Assembly: GCA_963575745.1 (NCBI GenBank)
Contig: CAUYUJ010000160.1
Span: 62,001-117,428, forward strand
Length of the DNA stretch: 55,428 nt
Reading direction: 5' to 3'
From: Prorocentrum cordatum
Lineage: Eukaryota
Shown here: positions 1-55,428 of the stretch, piece by piece
Layout of the letters: every line of letters starts with the position of its first letter
Position numbering within the stretch: position 1 is the stretch's first letter
Notes under the pieces: model-generated
What the model was told of the DNA's origin: nothing
Seen by the model: only the letters and a program-made list of their open reading frames with translations
Database searches by the model: none
Made by a program: the position numbers and the translations under genes

Positions 1-320
1 TCGCCTCCTCCTCCTCCTCCTTCTCCTTCTCCTCCTCCCTCTTTCTCCTCCTCCTCCTCCCTCCTCCTTCTCCTTCTGCTCATTTTCCGCCTCCTCCTCC
101 TCCTCGTCCTCCTCCTCCCCCTCCTCCTCCTCCTCCTCAACTTCCTGCTCCTCCTCCTCGTCCTCCTCCTCCTCCCTCGTCCTCGTCCTCCTCCCCCTCA
201 ATCCTCCATCCTCCATCCTCCTCCTCCTCCGTCTTCCTCCTCCTCCTCCTCCTTCTCCTCATTCGCCTCCTCCTTCTCCTCCTCCTCCTCCTCCTCCTCC
301 TCTGCCTCCTCCTGCTCTCT
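1..320. repeat. (CCT)n microsatellite, degenerate
   Basis: Direct reading of the sequence. Confidence 0.95.
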
Positions 321-736
321 CTTCCTTCCCGCGGAAGGCGACGTCAGGCGTGGTTCACAAAGGCAAAGCGGCCCATCCTTAAGCGCTAAGCCCGTGGCAG
401 TGATGAGATGGGAGATGGGCTGTACTCTTCGGGTTGCTCTGTCTTTGGACTGGCTCCAAGCCGCTGCCTGGAAGACTTCCAATCCCCAAGGTCAGCTCTT
501 TACGCTGAACAGCTGCTCTTAGCGGTTCGAACTCTTCCAACGCCCGACATCAAGTTTTTTTGGCACCAGCGGACCGCCCCCGAGGTCAGCTGTTTTACCC
601 CTCTCTCGTCCTTCGCTCTCCATACTATTGCTTCTTCTTATTGTCCTCTCTCGGCGCTCACTCCTCCCCCATCCGCCTTCTTTTCCTTCACAACCTCCTC
701 TGCCTCCTCCTCCTCCTTCTCCTCCTTTTTATCCTC

Positions 737-960
737 ATCATAATCACCATCACCATCACCAGCACCATCACCACAACCATCTTTATCACCATCCTCCTCA
801 TCATCTTCATCATCGTCCTCATCACCACAATCATCATCACCATCATCATCATCGTCATCATCATCGTCATCGTCATCGTCATCATCATCACCAGCATCAT
901 CAGCATCACCAGCATCATCATCAGCATCATCATCAGTTCCATCATCATTTCCAGCATTAC

Positions 961-998
<38 letters not shown>

Positions 999-1062
999 CC
1001 ATCCTCCTCCTCCACGTCCTCATCCTCGTCGTCCTCCTCCTCCTCCTCCTCCTCCTCCTCCT
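737..1062. repeat. (CAT)n grading into (CCT)n microsatellite
   Basis: Direct reading; source of the poly-I/poly-H/poly-D ORFs. Confidence 0.95.
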
Positions 1063-1444
1063 CTCGCCTTCACCGTCCAGCCGATCCCTGTGCCAGCGTG
1101 GCGCGGGCCGCGGACAATTGACGACTGAGCCCAGAAGTGCTGGGTATCGGCTGTAGGGCAGCCGGGCCTCTGCTCGTTGGCCGCCGCGAAGCGCCCTTCT
1201 CTGGCGAAGCCCCTGGGTGCTGGAACGGCTGGCTTGGTGGCACGGGGGTGGGCGACGGCGTAGCGGCGGCAGCGACGGCCGTGGCAGCGACCAGCATGCC
1301 GATGTTGCCAGCTGATGTCCATCTATTCGGCGTGGAGGAGGGTGGAAGCAGAGGATGAAGGCCATGAAGGGGAGGCAGAGGATGGTGGAGCAGGAGGTGA
1401 GGAGGGAGCTTGGACGAATGAAGGTGGAGGGGGTGGAGTTGGGG

Positions 1445-1870
1445 TGATGATGACGATGACAATGCCGATGCCGACGACGATGGCGACGACGACGACGCCG
1501 ACGCCTACGCCGATGTCGACATCGACGCCGACACCGACGCTGACGCCGACGCCGACGCCGACGCCGACGACGACGAGGACTACGACGACGATGGTGATGA
1601 TGGTGGTCGTGATGATGATGATGATGATGTTGATGATGAGGATGAGGAGGATGAGGATGATGACGAGGGTGAGGATGAGGATGATTGTGATGATGAGGTG
1701 GAGGGCGAGGAGCAGCAGTAGTGTGCTGCTAATGGTGATGATGAGGATGATGATGATGATGATGATTATGGTGATGATGATCATGGTGACGAGTACGACA
1801 ATGGTGATGTTGATGGTGACGGTGATGATGATGCTGATGCTGATGATGATGACGGTGGTGATGGTGATGG

Positions 1871-1908
<38 letters not shown>

Positions 1909-2202
1909 ATGATGACCATGATGCTGATGCTGATGCTGCTGATGATGATAATGCTGCTGCTGATGATGCTGATACTCATGATGATCATAATGCTGATGAT
2001 GATGATGATGATCATCATCATCATGATGATATGATGACGACAGCGGCGACGATGACGCTGACGCTGACGATGACGATGACGATGATGATGATGATGATGG
2101 TGATGCTGATGATGATGACGATGTTGCTGATGATTATGTTGAGGATGATGCTGCTGCTGCTGATTATGATGATTATGATGATGATGATGATGATGATGAT
2201 GC

Positions 2203-2234
<32 letters not shown>

Positions 2235-2673
2235 CTGGCGATGATGATGCTAATGATGATGATCTTGATGATGAGGATGATGCCGTTGTCGATGATGATG
2301 AAGAAGGTGCTGATGCTGATGATGATGATGCTGCTGATGCTGATGCTGCTCATGATAATAATGCTGCTGCTGATGATACTGATGATGATCATAATGCTGA
2401 TGATGACGACGACGACATCGACGACGATGACGATGACGCTGACGATGACGATGACGATGACGATGATGATGCTGATGATGGTGATGCTGATGATGATGAC
2501 GATGATGATGATTTTGGTGAGGATGATGCTGCTGCTGATTATGACGCTGATGACGAGAATGACGATGGTGTTGACGATCATGATTATGATGAGAATGATG
2601 CTGATGATGATGATGCGTTGTCGATGGTACTGAAGAAGATGATGATTATGCTGATGATGGTAATGCTGAGGAT

Positions 2674-2715
<42 letters not shown>

Positions 2716-2760
2716 CTGATGATGCTGATGATGATGATGATGCTGACGATGCTGATGACA
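1445..2760. repeat. (GAT)n/(GAC)n compound microsatellite
   Basis: Direct reading; internally duplicated interruption patterns (about 1920-2010 vs 2330-2410). Confidence 0.95.
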
Positions 2761-2989
2761 ATTCTTCACGCTTCGCGTATCCCCACCAGCCCATCTCAAA
2801 ACAGCAACTCTAGCGAAGCATGCCGACAGTCGTGTTTTTCAGGCGTGTTTCCGCCTGCCCCCGCATATCTCCCCTGTTCCGCCTTCCTCCCGCCTCCGTG
2901 TACATCCTCCTTGTGGTGGGAGCGGGAGAAGGACGAGGCGGAGGAGGAGGGAGAGAAAGCGCTCCTCGTGGTTTGAGTCGTTTGGGCTT

Positions 2990-3150
2990 CTCGTCCTGGT
3001 GTGAGTCGTTCGGGCCCTTCTTCCTGGTGTGAGTCGTTCGGGCTCTTCGTGGTGTGAGTCGTTCGGGCTCTTCGTCCTGGTGTGAGTCGTTCGGGCTTCT
3101 CGTGGTGTGAGTTGTTCGGGCCCCTCGTCCTGGTGTGAGTCGTTCGGGCC
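2990..3150. repeat. ~24-27 bp minisatellite (core tggtgtgagtcgttcggg), ~6 copies
   Basis: Repeated core visible in the sequence. Confidence 0.9.
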
Positions 3151-3189
3151 CCTCCTCCTGCCCGTCCAGAAACGACGCCCAGGCGAGTA

Positions 3190-3777
3190 GAGGGTCGTCC
3201 TGATTGGCTTTTCGGCGTCTTGGGTGCCTCGGGGGGGCCTCTTTTGGGCCGTTTGGGATCCTCTTGGGGGCCTCCTGGGGGCCTCTTGAGGCCATCTTGG
3301 GGCCTCTTGGTGCCTCCTGGGCGCTTCTTGGGGCCATCTTGGAGGAAATCGATCAAATAAGAGGGGAGCTTTAATTCGCGCTGCCCCCTCAGAAGGCCAA
3401 AATGGTGCCAAAACCTTAGTACAATCAATGATTTTGGCTTGAAAGAAAAGGGGAGCTTTACTTAGCGCTGCCCCCTTCAGAAGGCCAAAATGGGGCCAAA
3501 ACCTTAGTAAAATCAATGATTTTGGCTTCAAAGAAGAGGCGAACACTTTTCTGCCCCCCCCCCCCCCCCCGTCGGGGCCAGAATCCTCGTGAGGGGTGTC
3601 GTTTTTTAGCCACCCCAGGAGTCGAACATGACCCCTCTGACGACCCGCGAAAGGACCTCTCCAGGCCCAGGGGGAGGGGGTAGGGGGAGGGGTAAACCCC
3701 TCCCCGAAGCGGAAGAAGGGGGGTTGAGAACAGAGAGAGCTCGCTAAACCACTCACGCCCAAAGGGCTGGTGGGATT

Positions 3778-3778
<1 letters not shown>
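3190..3778 (+). mobile_element. Non-autonomous dispersed element, copy A (ggggcctcttg array, GTGAGGGGTGTCG motif, terminal hairpin + GGTGGGATT)
   Basis: 3554-3778 is nearly identical to 5399-5614; similarity stops sharply at ...gggctggtgggatta. Confidence 0.75.
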
Positions 3779-5038
<1,260 letters not shown>

Positions 5039-5044
5039 AGGTCG

Positions 5045-5614
5045 ATGTCTTGGCGGAGCCTCCTGGAGACCTTTTGGGGCCTCTTGGGGGCCTGTTGGCG
5101 GCCCCAGGGGCTTCGAGAAGCGTCTTGGGTGCCTTGGGGGAGCCTCTTCGGGCTTCTTGGGGGCCTCTTGGAGGCCGTTTGGGGCGTCTTGGGGGCCTCT
5201 CGGCGGCCCCAGGGGCTTCCAGGAGCGTCTTGGGTGCCTCGGGGGAGCCTCTTGGGGCCTCTTGGGAGCCTCTTGGGGGCCTCGTGGGGGCCTCTTGGAG
5301 GCCTCTTGGGGCCTCTTGGGGCTCTTTGGGAGGGGTCTGGGAGGTATCTTGGGGCCATCTTTCGGGCGATCGATCACAGAGGGGGCGGGTTTTTTCTCCC
5401 CCCCCCCCTCGGGGCCAGAATCCTCGTGAGGGGTGTCGTTTTTTAGCCCTCCCAGGAGTCGAAACAGACCCCTCCAACCACCCGCGAAAGGACCTCTCCA
5501 GGTCCAGGGGGAGGGGGTAGGGGGAGGGGTAAACCCCTCCCCGAAGGGGAAGAAGAGGGTTGAGAACAGAGCGGGCTCTCTAAACCACTCACGCCCAAAG
5601 GGCTGGTGGGATTA
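5045..5614 (+). mobile_element. Non-autonomous dispersed element, copy B
   Basis: Same architecture and 3' ~215 bp as copy A. Confidence 0.75.
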
Positions 5615-5616
5615 TA

Positions 5617-5775
5617 CTGCTGATGCTGCTGATGATGATGCTGTTGTTAGTGTTGTTGATGCTGATTATGCTGCTGCTGCTGCTAATGTTCATGATGATG
5701 CTGATGATGATGCTGCTGATGATGACGATGTTGTTGACGATGATGCTGCTGATCATGATCATGATGATTATGTTT

Positions 5776-5821
<46 letters not shown>

Positions 5822-5980
5822 CGTTGATGATGATGCTGATGCTGATGATGCTGATGATGATGCTGATGCTGCTGATGATGATGATGTTGATGATGATGAT
5901 GCTGATGGTGATGATGATGATGATGATGATGATCATGATGATGATGATGATGATGATGATGATGCTGATGATGCTGATGC

Positions 5981-6058
<78 letters not shown>

Positions 6059-6060
6059 CG
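5617..6060. repeat. (GAT)n microsatellite
   Basis: Direct reading. Confidence 0.95.
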
Positions 6061-6364
6061 CAGGCGGGTGTGGCAGTTCGTGGAGGCCCCAGGAACCCCC
6101 CCTATTGAGTTTTTGTGTCTTGTAGTTTCGGGTTTTGCCGGTTTCGTTTCCGGGATTTTCATGGGTTCTCGGGTGTTTGTCGGGGGGGAACCACAGACAA
6201 CAATCAGTTTTTTCATGGTTTTCCATAGACAGCAATACAGCAATTCGTTTTTCACATTTTTCCCAAACCTTCCTTGGTTCGGTCGTGTCCTCCTCCCGCC
6301 TCCCGCTTCCCGCCTCCTGCCTCCCGCCTCCCGCCCCCCCTCCTTCTTGTCTCCTCTTGCCGTG

Positions 6365-6792
6365 CCTGGGGGGCTGCGATCTGCGAAACGGTCGCCACTT
6401 TCGAGGGCTGCTGGTGGGTCCTGCGGAGTGAGGCACCGCGCTGATCTGAGCGGGACCTCCCCGTCACTGGGGGGGCTGCGATCTGCGAAATTGTCGCCAC
6501 TTTCGAAGGTTGCTACTGGGTCCAGCGGGGTGAGGAACCGCGCGAATCTGAGCGGGACCTCCCCGTCTCTGGGGTGCTGCGATCAGCGAAACTGTCGTCA
6601 TTTTCGAGGGCTGCTGGTGGGTCCAGCGGGGTGAGGCACCGCGCGGATCTGAGCGGGACCTCCCCGTCCCTGGGGGGCTGCGATCTGCGAAACAGTCGCC
6701 ACTTTCGAGGGCTGCTGGTGGGTCCTGCGGAGTGAGGCACCGCGCGGATCTGAGCGGGACCTCCCCATACCTGGGGGGCTGCGTTCTGCGAG
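6365..6792. repeat. ~101 bp tandem repeat, ~4 copies
   Basis: gggggctgcgatctgcgaaa...gagcgggacctcccc recurs about every 101 bp. Confidence 0.9.
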
Positions 6793-7189
6793 TTCCAGGG
6801 CACCACAATTGAGAACACGAGTATTTCTGACCCACTCCTGGAAAACCACCGAAAGCCCCCCAAACGAGGTTTCGTTTCTGGTGTTTCTCGGAGGTTATTT
6901 GTGAAAGCACCCCGCAAGACTTTGAACAAACCTCCAGATCAGTGATTTTTCTATTGTTTTGCGGGAGTTCTGGGCTCCCACAATTAAAAGCAACATTTTT
7001 TTTGAAAACCCACCGGCAATTTCAGAAAAAACACCCAGATCGGATTTTGTTTCCGGGATTTTCTGGTGGTTCCGGGGCCCCATCAGTAAAAACAGCATGT
7101 TTTTTGAAAGCCCATCGGAAAACGCCAGAAATGACCCTCAACTCGGGTTCTCTTTTTTTGGGGGGGGTGATTTTGGGGCGAATGTTCGC

Positions 7190-8405
7190 CGCCCGCCCCG
7201 CGCCGCCCGCCCGCCGTGCTGCCGTGCTCAACACAGCACCCAGTACTCAAGAGCGTCCGTCTCCAATACAACACCCAGTGCTCGACAGCTCCCGTCTCCA
7301 ACACGACACCCAGTACTCCACAGCATCCCGCTGCAAGCGAGCCTCCTTAGGATTCCTGTTCAAATCCCGATCCGCCTGCCGCCCGCCGCCCGCCCGCCCC
7401 CCGCCGCCCGTTCGCCGTGCTCCCGCGTTCAACACAACACCCCTCACTCAACAGCGTCCGCCTCCCATACAGCACCCAGTACCCAGCAGCTCCCACCTCC
7501 AGCACACCACCCTGTACTCCACAGCATCCCGCTGCAAGAGCGAGCCCCTCTGGAGTTCTACTAGACTCCCGGTCCGCCCGCCCGCCGCCGGCCCGACCGC
7601 CGCCCGACCGCCGCCCGCCCGCCGTCCGCCCGACCGCGGCCCGTCCGCCGCCCGCCCCCCGCCGCCCGCCCGCCGTGCTCCCGCGTTCAACACAGCACCC
7701 CGTGCTCGATCCCGATCCGCCCGCCCGCCCTCCATTGGGATCCCGATCCGCCCGCCCGCCTTCCCGCCGCCTGACCGCCCCCCGCCACCCTTTCGTCGCG
7801 GTTCCGCGTTCAACACAGCACCCAGTACTCAAGAGCGTCCGTCTCCAACACGACACCCAGTACTCGACAGCTCCCGTCTCCAACACAACACCCAGTACTC
7901 CACAGCATCCCGCTGCAAGCGAGCCTCCTTAGGATTCCTGTTCAAGTCCCGATCCGCCCGCCGCCCGCCCGCCACCCGCCGCCCGTTCGCAGTGCTTCCG
8001 CGTTCAACACAGCACCCAGTACTCACTAGCGCCCGTCTCCAACACAGTATCGGGTTCTCAACAGCCTCCGTCTCCAACGCAACACCCAGTGCTCCACAGC
8101 ATCCCGCTGCAAGAGAGAATCCTTAGGAGTTTTATTAAAATCCCGATCCGCCCGCCGCCCGCCCGCCCGCCCGCCCGCCGCCGGCCGCCCGCCTTCCGCC
8201 GTCCGCCCGCCGCGCTTCCGTGTTTAGCACAACCCCCAGCACTCAACATCATCCGTCTCCAACACAACAGCCACTACTCAACGTATTCCGTCTCCAACAC
8301 AAAACCTAGTATTCAGCAGCATCCCGCTGCAAGAGAGAACCCTTAGGAGTTCTCTTCAGATCCCGATCCGCCCGCCCGCCGTCCGCCCTCCCGCCTCCCG
8401 CCCGC
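7190..8405. repeat. Composite tandem array of (ccgcc)-rich spacers and caacacagcacccagtactc modules
   Basis: 7228-7380 is nearly identical to 7810-7960; further diverged units near 7430, 8005 and 8225. Confidence 0.85.
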
Positions 8406-8869
8406 CTTCACCTCGCCGCACTGAATGATATTCGAATGGCCTTCAGCTCATCCTGCCACCGTGCCTGGGTTGTGGGTATGAAGCCTATGGAATGTTCGTA
8501 GGGATCTGGTGGGATGCCTATGGAGGGCGGTCTTGGAGGCAGTTTGGAGGCCTCTTGGGGGGAGTTTTGTGGTCTTGGGCTTCCTTTGGGTCTCTGGGAG
8601 GCCTTTTGGGGCCTCATGCAAGCCTTTTGGGTGCCTTTTGGGGCCTCGCGGCTCACAATGTCTCAGGGTGTATCGTGGTTTCTCAGAGTTCCTCAGAATT
8701 CAAATAGGTTCCGCAGAATTCTTTCAGATTTCCTAGTGATTCCTCGGGGGTCATCAGCGTTCCTAAGGTGTCCTCAGGATTCCTCAGGCTTCCTTAGGAT
8801 CTGCGTCGGTTCCTCAGGATCTACCATGGTTTTTCACATTTGCTGAATCGCTTCGCTCATTCCGCCGGC

Positions 8870-9221
8870 CCTGGAGCCCTCTTTAGGGCCTCTTGAGGAC
8901 CTTTTGGGGGTCTCTTGGGGCTCCTTGGCGGCGTCTGGGGGGCCCCCAGGCCTCTTGGGGGGCTCTTGGGGGCCTCTTGGGGCAGGAGGGGGGGTAGTCG
9001 ATTGCGCCCCCCCCTTCGGAGGCCACGATCCTTGTGAGGGGTGTCGAAAAATTGCCCGGTCCGGCATCTCTGACCCGACTCTGCCGGGACCCTCCCGGGA
9101 CTTAACCGGGGTCTTTTTCGCCCGGGGACCCCCAGGGGCCGCCCCGCGCGCGAATTAGAAATATTGTTAACCAATTACTGGAGATCTTAGCACGCCTCTG
9201 GCCCGTTGGGCCAGCGAATTT
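8870..9221 (+). mobile_element. Non-autonomous dispersed element, copy C (diverged)
   Basis: ggggcctcttg array, GTGAGGGGTGTCG at 9034-9046, terminal cacgcc-tct-ggccc-gtt-gggcc-agcgaatt at 9191-9220. Confidence 0.55.
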
Positions 9222-9339
9222 TGAATTATTGAATTCCTTCGGTTTCCGAACGGTTCCTCAGGAGGCCTGAGGTTTCGCCTGGGTCGTTAGAATTCTTCAA
9301 TGATGTTGTGCAACAGTGGTGTTGAAGACGCTCCATTCT

Positions 9340-10690
9340 CCTGTTGGATTCCTTTTGGCACTCCAAGCAACACAATGGATTTATTGGACTTCCGGAGTCG
9401 TTCAATTTGGCTTCTAGATGTTCTAAATTCAATGCGAAACGTTTGTTTGGTATCGAAGTAAGGAAACGCTCAGTTTTCTCGGCTGATTTCTTCTGACAGC
9501 CAATCCAAGACAAGACTTTTGCTGGGATTTCGGAGACGCTCCGCTCTCGTTTTGAATCTTCATTGAATTCAAATTTCCTTTTTTTTGCGATCCAAAGCAC
9601 AACATTTCTTTTGTGCGAAGGCCCGAGGCGGTCCAATTTCCTTCGGCATTCTTTTTGGCACCAAATGCAAAACATTGGTTTCACGCGGAATCCCGAGGCG
9701 ATCAAATTTTCTTTCAAATTCTTTTGGAAATGCAAGCATTTGTTTCCTCAGAATCTCGGGGCGATCCAATTTCCTTGTTCACTTCTTCTTGTCATCCAAT
9801 ACAAAACATTGTTTTTTCCCGGAATCCCGAGGCGAACACATTTTTTAAAAAGTCTTTCTGACATCTCCCTCCGCAGTGTCGACCCAGAGGGAACTGATGA
9901 TATTCGAGACGTGCGTGCAAACGAAGCTGCTTTACAGTTTACACACCACTTGGCTGAAGAAGCAGGAGGTGGCTAGAGTGGACGCCTTCCAGGCGAGGTG
10001 CTTACGACGTATTCTGGGCATCGGACAGTCGTATTGGAGCAAGGTCACAAACGCCAGAGTGCTGCAACTGGCCGGGCGCGTGAAGCTGAGCTGTGTCTTG
10101 TTGCAGAGACAGCTGTGCTTGTTTGGGCGGATAGCAAGGTGTGCCGGAGGACGCCCTCTCCGAGAGGCTATCTTTGTACCTCCCTCCCCTTCCTCCCGCC
10201 TCTCCCCCCCCATCCCTTCTCTCTCCTTGCTTTCGAAGAAAGCCGCTTGGTGTTAGGAAAAGAGGCTGGCCCAGGCAAGCGTGGGCCGGAGAAATCGGGA
10301 GACACGCAGCCGCCGTGCGCGACGCCTGCGGTTTTTTCTTCGAAGATACTGCGTTCATCCCAGCTGACAGCTGGGAGACAACTGTTCGGAGATACCGTGC
10401 ACCACGGTAGCTTGTCTTAATTGCTCATGTGCTTGTCACGCGGCTTCGCAACAACTGAAGTCAAATGCGAAACATTGTTTTTCTCCAGGATCCATCCCGA
10501 GGCGATCACATTTCCTTTTGATTTTTTTGAGATTCCATAGAAAACATAGTTTTCGTCGGAATCCCGGGGCGGTCCACTTTCCTTTTTAATTCCGTTCGAG
10601 ATCCAATGCGAAGCGTTGTTTTTCTCCGGAACCCCGAGGCGATCCAATTTCTTTACAAATTGTTTTCTCCAGAGTCCCGAGGCGATAATT
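9340..10690. repeat. Degenerate AT-rich ~67-70 bp array, interrupted by the RTE fragment
   Basis: caaatgcaaaacatt...ggaatcccgaggcgatc(c/a)aattt units on both sides of 9850-10455. Confidence 0.75.
9880..10295 (+). pseudogene. RTE-clade non-LTR retrotransposon ORF2 C-terminal fragment (post-RT region)
   Basis: Translation IFETCVQTKLLYSLHTTW...DAFQARCLRRILGI...KVTNARVL...RQLCLFGRIAR and downstream RKRGWPRQAW match the RTE C-terminal pattern LLYG.E.W...F...CLR.IL.I...V.N..VL...R.L...GH..R...GRPR..W. Confidence 0.8.
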
Positions 10691-10833
10691 CTTAAAGAGG
10701 AAAATGTGAGTGATACACATTTGTTTCGATTTGCTTCGCGCGCGTCCTCCCGAACCCGGACCGGAACCCGAACCTTTACCCTGACCAGTTGTTCGAAGCT
10801 GGTAACTCAAAGTACGGCGACTACCGTTAACCC

Positions 10834-10838
10834 TAGTC

Positions 10839-10893
<55 letters not shown>

Positions 10894-10894
10894 C

Positions 10895-10972
<78 letters not shown>

Positions 10973-11151
10973 CGTAGTAGTCGAAGTAGTGGTAGTAGTA
11001 GTGGTGGTAGTAGTAGTACTAGTACTAGTAGTAGTGGTAGGAGTAGTAGTCGTAGTAGTCGTAGTAGTCGTAGTAGTAGTAGTAGTAGTAGTAGTAGCGC
11101 TGGTCGTCGTCGTCGTCGTCGTAGTCGTGTTCGTAGTAGAAGTGGTAGTAA

Positions 11152-11201
<50 letters not shown>

Positions 11202-11269
11202 ATCGTAGTAGTAGTAGTAGTAGTAGTAGTCGTAGTTCGTAGTAGTTAGTAAGTAGTAGTAGTAGTAGT

Positions 11270-11302
<33 letters not shown>

Positions 11303-11478
11303 TAGTTAGTAGTCGTAGTAGTAGTAGTTAGTTAGTAGTAGTAGTCGTAGTTAGTCGTAGTAGTCGTAGTAGTAGTAGTAGTAGTAGTAGTTAGTAGTAG
11401 TAGTAGAGTGAGTGAGTCGTAGGGCTAGTCGTAGTCGTAGTCGTAGTCGTAGTCGTAGTCGTAGTCTTAGTAGTAGTA
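10834..11478. repeat. (AGT)n microsatellite
   Basis: Direct reading. Confidence 0.97.
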
Positions 11479-11600
11479 GGGTTGTCCGGTTTCTTGTCGG
11501 TGTTGTTGTTCCGTTTAAAGAGGGTGTAGCGGGTGCAAGGGTTCGGCTCCGGGTTCGGGCTCGCGGAGCGCGCCCCGAACAATAACACACACCACACCCA

Positions 11601-11640
<40 letters not shown>

Positions 11641-11641
<1 letters not shown>

Positions 11642-11678
11642 TAGAACCACGCGCGCTTCGCGCGCGCTTAGGTTCTAG
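11641..11678 (-). mobile_element. Probable Helitron 3' terminus (hairpin + CTAG|T) abutting (TA)n
   Basis: Minus strand reads ...gcgcgc-gaa-gcgcgc-gtggtt-CTAG|tatata. Confidence 0.5.
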
Positions 11679-12099
11679 CCGCGCCCATGGGACTCGCATC
11701 AGAAGTTGCGAATGTCCCAGTCAAAGATGCAAGGGCCAATTGTGCCAGAAGTTATTGCTTGATGCCCACTCCACACTTAAAATGCATCACGCTTCTTCCA
11801 GTCAGTATACAGGTATGCATATGTGGCCGCAGCACGACACGGAGGGAACGATCGCCGGTGACGGGGGCAGCAGGGGAAGCCAGGCGACAGAGGCGGAGGA
11901 GGGACAGGCAGGAGAGAGGGAAGCGAACGAGGAAGGCAGCAAGGAAGGAGCGGTGGGAGACGCATCGCCCCCCGATGTCGTTGATTGGACAGCAGAAGCT
12001 GTCCCGGAGGCGCATGGGATTCCTCGCGGTGAATCTCTCAGGGGCCTCCTGGAAGCAGATCCGACGCCTCTTGTGACCCGTGTGTGTGCCTGTTCGAAG

Positions 12100-12660
12100 T
12101 TGGTTTGGGGCATCTTGGGAGTCTCTCGGGGGCTTCCTGGCGGCTTCTTGGGGGTCTCTTGGAGTGTCCTGGGCGCCTCCTGGGGGCCGCTTGGGGCCTC
12201 CTGGGAGCCTCTTGGAGCCGAATGCTCGAGAAGTCCGCGAAGATCCCGCGTCAGGACCCCTTCTTGGAGCCGTCTTGGGGCCGTCTTGGGCCGTCATGGG
12301 GGCCTCGTGGGCCGTCTTGGGGCCGTCTTGGGCCGTCTTGGGGCCGTCTTGGGGCCGTCTCAGGCCGTCTTGGGGCGGTCTTGGGGGCCTCTTGGGCGGT
12401 CTTGGAGCGTCCGATCTCCGAAAAGGCGAGAACCCCCAAAAAACTTCAAAAACAATGGAAAATCAATGTTTTTTTGCCTCTTGGGACCCTCTTGGGAAGG
12501 CCTCTTGGAGACCGCTGGCCGCGTTTTGGAGGCCACTGAAGCCGTCTTGGGATCATCGTGGGCGTCTTGGAGCGATCTTTGGGCGTCTCGGGGCCCTCTG
12601 GGACCACTTGGGGGCCTCCTCGGCCTTCTTGGGGCCGTCTCGGAGCCCCTGGGGACGCCG
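12100..12660. repeat. 10-11 bp low-complexity array (ttgggccgtc / ggggcctcttg)
   Basis: Direct reading; the same family occurs reverse-complemented at 26110-26900 and 36680-36900. Confidence 0.85.
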
Positions 12661-12726
12661 CCAGGGGAGGGACCCACGCATATACAAAGGAGGTTCCGGC
12701 CCGGGGCGCGGGGGCCGGGATCTCCC

Positions 12727-12734
12727 ATATATGA

Positions 12735-12814
<80 letters not shown>

Positions 12815-12831
12815 GTATATATACACATATG

Positions 12832-12899
<68 letters not shown>

Positions 12900-12900
12900 A
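12727..12900. repeat. (TATATG)n-(TA)n-(TG)n compound microsatellite
   Basis: Direct reading. Confidence 0.95.
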
Positions 12901-12939
12901 GATATAAATATACATTTATGTCTACTAGACTCTTCAGCC

Positions 12940-13377
12940 CCCCGCGGCTTCGGGCGAAACTGTCGAGAGACGCGGGCGACGCGGCATGCTGCTGCGCAGG
13001 GGTTCGGGCGTGTTGTTTTCCGCGTGGTAGCGCGCCGACTGGGGGCGCTCCTGAACACACCACGTAAAAATACCACACAGAATGCCCTCGTCGCCCGTCT
13101 CACGCCAATTCCGCTCGAAACCGCGGCTCCCCGCGGCCTCGGGCGAGCGTGACGTGAGACGCGACGCGGTTGACGCGAGGCTTGGGCGTCGTTGTTTGCT
13201 GCGTGGTTGCGCGCCGACTCGGGGCGCCCCTGGAAACATTACGTAAAAACACTGCGCAGAATGCCCTCGTCGCCCGCGCCTCGCGCCAGTTCCCCCCCAA
13301 TCCGCAGCTCCCTGCGGCCTCGGGCGAAAGTGGCGAGAGACGCGGGCGACGCGGCATGCTGCTGCGCAGGGGTTCGT
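12940..13377. repeat. ~180-190 bp tandem duplication, ~2.3 copies
   Basis: gagacgcgggcgacgcggcatgctgctgcgcagg at about 12968 and 13338; 13020-13145 resembles 13200-13326. Confidence 0.8.
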
Positions 13378-13922
13378 CAGGAATCTTCAGGAATCCTCCG
13401 GAATCCTGAAGAATCCGGAGGGATCCTAAGGAATCCGGAGGAATCCCTAAGAATCCATAGTAATCCTCAGGAATCCTCAAGAATCTTAAGGGAATCCGGA
13501 AGAATCCTAAGGGAAATCCTCGGGAACCCTGAGGAATCCGCAGGACCTTCAAGAATCCGGAGGAATCCAGAGGAATCCTTCCTCTGGATTCTTGAGGAGT
13601 CTTCAGCAACCCTCGAAAATCCGCGAGAATTCTCAGGAATCCGGAGGAATCCGCAGGACTCTTCAGGAATCCTCCAGAACCCCAAATAATCTTCCGGAGT
13701 CCTCAAACATCCAGAAGGAATCCGGAGGAATTCTTCGGAATCCAAAGGAATCCTCAATAATCCTCAGGGAATCCTCAGGAATCCGGCCTGACGAATCTTC
13801 AAGAATCCAGAAGGAATCCTGAGGACTCCTCAGGAATCCTCAAGAATCCCAAGTATTCTTCAGGAGTCTTCAAAAGAATCCGGAGGGAATCCTCAGGAAT
13901 CCTCAGGAATCCTGCCTGAGGA
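13378..13922. repeat. 10 bp satellite (GGAATCCTCA)n, degenerate
   Basis: Direct reading; related arrays at 39357-39485 and, reversed, 8680-8822. Confidence 0.92.
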
Positions 13923-14019
13923 ATGCCATGCGAAACAAGTCTTGGGTAAACTTGAAAAAACCTTACAATTCCATGGGCATTCAGGACCTCCAGAAACGGA
14001 GCATGGACGCCAGATTCAT

Positions 14020-15350
<1,331 letters not shown>

Positions 15351-16149
15351 AAATATCCCGCCCTGCTTTTCTGGGCCGAGTGCCCCCGCATTCTGCCCGA
15401 TCGTGTCGCGCTCGGGCGAACCTGCGGGGGCGCCACGGCCCGATGGGCTGCGCGGCCCAGGGCCGCGGCCAAGACGGGCTGGGTCACCGCGATCGCCGGC
15501 CTCGTGACAGGCCCCGGCTGCAGGTGATGTCGCGCAAGTTCGGAAGCCGCGTCCTTGCGGCTTTGCCTTAGGATTCTGGCTCGGTTCCGGCCCCTGGCGG
15601 GTCGGTGGCTCGGCGGCCGGCTGCTGCCGGCCCAGACGGCGTTCCGCCCTCGAAGCGACCAGCTCAGGCGGGGGCGGCGGCCGGGGGCGACGCGATTGTT
15701 CCGGCCCCGATGGCGGGCTGCAAGGCTGCCGGCGGCTGCCGGCTTGGACGGCGGCTCGCCGTCGGAGCGAAGGCCGGCGCCGCCTCCGCCTCGCCACCCT
15801 CCCGGCCCGGCTCAAGCGGGTGCGGCGGCGAGCGCCGACGACGAGGCCTTTGACGGCCGCCCTGACGACCGAGACCCCGACGAGAAGCAGTTCAACCAGG
15901 TCTTCTTCATGGGAAGGGAGCAGGTACTGACTAAAGGCCCTCAGTGAAACGACAAGTACAACACTTATCCGGCGCCTCCCCCTGTTATTTCGCAGTGGTT
16001 TCGGGGAGGTGGCTGTCCCGTAAGGGGGGCATTCTGGCACTGTCGAGAAGGATGCCAAACCCGCCGATCGGCTGCCCCACGTGACCAAGTTCCACACGAA
16101 TGAGGTCAAGCGGGGACAACGCAAATTCAGAATTTCCCGTCGACCGCTT

Positions 16150-16915
16150 CTGCAGGACGTGCACGTGGCCAGCGCGAGCACGGGGGGCTTGAACTGGGCC
16201 AGATACGACAATCGTGACAAGTCGATGGCTCTCATGTTGCAGCAGCGCAAACATAAGATAATGTTGCATGTGTTTCCGAGCTACGCAGCACCATTTTTGT
16301 GGATGATGGACACGCCGCGGTGGTCAAAGCAGAGGATTTTACCTTTCTCATGACAGAACGGTGTGGACTCTCCTTGGATTTGTCTTCTCAGGTGGCTTGG
16401 CGGGCGGCGTCGAGCATGTGCTGGGGCGACGGCGCGCTCGTGGTCTTGTGGGAGGACCACTGCATGGCGATTCCAATTCTCGTGGATGGTCATTGTTGAA
16501 TATGGATTATTCCTGTATACTATCCCGACGACCACAACTGCCACATACCGCGCTCAGGTGCACGCGGGCCTCCACGATCTCCGCCGACGACGTCAGGACC
16601 TTCATCCTGGACTCGAGCCCATCGGAGGGGACTGGAACGGCCACGTTGGACGCGACACCCTGGGCAACAACATTCAAATTGGCCACGGGAAAATGAAGCG
16701 GGCCACGACCGAAGGAGGCTAAGCAGTTGTACGCTGGCTCCCTATCTCTACTCTCGTCAACCCCGACACTTGTTTCAAGGTTTTAAATCGCGGCATATGG
16801 CGCCATCCGCGTGCGGGGAACTGGTGCGATATTGATCAGTTTACGCTGGGCCCAGAGTAGCATCGCGCAATCGAGGGTGCATCTACGACGCATTGGGGCA
16901 TCTCTGATCATATGA
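16150..16915 (+). pseudogene. APE/EEP endonuclease domain remnant
   Basis: GDWN, WRHP...ID and SDH motifs; multiple stops and frameshifts. Confidence 0.8.
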
Positions 16916-17189
16916 GTAAGCGCATGCATCCAGTTATTGCTCAGGAGAATACCCGTCCACGCCGTGCTGCGCGCGCATTATTTCATGAACTTAGACAGCG
17001 ACGCGCACGAGAAGTTTAGTTGTTGGCGCCCTTGGCGATCCACAGGATGCGAGGCCCCACTTCGGAGGCAATCGCACGTCGGCAAGCGCGTCGAGCCGAA
17101 GTTCAGCGACGCCTTGAGCTACGCCCCTAATGGCGACCACCTCCTCGCGCTACCTTTCGCGCTGAAGTGACGGCGTCGTCGAAGCCCCC

Positions 17190-17525
17190 CATCTATTTGC
17201 AGATGGATCGGGGGCCGAAGGGGATGCAGGCTGGGGCGTGTCAATCATCGAGGCGACAGAATGGCGCGGGCGAGCTTTCGGCTATGATAATGGCGACGCG
17301 GTTGGCGCTCGAGAGCGCGCAGCCTAGCGATGCCTTCGCGTTGCGATGCGACTCCAAGTGCGCAATGAATCTGATAGCGGGCAATTGGCGACCATCTAGC
17401 AGCGAGCTGCTTGTCCAGACTGGGCGGGCCCTCTTTCGGCGAGCGCGGAAATGATTTCGAGCTCGCCCGCGTGAAAGGCCACTCTGGTGATCTGGGGGGC
17501 GACCGCGCAGACGCAGCAGCAGATA
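17190..17525 (+). pseudogene. RNase HI domain remnant
   Basis: DGS, EL.A, DS and KGHSG...RAD motifs in the correct order over three frames. Confidence 0.85.
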
Positions 17526-18439
17526 AAGAAGCACCTACTCCTGCTTTGGGGCAATCTTTTCTCTACTTCGAGGCCGGCTTCGATTTGCCCCATCCCCTGC
17601 GGCGCTAGGCATGACATCTTTCAGTCGGATGCGCACTGCTCGCCTCCGATGGCGGAGGCAGAGGGTGCCGGCCCGGGGGGGCCAGCGGGCGCGCGCTGCT
17701 CACCTCCGTTTGCGGGGGCAGAGGGCGCCGACCCGACTGGAGTTAGTTTGCGTCGACCCACCGACGTCGCGCTACGCGTGGCCACGAACGTGGGCAATGG
17801 CGACGACATCGAGCCTTTTGACCACTTAGATTTCGAACGTGGCGAGCCTGACCCTTTCTTGGAATTCGAAATCTTCTATTTTCTCTTCCAGTTTCGTCTT
17901 TTGCCCTTCCTGGCGACGCACCGGCGGCGTATCTATCCCATATTCGCGAGGAGGGCGCTCACTTTGAGACAGCCGGGCTCCGACCTTCACTTGCCTGGGC
18001 TGAAGCGGCGGCAGTTATGGTTAAGGCAGCAGAGACTACCCTCGGCCGCGGCAAAAGTTCGGCTCAGCTCCGCACCCCTTTTCACCGACGAGGACATGCA
18101 GCGCGCGCAAGAGCTTCGGGGGCGCAAAGCGCGAATTTGGCAGATTTGGTAGCGAGCCCGCGCGGTTGAAGCAGAACATCTCTTGAAGCAAAAGCGCCGT
18201 CAGTTCGGGCGTCAACTCCTCAGATTGAAATATCGCGCTCGCCACTGGTGCGCGCGGCCAATTATTGCTGACCTCGCGCGCTTTGCAGCGACGAACGACT
18301 GGGGGGCCTTCTACCCTGGCCAGAAAATGCCGGGGATCTTTACGCGCGACAAGACTCGCGAAGGCCAAGAGCAAGTGACCGCCGAGACCATGACTGCCCA
18401 TCTCAAGTCTGTCAGCGGAGCCTCAGGACATGTGGGGGA

Positions 18440-19520
18440 TGAGGTTATTCGACGCGGCCTTCCCACTGTGGAAGCCAATGCCTCCTTGGGCCTCGCCCCC
18501 ACTCGGGGCGAAATAAGATATGCGATGCTCGAAATGAGGGGGGGCGCTGCAGGCAAGGAAGAACGCCAGCGAAGACATGCAGCAGGATATTGTGACTTTG
18601 GTGTAATCGACGTGGAGGGCCCCGCGCTTGGAGTGGGAAACCAGTTCGACAGCAGCGCTGGGAGAATTATTGTGGAAAGGGAAATGTTCCTGAACAGATC
18701 CCAGCGTGTGTCGGCAGATCGTCCTCATCAACATCATATTGAATTATTGCGCGCTTGGTTGCACGTCGTCTTCTGGCCCATGCTGAAGATAACCATGTCT
18801 TACCGGCGACCCCGTATGGCGTTAGACAAAATCGCTCAGTTTCCGTGTCTATCTTGATTGTGACATCATTCCTGGAAGCATCCTCTGAAGTGGACCATGA
18901 GAAGCACCTCGACGAAGACCCGTTGGTCGCGACCGGCGCTGATATTATGAAGGCACGCGCTAAGGTCGTCCGCGAGGCCGTCTGCGCAAACCAACGCCGA
19001 CTAGGCGTGCCCGAGGAGCTGGATAATATTATGCGATGTCTCTACGAGAACGCCGAGTACCAGCTCAAGATGCGAGACGGCCTCTCTGAAGTATACACCC
19101 TTGCGCGGGGTCTCAAGGAAGGGCGCCCTTCGGCGCGCGCGGGGTTCAACGTCTTCCCCGCGTCGGTCATGCGCGACTTTAAGGCCCAGGCTAGCGAAAC
19201 TGGGTTTTCAGGTGTTGAGTGTTTTCGGCACCATCCCGAAGATTACGACTCGGGCGTTCGCCCGTCGCCGACCGGCCTCCATGTTTAGTCGGGTTCCAGC
19301 TGAAGTATATGATTCGCATATTTGAGCTCGCGTTCGCGGATGACGCTAACCTGGTCGCCCGGCGCTCCAATCATAAACAGATCGAGCCCCTGCTGGAACG
19401 GGCGCTTGGGAGGTGGGGCGAGGCCGTCCACCCCGGTAAGTGCGAGCGCCTTTGCGCTCGGGCCTCAGTCGACGACGGATGCGCGGAAGCTGCCAGTTTT
19501 CTTGGGGCGTGGCTTCGGAG
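18440..19520 (+). pseudogene. Reverse transcriptase domain remnant
   Basis: Non-LTR RT motifs 0-7 including FADD; frameshifted. Confidence 0.88.
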
Positions 19521-20142
19521 CGACGGTGAGATTGCAGTGGCGACGAGAAGTGGTTGCAGAAAGCAGGTATTTTATGGCGACGACTCCATAGTCAGCTTTC
19601 GAGGTTATCCTTGGATCATAAAACATTTGGCCAGCTATTTAACGCGACGGTCCTCGCCTGCCTGTTTTTCGGATGCGAGCCCAGAACATTCGCAGCCAAC
19701 GAGCTGGACACATACCAAAATATTGTCAACAAATGTGCGCCCGGCCCTCATAACCAGAGGCGTATCTGAATGCGTAACCAACATGTAACTACGGCAAATC
19801 TCAGACGCGAGCTCGGCCTTGACGCGGTAGATATTCACGTCCAAATGCGACGTCTGCAATTTGTTAAACACCAGCTTCGCCTCCCAGCCGACCGTCTAGA
19901 TTTCATTATTCTTTGGGCGCGCCCAGTTGATGACTGCGTTGCAAAAGTGCGGATTGGATCATCTCGTCCACGAATCCGCCCAGTCTTATGGCGCGCTGTC
20001 ACCGAGTTACTTCAACATTCTTCGGTACCTCGAGAGGACTGGAGGGCGCAATGGCCCACCTTGACCAGCGATCGACTGCCGTGGGCAAAACTGATGCGAC
20101 GTTGGCGACGCCATGCGCGGATCCACGCGCGCAAGGATGCGT

Positions 20143-23581
<3,439 letters not shown>

Positions 23582-23784
23582 AGTACAGATCATATTTTTG
23601 GACCGATATGGGTGGGGGTGAGCAGGAGTAGGATGTGTGGCTGTTGGTAAGTTTTGCTTCCGCCCCAGATCCTGACACCCAGACGTCTCTGGACCTCCGC
23701 GGTGGTCCCTGGAGCTTCCTGGAGGGCCCAGGAATCTCAAAGAAAGCGGGGGCGCTCGAAAACGCCCAAAGGCGATGCAAGACC

Positions 23785-23915
23785 GTCGATCGATCCTCGA
23801 TCCTCCCTCGGGTCCTCCCCGATCCTCCTCGACCCTAGATCCTCCTCGATCCTCGATCGATCCTCGATCCTCCATCGGATCCTCGCTCCTCCATCCGTCG
23901 ATCCACCCTCGACCT
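23785..23915. repeat. (CCTCGAT)n heptamer array; related (CCTCGAG)n at 32900-32985
   Basis: Direct reading. Confidence 0.8.
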
Positions 23916-24284
23916 CCAAAGCCACATCCCTCCCCGACGGCCGGGGGGCGAGGCTCGGAACAGTGGTGATTGCAGGGCGCCGCTCCGCGGGGCCAGGTGG
24001 ACGCGCGGCCGCGGGCGGCATCCCCTGCTGCACCCGCCTGGCGTCATCCGCGGCGCGCTGGCGGAGCGGAGGGCGGGGTGACCTTTCGTGCTCGTCGTCG
24101 CTCTCGTCGTCGTCGCGCTCGCTGTCGTCGTCGTCGTCGTCGCCGTCGTCCTGCTCCTCGTTCGCTATCGTCGTCTTCGTGGTGGTCGTCGTCGTTTCGA
24201 AGATGTTTGTGCCTTTCTGGCGGCCCCGTCGCCACGGATGGACGCAGCTCGAAAACAATTGTCAGGATGAAGTCATGCATCAGG

Positions 24285-25540
24285 AGGGAAAACACATAGA
24301 CACAATTCATCGCCCACTCCCAGGACAATATGGGAAAATATGGGAAATATGGGAAGTGGGGGGAAGACAAAAACCAAGAAAATATGAGACAAGTATGGGG
24401 AATCTGTTTATTTGTGTGTATTTATTTGTGTGTCCTGGGGCCCCTTCAATGCATGGTCCTGAGGTCCGTATGAGGCGATTTGGGTCGTTGTCGTCGTCGT
24501 CGTCGTCGTCCACGTTTACGTTTGCGTCGACGTCCTCGTCGTTCGAGGATCGAGGATCGACGTGTTCGGGTTTTCTCTGGGCCGTCTCGGACGTTCGGGC
24601 TGAAGGGACTGTGGCGTGGAGTCTCACGCAGCGGAGGAGGTGGAGGTGAGAGGGGACAAAACACACAGACACAATTAATCGTCGATTCCCAGGAAAATAT
24701 GAGAAAATATGGGAAGTGGGGGGAAGACAAAAACCAAGAAAATATAGGAAAATATGGGGAATCTTTTTATTTGTGTGTATTTATTTGTGTGTCCTGGGGC
24801 CCTTTCAATGCATGGTCCAGAGGTCCGTATGAGACGATGTGGGTCGTCGTCGCCGTTGTCGTCGTCGTCCACGTTTACGTTTGCGTCGACGTCCTCGTCG
24901 TTCGAGGATCGAGGATCGATGTGTTCGGCTTGTTCCGGGGCCGTCTCGGACGTTCGGGTCGAAGGGACTGTGGCGTGGAGTCTCACGCAGCGGAGGAGGT
25001 GGAGGAGGGGAAAAAACACACAGACACAATTAATCGTCGATTCCCAGGAAAATATGGGAAGTGGGCGGGAGGACAAAAACGCACAAAATATAGGAAAAGA
25101 TGGGGAATCTCTTTATTTGTGTGTATTTATTTGTATGTCCTGGGGCCCCTTCAGTCATGCGTGGTCCGGAGGTCCGTATGAGACGATTCGGGTCGTCGTC
25201 GTCGTCGTCGTCGTCGTCGTCCACGTTTACGTTTGCGTCGACGTCCTCGTCGTTCGAGGATCGAGGATCGAGGATCGAAGTGTTCGGGTTGTCTCTGGGC
25301 CGTCTCGGACGTTCGGGTCGCAGGGACTGTGGCGTGGAGTCTCACGCAGCGGAGGAGGTGGAGGTGAGAGGGGACGACCTTTCAGGAGGGAAAAAACACA
25401 CAGACACAATTAACCGTCGATGCCCAGGAAAATATGGGAAAATATGGGAAGGGGGGGGAGACAACAACCCAGAAAATATAGGAAAATATGGGGAATCCCT
25501 CTACTTGTGTGTCTTGATGTGTGTGTCCTGGGGCCCCTTC
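24285..25540. repeat. ~355-380 bp tandem repeat, ~3.4 copies
   Basis: acacacagacacaatt recurs at about 24292, 24661, 25017 and 25397 with collinear internal blocks. Confidence 0.92.
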
Positions 25541-25748
25541 AGAGGTGGAGGTGCGAGGGGCCTGCCTTGCCGACCCCAGTCCCTGCTTTGGATCCGCCTG
25601 CGGCGAGCCCCGCCGCCCTGCCGGACACCAGCCCCCTCGGGTGGCGACTGCTCGGGGGGCGCGCAGGATCGCCCTTGGACGGCTCCGGAGGCCCCCGAGC
25701 GGCCCCAAGCCTGCCCGAGAGAGACCCAAGAGCCAGCCACCGTGTGAT

Positions 25749-25940
25749 TACGGTAGGTTTGCGTCGTGTCGACCAGCGGCGACCCCAGCGCGGGCGTTCA
25801 AGGTTGAGCGCCGCCGGCGACCCAGAATCGATCGATGTTGAACGATCGGACGTTGCGGCAGCGGCCGATCGTTCAAGGTTGAACGATCCCTGCGGTGTCA
25901 AAAACCAACGCTGGGGTCGGCACGACACGAACCTGCCGTA
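25749..25940. mobile_element. MITE with ~26 bp imperfect TIRs and probable TA TSD (Tc1/mariner-type)
   Basis: TA|cggtaggtttgcgtcgtgtcgacc ... ggtcggcacgacacgaacctgccg|TA. Confidence 0.7.
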
Positions 25941-27378
25941 CATGCTAATGATTCAATCCCTATCCGGCAGTAGACGTCTTCTGGCAATCTGCCGATCGTG
26001 CTTGCGTTTCCCCTTGACCCCATGTCGACGGTCTTTGGCAGTTGCAGGAGTGGACGTCGGGAGGATGGGGTGTCGGCTTTTTCCCGGGCAGCTTCTTCTT
26101 TGGGGAGGCCCCCAAGGTGGCCCACGAGGGGCCCAAGAGGGGGGACACGAACTGACACTTCGAGCCCTGCGCCCCACGATGTTCCCCGACGCCGCCAGCA
26201 GGCTACCGAGAGGTCCCGAAGATGCCCCTAGGCCCCGAAGAGCCCCCAAGAGGCCCCCGAGAGGCTCCAATACATTCCAAACTGAATCCAAGAGGCTTCC
26301 GAGAGGCCTCCCAAGAGATCCCAACAGGCACCCAAGAGGCTGCTTACCGACAACCCAGGCGCGGTGGCATGATGGGCCGACTGCTACTAAATCCGCCGCT
26401 CCCAAACTGCTGATTCATCAAAGTGGCGCCTGGCGTCCCAAACTTTTCGTCGGATTAAACTTCTCAAAGGTTCCTGCCAGCCTCTGGCCCAGGCCGCTGG
26501 CCCTCCGGCAAATCAGGGGTTCTCATTGCCCATGGCGCCTCCAAGACTGGCCAGATGGTCCAAAACGGCCTCCAAGACGGCCACGATGGCCCAAGATGGC
26601 CCCCAAGACGGTCCCACGACGCCTCCAGGACGGCCAAAATGGCTCCAAGGCAGCCCAGGATGCCCTCCGGACGGCGCAAGATGCCCCAAGCCGCCAAGCC
26701 GCCAAAAGAGGGCTCCAAGAGGACCTCCAGGATGCCCAAATCATTGATTTCCCGTAGTTTCTTGAATCATTTGATTGTTCTCGCTGACGCGGATTTCGAC
26801 GCTCCAATGCGGCCCCCAAGAGGCCCACAATATTAGTTCGCCCCAAGACGGCCCAAGGGGCTCCCAAGAGGGCCCCAAGACGGCCCAAGGGGCCCCCAAG
26901 ATGGCGAACACACAGTCCGCTAGTTTGGCCAGACTTCGGCCCAGCGTTTGGCCGCATGTGCGTTTCCAACAGTCAGGGGGCGGCGCTGATTCTCCGTAGG
27001 TGTCTTCGATGAGCCGGATTTGATTTCGGAAGGGGAGGCCGACATTGCTTGCAAGCATGTTTGTTTGTTTGCTTGTTTGTTTGTTTGGTCTGTTTGTTCG
27101 GAAAGGCAGCGTCGGCAACGACGCTCGGCCACAGTGCTGCACGCTCGGAGGGCCCTCTCGGCGGCGACATCTGAGCCCTGCCCGCGCCGGTCCACGCTTC
27201 GGGCGACTCGATGGGCGGCGGGGGCGGGGTTCGAAATCCGTCGAACACGCGGCGACATCCGAACCCCAACCCCGCCTCCCGTCGATTCCGGAGAGTCGAT
27301 CGATGGTTGAGGGAGGGCTGGCCTCTCCCGTGGGTTGCCCGAGCTGGAGGTGCAGCGCGACGAGCTTCACCACGGAAG

Positions 27379-27876
27379 GCCTCCTCCTCCTCCTCCTCCT
27401 CCTCTTGTTCCTCCTCCTCCCTCCTCCTCCTCCTCGTCCTCCTCCTCCTCCTCCTCCTCCTCCTCCTCTTCCTCCTCCTCCTCCTCCTCCTCTCCTCCTC
27501 CCCTCCTCCTCCTCCTCCTCCTCCTCCTCCTCCTCCTCCTCCTCCTCCTCCTCCTCCTCCTCCTCCTCCTCCCCCCTCCTCCTCCTCCTCCTCCTCCTCC
27601 TCTCCTCCCTCCCCTCCTCCTCCTCCTCCTCCTCCTCCTCCTCCTCCTCCTCCAACCCCAACCCCAACCCCGCCTCCTGTCAATTCAGGAGAGTCGAGCT
27701 GGGCTGCCCGCCGCCCGCTCTCGGGCTGCCCGCGGCCCTCCCTGCCTCTGCCCCCGACCAGCACGACGGCCCGACCGCACCTCGGGGCCGAGCCGCCGCC
27801 GACCGACACGCGCGAGCGAGGAGGGCCTCCTCCTCCTCCTCCTCCTCCTCCTCCTCCTCCTCTCCTCCTCCTCCTC
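27379..27876. repeat. (CCT)n microsatellite blocks
   Basis: Direct reading. Confidence 0.9.
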
Positions 27877-28273
27877 GTTCGGGAGCTCCCGAGCGAAGTG
27901 AACCCCACCCTCCCCCTCAGAAATCGTGGGGGGTAGGGGTAGGGTTCGCATGCGGCCCACTCTTATTGCTCATCGTGCCCGCCAGATCGGCCTCCCCCAG
28001 GCGCTCGTAGCGGCCCTCGGCGGCCCAGATCGGTCTCCCCCCGTCCCCTCCGCTCCCAGGCGGGGGCCCAGCGCCGCTCCCGGCGGCCCGGGGCGCGGCG
28101 CTCGCCGCGTCGCCCTCGGCGCCCCGCGGCCGTTGGAGAGGGCCCAGTCTGCTCAGGCAGAGGGAGGGGAAGGATGAAGGAGTGGAGGAGGAAGAGGTAG
28201 GGAGGAGGAGGAGGAGGAGGAGGAGGAGGAGGAGGAGGAAGAAGAAGAGGAGGAAGAGGAGGAGGAGGATCTA

Positions 28274-28521
28274 GGCCTCCTAGATGGGGTCGGAGTAGAT
28301 GGGGTCGGAGGATCGCCCCGCATCGTCGATGCATCGCCGATGCGGCTCGATGTGCAGCCCGATTTGCTCCACGTCGACGTCGCCGATGCCTCGCCCACGT
28401 CGACGATGCATCGCCGGTGCATCGCTGATGCATCGCCGATGCATCGCCGATGCATCGCCGATTCAACGCCGATGCGGGGCGATCCTCCGACCCCATCTAC
28501 TCCGACCCCATCTAGGAGGCC
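28274..28521. mobile_element. MITE with perfect ~52 bp TIRs, TCTA flanking duplication and internal (atgcatcgccg)n, inserted in (GGA)n
   Basis: ggcctcctagatggggtcggagtagatggggtcggaggatcgccccgcatcg and its exact reverse complement; TCTA at 28270-28273 and 28522-28525. Confidence 0.85.
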
Positions 28522-28525
28522 TCTA

Positions 28526-28910
28526 GAGGAGGAGGAGGAGGACGGGGGATGAGAGGAGGAGGAGGAGGAGGAGGAGGAGGAGGAGGAGGAGGAGGAGGAG
28601 GAGGAGGAGGAGGAGGGGAGGGAGGAGGAGAAGGAGGAGGAGGGAGAGGAGGGAGGAGGAGGAGGAGGAGGAGGAGGAGGGAGGAGGAGGAGGAGGAGGG
28701 AGGAGGAGGAGGGAGGAGGAGGAGGAGGAGGAGGAAAAAGGAGGAGGAGGAGGAGGAGGAGGAGGAGAGGAGGAGGAGGAGGAGGAGAGGAGGAGGAGGA
28801 GGGTGGAGGAGGAGGAGGAGGAGGAGGATGACGAGGAGGAGGAGGAGGAGAAGGAGGAGGAGGAAGGAGGAGGAGGGAGGAGGGGGGGAGGAGGGGGGGG
28901 AGGAGGGAGA
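28526..28910. repeat. (GGA)n microsatellite
   Basis: Direct reading. Confidence 0.95.
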
Positions 28911-29189
28911 GGCAGGACTGAGAAGGGATGATGGAAGATGGAGGATGGAAGCTGGAGGACGGAGGGCGGAAGATGGAAGGTGGAAGGTGGAGGACAGGGG
29001 ACGAAAGATGTTTGCGGCTTGGACGTCTCTTCGAGCCATTTTGGAACCTTGTTGGGGCCGTTTTGGAGGCTTTCAGACACCTCTTGGAGCCCTTTTGGTG
29101 GCCTTTTTGAGGCCATCTTGGAGGGCATCCAGCAAGGCTGTGGAGGATGAGGAGGGTGATGAAGGGGAGGGGGCGGGGTGGTGCAGAAC

Positions 29190-29630
29190 ATGATAGGGGA
29201 TCAGGATGCTGGTGGTGATGCATGTGCTGGTTGGTGTGATGATGTTTCAGTGTTGGTGATGGTGGCGGTGGTTGCGATAATGATGATGCTGATGATCACG
29301 ATGCTACTGCTGCTGCTGATGATGCTGATGATGATGGTGATGGTACTGATGACGATGGTGTTGGTGATGATGATGATGCTGATTATGCTGATGATGCTGT
29401 TGCGGACGACGATGATGATGCATGCTAGGATACTGATAATGATGATGCTGTTGCGGATTATGACGATGCGGATGATGCTAACGATGTTGATGATGGTGAT
29501 GATGTTGCTGCTGATGATGATGACGAAGCTGATGCTGATGATCATGATGGTGTTGATGATGATGATAAAGAGGATCATGTCGATGCTGGTGGTGATATTG
29601 AAGTTGATGGTGTTGCTGATGCTTGTTTAG
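29190..29630. repeat. Degenerate (GAT)n microsatellite; further blocks at 31160-31385 and 31700-32050
   Basis: Direct reading. Confidence 0.9.
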
Positions 29631-30117
29631 TTGTTGTTGTGTGGTTGTTGTTGTGGTTGAACTCTCACTACTGAAGGAGAATTGTTGTTGAACCCCCCTC
29701 TGGTGCACATGGTATTTGTTCAATTGAAGTGCCCCTCCCAGTGCTCGCACCTGTTTTTTATCAGGGAACATCTTCCCCCTCAAACTGTGTTGTTGGCCCC
29801 CGGGTGACAACAACAACGGCTCCCGCCTGAGATTTCCTCGCAATTTAGCCAGGACCCCCCGCCGCCTGTGACTTCTCGCATTTTGTTCAGGACTTGCGCT
29901 CTCGCTCGGTACTTCCGTACACTTTATTCAAACATCGCTCTCTCGGCGCTCTGGAGTCGCCCTCTCGCTGGAGACTTACTTGCAATTTTTCTCAAGAATA
30001 GCACCCTTGCGTTGGAATTTCCAGCAATTTACTCAAGCGTCGCGTTCCCGACACTCAGACACCCAGGAGTCGCGCTCACGCTTAGGACTCCCTCACATAT
30101 TACTTAGGAGTCGGGAT

Positions 30118-30800
30118 CTCGCTGCCCTTCGTGGCCCCGTTGCAGCCCTTCGTGTTCCACTCGCTGCCCTTCGTGGCCCCGTTGCAGCCCTTCGTGGCCC
30201 CCTCGCTGCCCTTGGTGGCCCCGTTGCAGCCCTTCGTGGCCCCCTCGCTGCCCTTCGTGGCCCCGTTGCAGCCCTTCGTGGCCCCCTCGCTGCCCTTCGT
30301 GGCCCCGTTGCAGCCCTTCGTGACCCCCTCGCTGCCCTTCGTGGCCCCGTTGCAGCCCTTCGTGGCCCCCTCGCTGCCCTTCGTGTCCCCGTTGCAGCCT
30401 TTTGTGGCCCCCTCGCTGCCCTTCGTGGCCCCGATGCAGCCCTTCGTGGCCCCCTCGCTGCCCCTCTCTGCCCTTCGTGGCCCCGTCGCTGCCCTTCGTG
30501 GCCCCGTGCTTGCCCTTCGCGGCCCAATATACGTATGCCCTTCGTGGCCCCCGCTCGTTCGTGTCCGTCGTGGCCCCATGGTCATGCCCTTCGTGGCCCC
30601 GCTGTCGCCCTTTGTGGCCCCCTCGCTGTCCTACGTGGCCCAGTTGCTACCCTCAGTGGCCCCGTCGTTGCCTTCGATGGCCCCGCATTATCTGCCCTTC
30701 GTGGCCCCCGCTCGTTCGCGCTCTTCGTGGCCCCTAACGCATTCCCTTCGTGTCCCCGCTGTCGCTCTTCGTGGCCTACTTCGTGCCCTTCGTGGCCCTG
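30118..30800. repeat. 42 bp (2 x 21 bp) minisatellite with core gcccttcgtggcccc, decaying rightwards
   Basis: Alternating ctcgctgcccttcgtggcccc / gttgcagcccttcgtggcccc units. Confidence 0.95.
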
Positions 30801-30803
30801 CTG

Positions 30804-30844
<41 letters not shown>

Positions 30845-32669
30845 CTCGCTTTCGCTCGTCGTCGTCGTCGTCGTTGCCGTCGTCGTCGTCGTCGTCGTCG
30901 TCGTCATCGTCGTCGTCGACATCGTCGTCGTCGTCGTGGTCGGTCCCCTGTCCGTTCCTCTTGGGGTCGGGTTGCCGCCGATCAGCGCTGCCGCTGGCCA
31001 GGCCGACGGTCCGCGGCCGCCCCGCCGCTTGCCCGGGCTCGGCCTGCAGGGAAGAAAGGTATACCCCCCAAAAGGGGTACGATCAAAGACGAAGAGGGCG
31101 GGTGTCTAGGGTTTGGGAAATAGGCGTTAACGGACACTCGATCAGATCATATCATATTGTTGTAGTTATTGTTGATGAAGACTGTGTTGTTGTTGGTGGT
31201 GGTGGTGGTGTTTTTGTTCGTGCTGTTGATGATGCTGAAGACGAGGATGATGACGATGAGGTTGATGATGGCGATGCTGATGCCGATGCTGATGCTGATG
31301 GCGATGATGCTGATGACGGTGTCGATGACAATGATGGTGACGATAATGGTGCTGATGATGACGACGATTACGACGATGGCTGACATGGCAGGACAAGAAG
31401 CCGCGCTTAAGCGGCGCATCGGCAATCAGCAACCCCAAACGAAGGTCAAGACACACATGTAACAACGAGAGGCGATAATGTAAGCACGCCGGTGCATAGG
31501 CGCTGCAAATACACCAACGCTGTGCGGCGTATGGCAATACATTCTTACGGGAAGCACGCGGGGTGAGAAGGGGCGAGGGAGAGGGAAGGACAGGGGAGTG
31601 AGGGAGGGAAGGAGCGGGGGGAAGATGGGGTGAGTGCAGCATCTTCACAATGATCGGAACAATTGCGCGACTGCACCGTCCCGCGCAGCAGAAGGCGATG
31701 ATGGTATTGTCATGATGCTTGTGATGACGATGAGGATGACGATGTCGATGGTAATGATGGTGGTGATGATGAGGAGGAGGAGGAGGAGGAAGAGGAGTAA
31801 ATGGATAATAATGATGATGATATAATGATGGTGATGGCGTTGATGACTCGGTGATGCTGACGGTTGTGGTGGTGATGATGATGTTGTTGGTCATGCTGTT
31901 GAATACGATGGCACGGATGCTGGTGGTGGTGGTGGTGATGCCCCAGATGATGGTGATGATGATGCTGATGATGATGATGGTGATGATGATGATGATGAGG
32001 ATGATGAGGATGATGAGGATGATGCTGATGGCAACGACGACGGCGGTGATGGAGTTGGCGATGCCCGACTAGGCGGACGAGGAGGGTGACGACGAGGGCG
32101 AGGACGCGGGGCTCGCCACCCGCTCACTCCCGCGGCGGCACGTGGGCGCTCCCTCTCTGCCGCCGGCGAGGCCGACCCTGGCAGGGCCGCCTCCACCATC
32201 CGATTCGATGCGATGCGGTTATTCGCCGGCTGGGGCCGCGATCCCAGAGATCCAACGTATCGAAAAAAAATCGAGACCGAAGTTTTTCGCTGATTTCGGC
32301 CCCTAGGGGCCTTCGCCGGGCCTCGGGACCGTCCAAAAACGACCCAGGATGAAAAACTGGTCCTGGGGAACGGGTCGAGACTTCCAGGGACCGCGTACTG
32401 AACAAATCACGACATCGGATCTCGCCTCCTCCTCCTCCTCCTCATCCTCCTCCTCCTCCTCCTCCTCTTCCTCCCTCCTCCTCCTCCTCCTCCTCCTCCT
32501 CCTCCTCTGGCCGAACGGGGCGCCACTTCCATGCGATCCAGCTCTGTTCGCCGGCATCGGCCAGGGCCCGCCGGAAGTGGGGCGCGGCGGTGCGGTGCCG
32601 GTGCGCTTCGGGACGAGCCGCCGGCGACGCGGTGCGCCCTCGACGCGGTGCGATTTCGCGGTCCGATCC

Positions 32670-32845
32670 TCACCACCCACCAAACCACCCCAACCCCACC
32701 CGAAGGCCCAAATTTATCATCGATTTCCAGTGGGGGGGGGTCGGGGAACGTTGAAAAAACACATGGTATCCGTACCCCCCCCAACCCGAAATTCGGGTCA
32801 AATTCGGGTCTTCGGGTTGGGTTGGGGTGGTCTGGTTGGTAGTCA
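32670..32845. mobile_element. MITE with ~45 bp imperfect TIRs and TSD GATCC (or GATCCT)
   Basis: accacccaccaaaccaccccaaccccacccgaagg... vs ...cttcgggttgggttggggtggtctggttggtagt; GATCC at 32665-32669 and 32846-32850. Confidence 0.78.
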
Positions 32846-33203
32846 GATCCTGTGCCTCTTTTCCTTCACCTTGCCCCTCCAAGCCCCCCCCCCACTCGAT
32901 CCTCGAGCCTCGAGCCTCGATCGAAGCGAGCCTCGGTCGTCGAGCCTCGAGCCCTCGAGCCTCGAGCCTCGAGCCTCGAGCCTCGGCAGACCTGCCCCGG
33001 CGCCCGGCCAGCGCCCGCCGGCGGCCGCTCCAGCGGCCGCCCCGCTCGGGCCGGCCGCGGGGCACCTGCGGGCTGAGCGCACGCCGAGGGGGGCCCCCCT
33101 CGCGGCGCACGCGGGCCCTCGCGCGAGGAGCGCCGCCAGCCCGCCACGTCCACGCGTGCCGGCGCCTCTCCCGCAGGCTCGGCGGCCTCCTCGGCTGCCA
33201 TAA

Positions 33204-33376
33204 CAAGGGCTCCCTCGAGGGCGCGAAGTTATTCGCGCTTCGCGCTTCGCGGTCCTCGTTCCTTCTCCCCCTCCTCCTCGTCCTCCTATTCTCCCTTTGG
33301 GAGGGCGGCGCGAGAGCGCGAAGTTATTCGCGCTTCGCGCTTCGCGCAGCGCGAAGCGCGAAGTTGGGAGCCCTAG
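33204..33376. mobile_element. MITE with 11 bp TIRs, 5 bp TSD CATAA and internal gcgaag/cttcgc repeats
   Basis: caagggctccc ... gggagccctag; CATAA at 33199-33203 and 33377-33381. Confidence 0.7.
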
Positions 33377-33640
33377 CATAATTTTCTGGCCTCGCTCATT
33401 CCACGGGCGGCCAGCCGTCCGAGCACTCGGGGAAATAGCTCAGGAGGGTGAGGAGATCAGAGCGTGAATTACCTGCCCCGCTTTCGCTTCCAGGCAACAC
33501 CAAGTCATACCACGCGCCTCCTCGTCGAGCGGCCCAGTACAGGCCGTAGTTTGGCATCGCTTGGTATCTCTTGGAAGCGAGGGTGGTCAAAGGCGAGGTA
33601 GGTTTGTTTGCCCCCTATTCTCGGCCGCTCGGGGGCCCAC

Positions 33641-33802
33641 TTGCCAGCCCGGAACACATCCCTAATTATCCCTAGGCTGGGCACCTCCTCCTCACGATGC
33701 CAATCTTAGGGATGCCCTCATTTTTTCAGGGTGGATCCCTGAGATTGTCATCGCCGTTTGGCGTGCCAATCTTGGGGATAGGCATACGTTCGAGGCTGGT
33801 AA
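33641..33802. mobile_element. MITE family TTACCAGCC, copy 1, 5 bp TSD CCCAC
   Basis: ttgccagcc ... ggctggtaa; CCCAC at 33636-33640 and 33803-33807; empty-site paralogue at 34021-34077. Confidence 0.88.
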
Positions 33803-33847
33803 CCCACGGCATGCTCGGGGCCAGCCCAGGGGCCCACGGGAGAGGTC

Positions 33848-34015
33848 GGCGGCGCGCACAGGGGGGTAGGGGGAGGGGGGAAGGCTGCTTAGAAGCACCC
33901 CCTGCTTCTTAGAGGGCGCGGGCCTTGTCTGTAGATCTGAGGCCGGCGCCTTCTAAGAAGCAGCCTCCTTCCAAGAAGCCCTCCCCCCTCCCCCTACCCC
34001 TCTCTGCGCGCCGCC
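33848..34015. mobile_element. Foldback/MITE-like element, long imperfect inverted repeat, no TSD seen
   Basis: ggcggcgcgcacaggggggtagggggagggggg ... cccccctccccctacccctctctgcgcgccgcc. Confidence 0.65.
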
Positions 34016-34524
34016 AATCTTCGGCCCCCCGGGGGCCCACGGCATGCTCGGGGCCGGCCCGGGGGCCCACGGGAGAGGGGCCGACGGGCCCGCGGGTCGG
34101 AACGAGGAACATCTACGTCACCAGTGGCGGGCTGTTCTTCCATCCCAGGACTTTTTGAGGGTCGGGGGCGGCGCTTGGGGTGGTGTGGTGTATACTTTTT
34201 CCCCGATGTCCCGGGGAAGCAGCGAAAAATGTATACACCAGGGTCCCGTATACACCAGGATCCGCTCTCCAGTGCAAATTTCAATGCGGGGCCGGAAACA
34301 GCGTCGGTGTATAGAGTTCGATTCCCTTGTCCGCACGAAGGCGCGGGTCAAACGCTTCTCAGAGGGCGCTGGGACTGCTGAGAAGTCCCGCCGTCTCCTG
34401 ATCAGGCCTGCTCCTTCTCGCTCTCCCCCTTCGCTCGCCGCCGACTGGAGCTGGCAGGCGTCGAGACTTCGGAGGCGCCCAGACATGCTCGCGTCTTGAA
34501 AGAACCAGGACGGGAGGCCTTTCG

Positions 34525-34718
34525 TTAAGTCGGGCCTGTCCCCCTACAGGGGTATTTTCGACGAAAAGTAAGAAATGCCCCAAAATGGTCAAAAAATACT
34601 CCAAAAATAGCCTGGGGACTATTTTTTCAATATTTGTTGGCCTTTTTCGGTGTTATTTTTGGGGGTATGTTTTATTTTTCGTCGAACATCCCCCTGCAGG
34701 GGGACACGCCCGACATAA
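34525..34718. mobile_element. MITE family TTAAGTC, copy 1, 8 bp TSD GCCTTTCG
   Basis: Near whole-length palindrome; GCCTTTCG at 34517-34524 and 34719-34726. Confidence 0.88.
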
Positions 34719-35082
34719 GCCTTTCGCCTTTCCTCGCCCCGCCCGGGCTGCTCCCGGCGTGCCCCGCCCGTTGCCCCACCGGCGCCCGCACCGTGCTCCG
34801 GCGCGCTCGCGCCCGCCGACGTCGAGCAGCTGCCGGGAGCCCGCGGCGAGCCTCGTCGGGCCGCGAGCAGGGCTGCCTGCAGGACGAGGAAGCCGGCCCC
34901 GGGGAGAGGTCGGCGGCGAGTTCCGAGCCCTGCCCTCGCCGAGCCACGATTCAGGCAGGAGGAGGAGGAGGAGGAGGAGGAGGAGGAGGAGGAGGAGGAG
35001 GAGGAGGAGGAGGAGGAGGAGGAGGAGGATGGGCGGCGGGGGTAGGCATTCGCCGAGCACGTGGCGAGAGCCGAGCCTTGCC

Positions 35083-35221
35083 TTAAGTCAAGGAATACTC
35101 AAAATAGTCAGAAAATAGTCTGGGGGCTATTTTTTTGAATATTTTTTGACCATTTTGGAGTATTGTTTGGGTATTTTTTTTCGTCGAAGATCCCCCTGTA
35201 GGGGGGACACGCCCGACTTAA
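35083..35221. mobile_element. MITE family TTAAGTC, copy 2 (left arm mostly missing), 8 bp TSD GCCTTGCC
   Basis: ttaagtc ... gacttaa; GCCTTGCC at 35075-35082 and 35222-35229; right arm matches copy 1. Confidence 0.85.
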
Positions 35222-35738
35222 GCCTTGCCCCCGCCTCCATGGATTCGGGAGGATGGGCTCGGATGTGGCCAGCCGTCGGGACTTGCCTGGGGGACCGCGC
35301 CTCGGGAAGGCGAGGGACGTCGCCTGCCTGGGCCTCGTTGGGGCCTCGGTCGAGCTCTGGCTCCTGCTGCTCTGCTGCTCCTCCTCCGGGGGGGGGGAGA
35401 GGAAGAAGGGGGAGGAGGAGGAGGAGGGAGGAGGGAGGAGGAGGAGGAGGAGGAGGAGGAGGAGGAGGAGGAGGGGAGGAGGAGGAGGAGGAGAGGAGGG
35501 GAGGAGGAGGAGGAGGAGGAGGAGGAGGAGGAGGAGGAAGACGAAGGTGAAGGGCAAGAGTGGAGGGGGGGACTCAGAGGGAAGGCGAGAAGGTAAGAGA
35601 ATGGGATGGGGGAGGTTGCTGCAGGCATTGTGCGGCGCGCCGGTGGCTGGGCGCGGCGGCGGCCGCGCGAAAAAAGTCCGGGCCCGCGTGTGGCCGCTGG
35701 CGCCGCCGCTGGTCCGCTGCTTTTCCGTGCTCCGGTCC

Positions 35739-35896
35739 TTACCAGCCTCGAACGTATCCCTATTCCTGAGATTGACACGCCAAAAGGCGATGACAATCTT
35801 AGGGATGCACCCTCAGAAACTGAGGGGATCCCCAAGATCGCCATCGTGATGAGGCGATGCCCAACATAGGGATAGGAATATGTTCTGGGCTGGTAA
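35739..35896. mobile_element. MITE family TTACCAGCC, copy 2 (inverted relative to copy 1), 5 bp TSD GGTCC
   Basis: ttaccagcc ... ggctggtaa; GGTCC at 35734-35738 and 35897-35901. Confidence 0.88.
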
Positions 35897-35909
35897 GGTC
35901 CGAAGGCGA

Positions 35910-36088
35910 AACAAGGCCATCAACACAAATTTTGGCGCCGCGCGCGGATTTCTCGGATCCGCGCTGGGGCCCCTCGGCGGCGCCTCCGGCGTCGCCCCTG
36001 GCGCGCTGCGCGCGCCGGGGAGGGGGGCCCAGCGCAAACACAAGAAATCCGCGCTGATCGCCCAAAGTTTATGTTTATGGTTTTTTTC
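35910..36088. mobile_element. Foldback/MITE-like imperfect palindrome, no TSD seen
   Basis: ccatcaacacaaattttggcg..gcgcggatttct vs agaaatccgcgc..cgcccaaagtttatgtttatgg. Confidence 0.6.
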
Positions 36089-36160
36089 TTCTTCTAGCCC
36101 CAGCTCCCAGGCTCCTGCTCTGCACCCTTGCCCTCCGCTCCTCCTCGTGTGCGGGGTGGG

Positions 36161-36291
36161 TCGGTGATTCAAAGATGAGGTCCTGAGGGATGGGGGCCTA
36201 ATGATAGGAAGGGATCCAAAGGTTGATTACGTTGTCTGAGGCACCTCGTCCTTAGGACTCCATCCCTAGGACCCCACCTTTGAACCACCGA
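36161..36291. mobile_element. MITE with ~40 bp imperfect TIRs and 5 bp TSD GTGGG
   Basis: tcggtgattcaaagatgaggtcct ... aggaccccacctttgaaccaccga; GTGGG at 36156-36160 and 36292-36296. Confidence 0.8.
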
Positions 36292-37967
36292 GTGGGGGCT
36301 CAGCAGATGGGGTCCTCTTAGGGAGGCGTGCTCGAGCCATCCTGCTGTCTGCGACGGCGCAGCGATGGCTCGGCGCAGCGATGTCTCGGACTTGCCAGTC
36401 GGCGCTGCGCAATTGCCGCTGCCGCCGCCGCCGCCTGGCTTCTGCGGTCAGGAAGGTGCAGCCTGCGGGCCCAGCCATGCCAGAGGGATTGGGGGAGCGT
36501 GAGCCCGGTGTGGTCGAAGTGCAGTGCGAGGAGTGCGTCTTTCACACCCGCCGCATACATATATGTATAGTTATATGTACATATATATATACACACATAT
36601 ATGTGATTATATCTACGCATGAAGTATATATATATATAGCATATATATATATGTGTATATAAATATTTTTCTGCTTCCTGGCCCCCGAGACGGCTCAAGA
36701 GGCTTCCAAGGCAGCTCAAGAGCGCCCCTAGAACGCCTCCAGAGAGAATTCCGAGGGGCCACACCAACCAACCTTTCGAGCTTTCCGCTCCCGGAGGCCT
36801 CAAGAGGCTCCCGTCGGCTCCCAAGACACCTCCAAGAGGCCCCAACACGTCCCCAGGAGCCTCCCAGGACGCCCCAGGATGCCCCCAAGAGGCACCCACA
36901 AACTCCCCCCGCCCCGACGCCGTAAGACACTCCTGACGATCCTCGACGCGGTCCCAAGAAGCACACGGCCCACGGGGTCCCCGAGAGCACTCCCCAAAGG
37001 GCCCAAAGAAGCCAGCATCCTTGCTTTTCCTCCGGCTTTGGTTGCGTCTCAGCGTTTCGGCCCGTGCAGCTTCCCGACGTTCCGACACGGTCCCGGACAC
37101 GAGGAGGAGGAGGAGGAGGAGGAGGAGGAGGAGAAGGAGGAGGAGGAGGAGGAGTGACGAGTCGGACCGCCGTCCGCCGTTCTCTGTAGGGGGCCGCAGG
37201 AGGGCGGAGGACGGCGGACGGACCGCGGGCGGACTCCTCAGTCATCCTCGCTGCTCGCTCCTCACTTCTCGCTCCTCGCTCCTCACTCCACATCCTCTCC
37301 CCACCCCGCCCTCTCCCCTCCTGCTCGCTCCTCGCCGAACAGTCCTCGCTCCTCCTCGTCCGCCTCCTCGTCCTCCTCCTCTTCCTCGCCTTCCTTCCTC
37401 CCTCCTGTGCTCTCCTCTCTCCTCACTCATCCTCCCTGAGGAGGGAGGAGGAAGGCCTTTGATGAGCCACTCCTCCTCCTTCTCGCCTTCCTTCCTTCCT
37501 CCTGCGCTTTCCTCTCTCCTCCCTCCTTCCTCGCTGAGAAGGAGGGAGGAGGGCCCTTTGATGTGTCGCTCATCATGTACTCCGAAGCGTTCGGCCGCAC
37601 GTCGCTCCCCCGCGACTCAGCGCGGCGCGCCATCTCCTCCACCAACACCGCGGAGGGGCCCGCGTGCGCGACGGCGCTGTCCAGGCCCCTGAGCCTCAAA
37701 CAGTGGCGAAGCGTCCTGGCTCGTTGTAGGCCCATTGAATAATGTTCTAAGAACCTTGTGTGGCCTGCGCGAAATGTTCTCAGAACAGTTCTGGCTGCGA
37801 CCGTTTTGTTACCTAACAGCGAAGACTGATAGGTTTCTAGTGGGCTCAAAAGAGAGCATCTTGATTCCCCCGAGGGGTCTGGGCGGATGCCGGGGAGAAT
37901 CCGGGGAATCCCCGGGACTCCCCAGGGGGGTCTGGGCGGGTGCCGGGGAGGATCCAGGGACTCCCGT

Positions 37968-38245
37968 AGGCCAGTTCGTGTTCTTGGTGCTCCCAGAACA
38001 CCATTCCCAGGCCACATTTTGAATGCGCGGAGCCAACTGTAGGCCACTTCGTGTTCTTCGTCTTCCCAGAACACCATTCCCAGGCCACATTTTGAATACC
38101 CGGAGCCAACTGTTGGCCACTTCGTGTTCTTCGTGCTCCCAGAACAGCATTCCTGTACCATATTTTGATTGCCCGGAGCCAACTGTAGGCCACTTCGTGA
38201 TCTTCGTGTTCCCAGAACACCAGTCCTGTGCCATATTTTGAATGC
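37968..38245. repeat. 73 bp tandem repeat, ~3.8 copies
   Basis: (a/t)ggcca(c/g)ttcgtg at 37968, 38041, 38114 and 38187. Confidence 0.93.
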
Positions 38246-38249
38246 CCGA

Positions 38250-39357
38250 GCTGAGGCAGGCTGAGGCCGAGGCAGGCTGAGGCCGAGGCAGGCTGAGGCT
38301 GAGGCTGAGGCACGCCGAGGCAGGCTGAGGCTGAGAGGCTGAGCTGAGGCTGAGGCAGGCTGAGGCTGAGGCTGAGGCCTGAGGCAGGCTGAGGCTGAGG
38401 CTGAGGCAAGCCGAGGCAGGCTGAGGCTGAGGCTGGAGCTGAGGCAGGGCTGGGGACGACGGCAGGCTGAGATGAGGCTGAGGGCAGGCTGAGCTGAGGG
38501 GAGGAGCGCTGAGGGCAGGATGAAGGATGAGAGGCTGACGCTGAGGCGAGGCAGGCTGAGGCTGATGCTGAGGCCGAGGCAGGCTGAGGCTGAGGCTGAG
38601 TGCAAGCCGAGGCAGGCTGAGGATGAGGCCTGAAGCTGAGGCAGGCGGAGGCTGAGGCTGAGGCTGAGCTGTGGCTTGAGGCTGAGGCAAGCTGCGGCTG
38701 AGACAGGCTGAGCTGAGGATGTGCAGGCCGACGGTGAAGGCAGGCTGAGTGCAGGGTGAGGGCTGAGGCAGGCTGAGGATGAGGCTGAGGCCGAGGCAGG
38801 CTGAGGCTGAGACGAGGGCAAGCGAGGCAGGCTGAGGCTGAGGCTGAGGCTGATGCTGAGAGCAGGCTGAGGCATGTGAGACAGGCTGAGGCTGAGGCTG
38901 AGGCTGAGGCAGGCTGAGGCTGAGGCTGAGGCAGGCTGAGGCTGAGGCCGAGGCAGGCTGAGGCCGAGGCAGGCTGAGGCTGAGACTGAGGCTGAGGCTG
39001 AGGCTGAGGCCGAGGCAGGCCGAAGCTGAGACAAGGTGAGGCTGAATGGAAGGGGGGGGGAAGGGGGGGGGAGGAGGGGAGGCTGAGGCAGGCTGAGGCC
39101 GAGGCAGGCTGGGGCCGAGACAGGCTGAGGCTGAGGCTGAGGCAAACCGAGGCAGGCTGAGGCTGAGGCTGAGGCTGAGGCTGAGGCAGGCTGAGGCTGA
39201 GGCAGGCTGAGGCTGAGGATGAGGCTGAAGCTGAGGCAGGCTGAGGCTGAGGCTGAGGCTGAGGCAGGCTGAGGCTGAGGCCGAGGCAGGCTGAGGCTGA
39301 GGCTGAGGCAAGCCGAGGCAGGCTGAGGCTGAGGCTGAAACTGAGGCAGGCTGAGGC
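38250..39357. repeat. (GAGGCT)n hexamer satellite with GGCA insertions
   Basis: Direct reading; source of the ASASAC/LSLSL ORFs. Confidence 0.95.
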
Positions 39358-39771
39358 ATCCGTAGGAATCCATAGGAATCCTTAGGAATCCCTAGAAATC
39401 CTCAGGAAATCCGTAGGTATCCTTAGGAATCCGTAGGCATAGTTAAGCATCCTCAGGAATCCTTAGGATTCCATTGGATCCTAAGGCCGTTGCCACTGCG
39501 ACTGTCATTGCGAATGCGACTGCGACTGCGAGAACAGCAGAATTCTACAACTGGATTCTCACCTGAATCTTAAGGGGAATGCTTCCAGATATGCTTATTC
39601 GAGAGAGCACGATCCACCGCCGCTTGACTGTGGAAAATTGCTGCCCTTTTCCTCCGGAACTCGGGGGTCCCCCCCCCCCAACCCCTCCCCCCCCCCCCCC
39701 ACCCCCCCCCCCTCCCCTTCCCCCAGCACCACCCCACCCCTTCCCCTAACCCCCCCCCCCCCTTCCCCCCC

Positions 39772-40380
39772 TCGAAAACCGGAGGGGGTGGTCACTACCG
39801 GTTCGAACCACTGAGCTGTCCCACTGTTCCCACCACTGTCCCCACTGTCCCTACCACTGTCCCCACTGCACCTCTTTCCCATTGTCCCACCGCCGTCCTC
39901 ACCACCGCCTTCACCACTGTCCCCACCACCACTGTACCCTCCACTGTCCTACAGTTTCCACCACACTCCCACTTTCCCCACACCACTGCCCCCACCACCA
40001 CCGTCCCCACCACTGTCCCACTGTCCCCACTGTTCCCACCATTGTCCTCACCATTGTCCCCACCACTACCGTCCCCACCACTGTCCCACTGTCCCCACCA
40101 CTGTCCCGCTGTCCCCTCACCACTGTCCTCACCACCACTGTCGCCACCACTGTCCGCACCCCCCCTCGGTTTTCGAGGGGGGGGGGAGGGGGTTCGAACT
40201 GGTAGTGACCCCCCCCGGTTTTCGAGCTCAAGGGGGGGGGGTGCGTTCGAACCGGTAATGACCCCCCCCCTTTTCATGATGAACGGGGGGGGGGGAGGGG
40301 TTCGAACCGGTAGTGACCCCCCCGGTTTTCCGGAGGGGGGGGGGAGGGGTTCGAACCGGTAGTGACCCCCCCCCGGTTTT
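39772..40380. repeat. Inverted-repeat-flanked (CCACTGTCC)n array, right arm in four tandem copies
   Basis: gaaaaccgg..ggtcactaccggttcgaacc at 39774-39809 vs ggttcgaaccggtagtgacc..ccggttttc at about 40191, 40244, 40299 and 40348. Confidence 0.75.
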
Positions 40381-40440
40381 CCGCTAGCAGCGGTAGAACA
40401 CGCTCTTTCAAACAATGACAGCAGCTTCACTGATGGAGAG

Positions 40441-40690
40441 CAGATGAGAGCAGGTCGCTTTCAAAATGTGGCTCTCGCCTTAGCGCCGGGCGTATTTGTC
40501 TTAACAAATTGAAAGAGCTTCACGGATTGAGGGCGGGTGGTTCTCAAAATGTGGCACTCGCCTTAGCGCCGCGCACACTCGTGTTAAACACTTGGAAGAG
40601 TTTCACAGATTGAGGGCGGTTCCTTTTCAAAAGGTGGCTCTCGCGTTAGCGCCGCGCACATTCGTTGGTAAACTTTGCAAGAGTTTCACG
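40441..40690. repeat. 83 bp tandem repeat, ~3 copies
   Basis: tcaaaa(t/g)gtggc(t/a)ctcgc at 40461, 40544 and 40627. Confidence 0.88.
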
Positions 40691-41696
40691 GCTTCCCATG
40701 ATCAGCATACCAGATATTGTGTGTTGGGAGGGATTCATGATTATGAGGGTGCAACAGTTACGTTGGTTCGCGGTGTTGAAGTCCCAAGAACGGTGTTCTG
40801 GCACGGTTCAAGATCGTCAAGACGCAACAGTCAGGTTGATCCGTGGCGTTGGAATCCTGACAACAATGCTTTGGCATGCTCCAGGGTCTTCAAACGAATG
40901 TCTTCCAACGAAGCAGTTCCCTGTGGAAACGAGCCGCTGTAGAAGCCTATGAAGACGGAGCTTAAAGGGAGGGTTTATTCCAACATCGTTGCTGGCTTTT
41001 GAGTTCTCACTGGTCCTCTTCCTCCTCCTCTTCGGCGGCATGCACTAAAGTCCTCCACGTCAGAAAATTATACTAAATACATAATGGTAGGTCATACTAA
41101 TGGGAACCAACACTGTTGCTCCTCCTCTTATCGGGTCCTCTCACGAGACTTGGGCCCCTCTTTCGATTCCCTTGGGCCCCTTTCTGCTTTCCCCCTTCCC
41201 CTTCCTAACCTCCTCGCATCCTCCTCATCCTCCTCCTCCCCTTTTTATCCTCGCCCCCCTCCTCCCTCATCTATCCCTCTCTCCTCCTTCTGTCCTCCTC
41301 CTCCTCCTCCTCCTCCTCTTCCTCCCCACCTCCTCATGGTCCACATCCTCCTGGTCCTGCTCGCTCGATTCTCCTCCTCCTCCCTTTCCTCCTCATCAAT
41401 CATAATCATCATCTCTACTCCTCCTCCTCCTCATCCTCCTCCGCCTAATTTCTCCTACTACCTGCCCCCCTCTCCTCCTCACCACCCTCCCCATCCCCCT
41501 CCTCCTTCCTACGCCTCCTCCTATTCCCTCCTCGCCCCTGCTCCTCCTCCTCCTCTCCTTCCTCCTCCTCCTCCTCCTCCTCATTTCCTTTACTTATGCC
41601 TCCTCCTCCTCCTCCTCCTCCTCCTCCTCCTCCTCCTCCTCCTCCTCCTCCTCCTCCCCCTCCCCCTCCTGGTTCTCCTCTACCATTGCCACTTTG

Positions 41697-41718
41697 TCTG
41701 AAGCCGTTTTGGCTCAAG
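41697..41718 (+). other. Relict dinoflagellate spliced leader (DinoSL)
   Basis: tctgaagccgttttggctcaag vs DCCGTAGCCATTTTGGCTCAAG: 19/22, with the 3' 12 nt exact. Confidence 0.75.
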
Positions 41719-44586
41719 CGATCGCACGGCTGTCTGTCGGTTTTGGGGGCTCCGATGTCGGCGCCTAGCAGGGCCATCTGTGCTGCCGATGCCGCTGTTC
41801 TCGTGGACGCGGCGGTGCGGGCGGCGCAGAGTGCTGCACAAGATGAAGAGCGACGCGTCTGCTGCTTGCGCCCATGTAGCATGCCAATCTCCAAACAACT
41901 TTCTCGCGTGCTTGCCTGCTTCGTAATGCGACACGCCGTACTTGCCGCTGTGGAATCGCCGGGTTCAGGTAATCGGCACGTTTCCGCCTAGCCTGGCATC
42001 TCTTGCAATCGTTCGCCCGTGACTTGTGCCAATACCGTCGTCACGCGCGTGGGTGGGAGTAAAGCGTCCATGGCTTGTCGTTCAATTCATACGGCCTGGT
42101 GCTCTTCTGCGAGACCTTCTTCGCCCACGTCTTCCGTAAGCATGAGCTGTTGTGCTCCACCAGTTTCGCGTGCTTCTCTCGACCCCGTTGCCTGTGCGTC
42201 GGGCCTTTTTCTATGTGTACCCTCTTTTTGCGGGACCCTGCGAGAGGAGCTGCTCGCACTGGGCCCAGCACACGCCGGTCGGAAGAAGGGGACCGAAACA
42301 TGAAGCAGAAAGGCGCTGGAAGTGCACTGGGCCTTCGCCCGCCCCCTGAAGGGGAAGGAGAAGGAACGCACACTGGATGACTGTGAAGCGGGGAGGCGCC
42401 CCAGGCAGAGTGGGGCCCGGGAGTCCAGCAACGCCTACGTTCAACGACCGACGGGTGCTTGTGGAAGAGCAGGGTGCCTCGGGATCTGGACGTGAGTGCC
42501 CGCGCGCGGTCGCCGCGGCCCTTTGGCGACGGCCTCCACGGCCCTCGGCAGCGGTCTGAGTCAGGACGGGCACAGCACACAGTCCAATAACTCGGCCTCG
42601 GCCACTGGAGCGCGTCGCTGCCACGACCTCTGGGGCCACAGGTTGAACATCTAACCTTAGGGCCTCCTCCTCCTCCTCCTCCTCCTCCTCCTCCTCCTCG
42701 GCCCATGGGAGACTCACGTGCTCCTCTGGGGTGGTGACGCTCCAGATCCCCACCGCCGCCCACGGTGTAGAGGTGCTCTTGACCAACTGGGCCAACTTCT
42801 TCACCTTGTGCACACTGGCCCCCACGAGACCCGGGCCGCTGCCCAGGTAGACGACGGGGAGAATGTTGAGCAGACCTCATTTGAGGTCCCAGTGAGCCAC
42901 CTGTATGTCTTCCAGCTCCATCGCGAGCGTGCCGTGGCCTTTCACGGTCGGGGGGCGAACTCTCGCCCGAAGGTGTGAGACCCGCAGCCAACATGGCCCC
43001 CCCCGTGAACACTTTTAGCCGATCGTCCTGTCCGCCCTGATGCTTTGTACGTGCGTTGTGGGACACGCCCTTGCGGCCGAAGCCTCTGTGCCCGCTCGCT
43101 GGCCATCGCCTTGTGTAAGATGGTGCTCGACCAAGCCCACTATGTCGCATCCGAACGTACGAACGAACGCCAGATCCGTGCGCACGTCGCGTGGGCGCCC
43201 GCACGCGCCCGTTTGGGCGTGGCGGTGGAGGCCGTAGCCTCGATGCGGAAAAAAACATCTGGTGTGTCTGAGGAACATACAATGCGAGATACATGAAAAA
43301 GGTAGGAAAGGAGAGAGGAGGGGGGAGAGATCCCTGGAGTCGGTGTCGGCGCGGAGCTCGGTATGCTTGTGTGTGTGTCTGTGTGGGAGGGTGATGGGGG
43401 AGGGGAGAAGTGAGGGCAAAATCCTTGAGGTCGATGTCGGCGTGATGCTCGTTCACGTGTTGATGTTGTGGGCGGACATGTTGTAGTGAGTGTCGTTCGC
43501 CAGGAAAGTTTGCAAGTTTCCCCTTGTTGCCCGCCGTCGTCTTGATTTCTTGCGGTACAATGACCTCACGCCCTGGGTCGCTAAACTGAATGTGTTCCCT
43601 ACCTCCTTTCTTGACCGTCACCGCTGGCGCTGGCGACGGAACGGATCCCTCCTTCTGGATCTGTCTGGCGCGCTCTGTCGCTGATGCGCCTGATGAAATC
43701 GTATGCTGGTCTTGGGACTGTAGCTTCAGGTCCTGCCGCAAGTTGCCAGGGTGGCACCGCACCTCCGCTCGCGGCCCTTCTCTTTTTAGCCGAGGCCTGC
43801 TGTCTGAGGCTATTGATTTTCTCTGCTGCCCCTTCGCGCTTCGATGCTGTTTCACATGCGGCGTCCAGCGTGTACTTCGCCCGAAGAGCCACCTGCCGAG
43901 CCTGTTGATGGCAGTACTCCTGGGTCGGGTCTGGCAGGCCGAACTCCACTGGACCCAGCTTTGGGAAGTCTTCCTCTGGAGGAGGGGGGTTCTCTGGTGC
44001 TGCGCCTCCTGCTCCTGGCTGCTTCGCACCTGTTGCCGTCGCCCACCTATCAACATCGCGCTATGCCTGTTACTGTGCCCCCCTCGTTGTCGGCCGGCCC
44101 ATCCAGGATGCTCCCCTCTGCCCTTTGCCCTTTGCGTTGCGCTGGAAACGCTTCCGAACTTTCTGCTGGCTGAAGCAGTCGTAAATCTTGAGCTGCAGAC
44201 TCCACGACTTCACATGGTGTCGGCTGTTCGTGCTGGCGGGGGAGCTGGCCGACCAAAGCTGGGCACGCACGTGCCAGTTGCTCGATTTTCTCTGCGTCGC
44301 CCTCCTCCGTGGCCTGCTCGTCCTGGCCCACCAAGATTGCAAGATTGCCACCAGCGCCTGGGACTGCTTGTCGCCTGGTGGGACTGGCGCGTGTGTGTGT
44401 GCGTGTGTGAGTGCGTCTGTATGCCCGACTTGGTGAGCCCACAAACCTGCTCCATGCGAAATCGCACATCTCGCAGATCTTGCAGCTCCTCTGGTGGATG
44501 CGACCCCGATCGGTCCAGCCAGCACCGTCAGGACAATTAGGGTTGCATTCTACACTTCGGAGCACACTGGACTTCTGGGAAAACAA
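41719..44586 (-). mobile_element. Degraded non-LTR element related to the 46.9-53.2 kb element: ORF1 + endonuclease + linker, no RT
   Basis: Collinear peptide matches to the intact copy: EQLARACPAL/DLSERACPQL, RKRFQRNA/RRRLQRNA, DIVGLVEHHL/DLVGLVEHHL, KVKKLAQLVKSTSTPW/KMKQLTQLTASISTPW, VHIEKGPTHRQRGREKHAKL/VHVEKGTKRKQRGREQHAKL, WAQAADASLFILC/WAQAADHTLAILC. Confidence 0.9.
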
Positions 44587-44766
44587 CTACTTGGCCGAAG
44601 AAGAATGCAAATATGAATGCGGGAAAGGATGCGTTTTTTTCCGGGCGGCGTCCTCTGGGAGGCGTAAAGAATGCACGAATAATGCGGCGGCCTACTTTTT
44701 GCATGACAAGACTGCGGCGGGATTATTGTTGCATACTTTGTTGGGCCAGGCCAGCGCGCGAACATG

Positions 44767-46215
44767 ATTCCCAACCATCCTGTGGTGTTGGGTCCTCGTT
44801 TTGAAGAGACAGCGCCCCGCGTTCACTCCTCCTCCCGCTGCCCCCTCCCTCCTGCCATCATCATCATCATCACCACCATCATCATCATCGCCATCATCAC
44901 CCGTCACACGCTTCGCGGCCCCATAGGCATCTCCACCGAAGGCCTCAGTGCCACCGCCCGCATGCGTCAGCCACACCCACTTCGGCACACCCCTCACACG
45001 TTTCGTGGCCCCATATGGGAGCTCCAGCGAAGGCCCCAGTGGCTGCGCTCCCATGCGCCCACCGCACCCATTTCGGCACACCCATCACACGTTTCGTGGC
45101 CCCATAGGGAGCTCCAGCGAAGGCCCCAGTGGCTGCGCTCCCATGCGCCCCACCGACCATTGGAGGAGGACCCTCACACGCTTTCGTGGGCCCATGGCCA
45201 TGGAGGGAGCTCCAGCGAATGTGACACCCCAGTGGTTGCGCCTTCCCACAATGTGCGCCCACCGCACAGAGATTCGGCACACCGCCTCTACAACGCTTCG
45301 TGGCCCCCATAGGGACTTTACAGCGAAGGGCCCAGTGGCTATAGCTTACCCGTTGCGCCCCCACCGCACATGATTTGCACACCCCTCAACGCTTCGTGGC
45401 CCCATAGGGTAGACTCTAGCGAAGGCTCCAGTTGGCTGCCTCCATGCGCCCACCGCACCCATTTCGGCACACCCCTCATACGTTTCGTGGCCCCCTAGGG
45501 TAGTGCTCAGCGAAGGCCCCAGTGGCTGCCGCTATTCCAGCGCCACCTGCACCATTTCGGCACACCATCACACGTTTCGTTTTTTTCTTTGTCCCTTACT
45601 GGAAGAGTTGTAGTGTTCAAAGCGAGAGGCCCCTCTGGCGCTGCGTTCCCATGGCGCCCATCCGCTAGACCCCATTTCGGCACACCACCTCAACGTTTTG
45701 TGGCCCCATGAGGGAGCTCCAGCGAACGGCCTCCAGACGTGTGCGCTCCCATGCGCCCACCGGCACCCAATTTCGGCACACCCATCAACAGCTTTGTGGT
45801 CCATGGGGAGTTCCAGCAGAAGGCTCAGGCCCATGTGGCTGGTCGCTACATTGCGCCACGCACGCATTTTCGACGCACACCCCTGCACACTGTTTCGTGG
45901 CCCCATTATGTGGGAGACGCCAGCGATGGCCCCATGTGGTCTGCGCATACACATGCGCCCACCGAACAGGTTTTCGGGGCACAACCCTCACACGCTTCTG
46001 TGGTCCCCGAGTAGGGCACCCACCCGAATGGCTATACCCAGTGGCTGCGTTCGCATGGCGGCGCCGCACATTTTCCGTGCCCCCCCCAATACAGACCCTC
46101 ACTCGTTTGTGGCCTCGGACGTGCTCACACGCATGGCCCCAGTGCTACCGCCCTCATGCGTCCCGTACGCCCAGGACAGCGTTTCGTGGCACGCCTTTCG
46201 TGGCCCCATAAGGAG
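44767..46215 (-). mobile_element. Non-autonomous element with ~90 bp internal tandem array (cacacgtttcgtggcccc...) and terminal hairpin
   Basis: Array units at about 44906, 44995, 45086, 45175, 45291, 45387, 45477, 45569 and onward, degrading rightwards; hairpin cccaac...gttggg at 44770-44792. Confidence 0.65.
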
Positions 46216-46917
46216 CCCCACCGAAAGCGGCACACACAAAGCGTTATTCACAATTGCATATGGTTGGGTCCTTCGCCAGGATAAATTTTGCTTTGTTGGG
46301 CGCATCCTCTGGGCGTATTTTTGCTCGAGCAAACACGAGACATATAAGATGTAAATACATGTCGCTTTGAGTGCAACAATGATGCCGCTATAATGCGTTG
46401 GAAATTGCGCAAACAAAAGACATGCAACGCAAAGTGCGGTTATATCGATTGGAATGCAGGCGCACTGACAGAATCAGATTGTAGGCGCGCGTGGCCAACC
46501 CCGAGCAAACGGCTGGCCATGTTTTGACTGCAATCCACGCGGAAACTACGCGCGACACGCCACAGGAACAGCGCACGATACGACAACCGCACACGCGAAT
46601 CCACACGGGCACCCCTTCGACTGTCGAGCACAAGCCTCGAGGAAGGGGCGACAATCGGACACCGCACTTCACCAGCCACTCCTGGCAGTGTGTCTCTCCG
46701 CCGGCGCGCTGCTCGGGCCCAAGTGGGCCCCGCGGCTGCGGCCCCCGCTGGGCGGGGTGACGTGGCCACGGGGGGCGCGCGCGCGCGGCCGGGGGGGTGG
46801 AGGGGTGCGCGGGGGTGCTAGAGAGGAGGAGGCGGCGGAGGAGGAGGACGATTACAGGACGGTTACTAACCAGACAGCAAATCCCGCCGATATGCTGCTG
46901 GCGCTTCAGGGGTTATC

Positions 46918-49900
46918 TTAACCCTTGCGGCGCACTTCACGCTTTGGGCGCCTGGGGGCATTGGGGGTGCCATCGGGCCACGCGGCCTTCCCCCTCGAAG
47001 AGGGGACCTCCCAACGCCGAATTTGATTCAAGGCCTCTTGGCCAGCAGGGGTGGGGTGCCCTTTACACAGGCCGACGAGGCCCGCCCCCAGTCTACCTCC
47101 CGTGGGGGTCTTCGAGCCAAGGCACCCACACCTCCAACAAAAAATCGGGCCATACAGAATAGCTGCATTGTGTGACTCATGCACCTCCCTGTCCCCTATA
47201 CTGTAACGAGAGGGGAGGCGCACAGGTAAACCTTGAGACTCTACTCTATGGTACTGGGGTCCTGGGCACTTGCCACCGCGAAGCCAGTCCAAAATAGAAA
47301 ACTTCCCAGGGCCACTCTGGCAGTGGCTACACACCCAGGAGGGGCCAACCTTGGAGACCTGGTGCCCAGAAGACGCTTCAAGAGCCTTCCTTACGCGCCA
47401 GGCAGCGGGCGGCACACGGCAGTCCTTACGCGGGCGGCTCTTGCGCTCGAAATCGGCACTAGCGGACGCCGCGTTGACTATAGCCAGCCTCCTCTGGACC
47501 AACCGCACTTTAAACTCAGCACGGGCTAAATCTCTGACCTCTGGGTCTATTTCAGCTGAAACCTGTTCAACTCCTAGTTGGGCGAATTTGTCGGCAAGGT
47601 CATTGCCTCGGGAGACAGAGGGGGTCTGGACCAGGGAGGCTAGCGAAACTCTATCTAGGTGCGAATTACACTTACTGAGCATCACTCGTCGGCCTTGAGC
47701 TTCGGAGAAGACCCTCTTCCACCAGCCTCTGAGTTCTCCCGAGGTGTCCGAGGAGCCGTGCCAGCCGTCGCACACGATCTGGCTGTCCGTGTAGAGCCAA
47801 ATTGGCCGGGCCGCCAACTCCGCACACGGGACCGTCTGGGCTCCGTCAAGGCCCCCGCAAGCTCCTGGCCGAGGGGTGTCGGGGTCGTCATTTTCCACGC
47901 AGGCAGCGGACTGGGCAAAGTAGACGCCCCAGCCTGCGCGCGCAAGGCGCGCGTCGCTGCTCGAGGCCGAGCCGTCCAGGAAGGCCAGCTTGCACTCGAT
48001 GCGGTCCTCGAAGTTCACCGTGCCCTCGAACGCGACGGTCGGCCCGTCCCAATCGATGTAGTACGGCAGGCAAGGCGTGCCCCACGAAGGCGGAGGCGGT
48101 ACGGAGTTCCACGTGGATGGTAGTAGCCCTCTTAGCCACAACTCCAGGTTGGTCCCGTTAGTAATGTCTCGGACTGCTTCGTCACATAGTTTGGCGCTCT
48201 GACGGATCCAATGGTGGTCCTGACCGCATGTATGAGGGCAGCTCCAGACGCGGTGGGCCATCGTCTCTTTCTGGCCTGTCGCACACCTGGTACAGACCCC
48301 ATCACACTCGTAGCCTTCAGCACGGCAACGATCTTCGGTCCAAATGGTATTGCAAATGACTGCTTCTAGCGCACCAGCTTCACGATGTGACTCTGTACGT
48401 CTCATTCTCTGTAGGGTTCTGCTTGCTGTCGTGAGGTCTGGCGTAGAACTCCAGCCTCCTCCGTGGCGATCTCTGGCCGCCTGCTGCCACAGCTCTTTGA
48501 TGACGTCTGCCGTGATGGTCGCCATGAGTTGGGTGGTGTCTTCATCTCCGAGAGTGCCGTCTGGATGCTGAACGTCTGAAGGTGGCCACCCACCGCTTGC
48601 CTGCATCTTGTGCTGGTGTGGTTGTTGGGCCATCGTCCATTCATTTTCCTGCGCATCCGCCCACGTGTCTGGCTCAGGTAGCTGCCATCCTAGTTCCGAA
48701 AGTCCCTGGGTGAGAGCCGCCATCGGCCCTGTCACCACGTTCCAACGTCCTCTGGGTCGTGCCCGCTGGAGTCGCTGTACTGCAGCATGCCAACCTCCTC
48801 GTAGTTTGTCATGGTATTCTGGCCACCGCTTCCAAAGCTTAATCCATTATGCTACTTGGCGGCGGAGCCCAACAGCTTTTGGGTCCCTCTCGAAGTAGTG
48901 CAGCAACATCACCATGGATGTACTCCTGCCGCCTGTCGTGTACCCAAGCATGTCTGCTGCTTCGGCTCTTGCTCGTCGTACCGCTGTTGGAGACTGGCCC
49001 ACAGCAGGGACGTCGTATGATGACTTAGCACGGACGTTGACTAAATTGAGCGCGGCCAGCTTCCGTCTACGCTTGCCTGCCCCTTTGAAGACCCTGGCTC
49101 GGCGTATTCGTGCTCTGGCCGCTTTGCGTCTCTCCGTAGCCGTCGTGGTGCGCCTCTTGCGTCCCCTCGCCATGTCGATGCCGAGGTCTCGTACGTACGA
49201 TGCTCCTTTGACTGTTGCTCCTAGCTGCCGAACTGCTTGCGAAACTGTTTTTTTTTGTTTTTAATACTTGGGTGGGATGCCATGACTGCCGACTTGTCCG
49301 ACATCTCCAACTTGCTCTCAATGCATCATTTGACCAACTCGACCGCAACAGTTGTCAACTCATGCTTGACCTGCTTGTACGAGCCGTCAGACCTCGCCGT
49401 GGCATCATCCACGTACTGTCTGGGAAGCGCACGGGGCACCTGATTGTGAGCTCGTTCCAAAACTTCGTATAAGAATGCCCTCGCACCATTATTTGCGTTG
49501 TTGCACCCTGGTACGATACTGCTCCCAGGGACTATCGGTGGAGCGAAAGCACCTCCTGCTCTGATCGCTCGCGGAGCGAGGTATACCAGACAATTGAGGT
49601 AGAGCTCCACGGGGGGGAAATCAAGCTTCAACGCGCGATCTATCAAAATCGGGATGCTGGTCGAATCGTAAAACTTCTTGATGTCTAAATAGATAGAGCC
49701 CCACGCATGCGTCCCATCCCAGGCACTGCTTTCGTCCATGGCCACGCTGAAGAGAGCTGCCTGGAGGGCTGACGACTGGGCCACTGCTGCATCCCAAAAT
49801 GCTGCCTTCTTGCTGCTCCACTCTGCCATAGTTGGTTGTCGGATCCGCCCCCAAATTCGTATTGGTAAAGGTATCAAGCCGATCAGCCTCTCGTCTCCTG

Positions 49901-52106
49901 CTTTTAAGTTGGATCCCTTGCGTAGAAGTGCGTGCCAAATGTGTAACCATTGGTGCGGCAATGAAAGGCTTTGCTCACATCTGGTGAGCAAGTCGGCCAA
50001 CTCCTCTTTGGCCTGGGGTGCCAACGCCTTCAGATGCTGCACTTTCCACATGTCCGATCCTTGGCCTGAGGAGTTGGGCGTCGTCCTGAGAGCTGCTTCC
50101 AATTGGTCCAAGGTGATGGGTTCACGCTCAGGAAAGTCTGCTTCAGCCCTTGAGCGCAGCCTCTCCATCTGTGCCTTGGTCTCGTTGTACTCGTCGTGCT
50201 TGGTCCATATTGCTTTCCATTGTCTGGCTCTCGTCTCCACCGCACTTTGTAAGCTGGCAATAACTCCACTGCTGTCGGGGTCGATGCATAGCTCAGGGGG
50301 CGAGAGGGATTCGGGCCGCTTGAGATATCCATGAGCTTCCTTCATGTTGCCTTCCATGGCCTTCCTTGCCCAACGGTGGATGCTCTGTTTCGCTTTCTGC
50401 CAGGCTCGCTTGCCGTGTCGCTCTGCACGCTGCGCCGCTTGAAGTACGGCTTCACTCCACAACTGATGGTCTGCGTCCAGCCCTGTCTTGCGAATAATAT
50501 CCAAGGCCCAAGAGTCTTCTTTCTCATCTTGGCGTGCACAGTTGAGGCTGGACGGTGGCAGTGGTGGGTACTCCAATGATTCTATGTGCGTCAATTGGGA
50601 TCGTACCATTCCTCGCAGTTGCTGCTGTCGAGTAGAGTTCTTTGATACTGCCAACTGCCGTAAGAGAGATCCCATTTCCACCCAGCGGTCATGTCTGGCT
50701 TGTTCTGGTTCCTGCGTGCGTTGCTCTCGCCGCGGGGCTACTGGGACCAGGCGGTACTTCACTGGCCGTCCTCGAACCGTTTTAACTTGGTCTTCTCTGT
50801 TGCATAGGATGGCCAGGGTATGGTCTGCTGCTTGTGCCCATCTAGTGTACTGCTCGCCCAACTGCACGCTGTTCACTTCTGTTAATTGAAAAGCCAAGCT
50901 GTCCACCGTTGTTATGTCTGGGCTGAATACTTCACAATGTTCTGTCTGCCTTCGAATATCTTGCCATACATCGTCCGAGACCGTAGCCAATACCTCTCTG
51001 GAGTACGTCGGTTCAAGGAGCTTGTCGATGTCTGCTCGTTCTTGTTGGAGAGCTTGTTGTTCTTCCGACAAGTCTGTGTCATAGATTATGCCATCCAACT
51101 CTGGCATGTGCTCCGTAAGCTTAGCATGCTGCTCTCGGCCTCGTTGCTTCCTCTTGGTGCCCTTCTCGACATGCACCGTGATGTATGGCACTTTGTGCTG
51201 CTCTGCCCTAACAGGAGACAAGATCTGCAACTTGGCTGGCTTCCTGGCGATACGGATGTGCAATCCGACGCGCGGTCTCCACGGAACCTTCGTTACCGCC
51301 ATGACCCCACCCAAGAAAGGCCTGACTGCTTGTGGGCAGATCACATAATCTAACATGCGGCCTTTGCCACTCGTACACGTCGCATCGATGTTCGGGCAAA
51401 CTGGGGTGACTTTGAGCTTCTTCGCCCACGTGGACTGCATGAACTCCTCTGGGGTAACGTTCCAACCACCCGCTGCCATCCACGGTGTAGAGATACTAGC
51501 CGTCAACTGCGTCAGCTGCTTCATCTTCGCTGCATTGGGCCCTGCCAGGCCTGGTCCACTGTCGAGGTACACCACGAAGAGTGTGATACGTATTCCTCCC
51601 CTCAAATCCCAGTGCACCACCGCAATGTCACTCAACTCCTTCTCAAAGGCGCTGCTCCCCTTGACGGTGGGTAGGTGCACTGCAGTCTGGAGGTGCGAGC
51701 GACGTAACCAACATACTCCCCCATGAGTACCGTTTACTGATCGCCCCGTCTTCCTTGCTGCTGTCCAAGTGTACTGTGAATGCCGGCCGTCTGGTTGAAG
51801 CCGCTGGGCCTCGCTGGCTGCGCTCGTCCTCTGAAGGTGGTGTTCCACTAAGCCCACCAGATCATATTTCGAACCCAATATGAAATCACGAACTGACGCA
51901 TTGTACTGTGAGATATTCGCCACGAATACATGTGAGTACTGCTGGTCATCGTACACAAACGGGTCCTGCTCGTCACTGATGGGGTCCTGGAAAGTGACTC
52001 TGCGCCGAGTGCTAGGAACACGTCTTGGACTCCGTCTTTGCCGCCGCAACCGTTTTGCTCCTCTCACGAATGCGTACTGTGGTCTCCAGGTACCTGTCCA
52101 CCTCAT
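46918..52106 (-). pseudogene. ORF2 polyprotein (~1730 codons) with 2 in-frame stops and 1 frameshift
   Basis: APE: VANIS, LVEHH, VYL, GGWN, LDYV. RT: ERLIGL, LDIKKFYD, GSSIVPGC, YVDD, RDLG. Zn finger CTRC..HRVWSC. RNase H: LDGS, AGWGV, AELAA, YTDS, GNDLADK. TGA at 49326-49328, frameshift in the A-run at about 49247-49262, TAA at 48847-48849; the reading continues in frame past both stops. Start codon uncertain. Confidence 0.9.
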
Positions 52107-53016
52107 CAGGGTTCGTGAAGTCGTACGGCTTGGTCTGTTCTGCGGTTGGCTCCGCTTGGACTTCATCTTTGGCCTGTGTGCCCCCAACTGATGGTTTCCC
52201 TCCATTGCCACGGCGCTTCTTGCATTCTTGAGCTTTGTCTGCGAACTTGCGGAGGTTCTCGGCGGCCTCCTTGCGGGCCTGTGTGGCTCCCTTCGCTGCT
52301 TCCAATGTCTTCTGCGCTGCCAAGGCCGCTTCCTTGGCTGCCTCGTATTCTTTCGTTTCTGCTTCTCCCAAGAATGCCAGTTCTTCACTGCTGAGCTCTG
52401 GAGCAACTGCATCATCAGGGACAGTCGCTGCTGAAGGTGGTTGTCCTCTGTTCGCCTTCTCACGACACAAATCCACTCGTTGCTGAGCTTCTTTCTCTGC
52501 GATTTTGTTGTCCGCCAGCTTCTCCAGGATGTCTTTTTGTTCTTCTGCATTGCGTTGGAGTCGCCTGCGTAGCCTTTCACCCGCCGTCGTGACCATTCGG
52601 AGCGCCTGGGCTGCCATTTCCAACTCCTCGTACGGCTTGGGCGCCGGTGGCGGTACTGGCTCGGGAACTCGTAACTGAGGGCACGCTCGCTCCGACAGAT
52701 CCATCTGCTCTTTGTTGTTGCCGTCCTTGGCCGCTTTGTACTGATCTGCGAGGAGGGCGACCAGAGCCAGGGTCTGTGGATCTGGCGGTGCTGTCTCCGT
52801 CGATAAGCTTGACCAGACGGTTCCACACTTAGCAAACTGGGCCTTGTCAGCGATGCGGTCACAATAAATCCAGCTGCTGCCAACAGGAGAACATGTGCTG
52901 CACACCACAAAAGGCCTCCTCTTCCCGCCCTGGTACTCCTTCTTCGAACGTGAGTGCGATCGGGCTCTGCTAGCCGTTCGACCTCCTTCTTTCCAGGGCG
53001 GGCGCGTTCCTCCCAT
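52012..53016 (-). CDS. Retrotransposon ORF1 protein (Cys-rich N-terminus, long Ala/Glu/Lys helical region)
   Basis: Intact frame (open from 53190, first ATG at 53016); CSTC...WIYCDR...KCG motif; homologous to the remnant at 44050-44586. Confidence 0.8.
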   Translation of the reverse strand: MGGTRPPWKEGGRTASRARSHSRSKKEYQGGKRRPFVVCSTCSPVGSSWIYCDRIADKAQFAKCGTVWSSLSTETAPPDPQTLALVALLADQYKAAKDGNNKEQMDLSERACPQLRVPEPVPPPAPKPYEELEMAAQALRMVTTAGERLRRRLQRNAEEQKDILEKLADNKIAEKEAQQRVDLCREKANRGQPPSAATVPDDAVAPELSSEELAFLGEAETKEYEAAKEAALAAQKTLEAAKGATQARKEAAENLRKFADKAQECKKRRGNGGKPSVGGTQAKDEVQAEPTAEQTKPYDFTNPDEVDRYLETTVRIRERSKTVAAAKTESKTCS

Positions 53017-53203
53017 GTATGTCTCGTAGGTGTCGTCGTTCTGCTGCGACTTCTGCCACACCTTGCAGGTGTGCCCCTCAAGCCGCGAGCGCGCCTCGCC
53101 ACCTGCCGCAGGGCTCTGGGGGCGGACGCGCGGCGCGCGCGCAACAGTGGGCCCGTTGGATTTGCTCCCCTGCAAACCTCTCGGGCCCAAATGCTTGAGC
53201 GGC

Positions 53204-53303
53204 GGAGGAGGAGGATGAGGAGGAGGAGGAGGAAGGGGAGGAGGAGGGGGAGGAGGAGGAGGAGGAGGAGGAGGAGGAGGAGGAGGAGGAGGAGGAGGAG
53301 GAG
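53204..53303. repeat. (GGA)n microsatellite at the element 5' flank
   Basis: Direct reading. Confidence 0.95.
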
Positions 53304-53659
53304 GCGGCTATTTTAGGTTGAGGACTGGGGGGGTGTTATTGTTGGAGTCGCGCAGGCGAGGGGGTGGAGGTGGGCGGGGGGAGGGGGCTGTGTGCATTAG
53401 CGCGCTCGCGCCAGGGTGTGAGTTGTTTGGTTTTGGGGGTGGCACTTTTAGCGCGGGGGGGAGGGGAGGGCCTATAAGGCGGGGGGCTCCTGGGGACAGT
53501 GCCACGGGGGCTCGCGGGCTTCTGCGGCCAGAGGCCCCAGGGAAGCCAGGGCCGGGAGGGGAGGGCTCTGAAGAGCGGGCAGGAGAAATCAACATCCCAG
53601 ACGCTCTTCCGGACGATCGTTCCGGGCGCAACAAAAAAGAAAACAGACATGATCTTGGA

Positions 53660-53935
53660 AAGGATGCAACAAAAAATGCGCGGCCGATGTCGGTCGCCTG
53701 AAAGAAGGCAACAAAAGTACGCGGCAGAATTGGATTTTAAAAGGACTGCAAAAAGAATGCGCGGACGCCTGCAAACATCATGCAACAGAATGCGCGGCCG
53801 AAGTCGGCCGCCTGAAAGAATGCAGAAATACTGCAGAAAGAGTGCTGAAAAGAATGCACAAATAATGCGCGGCCGAAGTCGGCCGCCTGAAAGAATGCAG
53901 AAATACTGCAGAAAGAGTGCTGAAAAGAATGCACG
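53660..53935. repeat. 75 bp tandem repeat (2 near-exact copies plus diverged ones), aagaatgc-rich
   Basis: aatgcgcggccgaagtc at 53789 and 53864; diverged unit at about 53675. Confidence 0.88.
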
Positions 53936-55165
53936 AATCCGCCGGCCCCCTTGTGGGGCCACCAGGCTGTAGGCGGGGCTTTTTGCCGCAGTTGTCTCAT
54001 GCTTTCTCAACCTTTGTTTTGCCAGTTGTTAGTCTTGTGTGGTTTCAGTGTTACATGTTTCTTGCTTCTTGCTGGTTACTGTAACTAGTGATTGATCGCG
54101 TCGAGGGGGGTGGAGGTCCAAACGGTGATTCTTTTAGCTCCCCTTGTGCGTTGTCTGAATTGCTGGGGGGGGCTCGAAATCGACACCCCTCACGCAGATC
54201 CGCGAGGTCAGGGTCCAAAAACACAAGGAATTTGCTACATTTCTGACATTCGGTGCCACCCCTCACGCAGATCCGCGGGGTCAGGGTCCAAAAACACAAG
54301 GGATTTGCCACATTTCTGAAATTCGGCGCCACCCCTTAAGCAGATCCGCGGGGTCAGGGTCCAAAAACACAAAGGATTTGCAACATTTCTGAAATTCGGT
54401 GCCACCCCTCACGCAGATCCGCGGGGTCAGGGTCCAAAAACACAACGGATTTGCCACATTTCTTAAATTCGGTGCCACCCCTCACGCAGATCCGCGGGCG
54501 CAGATCCGCGGAGTCCAAAAACACAAAGGGTTTGCCACATTTCTGAAATTCGGTGCCACCTCTCACGCAGATCCGCGGGGTCAGGGTCCAAAAACACATG
54601 GGATTTGCCACATTTCTGAAATTCGGTGCCACCTCTCACGCAGATCCGCGGGGTCAGGGTCCAAAAACACATGGGATTTGCCACATTTCTGAAATTCGGT
54701 GCCACCCCTCACGCAGATCCGCGGGGTCAGGGTCCAAAAACACAACGGATTTGCCACATTTCTGAAATTCGGTGCCACCCCTCACGCAGATCCGCGGGGT
54801 CAGGGTCCAAAAACACATGGGATTTGCTACATATCTGAAATTTGGTGCCACCCCTCACGCAGATCCGCGGGGTCAGGGTCCAAAAACACAACGGATTTGC
54901 CACATTTCTGAAATTCGGTGCCACCCCTCACGCAGATCCGCGGGGTCAGGGTCCAAAAACACAAGGGATTTGCCACATTTCTGAAATTCGGTGCCACCCC
55001 TCACGCAGATCCGCGGGGTCAGGGTCCAAAAACACAGGGGATTTGCCACATTTCTGTAATTCGGTGCCACCCCTCACGCAGATCCGCGGGGTCAGGGTGT
55101 TAATAAACGCATGTGGGTATGTGTGCTCACATTTCTGAAATTCGGTGCCACCCCTCACGCACATC
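53936..55165 (-). mobile_element. Non-autonomous element, copy D, carrying the 73 bp array
   Basis: Minus-strand GTGAGGGGTGTCG at 54181-54193; terminal ggcccc-acaag-ggggcc-ggcggatt ending at 53936. Confidence 0.55.
54184..55161. repeat. 73 bp satellite, ~13 highly similar copies
   Basis: Unit gccacccctcacgcagatccgcggggtcagggtccaaaaacacaacggatttgccacatttctgaaattcggt; ORF starts are offset by exactly 73. Confidence 0.98.
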
Positions 55166-55428
55166 CATCGCAAGGCGTGGTAACCCAAACTGCGAGTACT
55201 CCCTCGGCCCTATAATCCCAAGGTGTGGTAACCAAGCTCGTAAACCATACACGTCTTACCAATCGCCCTGTGTGGTAACCCCTCTTGTGATCAGTTGGTT
55301 TTGCCGATTGCGAATCGGCCTCGCATGAAGTTCCGATACTGCTGCACGACAGCGCCAAAGCCTCATGACTTAGCTCTTCCATGGCCCATTCTCCGAGAGA
55401 GGGGGCCGGCGGCAGGGGGCAAAGCCCT

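What the first reader, a model, noticed from the sequence alone, without database searches (positions are those of the whole stretch)
41684..41760. Spliced-leader relic joined antisense to a retrotransposon, at an AG acceptor-like position
Seen: a 19/22 DinoSL match lies on the + strand, antisense to the degraded LINE, where that copy stops. Codon alignment (CDR vs HDR) puts the SL terminal AG over the AG at 50684-50685 of the intact relative, which follows the pyrimidine-rich cccatttccacccAG. Upstream of the relic, ccattgccac matches ccatttccac (9/10), so the SL may be a clean 22-nt insertion. Established: dinoflagellate mRNAs are SL trans-spliced at AG acceptors, and relict SLs mark retroposed cDNAs. 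Inference: an antisense LINE transcript was SL-capped, reverse-transcribed and reintegrated, or recombined into its parent locus. That would explain a copy that keeps ORF1/endonuclease but lacks RT and the 3' end, the opposite of normal 5' truncation. Such copies could be heritable sources of antisense RNA against the family.
Basis: partly seen in the sequence, partly recalled or inferred. Interest (0 to 1): 0.8.

Follow-up and report, generated by a model that had tools for sequence, protein, structure and literature searches.

The report
Recycled spliced-leader relic abutting antisense LINE
A genuine double relic of the dinoflagellate spliced leader sits where the front half of a decayed LINE retrotransposon stops, on the opposite strand, which suggests but does not prove that an antisense LINE transcript was trans-spliced, copied back into DNA and reintegrated.

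Summary
The 19/22 DinoSL match at 41697-41718 (+) is real. It is also only part of a larger feature. The 15 bases upstream are spliced leader (SL) sequence too. Bases 41682-41718 read as a full SL (17/22) followed directly by an SL cut after base 7 (14/15), 31/37 in all. Chance expectation is 2e-8 per window. This is the published signature of a transcript that was trans-spliced and reintegrated twice.

To its right, on the minus strand, lies the decayed 5' half of an endonuclease-type LINE (copy A). It has stops and frame changes and no reverse transcriptase anywhere in the window. Homology is recognisable down to about 41807, 88 bases from the relic.

- Copy B is only about 43% identical in protein, and the DNA does not align near the junction.
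- The "AG over AG" alignment therefore has no discriminating power.
- The 9/10 flank match is itself SL sequence, so there is no "clean 22-nt insertion".

No poly(A), target-site duplication (TSD), second copy or RNA data could be obtained.

Best reading (about 0.5): DNA copied from an SL-capped RNA antisense to the LINE. Main rival (about 0.3): the 5' end of an unrelated retrogene joined to a broken LINE.

The parts
41682..41703 (+). Relict DinoSL no. 1, full length (22 nt), 17/22 to the canonical leader. This is the younger, 5' copy.
   Evidence: Its first 15 bases match SL bases 1-15 at 12/15 (P 3e-5 at a fixed register).
41704..41718 (+). Relict DinoSL no. 2, cut after SL base 7 (15 nt, bases 8-22), 14/15. 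This is the older relic, directly downstream of no. 1.
   Evidence: The architecture is as described in passages of PMC3229502, PMC7245778 and PMC12014239.
41697..41718 (+). It is an overlapping parse of the last 7 bases of relic 1 plus relic 2.
41209..41670 (+). (CCT)n microsatellite, pyrimidine only, lying 11 bases upstream of the relic. The same repeat type is common throughout the window.
41719..41806 (.). 88 bases between the relic and the last recognisable LINE motif. They fall in the family's variable spacer and cannot be assigned to LINE or non-LINE.
41807..43185 (-). LINE copy A, endonuclease domain and linker. It is colinear with copy B residues about 474-850 and has 2 in-frame stops, at least 3 frame changes and a (CCT)12 insertion.
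   Evidence: endonuclease profile E 7e-23.
43186..44212 (-). Probable N-terminal/5' region of copy A. The minus frame is open from 44212 down to 42043 (722 codons). It contains the A7 run at 43249-43255 (+).
   Evidence: (0 of 500 shuffles reach 722 codons).
44666..44686 (+). 21-nt motif shared 20/21 with the region upstream of copy B (53849-53869). It marks the LINE family's 5' untranslated region.
   Evidence: E 5e-5; the motif is found only at these two places; 5 matches against 0.1 expected.
44898..45580 (+). 91-bp tandem array upstream of copy A's 5' end. Copy B has a 73-bp array at the matching place (54184-55166).
   Evidence: The two consensus units share only a 10-mer (4 of 300 shuffles).
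46921..53312 (-). LINE copy B (endonuclease, reverse transcriptase with YVDD, C-terminal part).
50684..50685 (+). The alignment is not supported.

Best explanation
Bases 41682-41718 are a genuine tandem relict of the dinoflagellate spliced leader. They mark the 5' end of a DNA copy of a plus-strand RNA that was trans-spliced, reverse-transcribed and reintegrated, then transcribed again. The second time it was trans-spliced at the AG inside the first relic and reintegrated once more. The body of that RNA runs antisense through the 5' half of a LINE: linker, endonuclease, and probably the N-terminal region and 5' UTR.

The antisense RNA needs no promoter of its own. Read-through of a LINE that lies backwards in a transcribed gene array, plus a cryptic AG acceptor in the linker, would be enough.

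The copy reached its present place in one of two ways, which I cannot separate and rate about equally:
(a) ordinary retroposition in trans by a LINE reverse transcriptase; or
(b) use of the cDNA to patch or convert the parental LINE locus, with homology on the LINE side and end-joining on the SL side.

Shown: the tandem SL relic, its orientation, and the LINE content and truncation. Inferred: that the 88 bases next to the relic are LINE sequence, that the RNA was antisense LINE RNA, the acceptor site, and the route of integration.
For: - The tandem relic matches at 31/37, with a chance expectation of 2.1e-8 per window and 1.5e-3 per 4 Gb.
- Its layout, a full SL directly followed by an SL cut after base 7, is the published signature of recycled cDNAs (passages read).
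- LINE homology on the opposite strand is colinear from 43167 to about 41807.
- The LINE reading frame stays open from the WAQAAD block to the relic.
- No reverse transcriptase or 3' LINE part exists anywhere else in the window. The LINE therefore ends within 88 bases of the relic, at a sharp change to microsatellite.
- A LINE that keeps its 5' end is the reverse of the 5' truncation expected from target-primed insertion (recalled knowledge). It is what a copy of an antisense RNA would look like.
- No protein-coding signal was found on the plus strand downstream of the relic. Pfam gave no hit above threshold on 8 plus-strand frames.
- The best named homologue is from the dinoflagellate Prorocentrum cordatum.
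Against: - No poly(A) remnant or target-site duplication bounds the unit. The only A run (A7, 43249) is probably internal, because LINE-family 5' features continue to its right.
- The 88 bases next to the relic cannot be shown to be LINE.
- There is only one locus. No parent, no second copy and no RNA evidence is available.
- The younger relic carries more mismatches (5/22) than the older one (1/15). This is the reverse of the published trend, although the numbers are small.
- Copy A's 5' end lies head-to-tail against the 3' end of copy B. That looks like native LINE context and fits route (b) or a rearrangement better than a free retrocopy.
Confidence: 0.5

Rival explanations
1. Chance juxtaposition. 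The tandem relic plus up to 88 bases is the 5' end of an ordinary recycled retrogene. A deletion, end-joining event or nested LINE insertion followed by a deletion brought it next to a broken LINE. On this reading no antisense LINE RNA ever existed.
For: - The 88 bases 41719-41806 cannot be assigned to the LINE.
- No poly(A) or target-site duplication was found.
- Copy A sits in what looks like native LINE context, head-to-tail with copy B.
- SL relics and LINE fragments are both abundant in dinoflagellate genomes (about 9,800 relics in one 1-Gb-scale genome, passage). Some adjacent pairs are therefore expected genome-wide, and a reader would flag any of them.
Against: - It needs a breakpoint within 88 bases of an SL relic and in the antisense orientation.
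- No retrogene body is visible: no plus-strand coding signal was found up to 45.3 kb.
- The LINE frame remains open right up to the relic.
Confidence: 0.3
2. Chance resemblance. The SL-like bases are ancestral LINE coding or spacer sequence that happens to look like the leader.
For: - Copy B has a faintly similar stretch (CCCATTTCCACCCAG) near the roughly corresponding place.
- A lone 19/22 match is expected about 12 times per Gb.
Against: - The full 37-base tandem pattern matches at 31/37, expected 2e-8 per window and 1.5e-3 per 4 Gb.
- The LINE does not continue to the left of it.
Confidence: 0.03
3. A fragment of an SL RNA gene, possibly hit by a LINE that targets SL genes, as SLACS, CZAR and NeSL do in other phyla (recalled knowledge).
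For: An SL exon sequence lies next to a LINE.
Against: - The exon is followed by CG, not by a GT donor and intron.
- The 22+15 layout is specific to processed mRNAs.
- The LINE end at the relic is an internal point, not a terminus of the element.
- Rfam gave no hit.
Confidence: 0.03

Closest known systems
Recycled cDNAs / relict-DinoSL retrogenes of dinoflagellates (Slamovits and Keeling 2008, known to me only through passages in PMC3229502, PMC6050394, PMC5585692, PMC7245778 and PMC12014239)
   Same: A full leader is directly followed by a 15-nt relic cut after base 7. It sits at the 5' end of a DNA copy of a trans-spliced RNA and implies more than one round of reintegration.
   Different: The body is not a host protein-coding mRNA but the antisense strand of a LINE's 5' half. 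No poly(A), parent gene or downstream reading frame was found.
Processed pseudogenes and chimeric retrocopies made in trans by LINE reverse transcriptase; L1 antisense-promoter transcripts (recalled knowledge)
   Same: A non-LINE-sense RNA is copied into DNA. Antisense transcription of a LINE produces capped, processed RNAs.
   Different: The 5' end here comes from SL trans-splicing at an internal acceptor, not from an antisense promoter in the 5' UTR. The antisense RNA covers the endonuclease and linker rather than running outward from the 5' UTR.
cDNA capture or cDNA-templated repair at chromosome breaks (yeast studies, recalled knowledge)
   Same: It would explain a LINE locus that keeps its native 5' context while its 3' side is replaced at a junction carrying the cDNA's 5' end.
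   Different: It has not been shown in dinoflagellates, and no break or repair signature can be read here.
SL-gene-specific LINEs (SLACS, CZAR, CRE, NeSL; recalled knowledge)
   Same: A LINE lies next to spliced-leader sequence.
   Different: In those cases the LINE's termini interrupt an SL RNA gene in a fixed way. Here a processed tandem relic abuts an internal LINE position in the opposite orientation.

Membership tests
Relict DinoSL of a recycled (retroposed) trans-spliced transcript | Sequence match to the 22-nt DinoSL | tested here: met
   17/22 at 41682-41703 and 19/22 at 41697-41718. The leader sequence was checked against passages.
Relict DinoSL of a recycled (retroposed) trans-spliced transcript | Tandem layout: a full leader directly followed by a relic cut after base 7 (at the internal AG) | tested here: met
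   31/37 over 41682-41718, expected 2e-8 per window. The definition comes from the passage.
Relict DinoSL of a recycled (retroposed) trans-spliced transcript | Poly(A) remnant at the 3' end of the copy | tested here: inconclusive
   The only candidate is A7 at 43249. It is 1 of 2 runs of A>=7 on the plus strand of the window. LINE-family features continue beyond it. No A-rich 14-mer lies in 41719-50000.
Relict DinoSL of a recycled (retroposed) trans-spliced transcript | Target-site duplication | tested here: not met
   Words of 8-12 nt from the left flank do not recur next to any A run. Only a shared CTGGT 5-mer was seen by eye.
Relict DinoSL of a recycled (retroposed) trans-spliced transcript | A parent locus without the leader | not testable with these tools
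   No genome is held. No runs were listed. The metagenome pattern scan found nothing.
Relict DinoSL of a recycled (retroposed) trans-spliced transcript | The host is a dinoflagellate | tested here: inconclusive
   The best named homologue of the LINE is from Prorocentrum cordatum. The tandem relic itself points the same way. No marker gene is present in the window.
Endonuclease-type (APE) non-LTR retrotransposon (LINE) | Endonuclease domain | tested here: met
   Copy A matches the family endonuclease profile at positions 11-220 (E 7e-23 and 1e-5). Relative P0007 carries Exo_endo_phos, RVT_1 and RNase_H above Pfam cut-offs.
Endonuclease-type (APE) non-LTR retrotransposon (LINE) | Reverse transcriptase and a 3' end | tested here: not met
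   This holds for copy A: no family hits left of 41818 or elsewhere in the window. Copy B has both. Copy A is a fragment, not a complete element.
SL RNA gene, or a LINE inserted in one | GT donor and intron after the exon; LINE terminus at the SL | tested here: not met
   CG follows the exon. Rfam gave no hit. The LINE point at the junction is internal.

The most novel reading that the evidence does not exclude
The locus belongs to a self-renewing family of non-autonomous retrocopies founded by an SL-capped antisense LINE transcript. The 460-base pyrimidine tract followed by relic AGs acts as a built-in trans-splice acceptor. Any read-through transcription then yields capped antisense RNA against the LINE's endonuclease region. 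That RNA feeds silencing and is repeatedly copied back into the genome.
Probability: 0.07. Interest if true: 0.8.

Novelty: new variant of a known kind. Interest (0 to 1): 0.42.

Why it matters
Relict leaders are the standard tag for retroposed genes in dinoflagellates, but they have been described for host mRNAs. A twice-recycled leader on an RNA antisense to a LINE would have three implications:
- Antisense transposon transcripts enter the normal trans-splicing and reintegration cycle.
- They are expressed persistently enough to be recycled.
- 3'-truncated LINE copies can arise by this route.

It would also give a concrete sequence tag, SL plus antisense LINE, with which to look for transposon control in genomes where silencing pathways are poorly known.

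As it stands this is one locus without expression data. My four full-text searches turned up no description of such copies. This is no proof that none exists.

Tried and rejected
Searches and look-ups that gave nothing:
- Whole genome: none is held.
- Public sequencing runs for 41660-44200: none was listed, and no RNA holder was listed.
- Cluster names for 10 relatives: the database was switched off.
- Exact 22-base pattern right of the relic in metagenome contigs: 0 matches.
- Related LINE loci from metagenomes: 13 loci, 53,654 bases. None of the 13 has a DinoSL, at up to 4 mismatches for the 22-mer or up to 2 for the 15-mer. This set is too small and of unknown hosts, so recurrence remains untested.
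- Closer relatives of copy A: the endonuclease read through with X at its 2 stops gave none at E <= 0.001. The 722-codon frame gave none at E <= 0.01. Among 152 family proteins, copy B remains the closest.
- Earlier findings of this scan: nothing by place, words or sequence.

Ideas considered and dropped:
- A retrocopy bounded by SL and A7 (41682-43255). It was attractive because A>=7 runs are rare (2 in the window) and no copy B 5' similarity was found at first. It is probably wrong because of the open frame, the shared 21-nt motif and the colinear tandem arrays to the right.
- Twin priming, or U6-type template switching on a sense LINE RNA (recalled mechanisms). These would put the leader in sense orientation at the LINE 5' end, not antisense at an internal point.
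- A plus-strand protein gene downstream of the relic. There is no family hit above threshold.
- A 9-mer GCCGTAGCC at 43231-43239 equals SL bases 1-9, but only 4 of the next 13 bases match by eye. I took it as chance.
Full report
**The observation.** The canonical leader DCCGTAGCCATTTTGGCTCAAG is quoted in passages of PMC5585692, PMC8045281 and PMC7245778. It matches the window once with up to 3 mismatches, at 41697-41718 on the plus strand, and 0 of 100 dinucleotide shuffles gave a match. The last 12 bases are exact. From base composition I expect 6.7e-4 such matches per window and about 12 per Gb. A lone 19/22 match is therefore unusual for one window but not for a multi-gigabase genome.

Relaxing the search shows a second, overlapping match at 41682-41703 (17/22) and a 15-mer at 41704-41718 that equals leader bases 8-22 with one change. 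Read together, 41682-41718 is a full leader followed directly by a leader cut after base 7. The match is 31 of 37, with mismatches at pattern positions 4, 6, 11, 16, 19 and 25. This is expected 2.1e-8 times per window and 1.5e-3 times per 4 Gb.

This layout is the published one for recycled cDNAs. [quoted passage not shown] The sequence is therefore real leader-derived DNA. It records at least two rounds of trans-splicing and reintegration. A local 15-base slippage duplication would look similar and cannot be excluded.

It is not an SL RNA gene. CG rather than a GT donor follows the exon, and Rfam finds nothing in the window or in 41400-42100.

**The LINE.** Copy B is the 1328-codon frame 49329-53312 on the minus strand. 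It continues in two further frames down to 46921, so it has at least one frame change and one in-frame stop. It has a weak RVT_1 match and a YVDD motif. In the representative library 2663 proteins match it at E <= 0.001. Relative P0007 carries Exo_endo_phos, RVT_1 and RNase_H above the Pfam cut-offs. The best named hit is an unnamed protein of Prorocentrum cordatum.

Copy A lies on the minus strand to the right of the relic. Copy B residues align to it as follows:
- 477-660 to 43167-42568 (43% identity, E 1e-32);
- 649-696 to 42602-42459;
- 697-735 to 42271-42152;
- 722-817 to 42170-41904;
- 818-838 to 41895-41833.

These pieces lie in three different frames and contain stops. A family endonuclease profile matches from 43167 (E 7e-23). 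Fragment P0140 and a linker profile carry the homology through the WAQAAD block to 41836-41818. A TLRRP/TVRGRP resemblance, seen by eye, takes it to about 41807. Family proteins hit nothing else in the window, so copy A has no reverse transcriptase or 3' part.

At the DNA level the two copies align only at 42721-43140 against 51444-51857, at 65% identity. Copy B is a distant relative, not a near-identical intact copy.

**Does copy A keep its 5' end?** At first I thought the unit might end at the A7 run at 43249-43255. This is one of only two A>=7 runs on the plus strand of the window, and it lies about 65 bases beyond the last endonuclease homology. No significant similarity to copy B's 5' region was found. 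Three things speak against this reading:
- The minus frame is free of stops from 44212 to 43168, upstream of the endonuclease, and stays open on to 42043. That is 722 codons in all, and 0 of 500 dinucleotide shuffles reach it (mean 228). The other two minus frames carry about 15 and 13 stops in the same span. Copy B likewise has 467 open codons before its endonuclease.
- A 21-base motif at 44666-44686 matches 53849-53869, upstream of copy B, at 20/21 (E 5e-5). The 15-base core occurs only at these two places (5 matches against 0.1 expected).
- Both copies are followed on the right by tandem arrays in colinear order: 91-bp units from 44898 and 73-bp units from 54184. The unit consensuses share only a 10-mer, which 4 of 300 shuffles reach.

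No other A-rich stretch and no target-site duplication were found.

On the diagonal that puts the leader's AG over 50684-50685, identity between 41720-41839 and copy B is 32/120. That is random. This part of the family is a spacer of variable length (alignment A1). Other weak alignments are possible: an HRW/DRW match 57 bases away, or a shift of 7 residues after TLRRP. These move the junction by 21-57 bases and again fall on AGs. On the plus strand of copy B, 4.5-4.8% of positions end an AG and 1.2-1.5% end an AG preceded by at least 8 of 12 pyrimidines. The test therefore has no power once a few bases of slack are allowed.

The 9/10 match of CCATTGCCAC to CCATTTCCAC is reached by 50 of 1000 shuffles. 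It is better explained as leader bases 2-11 of relic 1. The 'clean 22-nt insertion' idea falls, and nothing to the left of the relic resembles a LINE.

**What it most likely is.** A true leader relic means that a trans-spliced plus-strand RNA was copied into DNA with its 5' end at 41682. If the 88 unassignable bases (41719-41806) are LINE spacer, the RNA body was antisense to the LINE. The LINE frame does stay open through them, but with an odds value of only about 0.4 by chance. A copy of such an RNA, or a repair of the LINE locus templated by its cDNA, explains why the LINE keeps its 5' half and stops at the leader.

The tandem relic adds that the source was itself an earlier copy that was transcribed again. 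I put this at about 0.5 and cannot choose between retroposition and patching in situ. The head-to-tail contact of copy A's array with the A-rich 3' end of copy B favours native LINE context and therefore the second route.

The main rival, at about 0.3, is that the relics and the 88 bases are the 5' end of an unrelated recycled gene brought next to a broken LINE by rearrangement. With thousands of relics per genome and abundant LINE fragments, some such adjacent pairs must exist by chance, and a reader would flag them. Chance resemblance and an SL RNA gene are each at about 0.03.

**What is known.** Relict leaders upstream of host retrogenes are well described. I ran four full-text searches combining dinoflagellate or DinoSL terms with retroposition, retrotransposon, LINE, antisense and transposable element. 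I read only passages of six papers, no supplements, and Slamovits and Keeling 2008 not at all. I found no description of a leader relic on an antisense transposon transcript. 'Antisense' occurs 0 times in PMC5585692 and PMC12014239.

**Verdict.** This is a new variant of a known kind, resting on one locus. The relic is real and richer than reported. The antisense-LINE reading is plausible but unproven. The AG-site and clean-insertion arguments do not hold. Any role as a source of antisense RNA is untested.

Noticed in passing
42043-44212, minus strand: A 722-codon frame without a stop. No dinucleotide shuffle reaches it (0 of 500, mean 228), while the two other minus frames carry about 15 and 13 stops. 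Across the endonuclease region it is not the frame that carries the endonuclease homology. It has no Pfam hit and no homologue. Why it stays open is unexplained.
   Followed up: partly
44898-46240 and 54184-55166: Both LINE copies have a tandem array just upstream of their 5' ends, with 91-bp units and 73-bp units (13 copies, 92% alike). A shared AAAGAATGCACRAAT motif lies between the array and the coding frame. This resembles the monomer promoters of mouse L1 (recalled knowledge).
   Followed up: partly
46240-46330: The A-rich 3' end of LINE copy B (minus strand) lies within about 40-80 bases of the end of copy A's tandem array. The two elements therefore sit head-to-tail.
   Followed up: no
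43231-43239, plus strand: GCCGTAGCC equals leader bases 1-9 and lies 10 bases before the A7 run. Only 4 of the next 13 bases match. It is probably chance.
   Followed up: partly
whole window, e.g. 1-330, 27380-27680, 28526-29000, 35390-35615, 41209-41670, 53204-53304: (CCT)n/(GGA)n microsatellites in both orientations are very frequent. So are long stop-free frames in low-complexity DNA, for example three open minus frames at 37.4-39.4 kb.
   Followed up: no
39669-40381: A run of about 100 C's, then 12-20-bp CCACTGTCCCCA-type repeats, then 49-53-bp units containing GGTTCGAACCGGTAGTGA flanked by G and C runs. Their nature is unknown.
   Followed up: no
29872-31380, plus strand: A 503-codon frame with a sub-threshold Pfam match to MINT_RAM7 (52 bits against a cut-off of 108). 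It is probably a low-complexity artefact.
   Followed up: no
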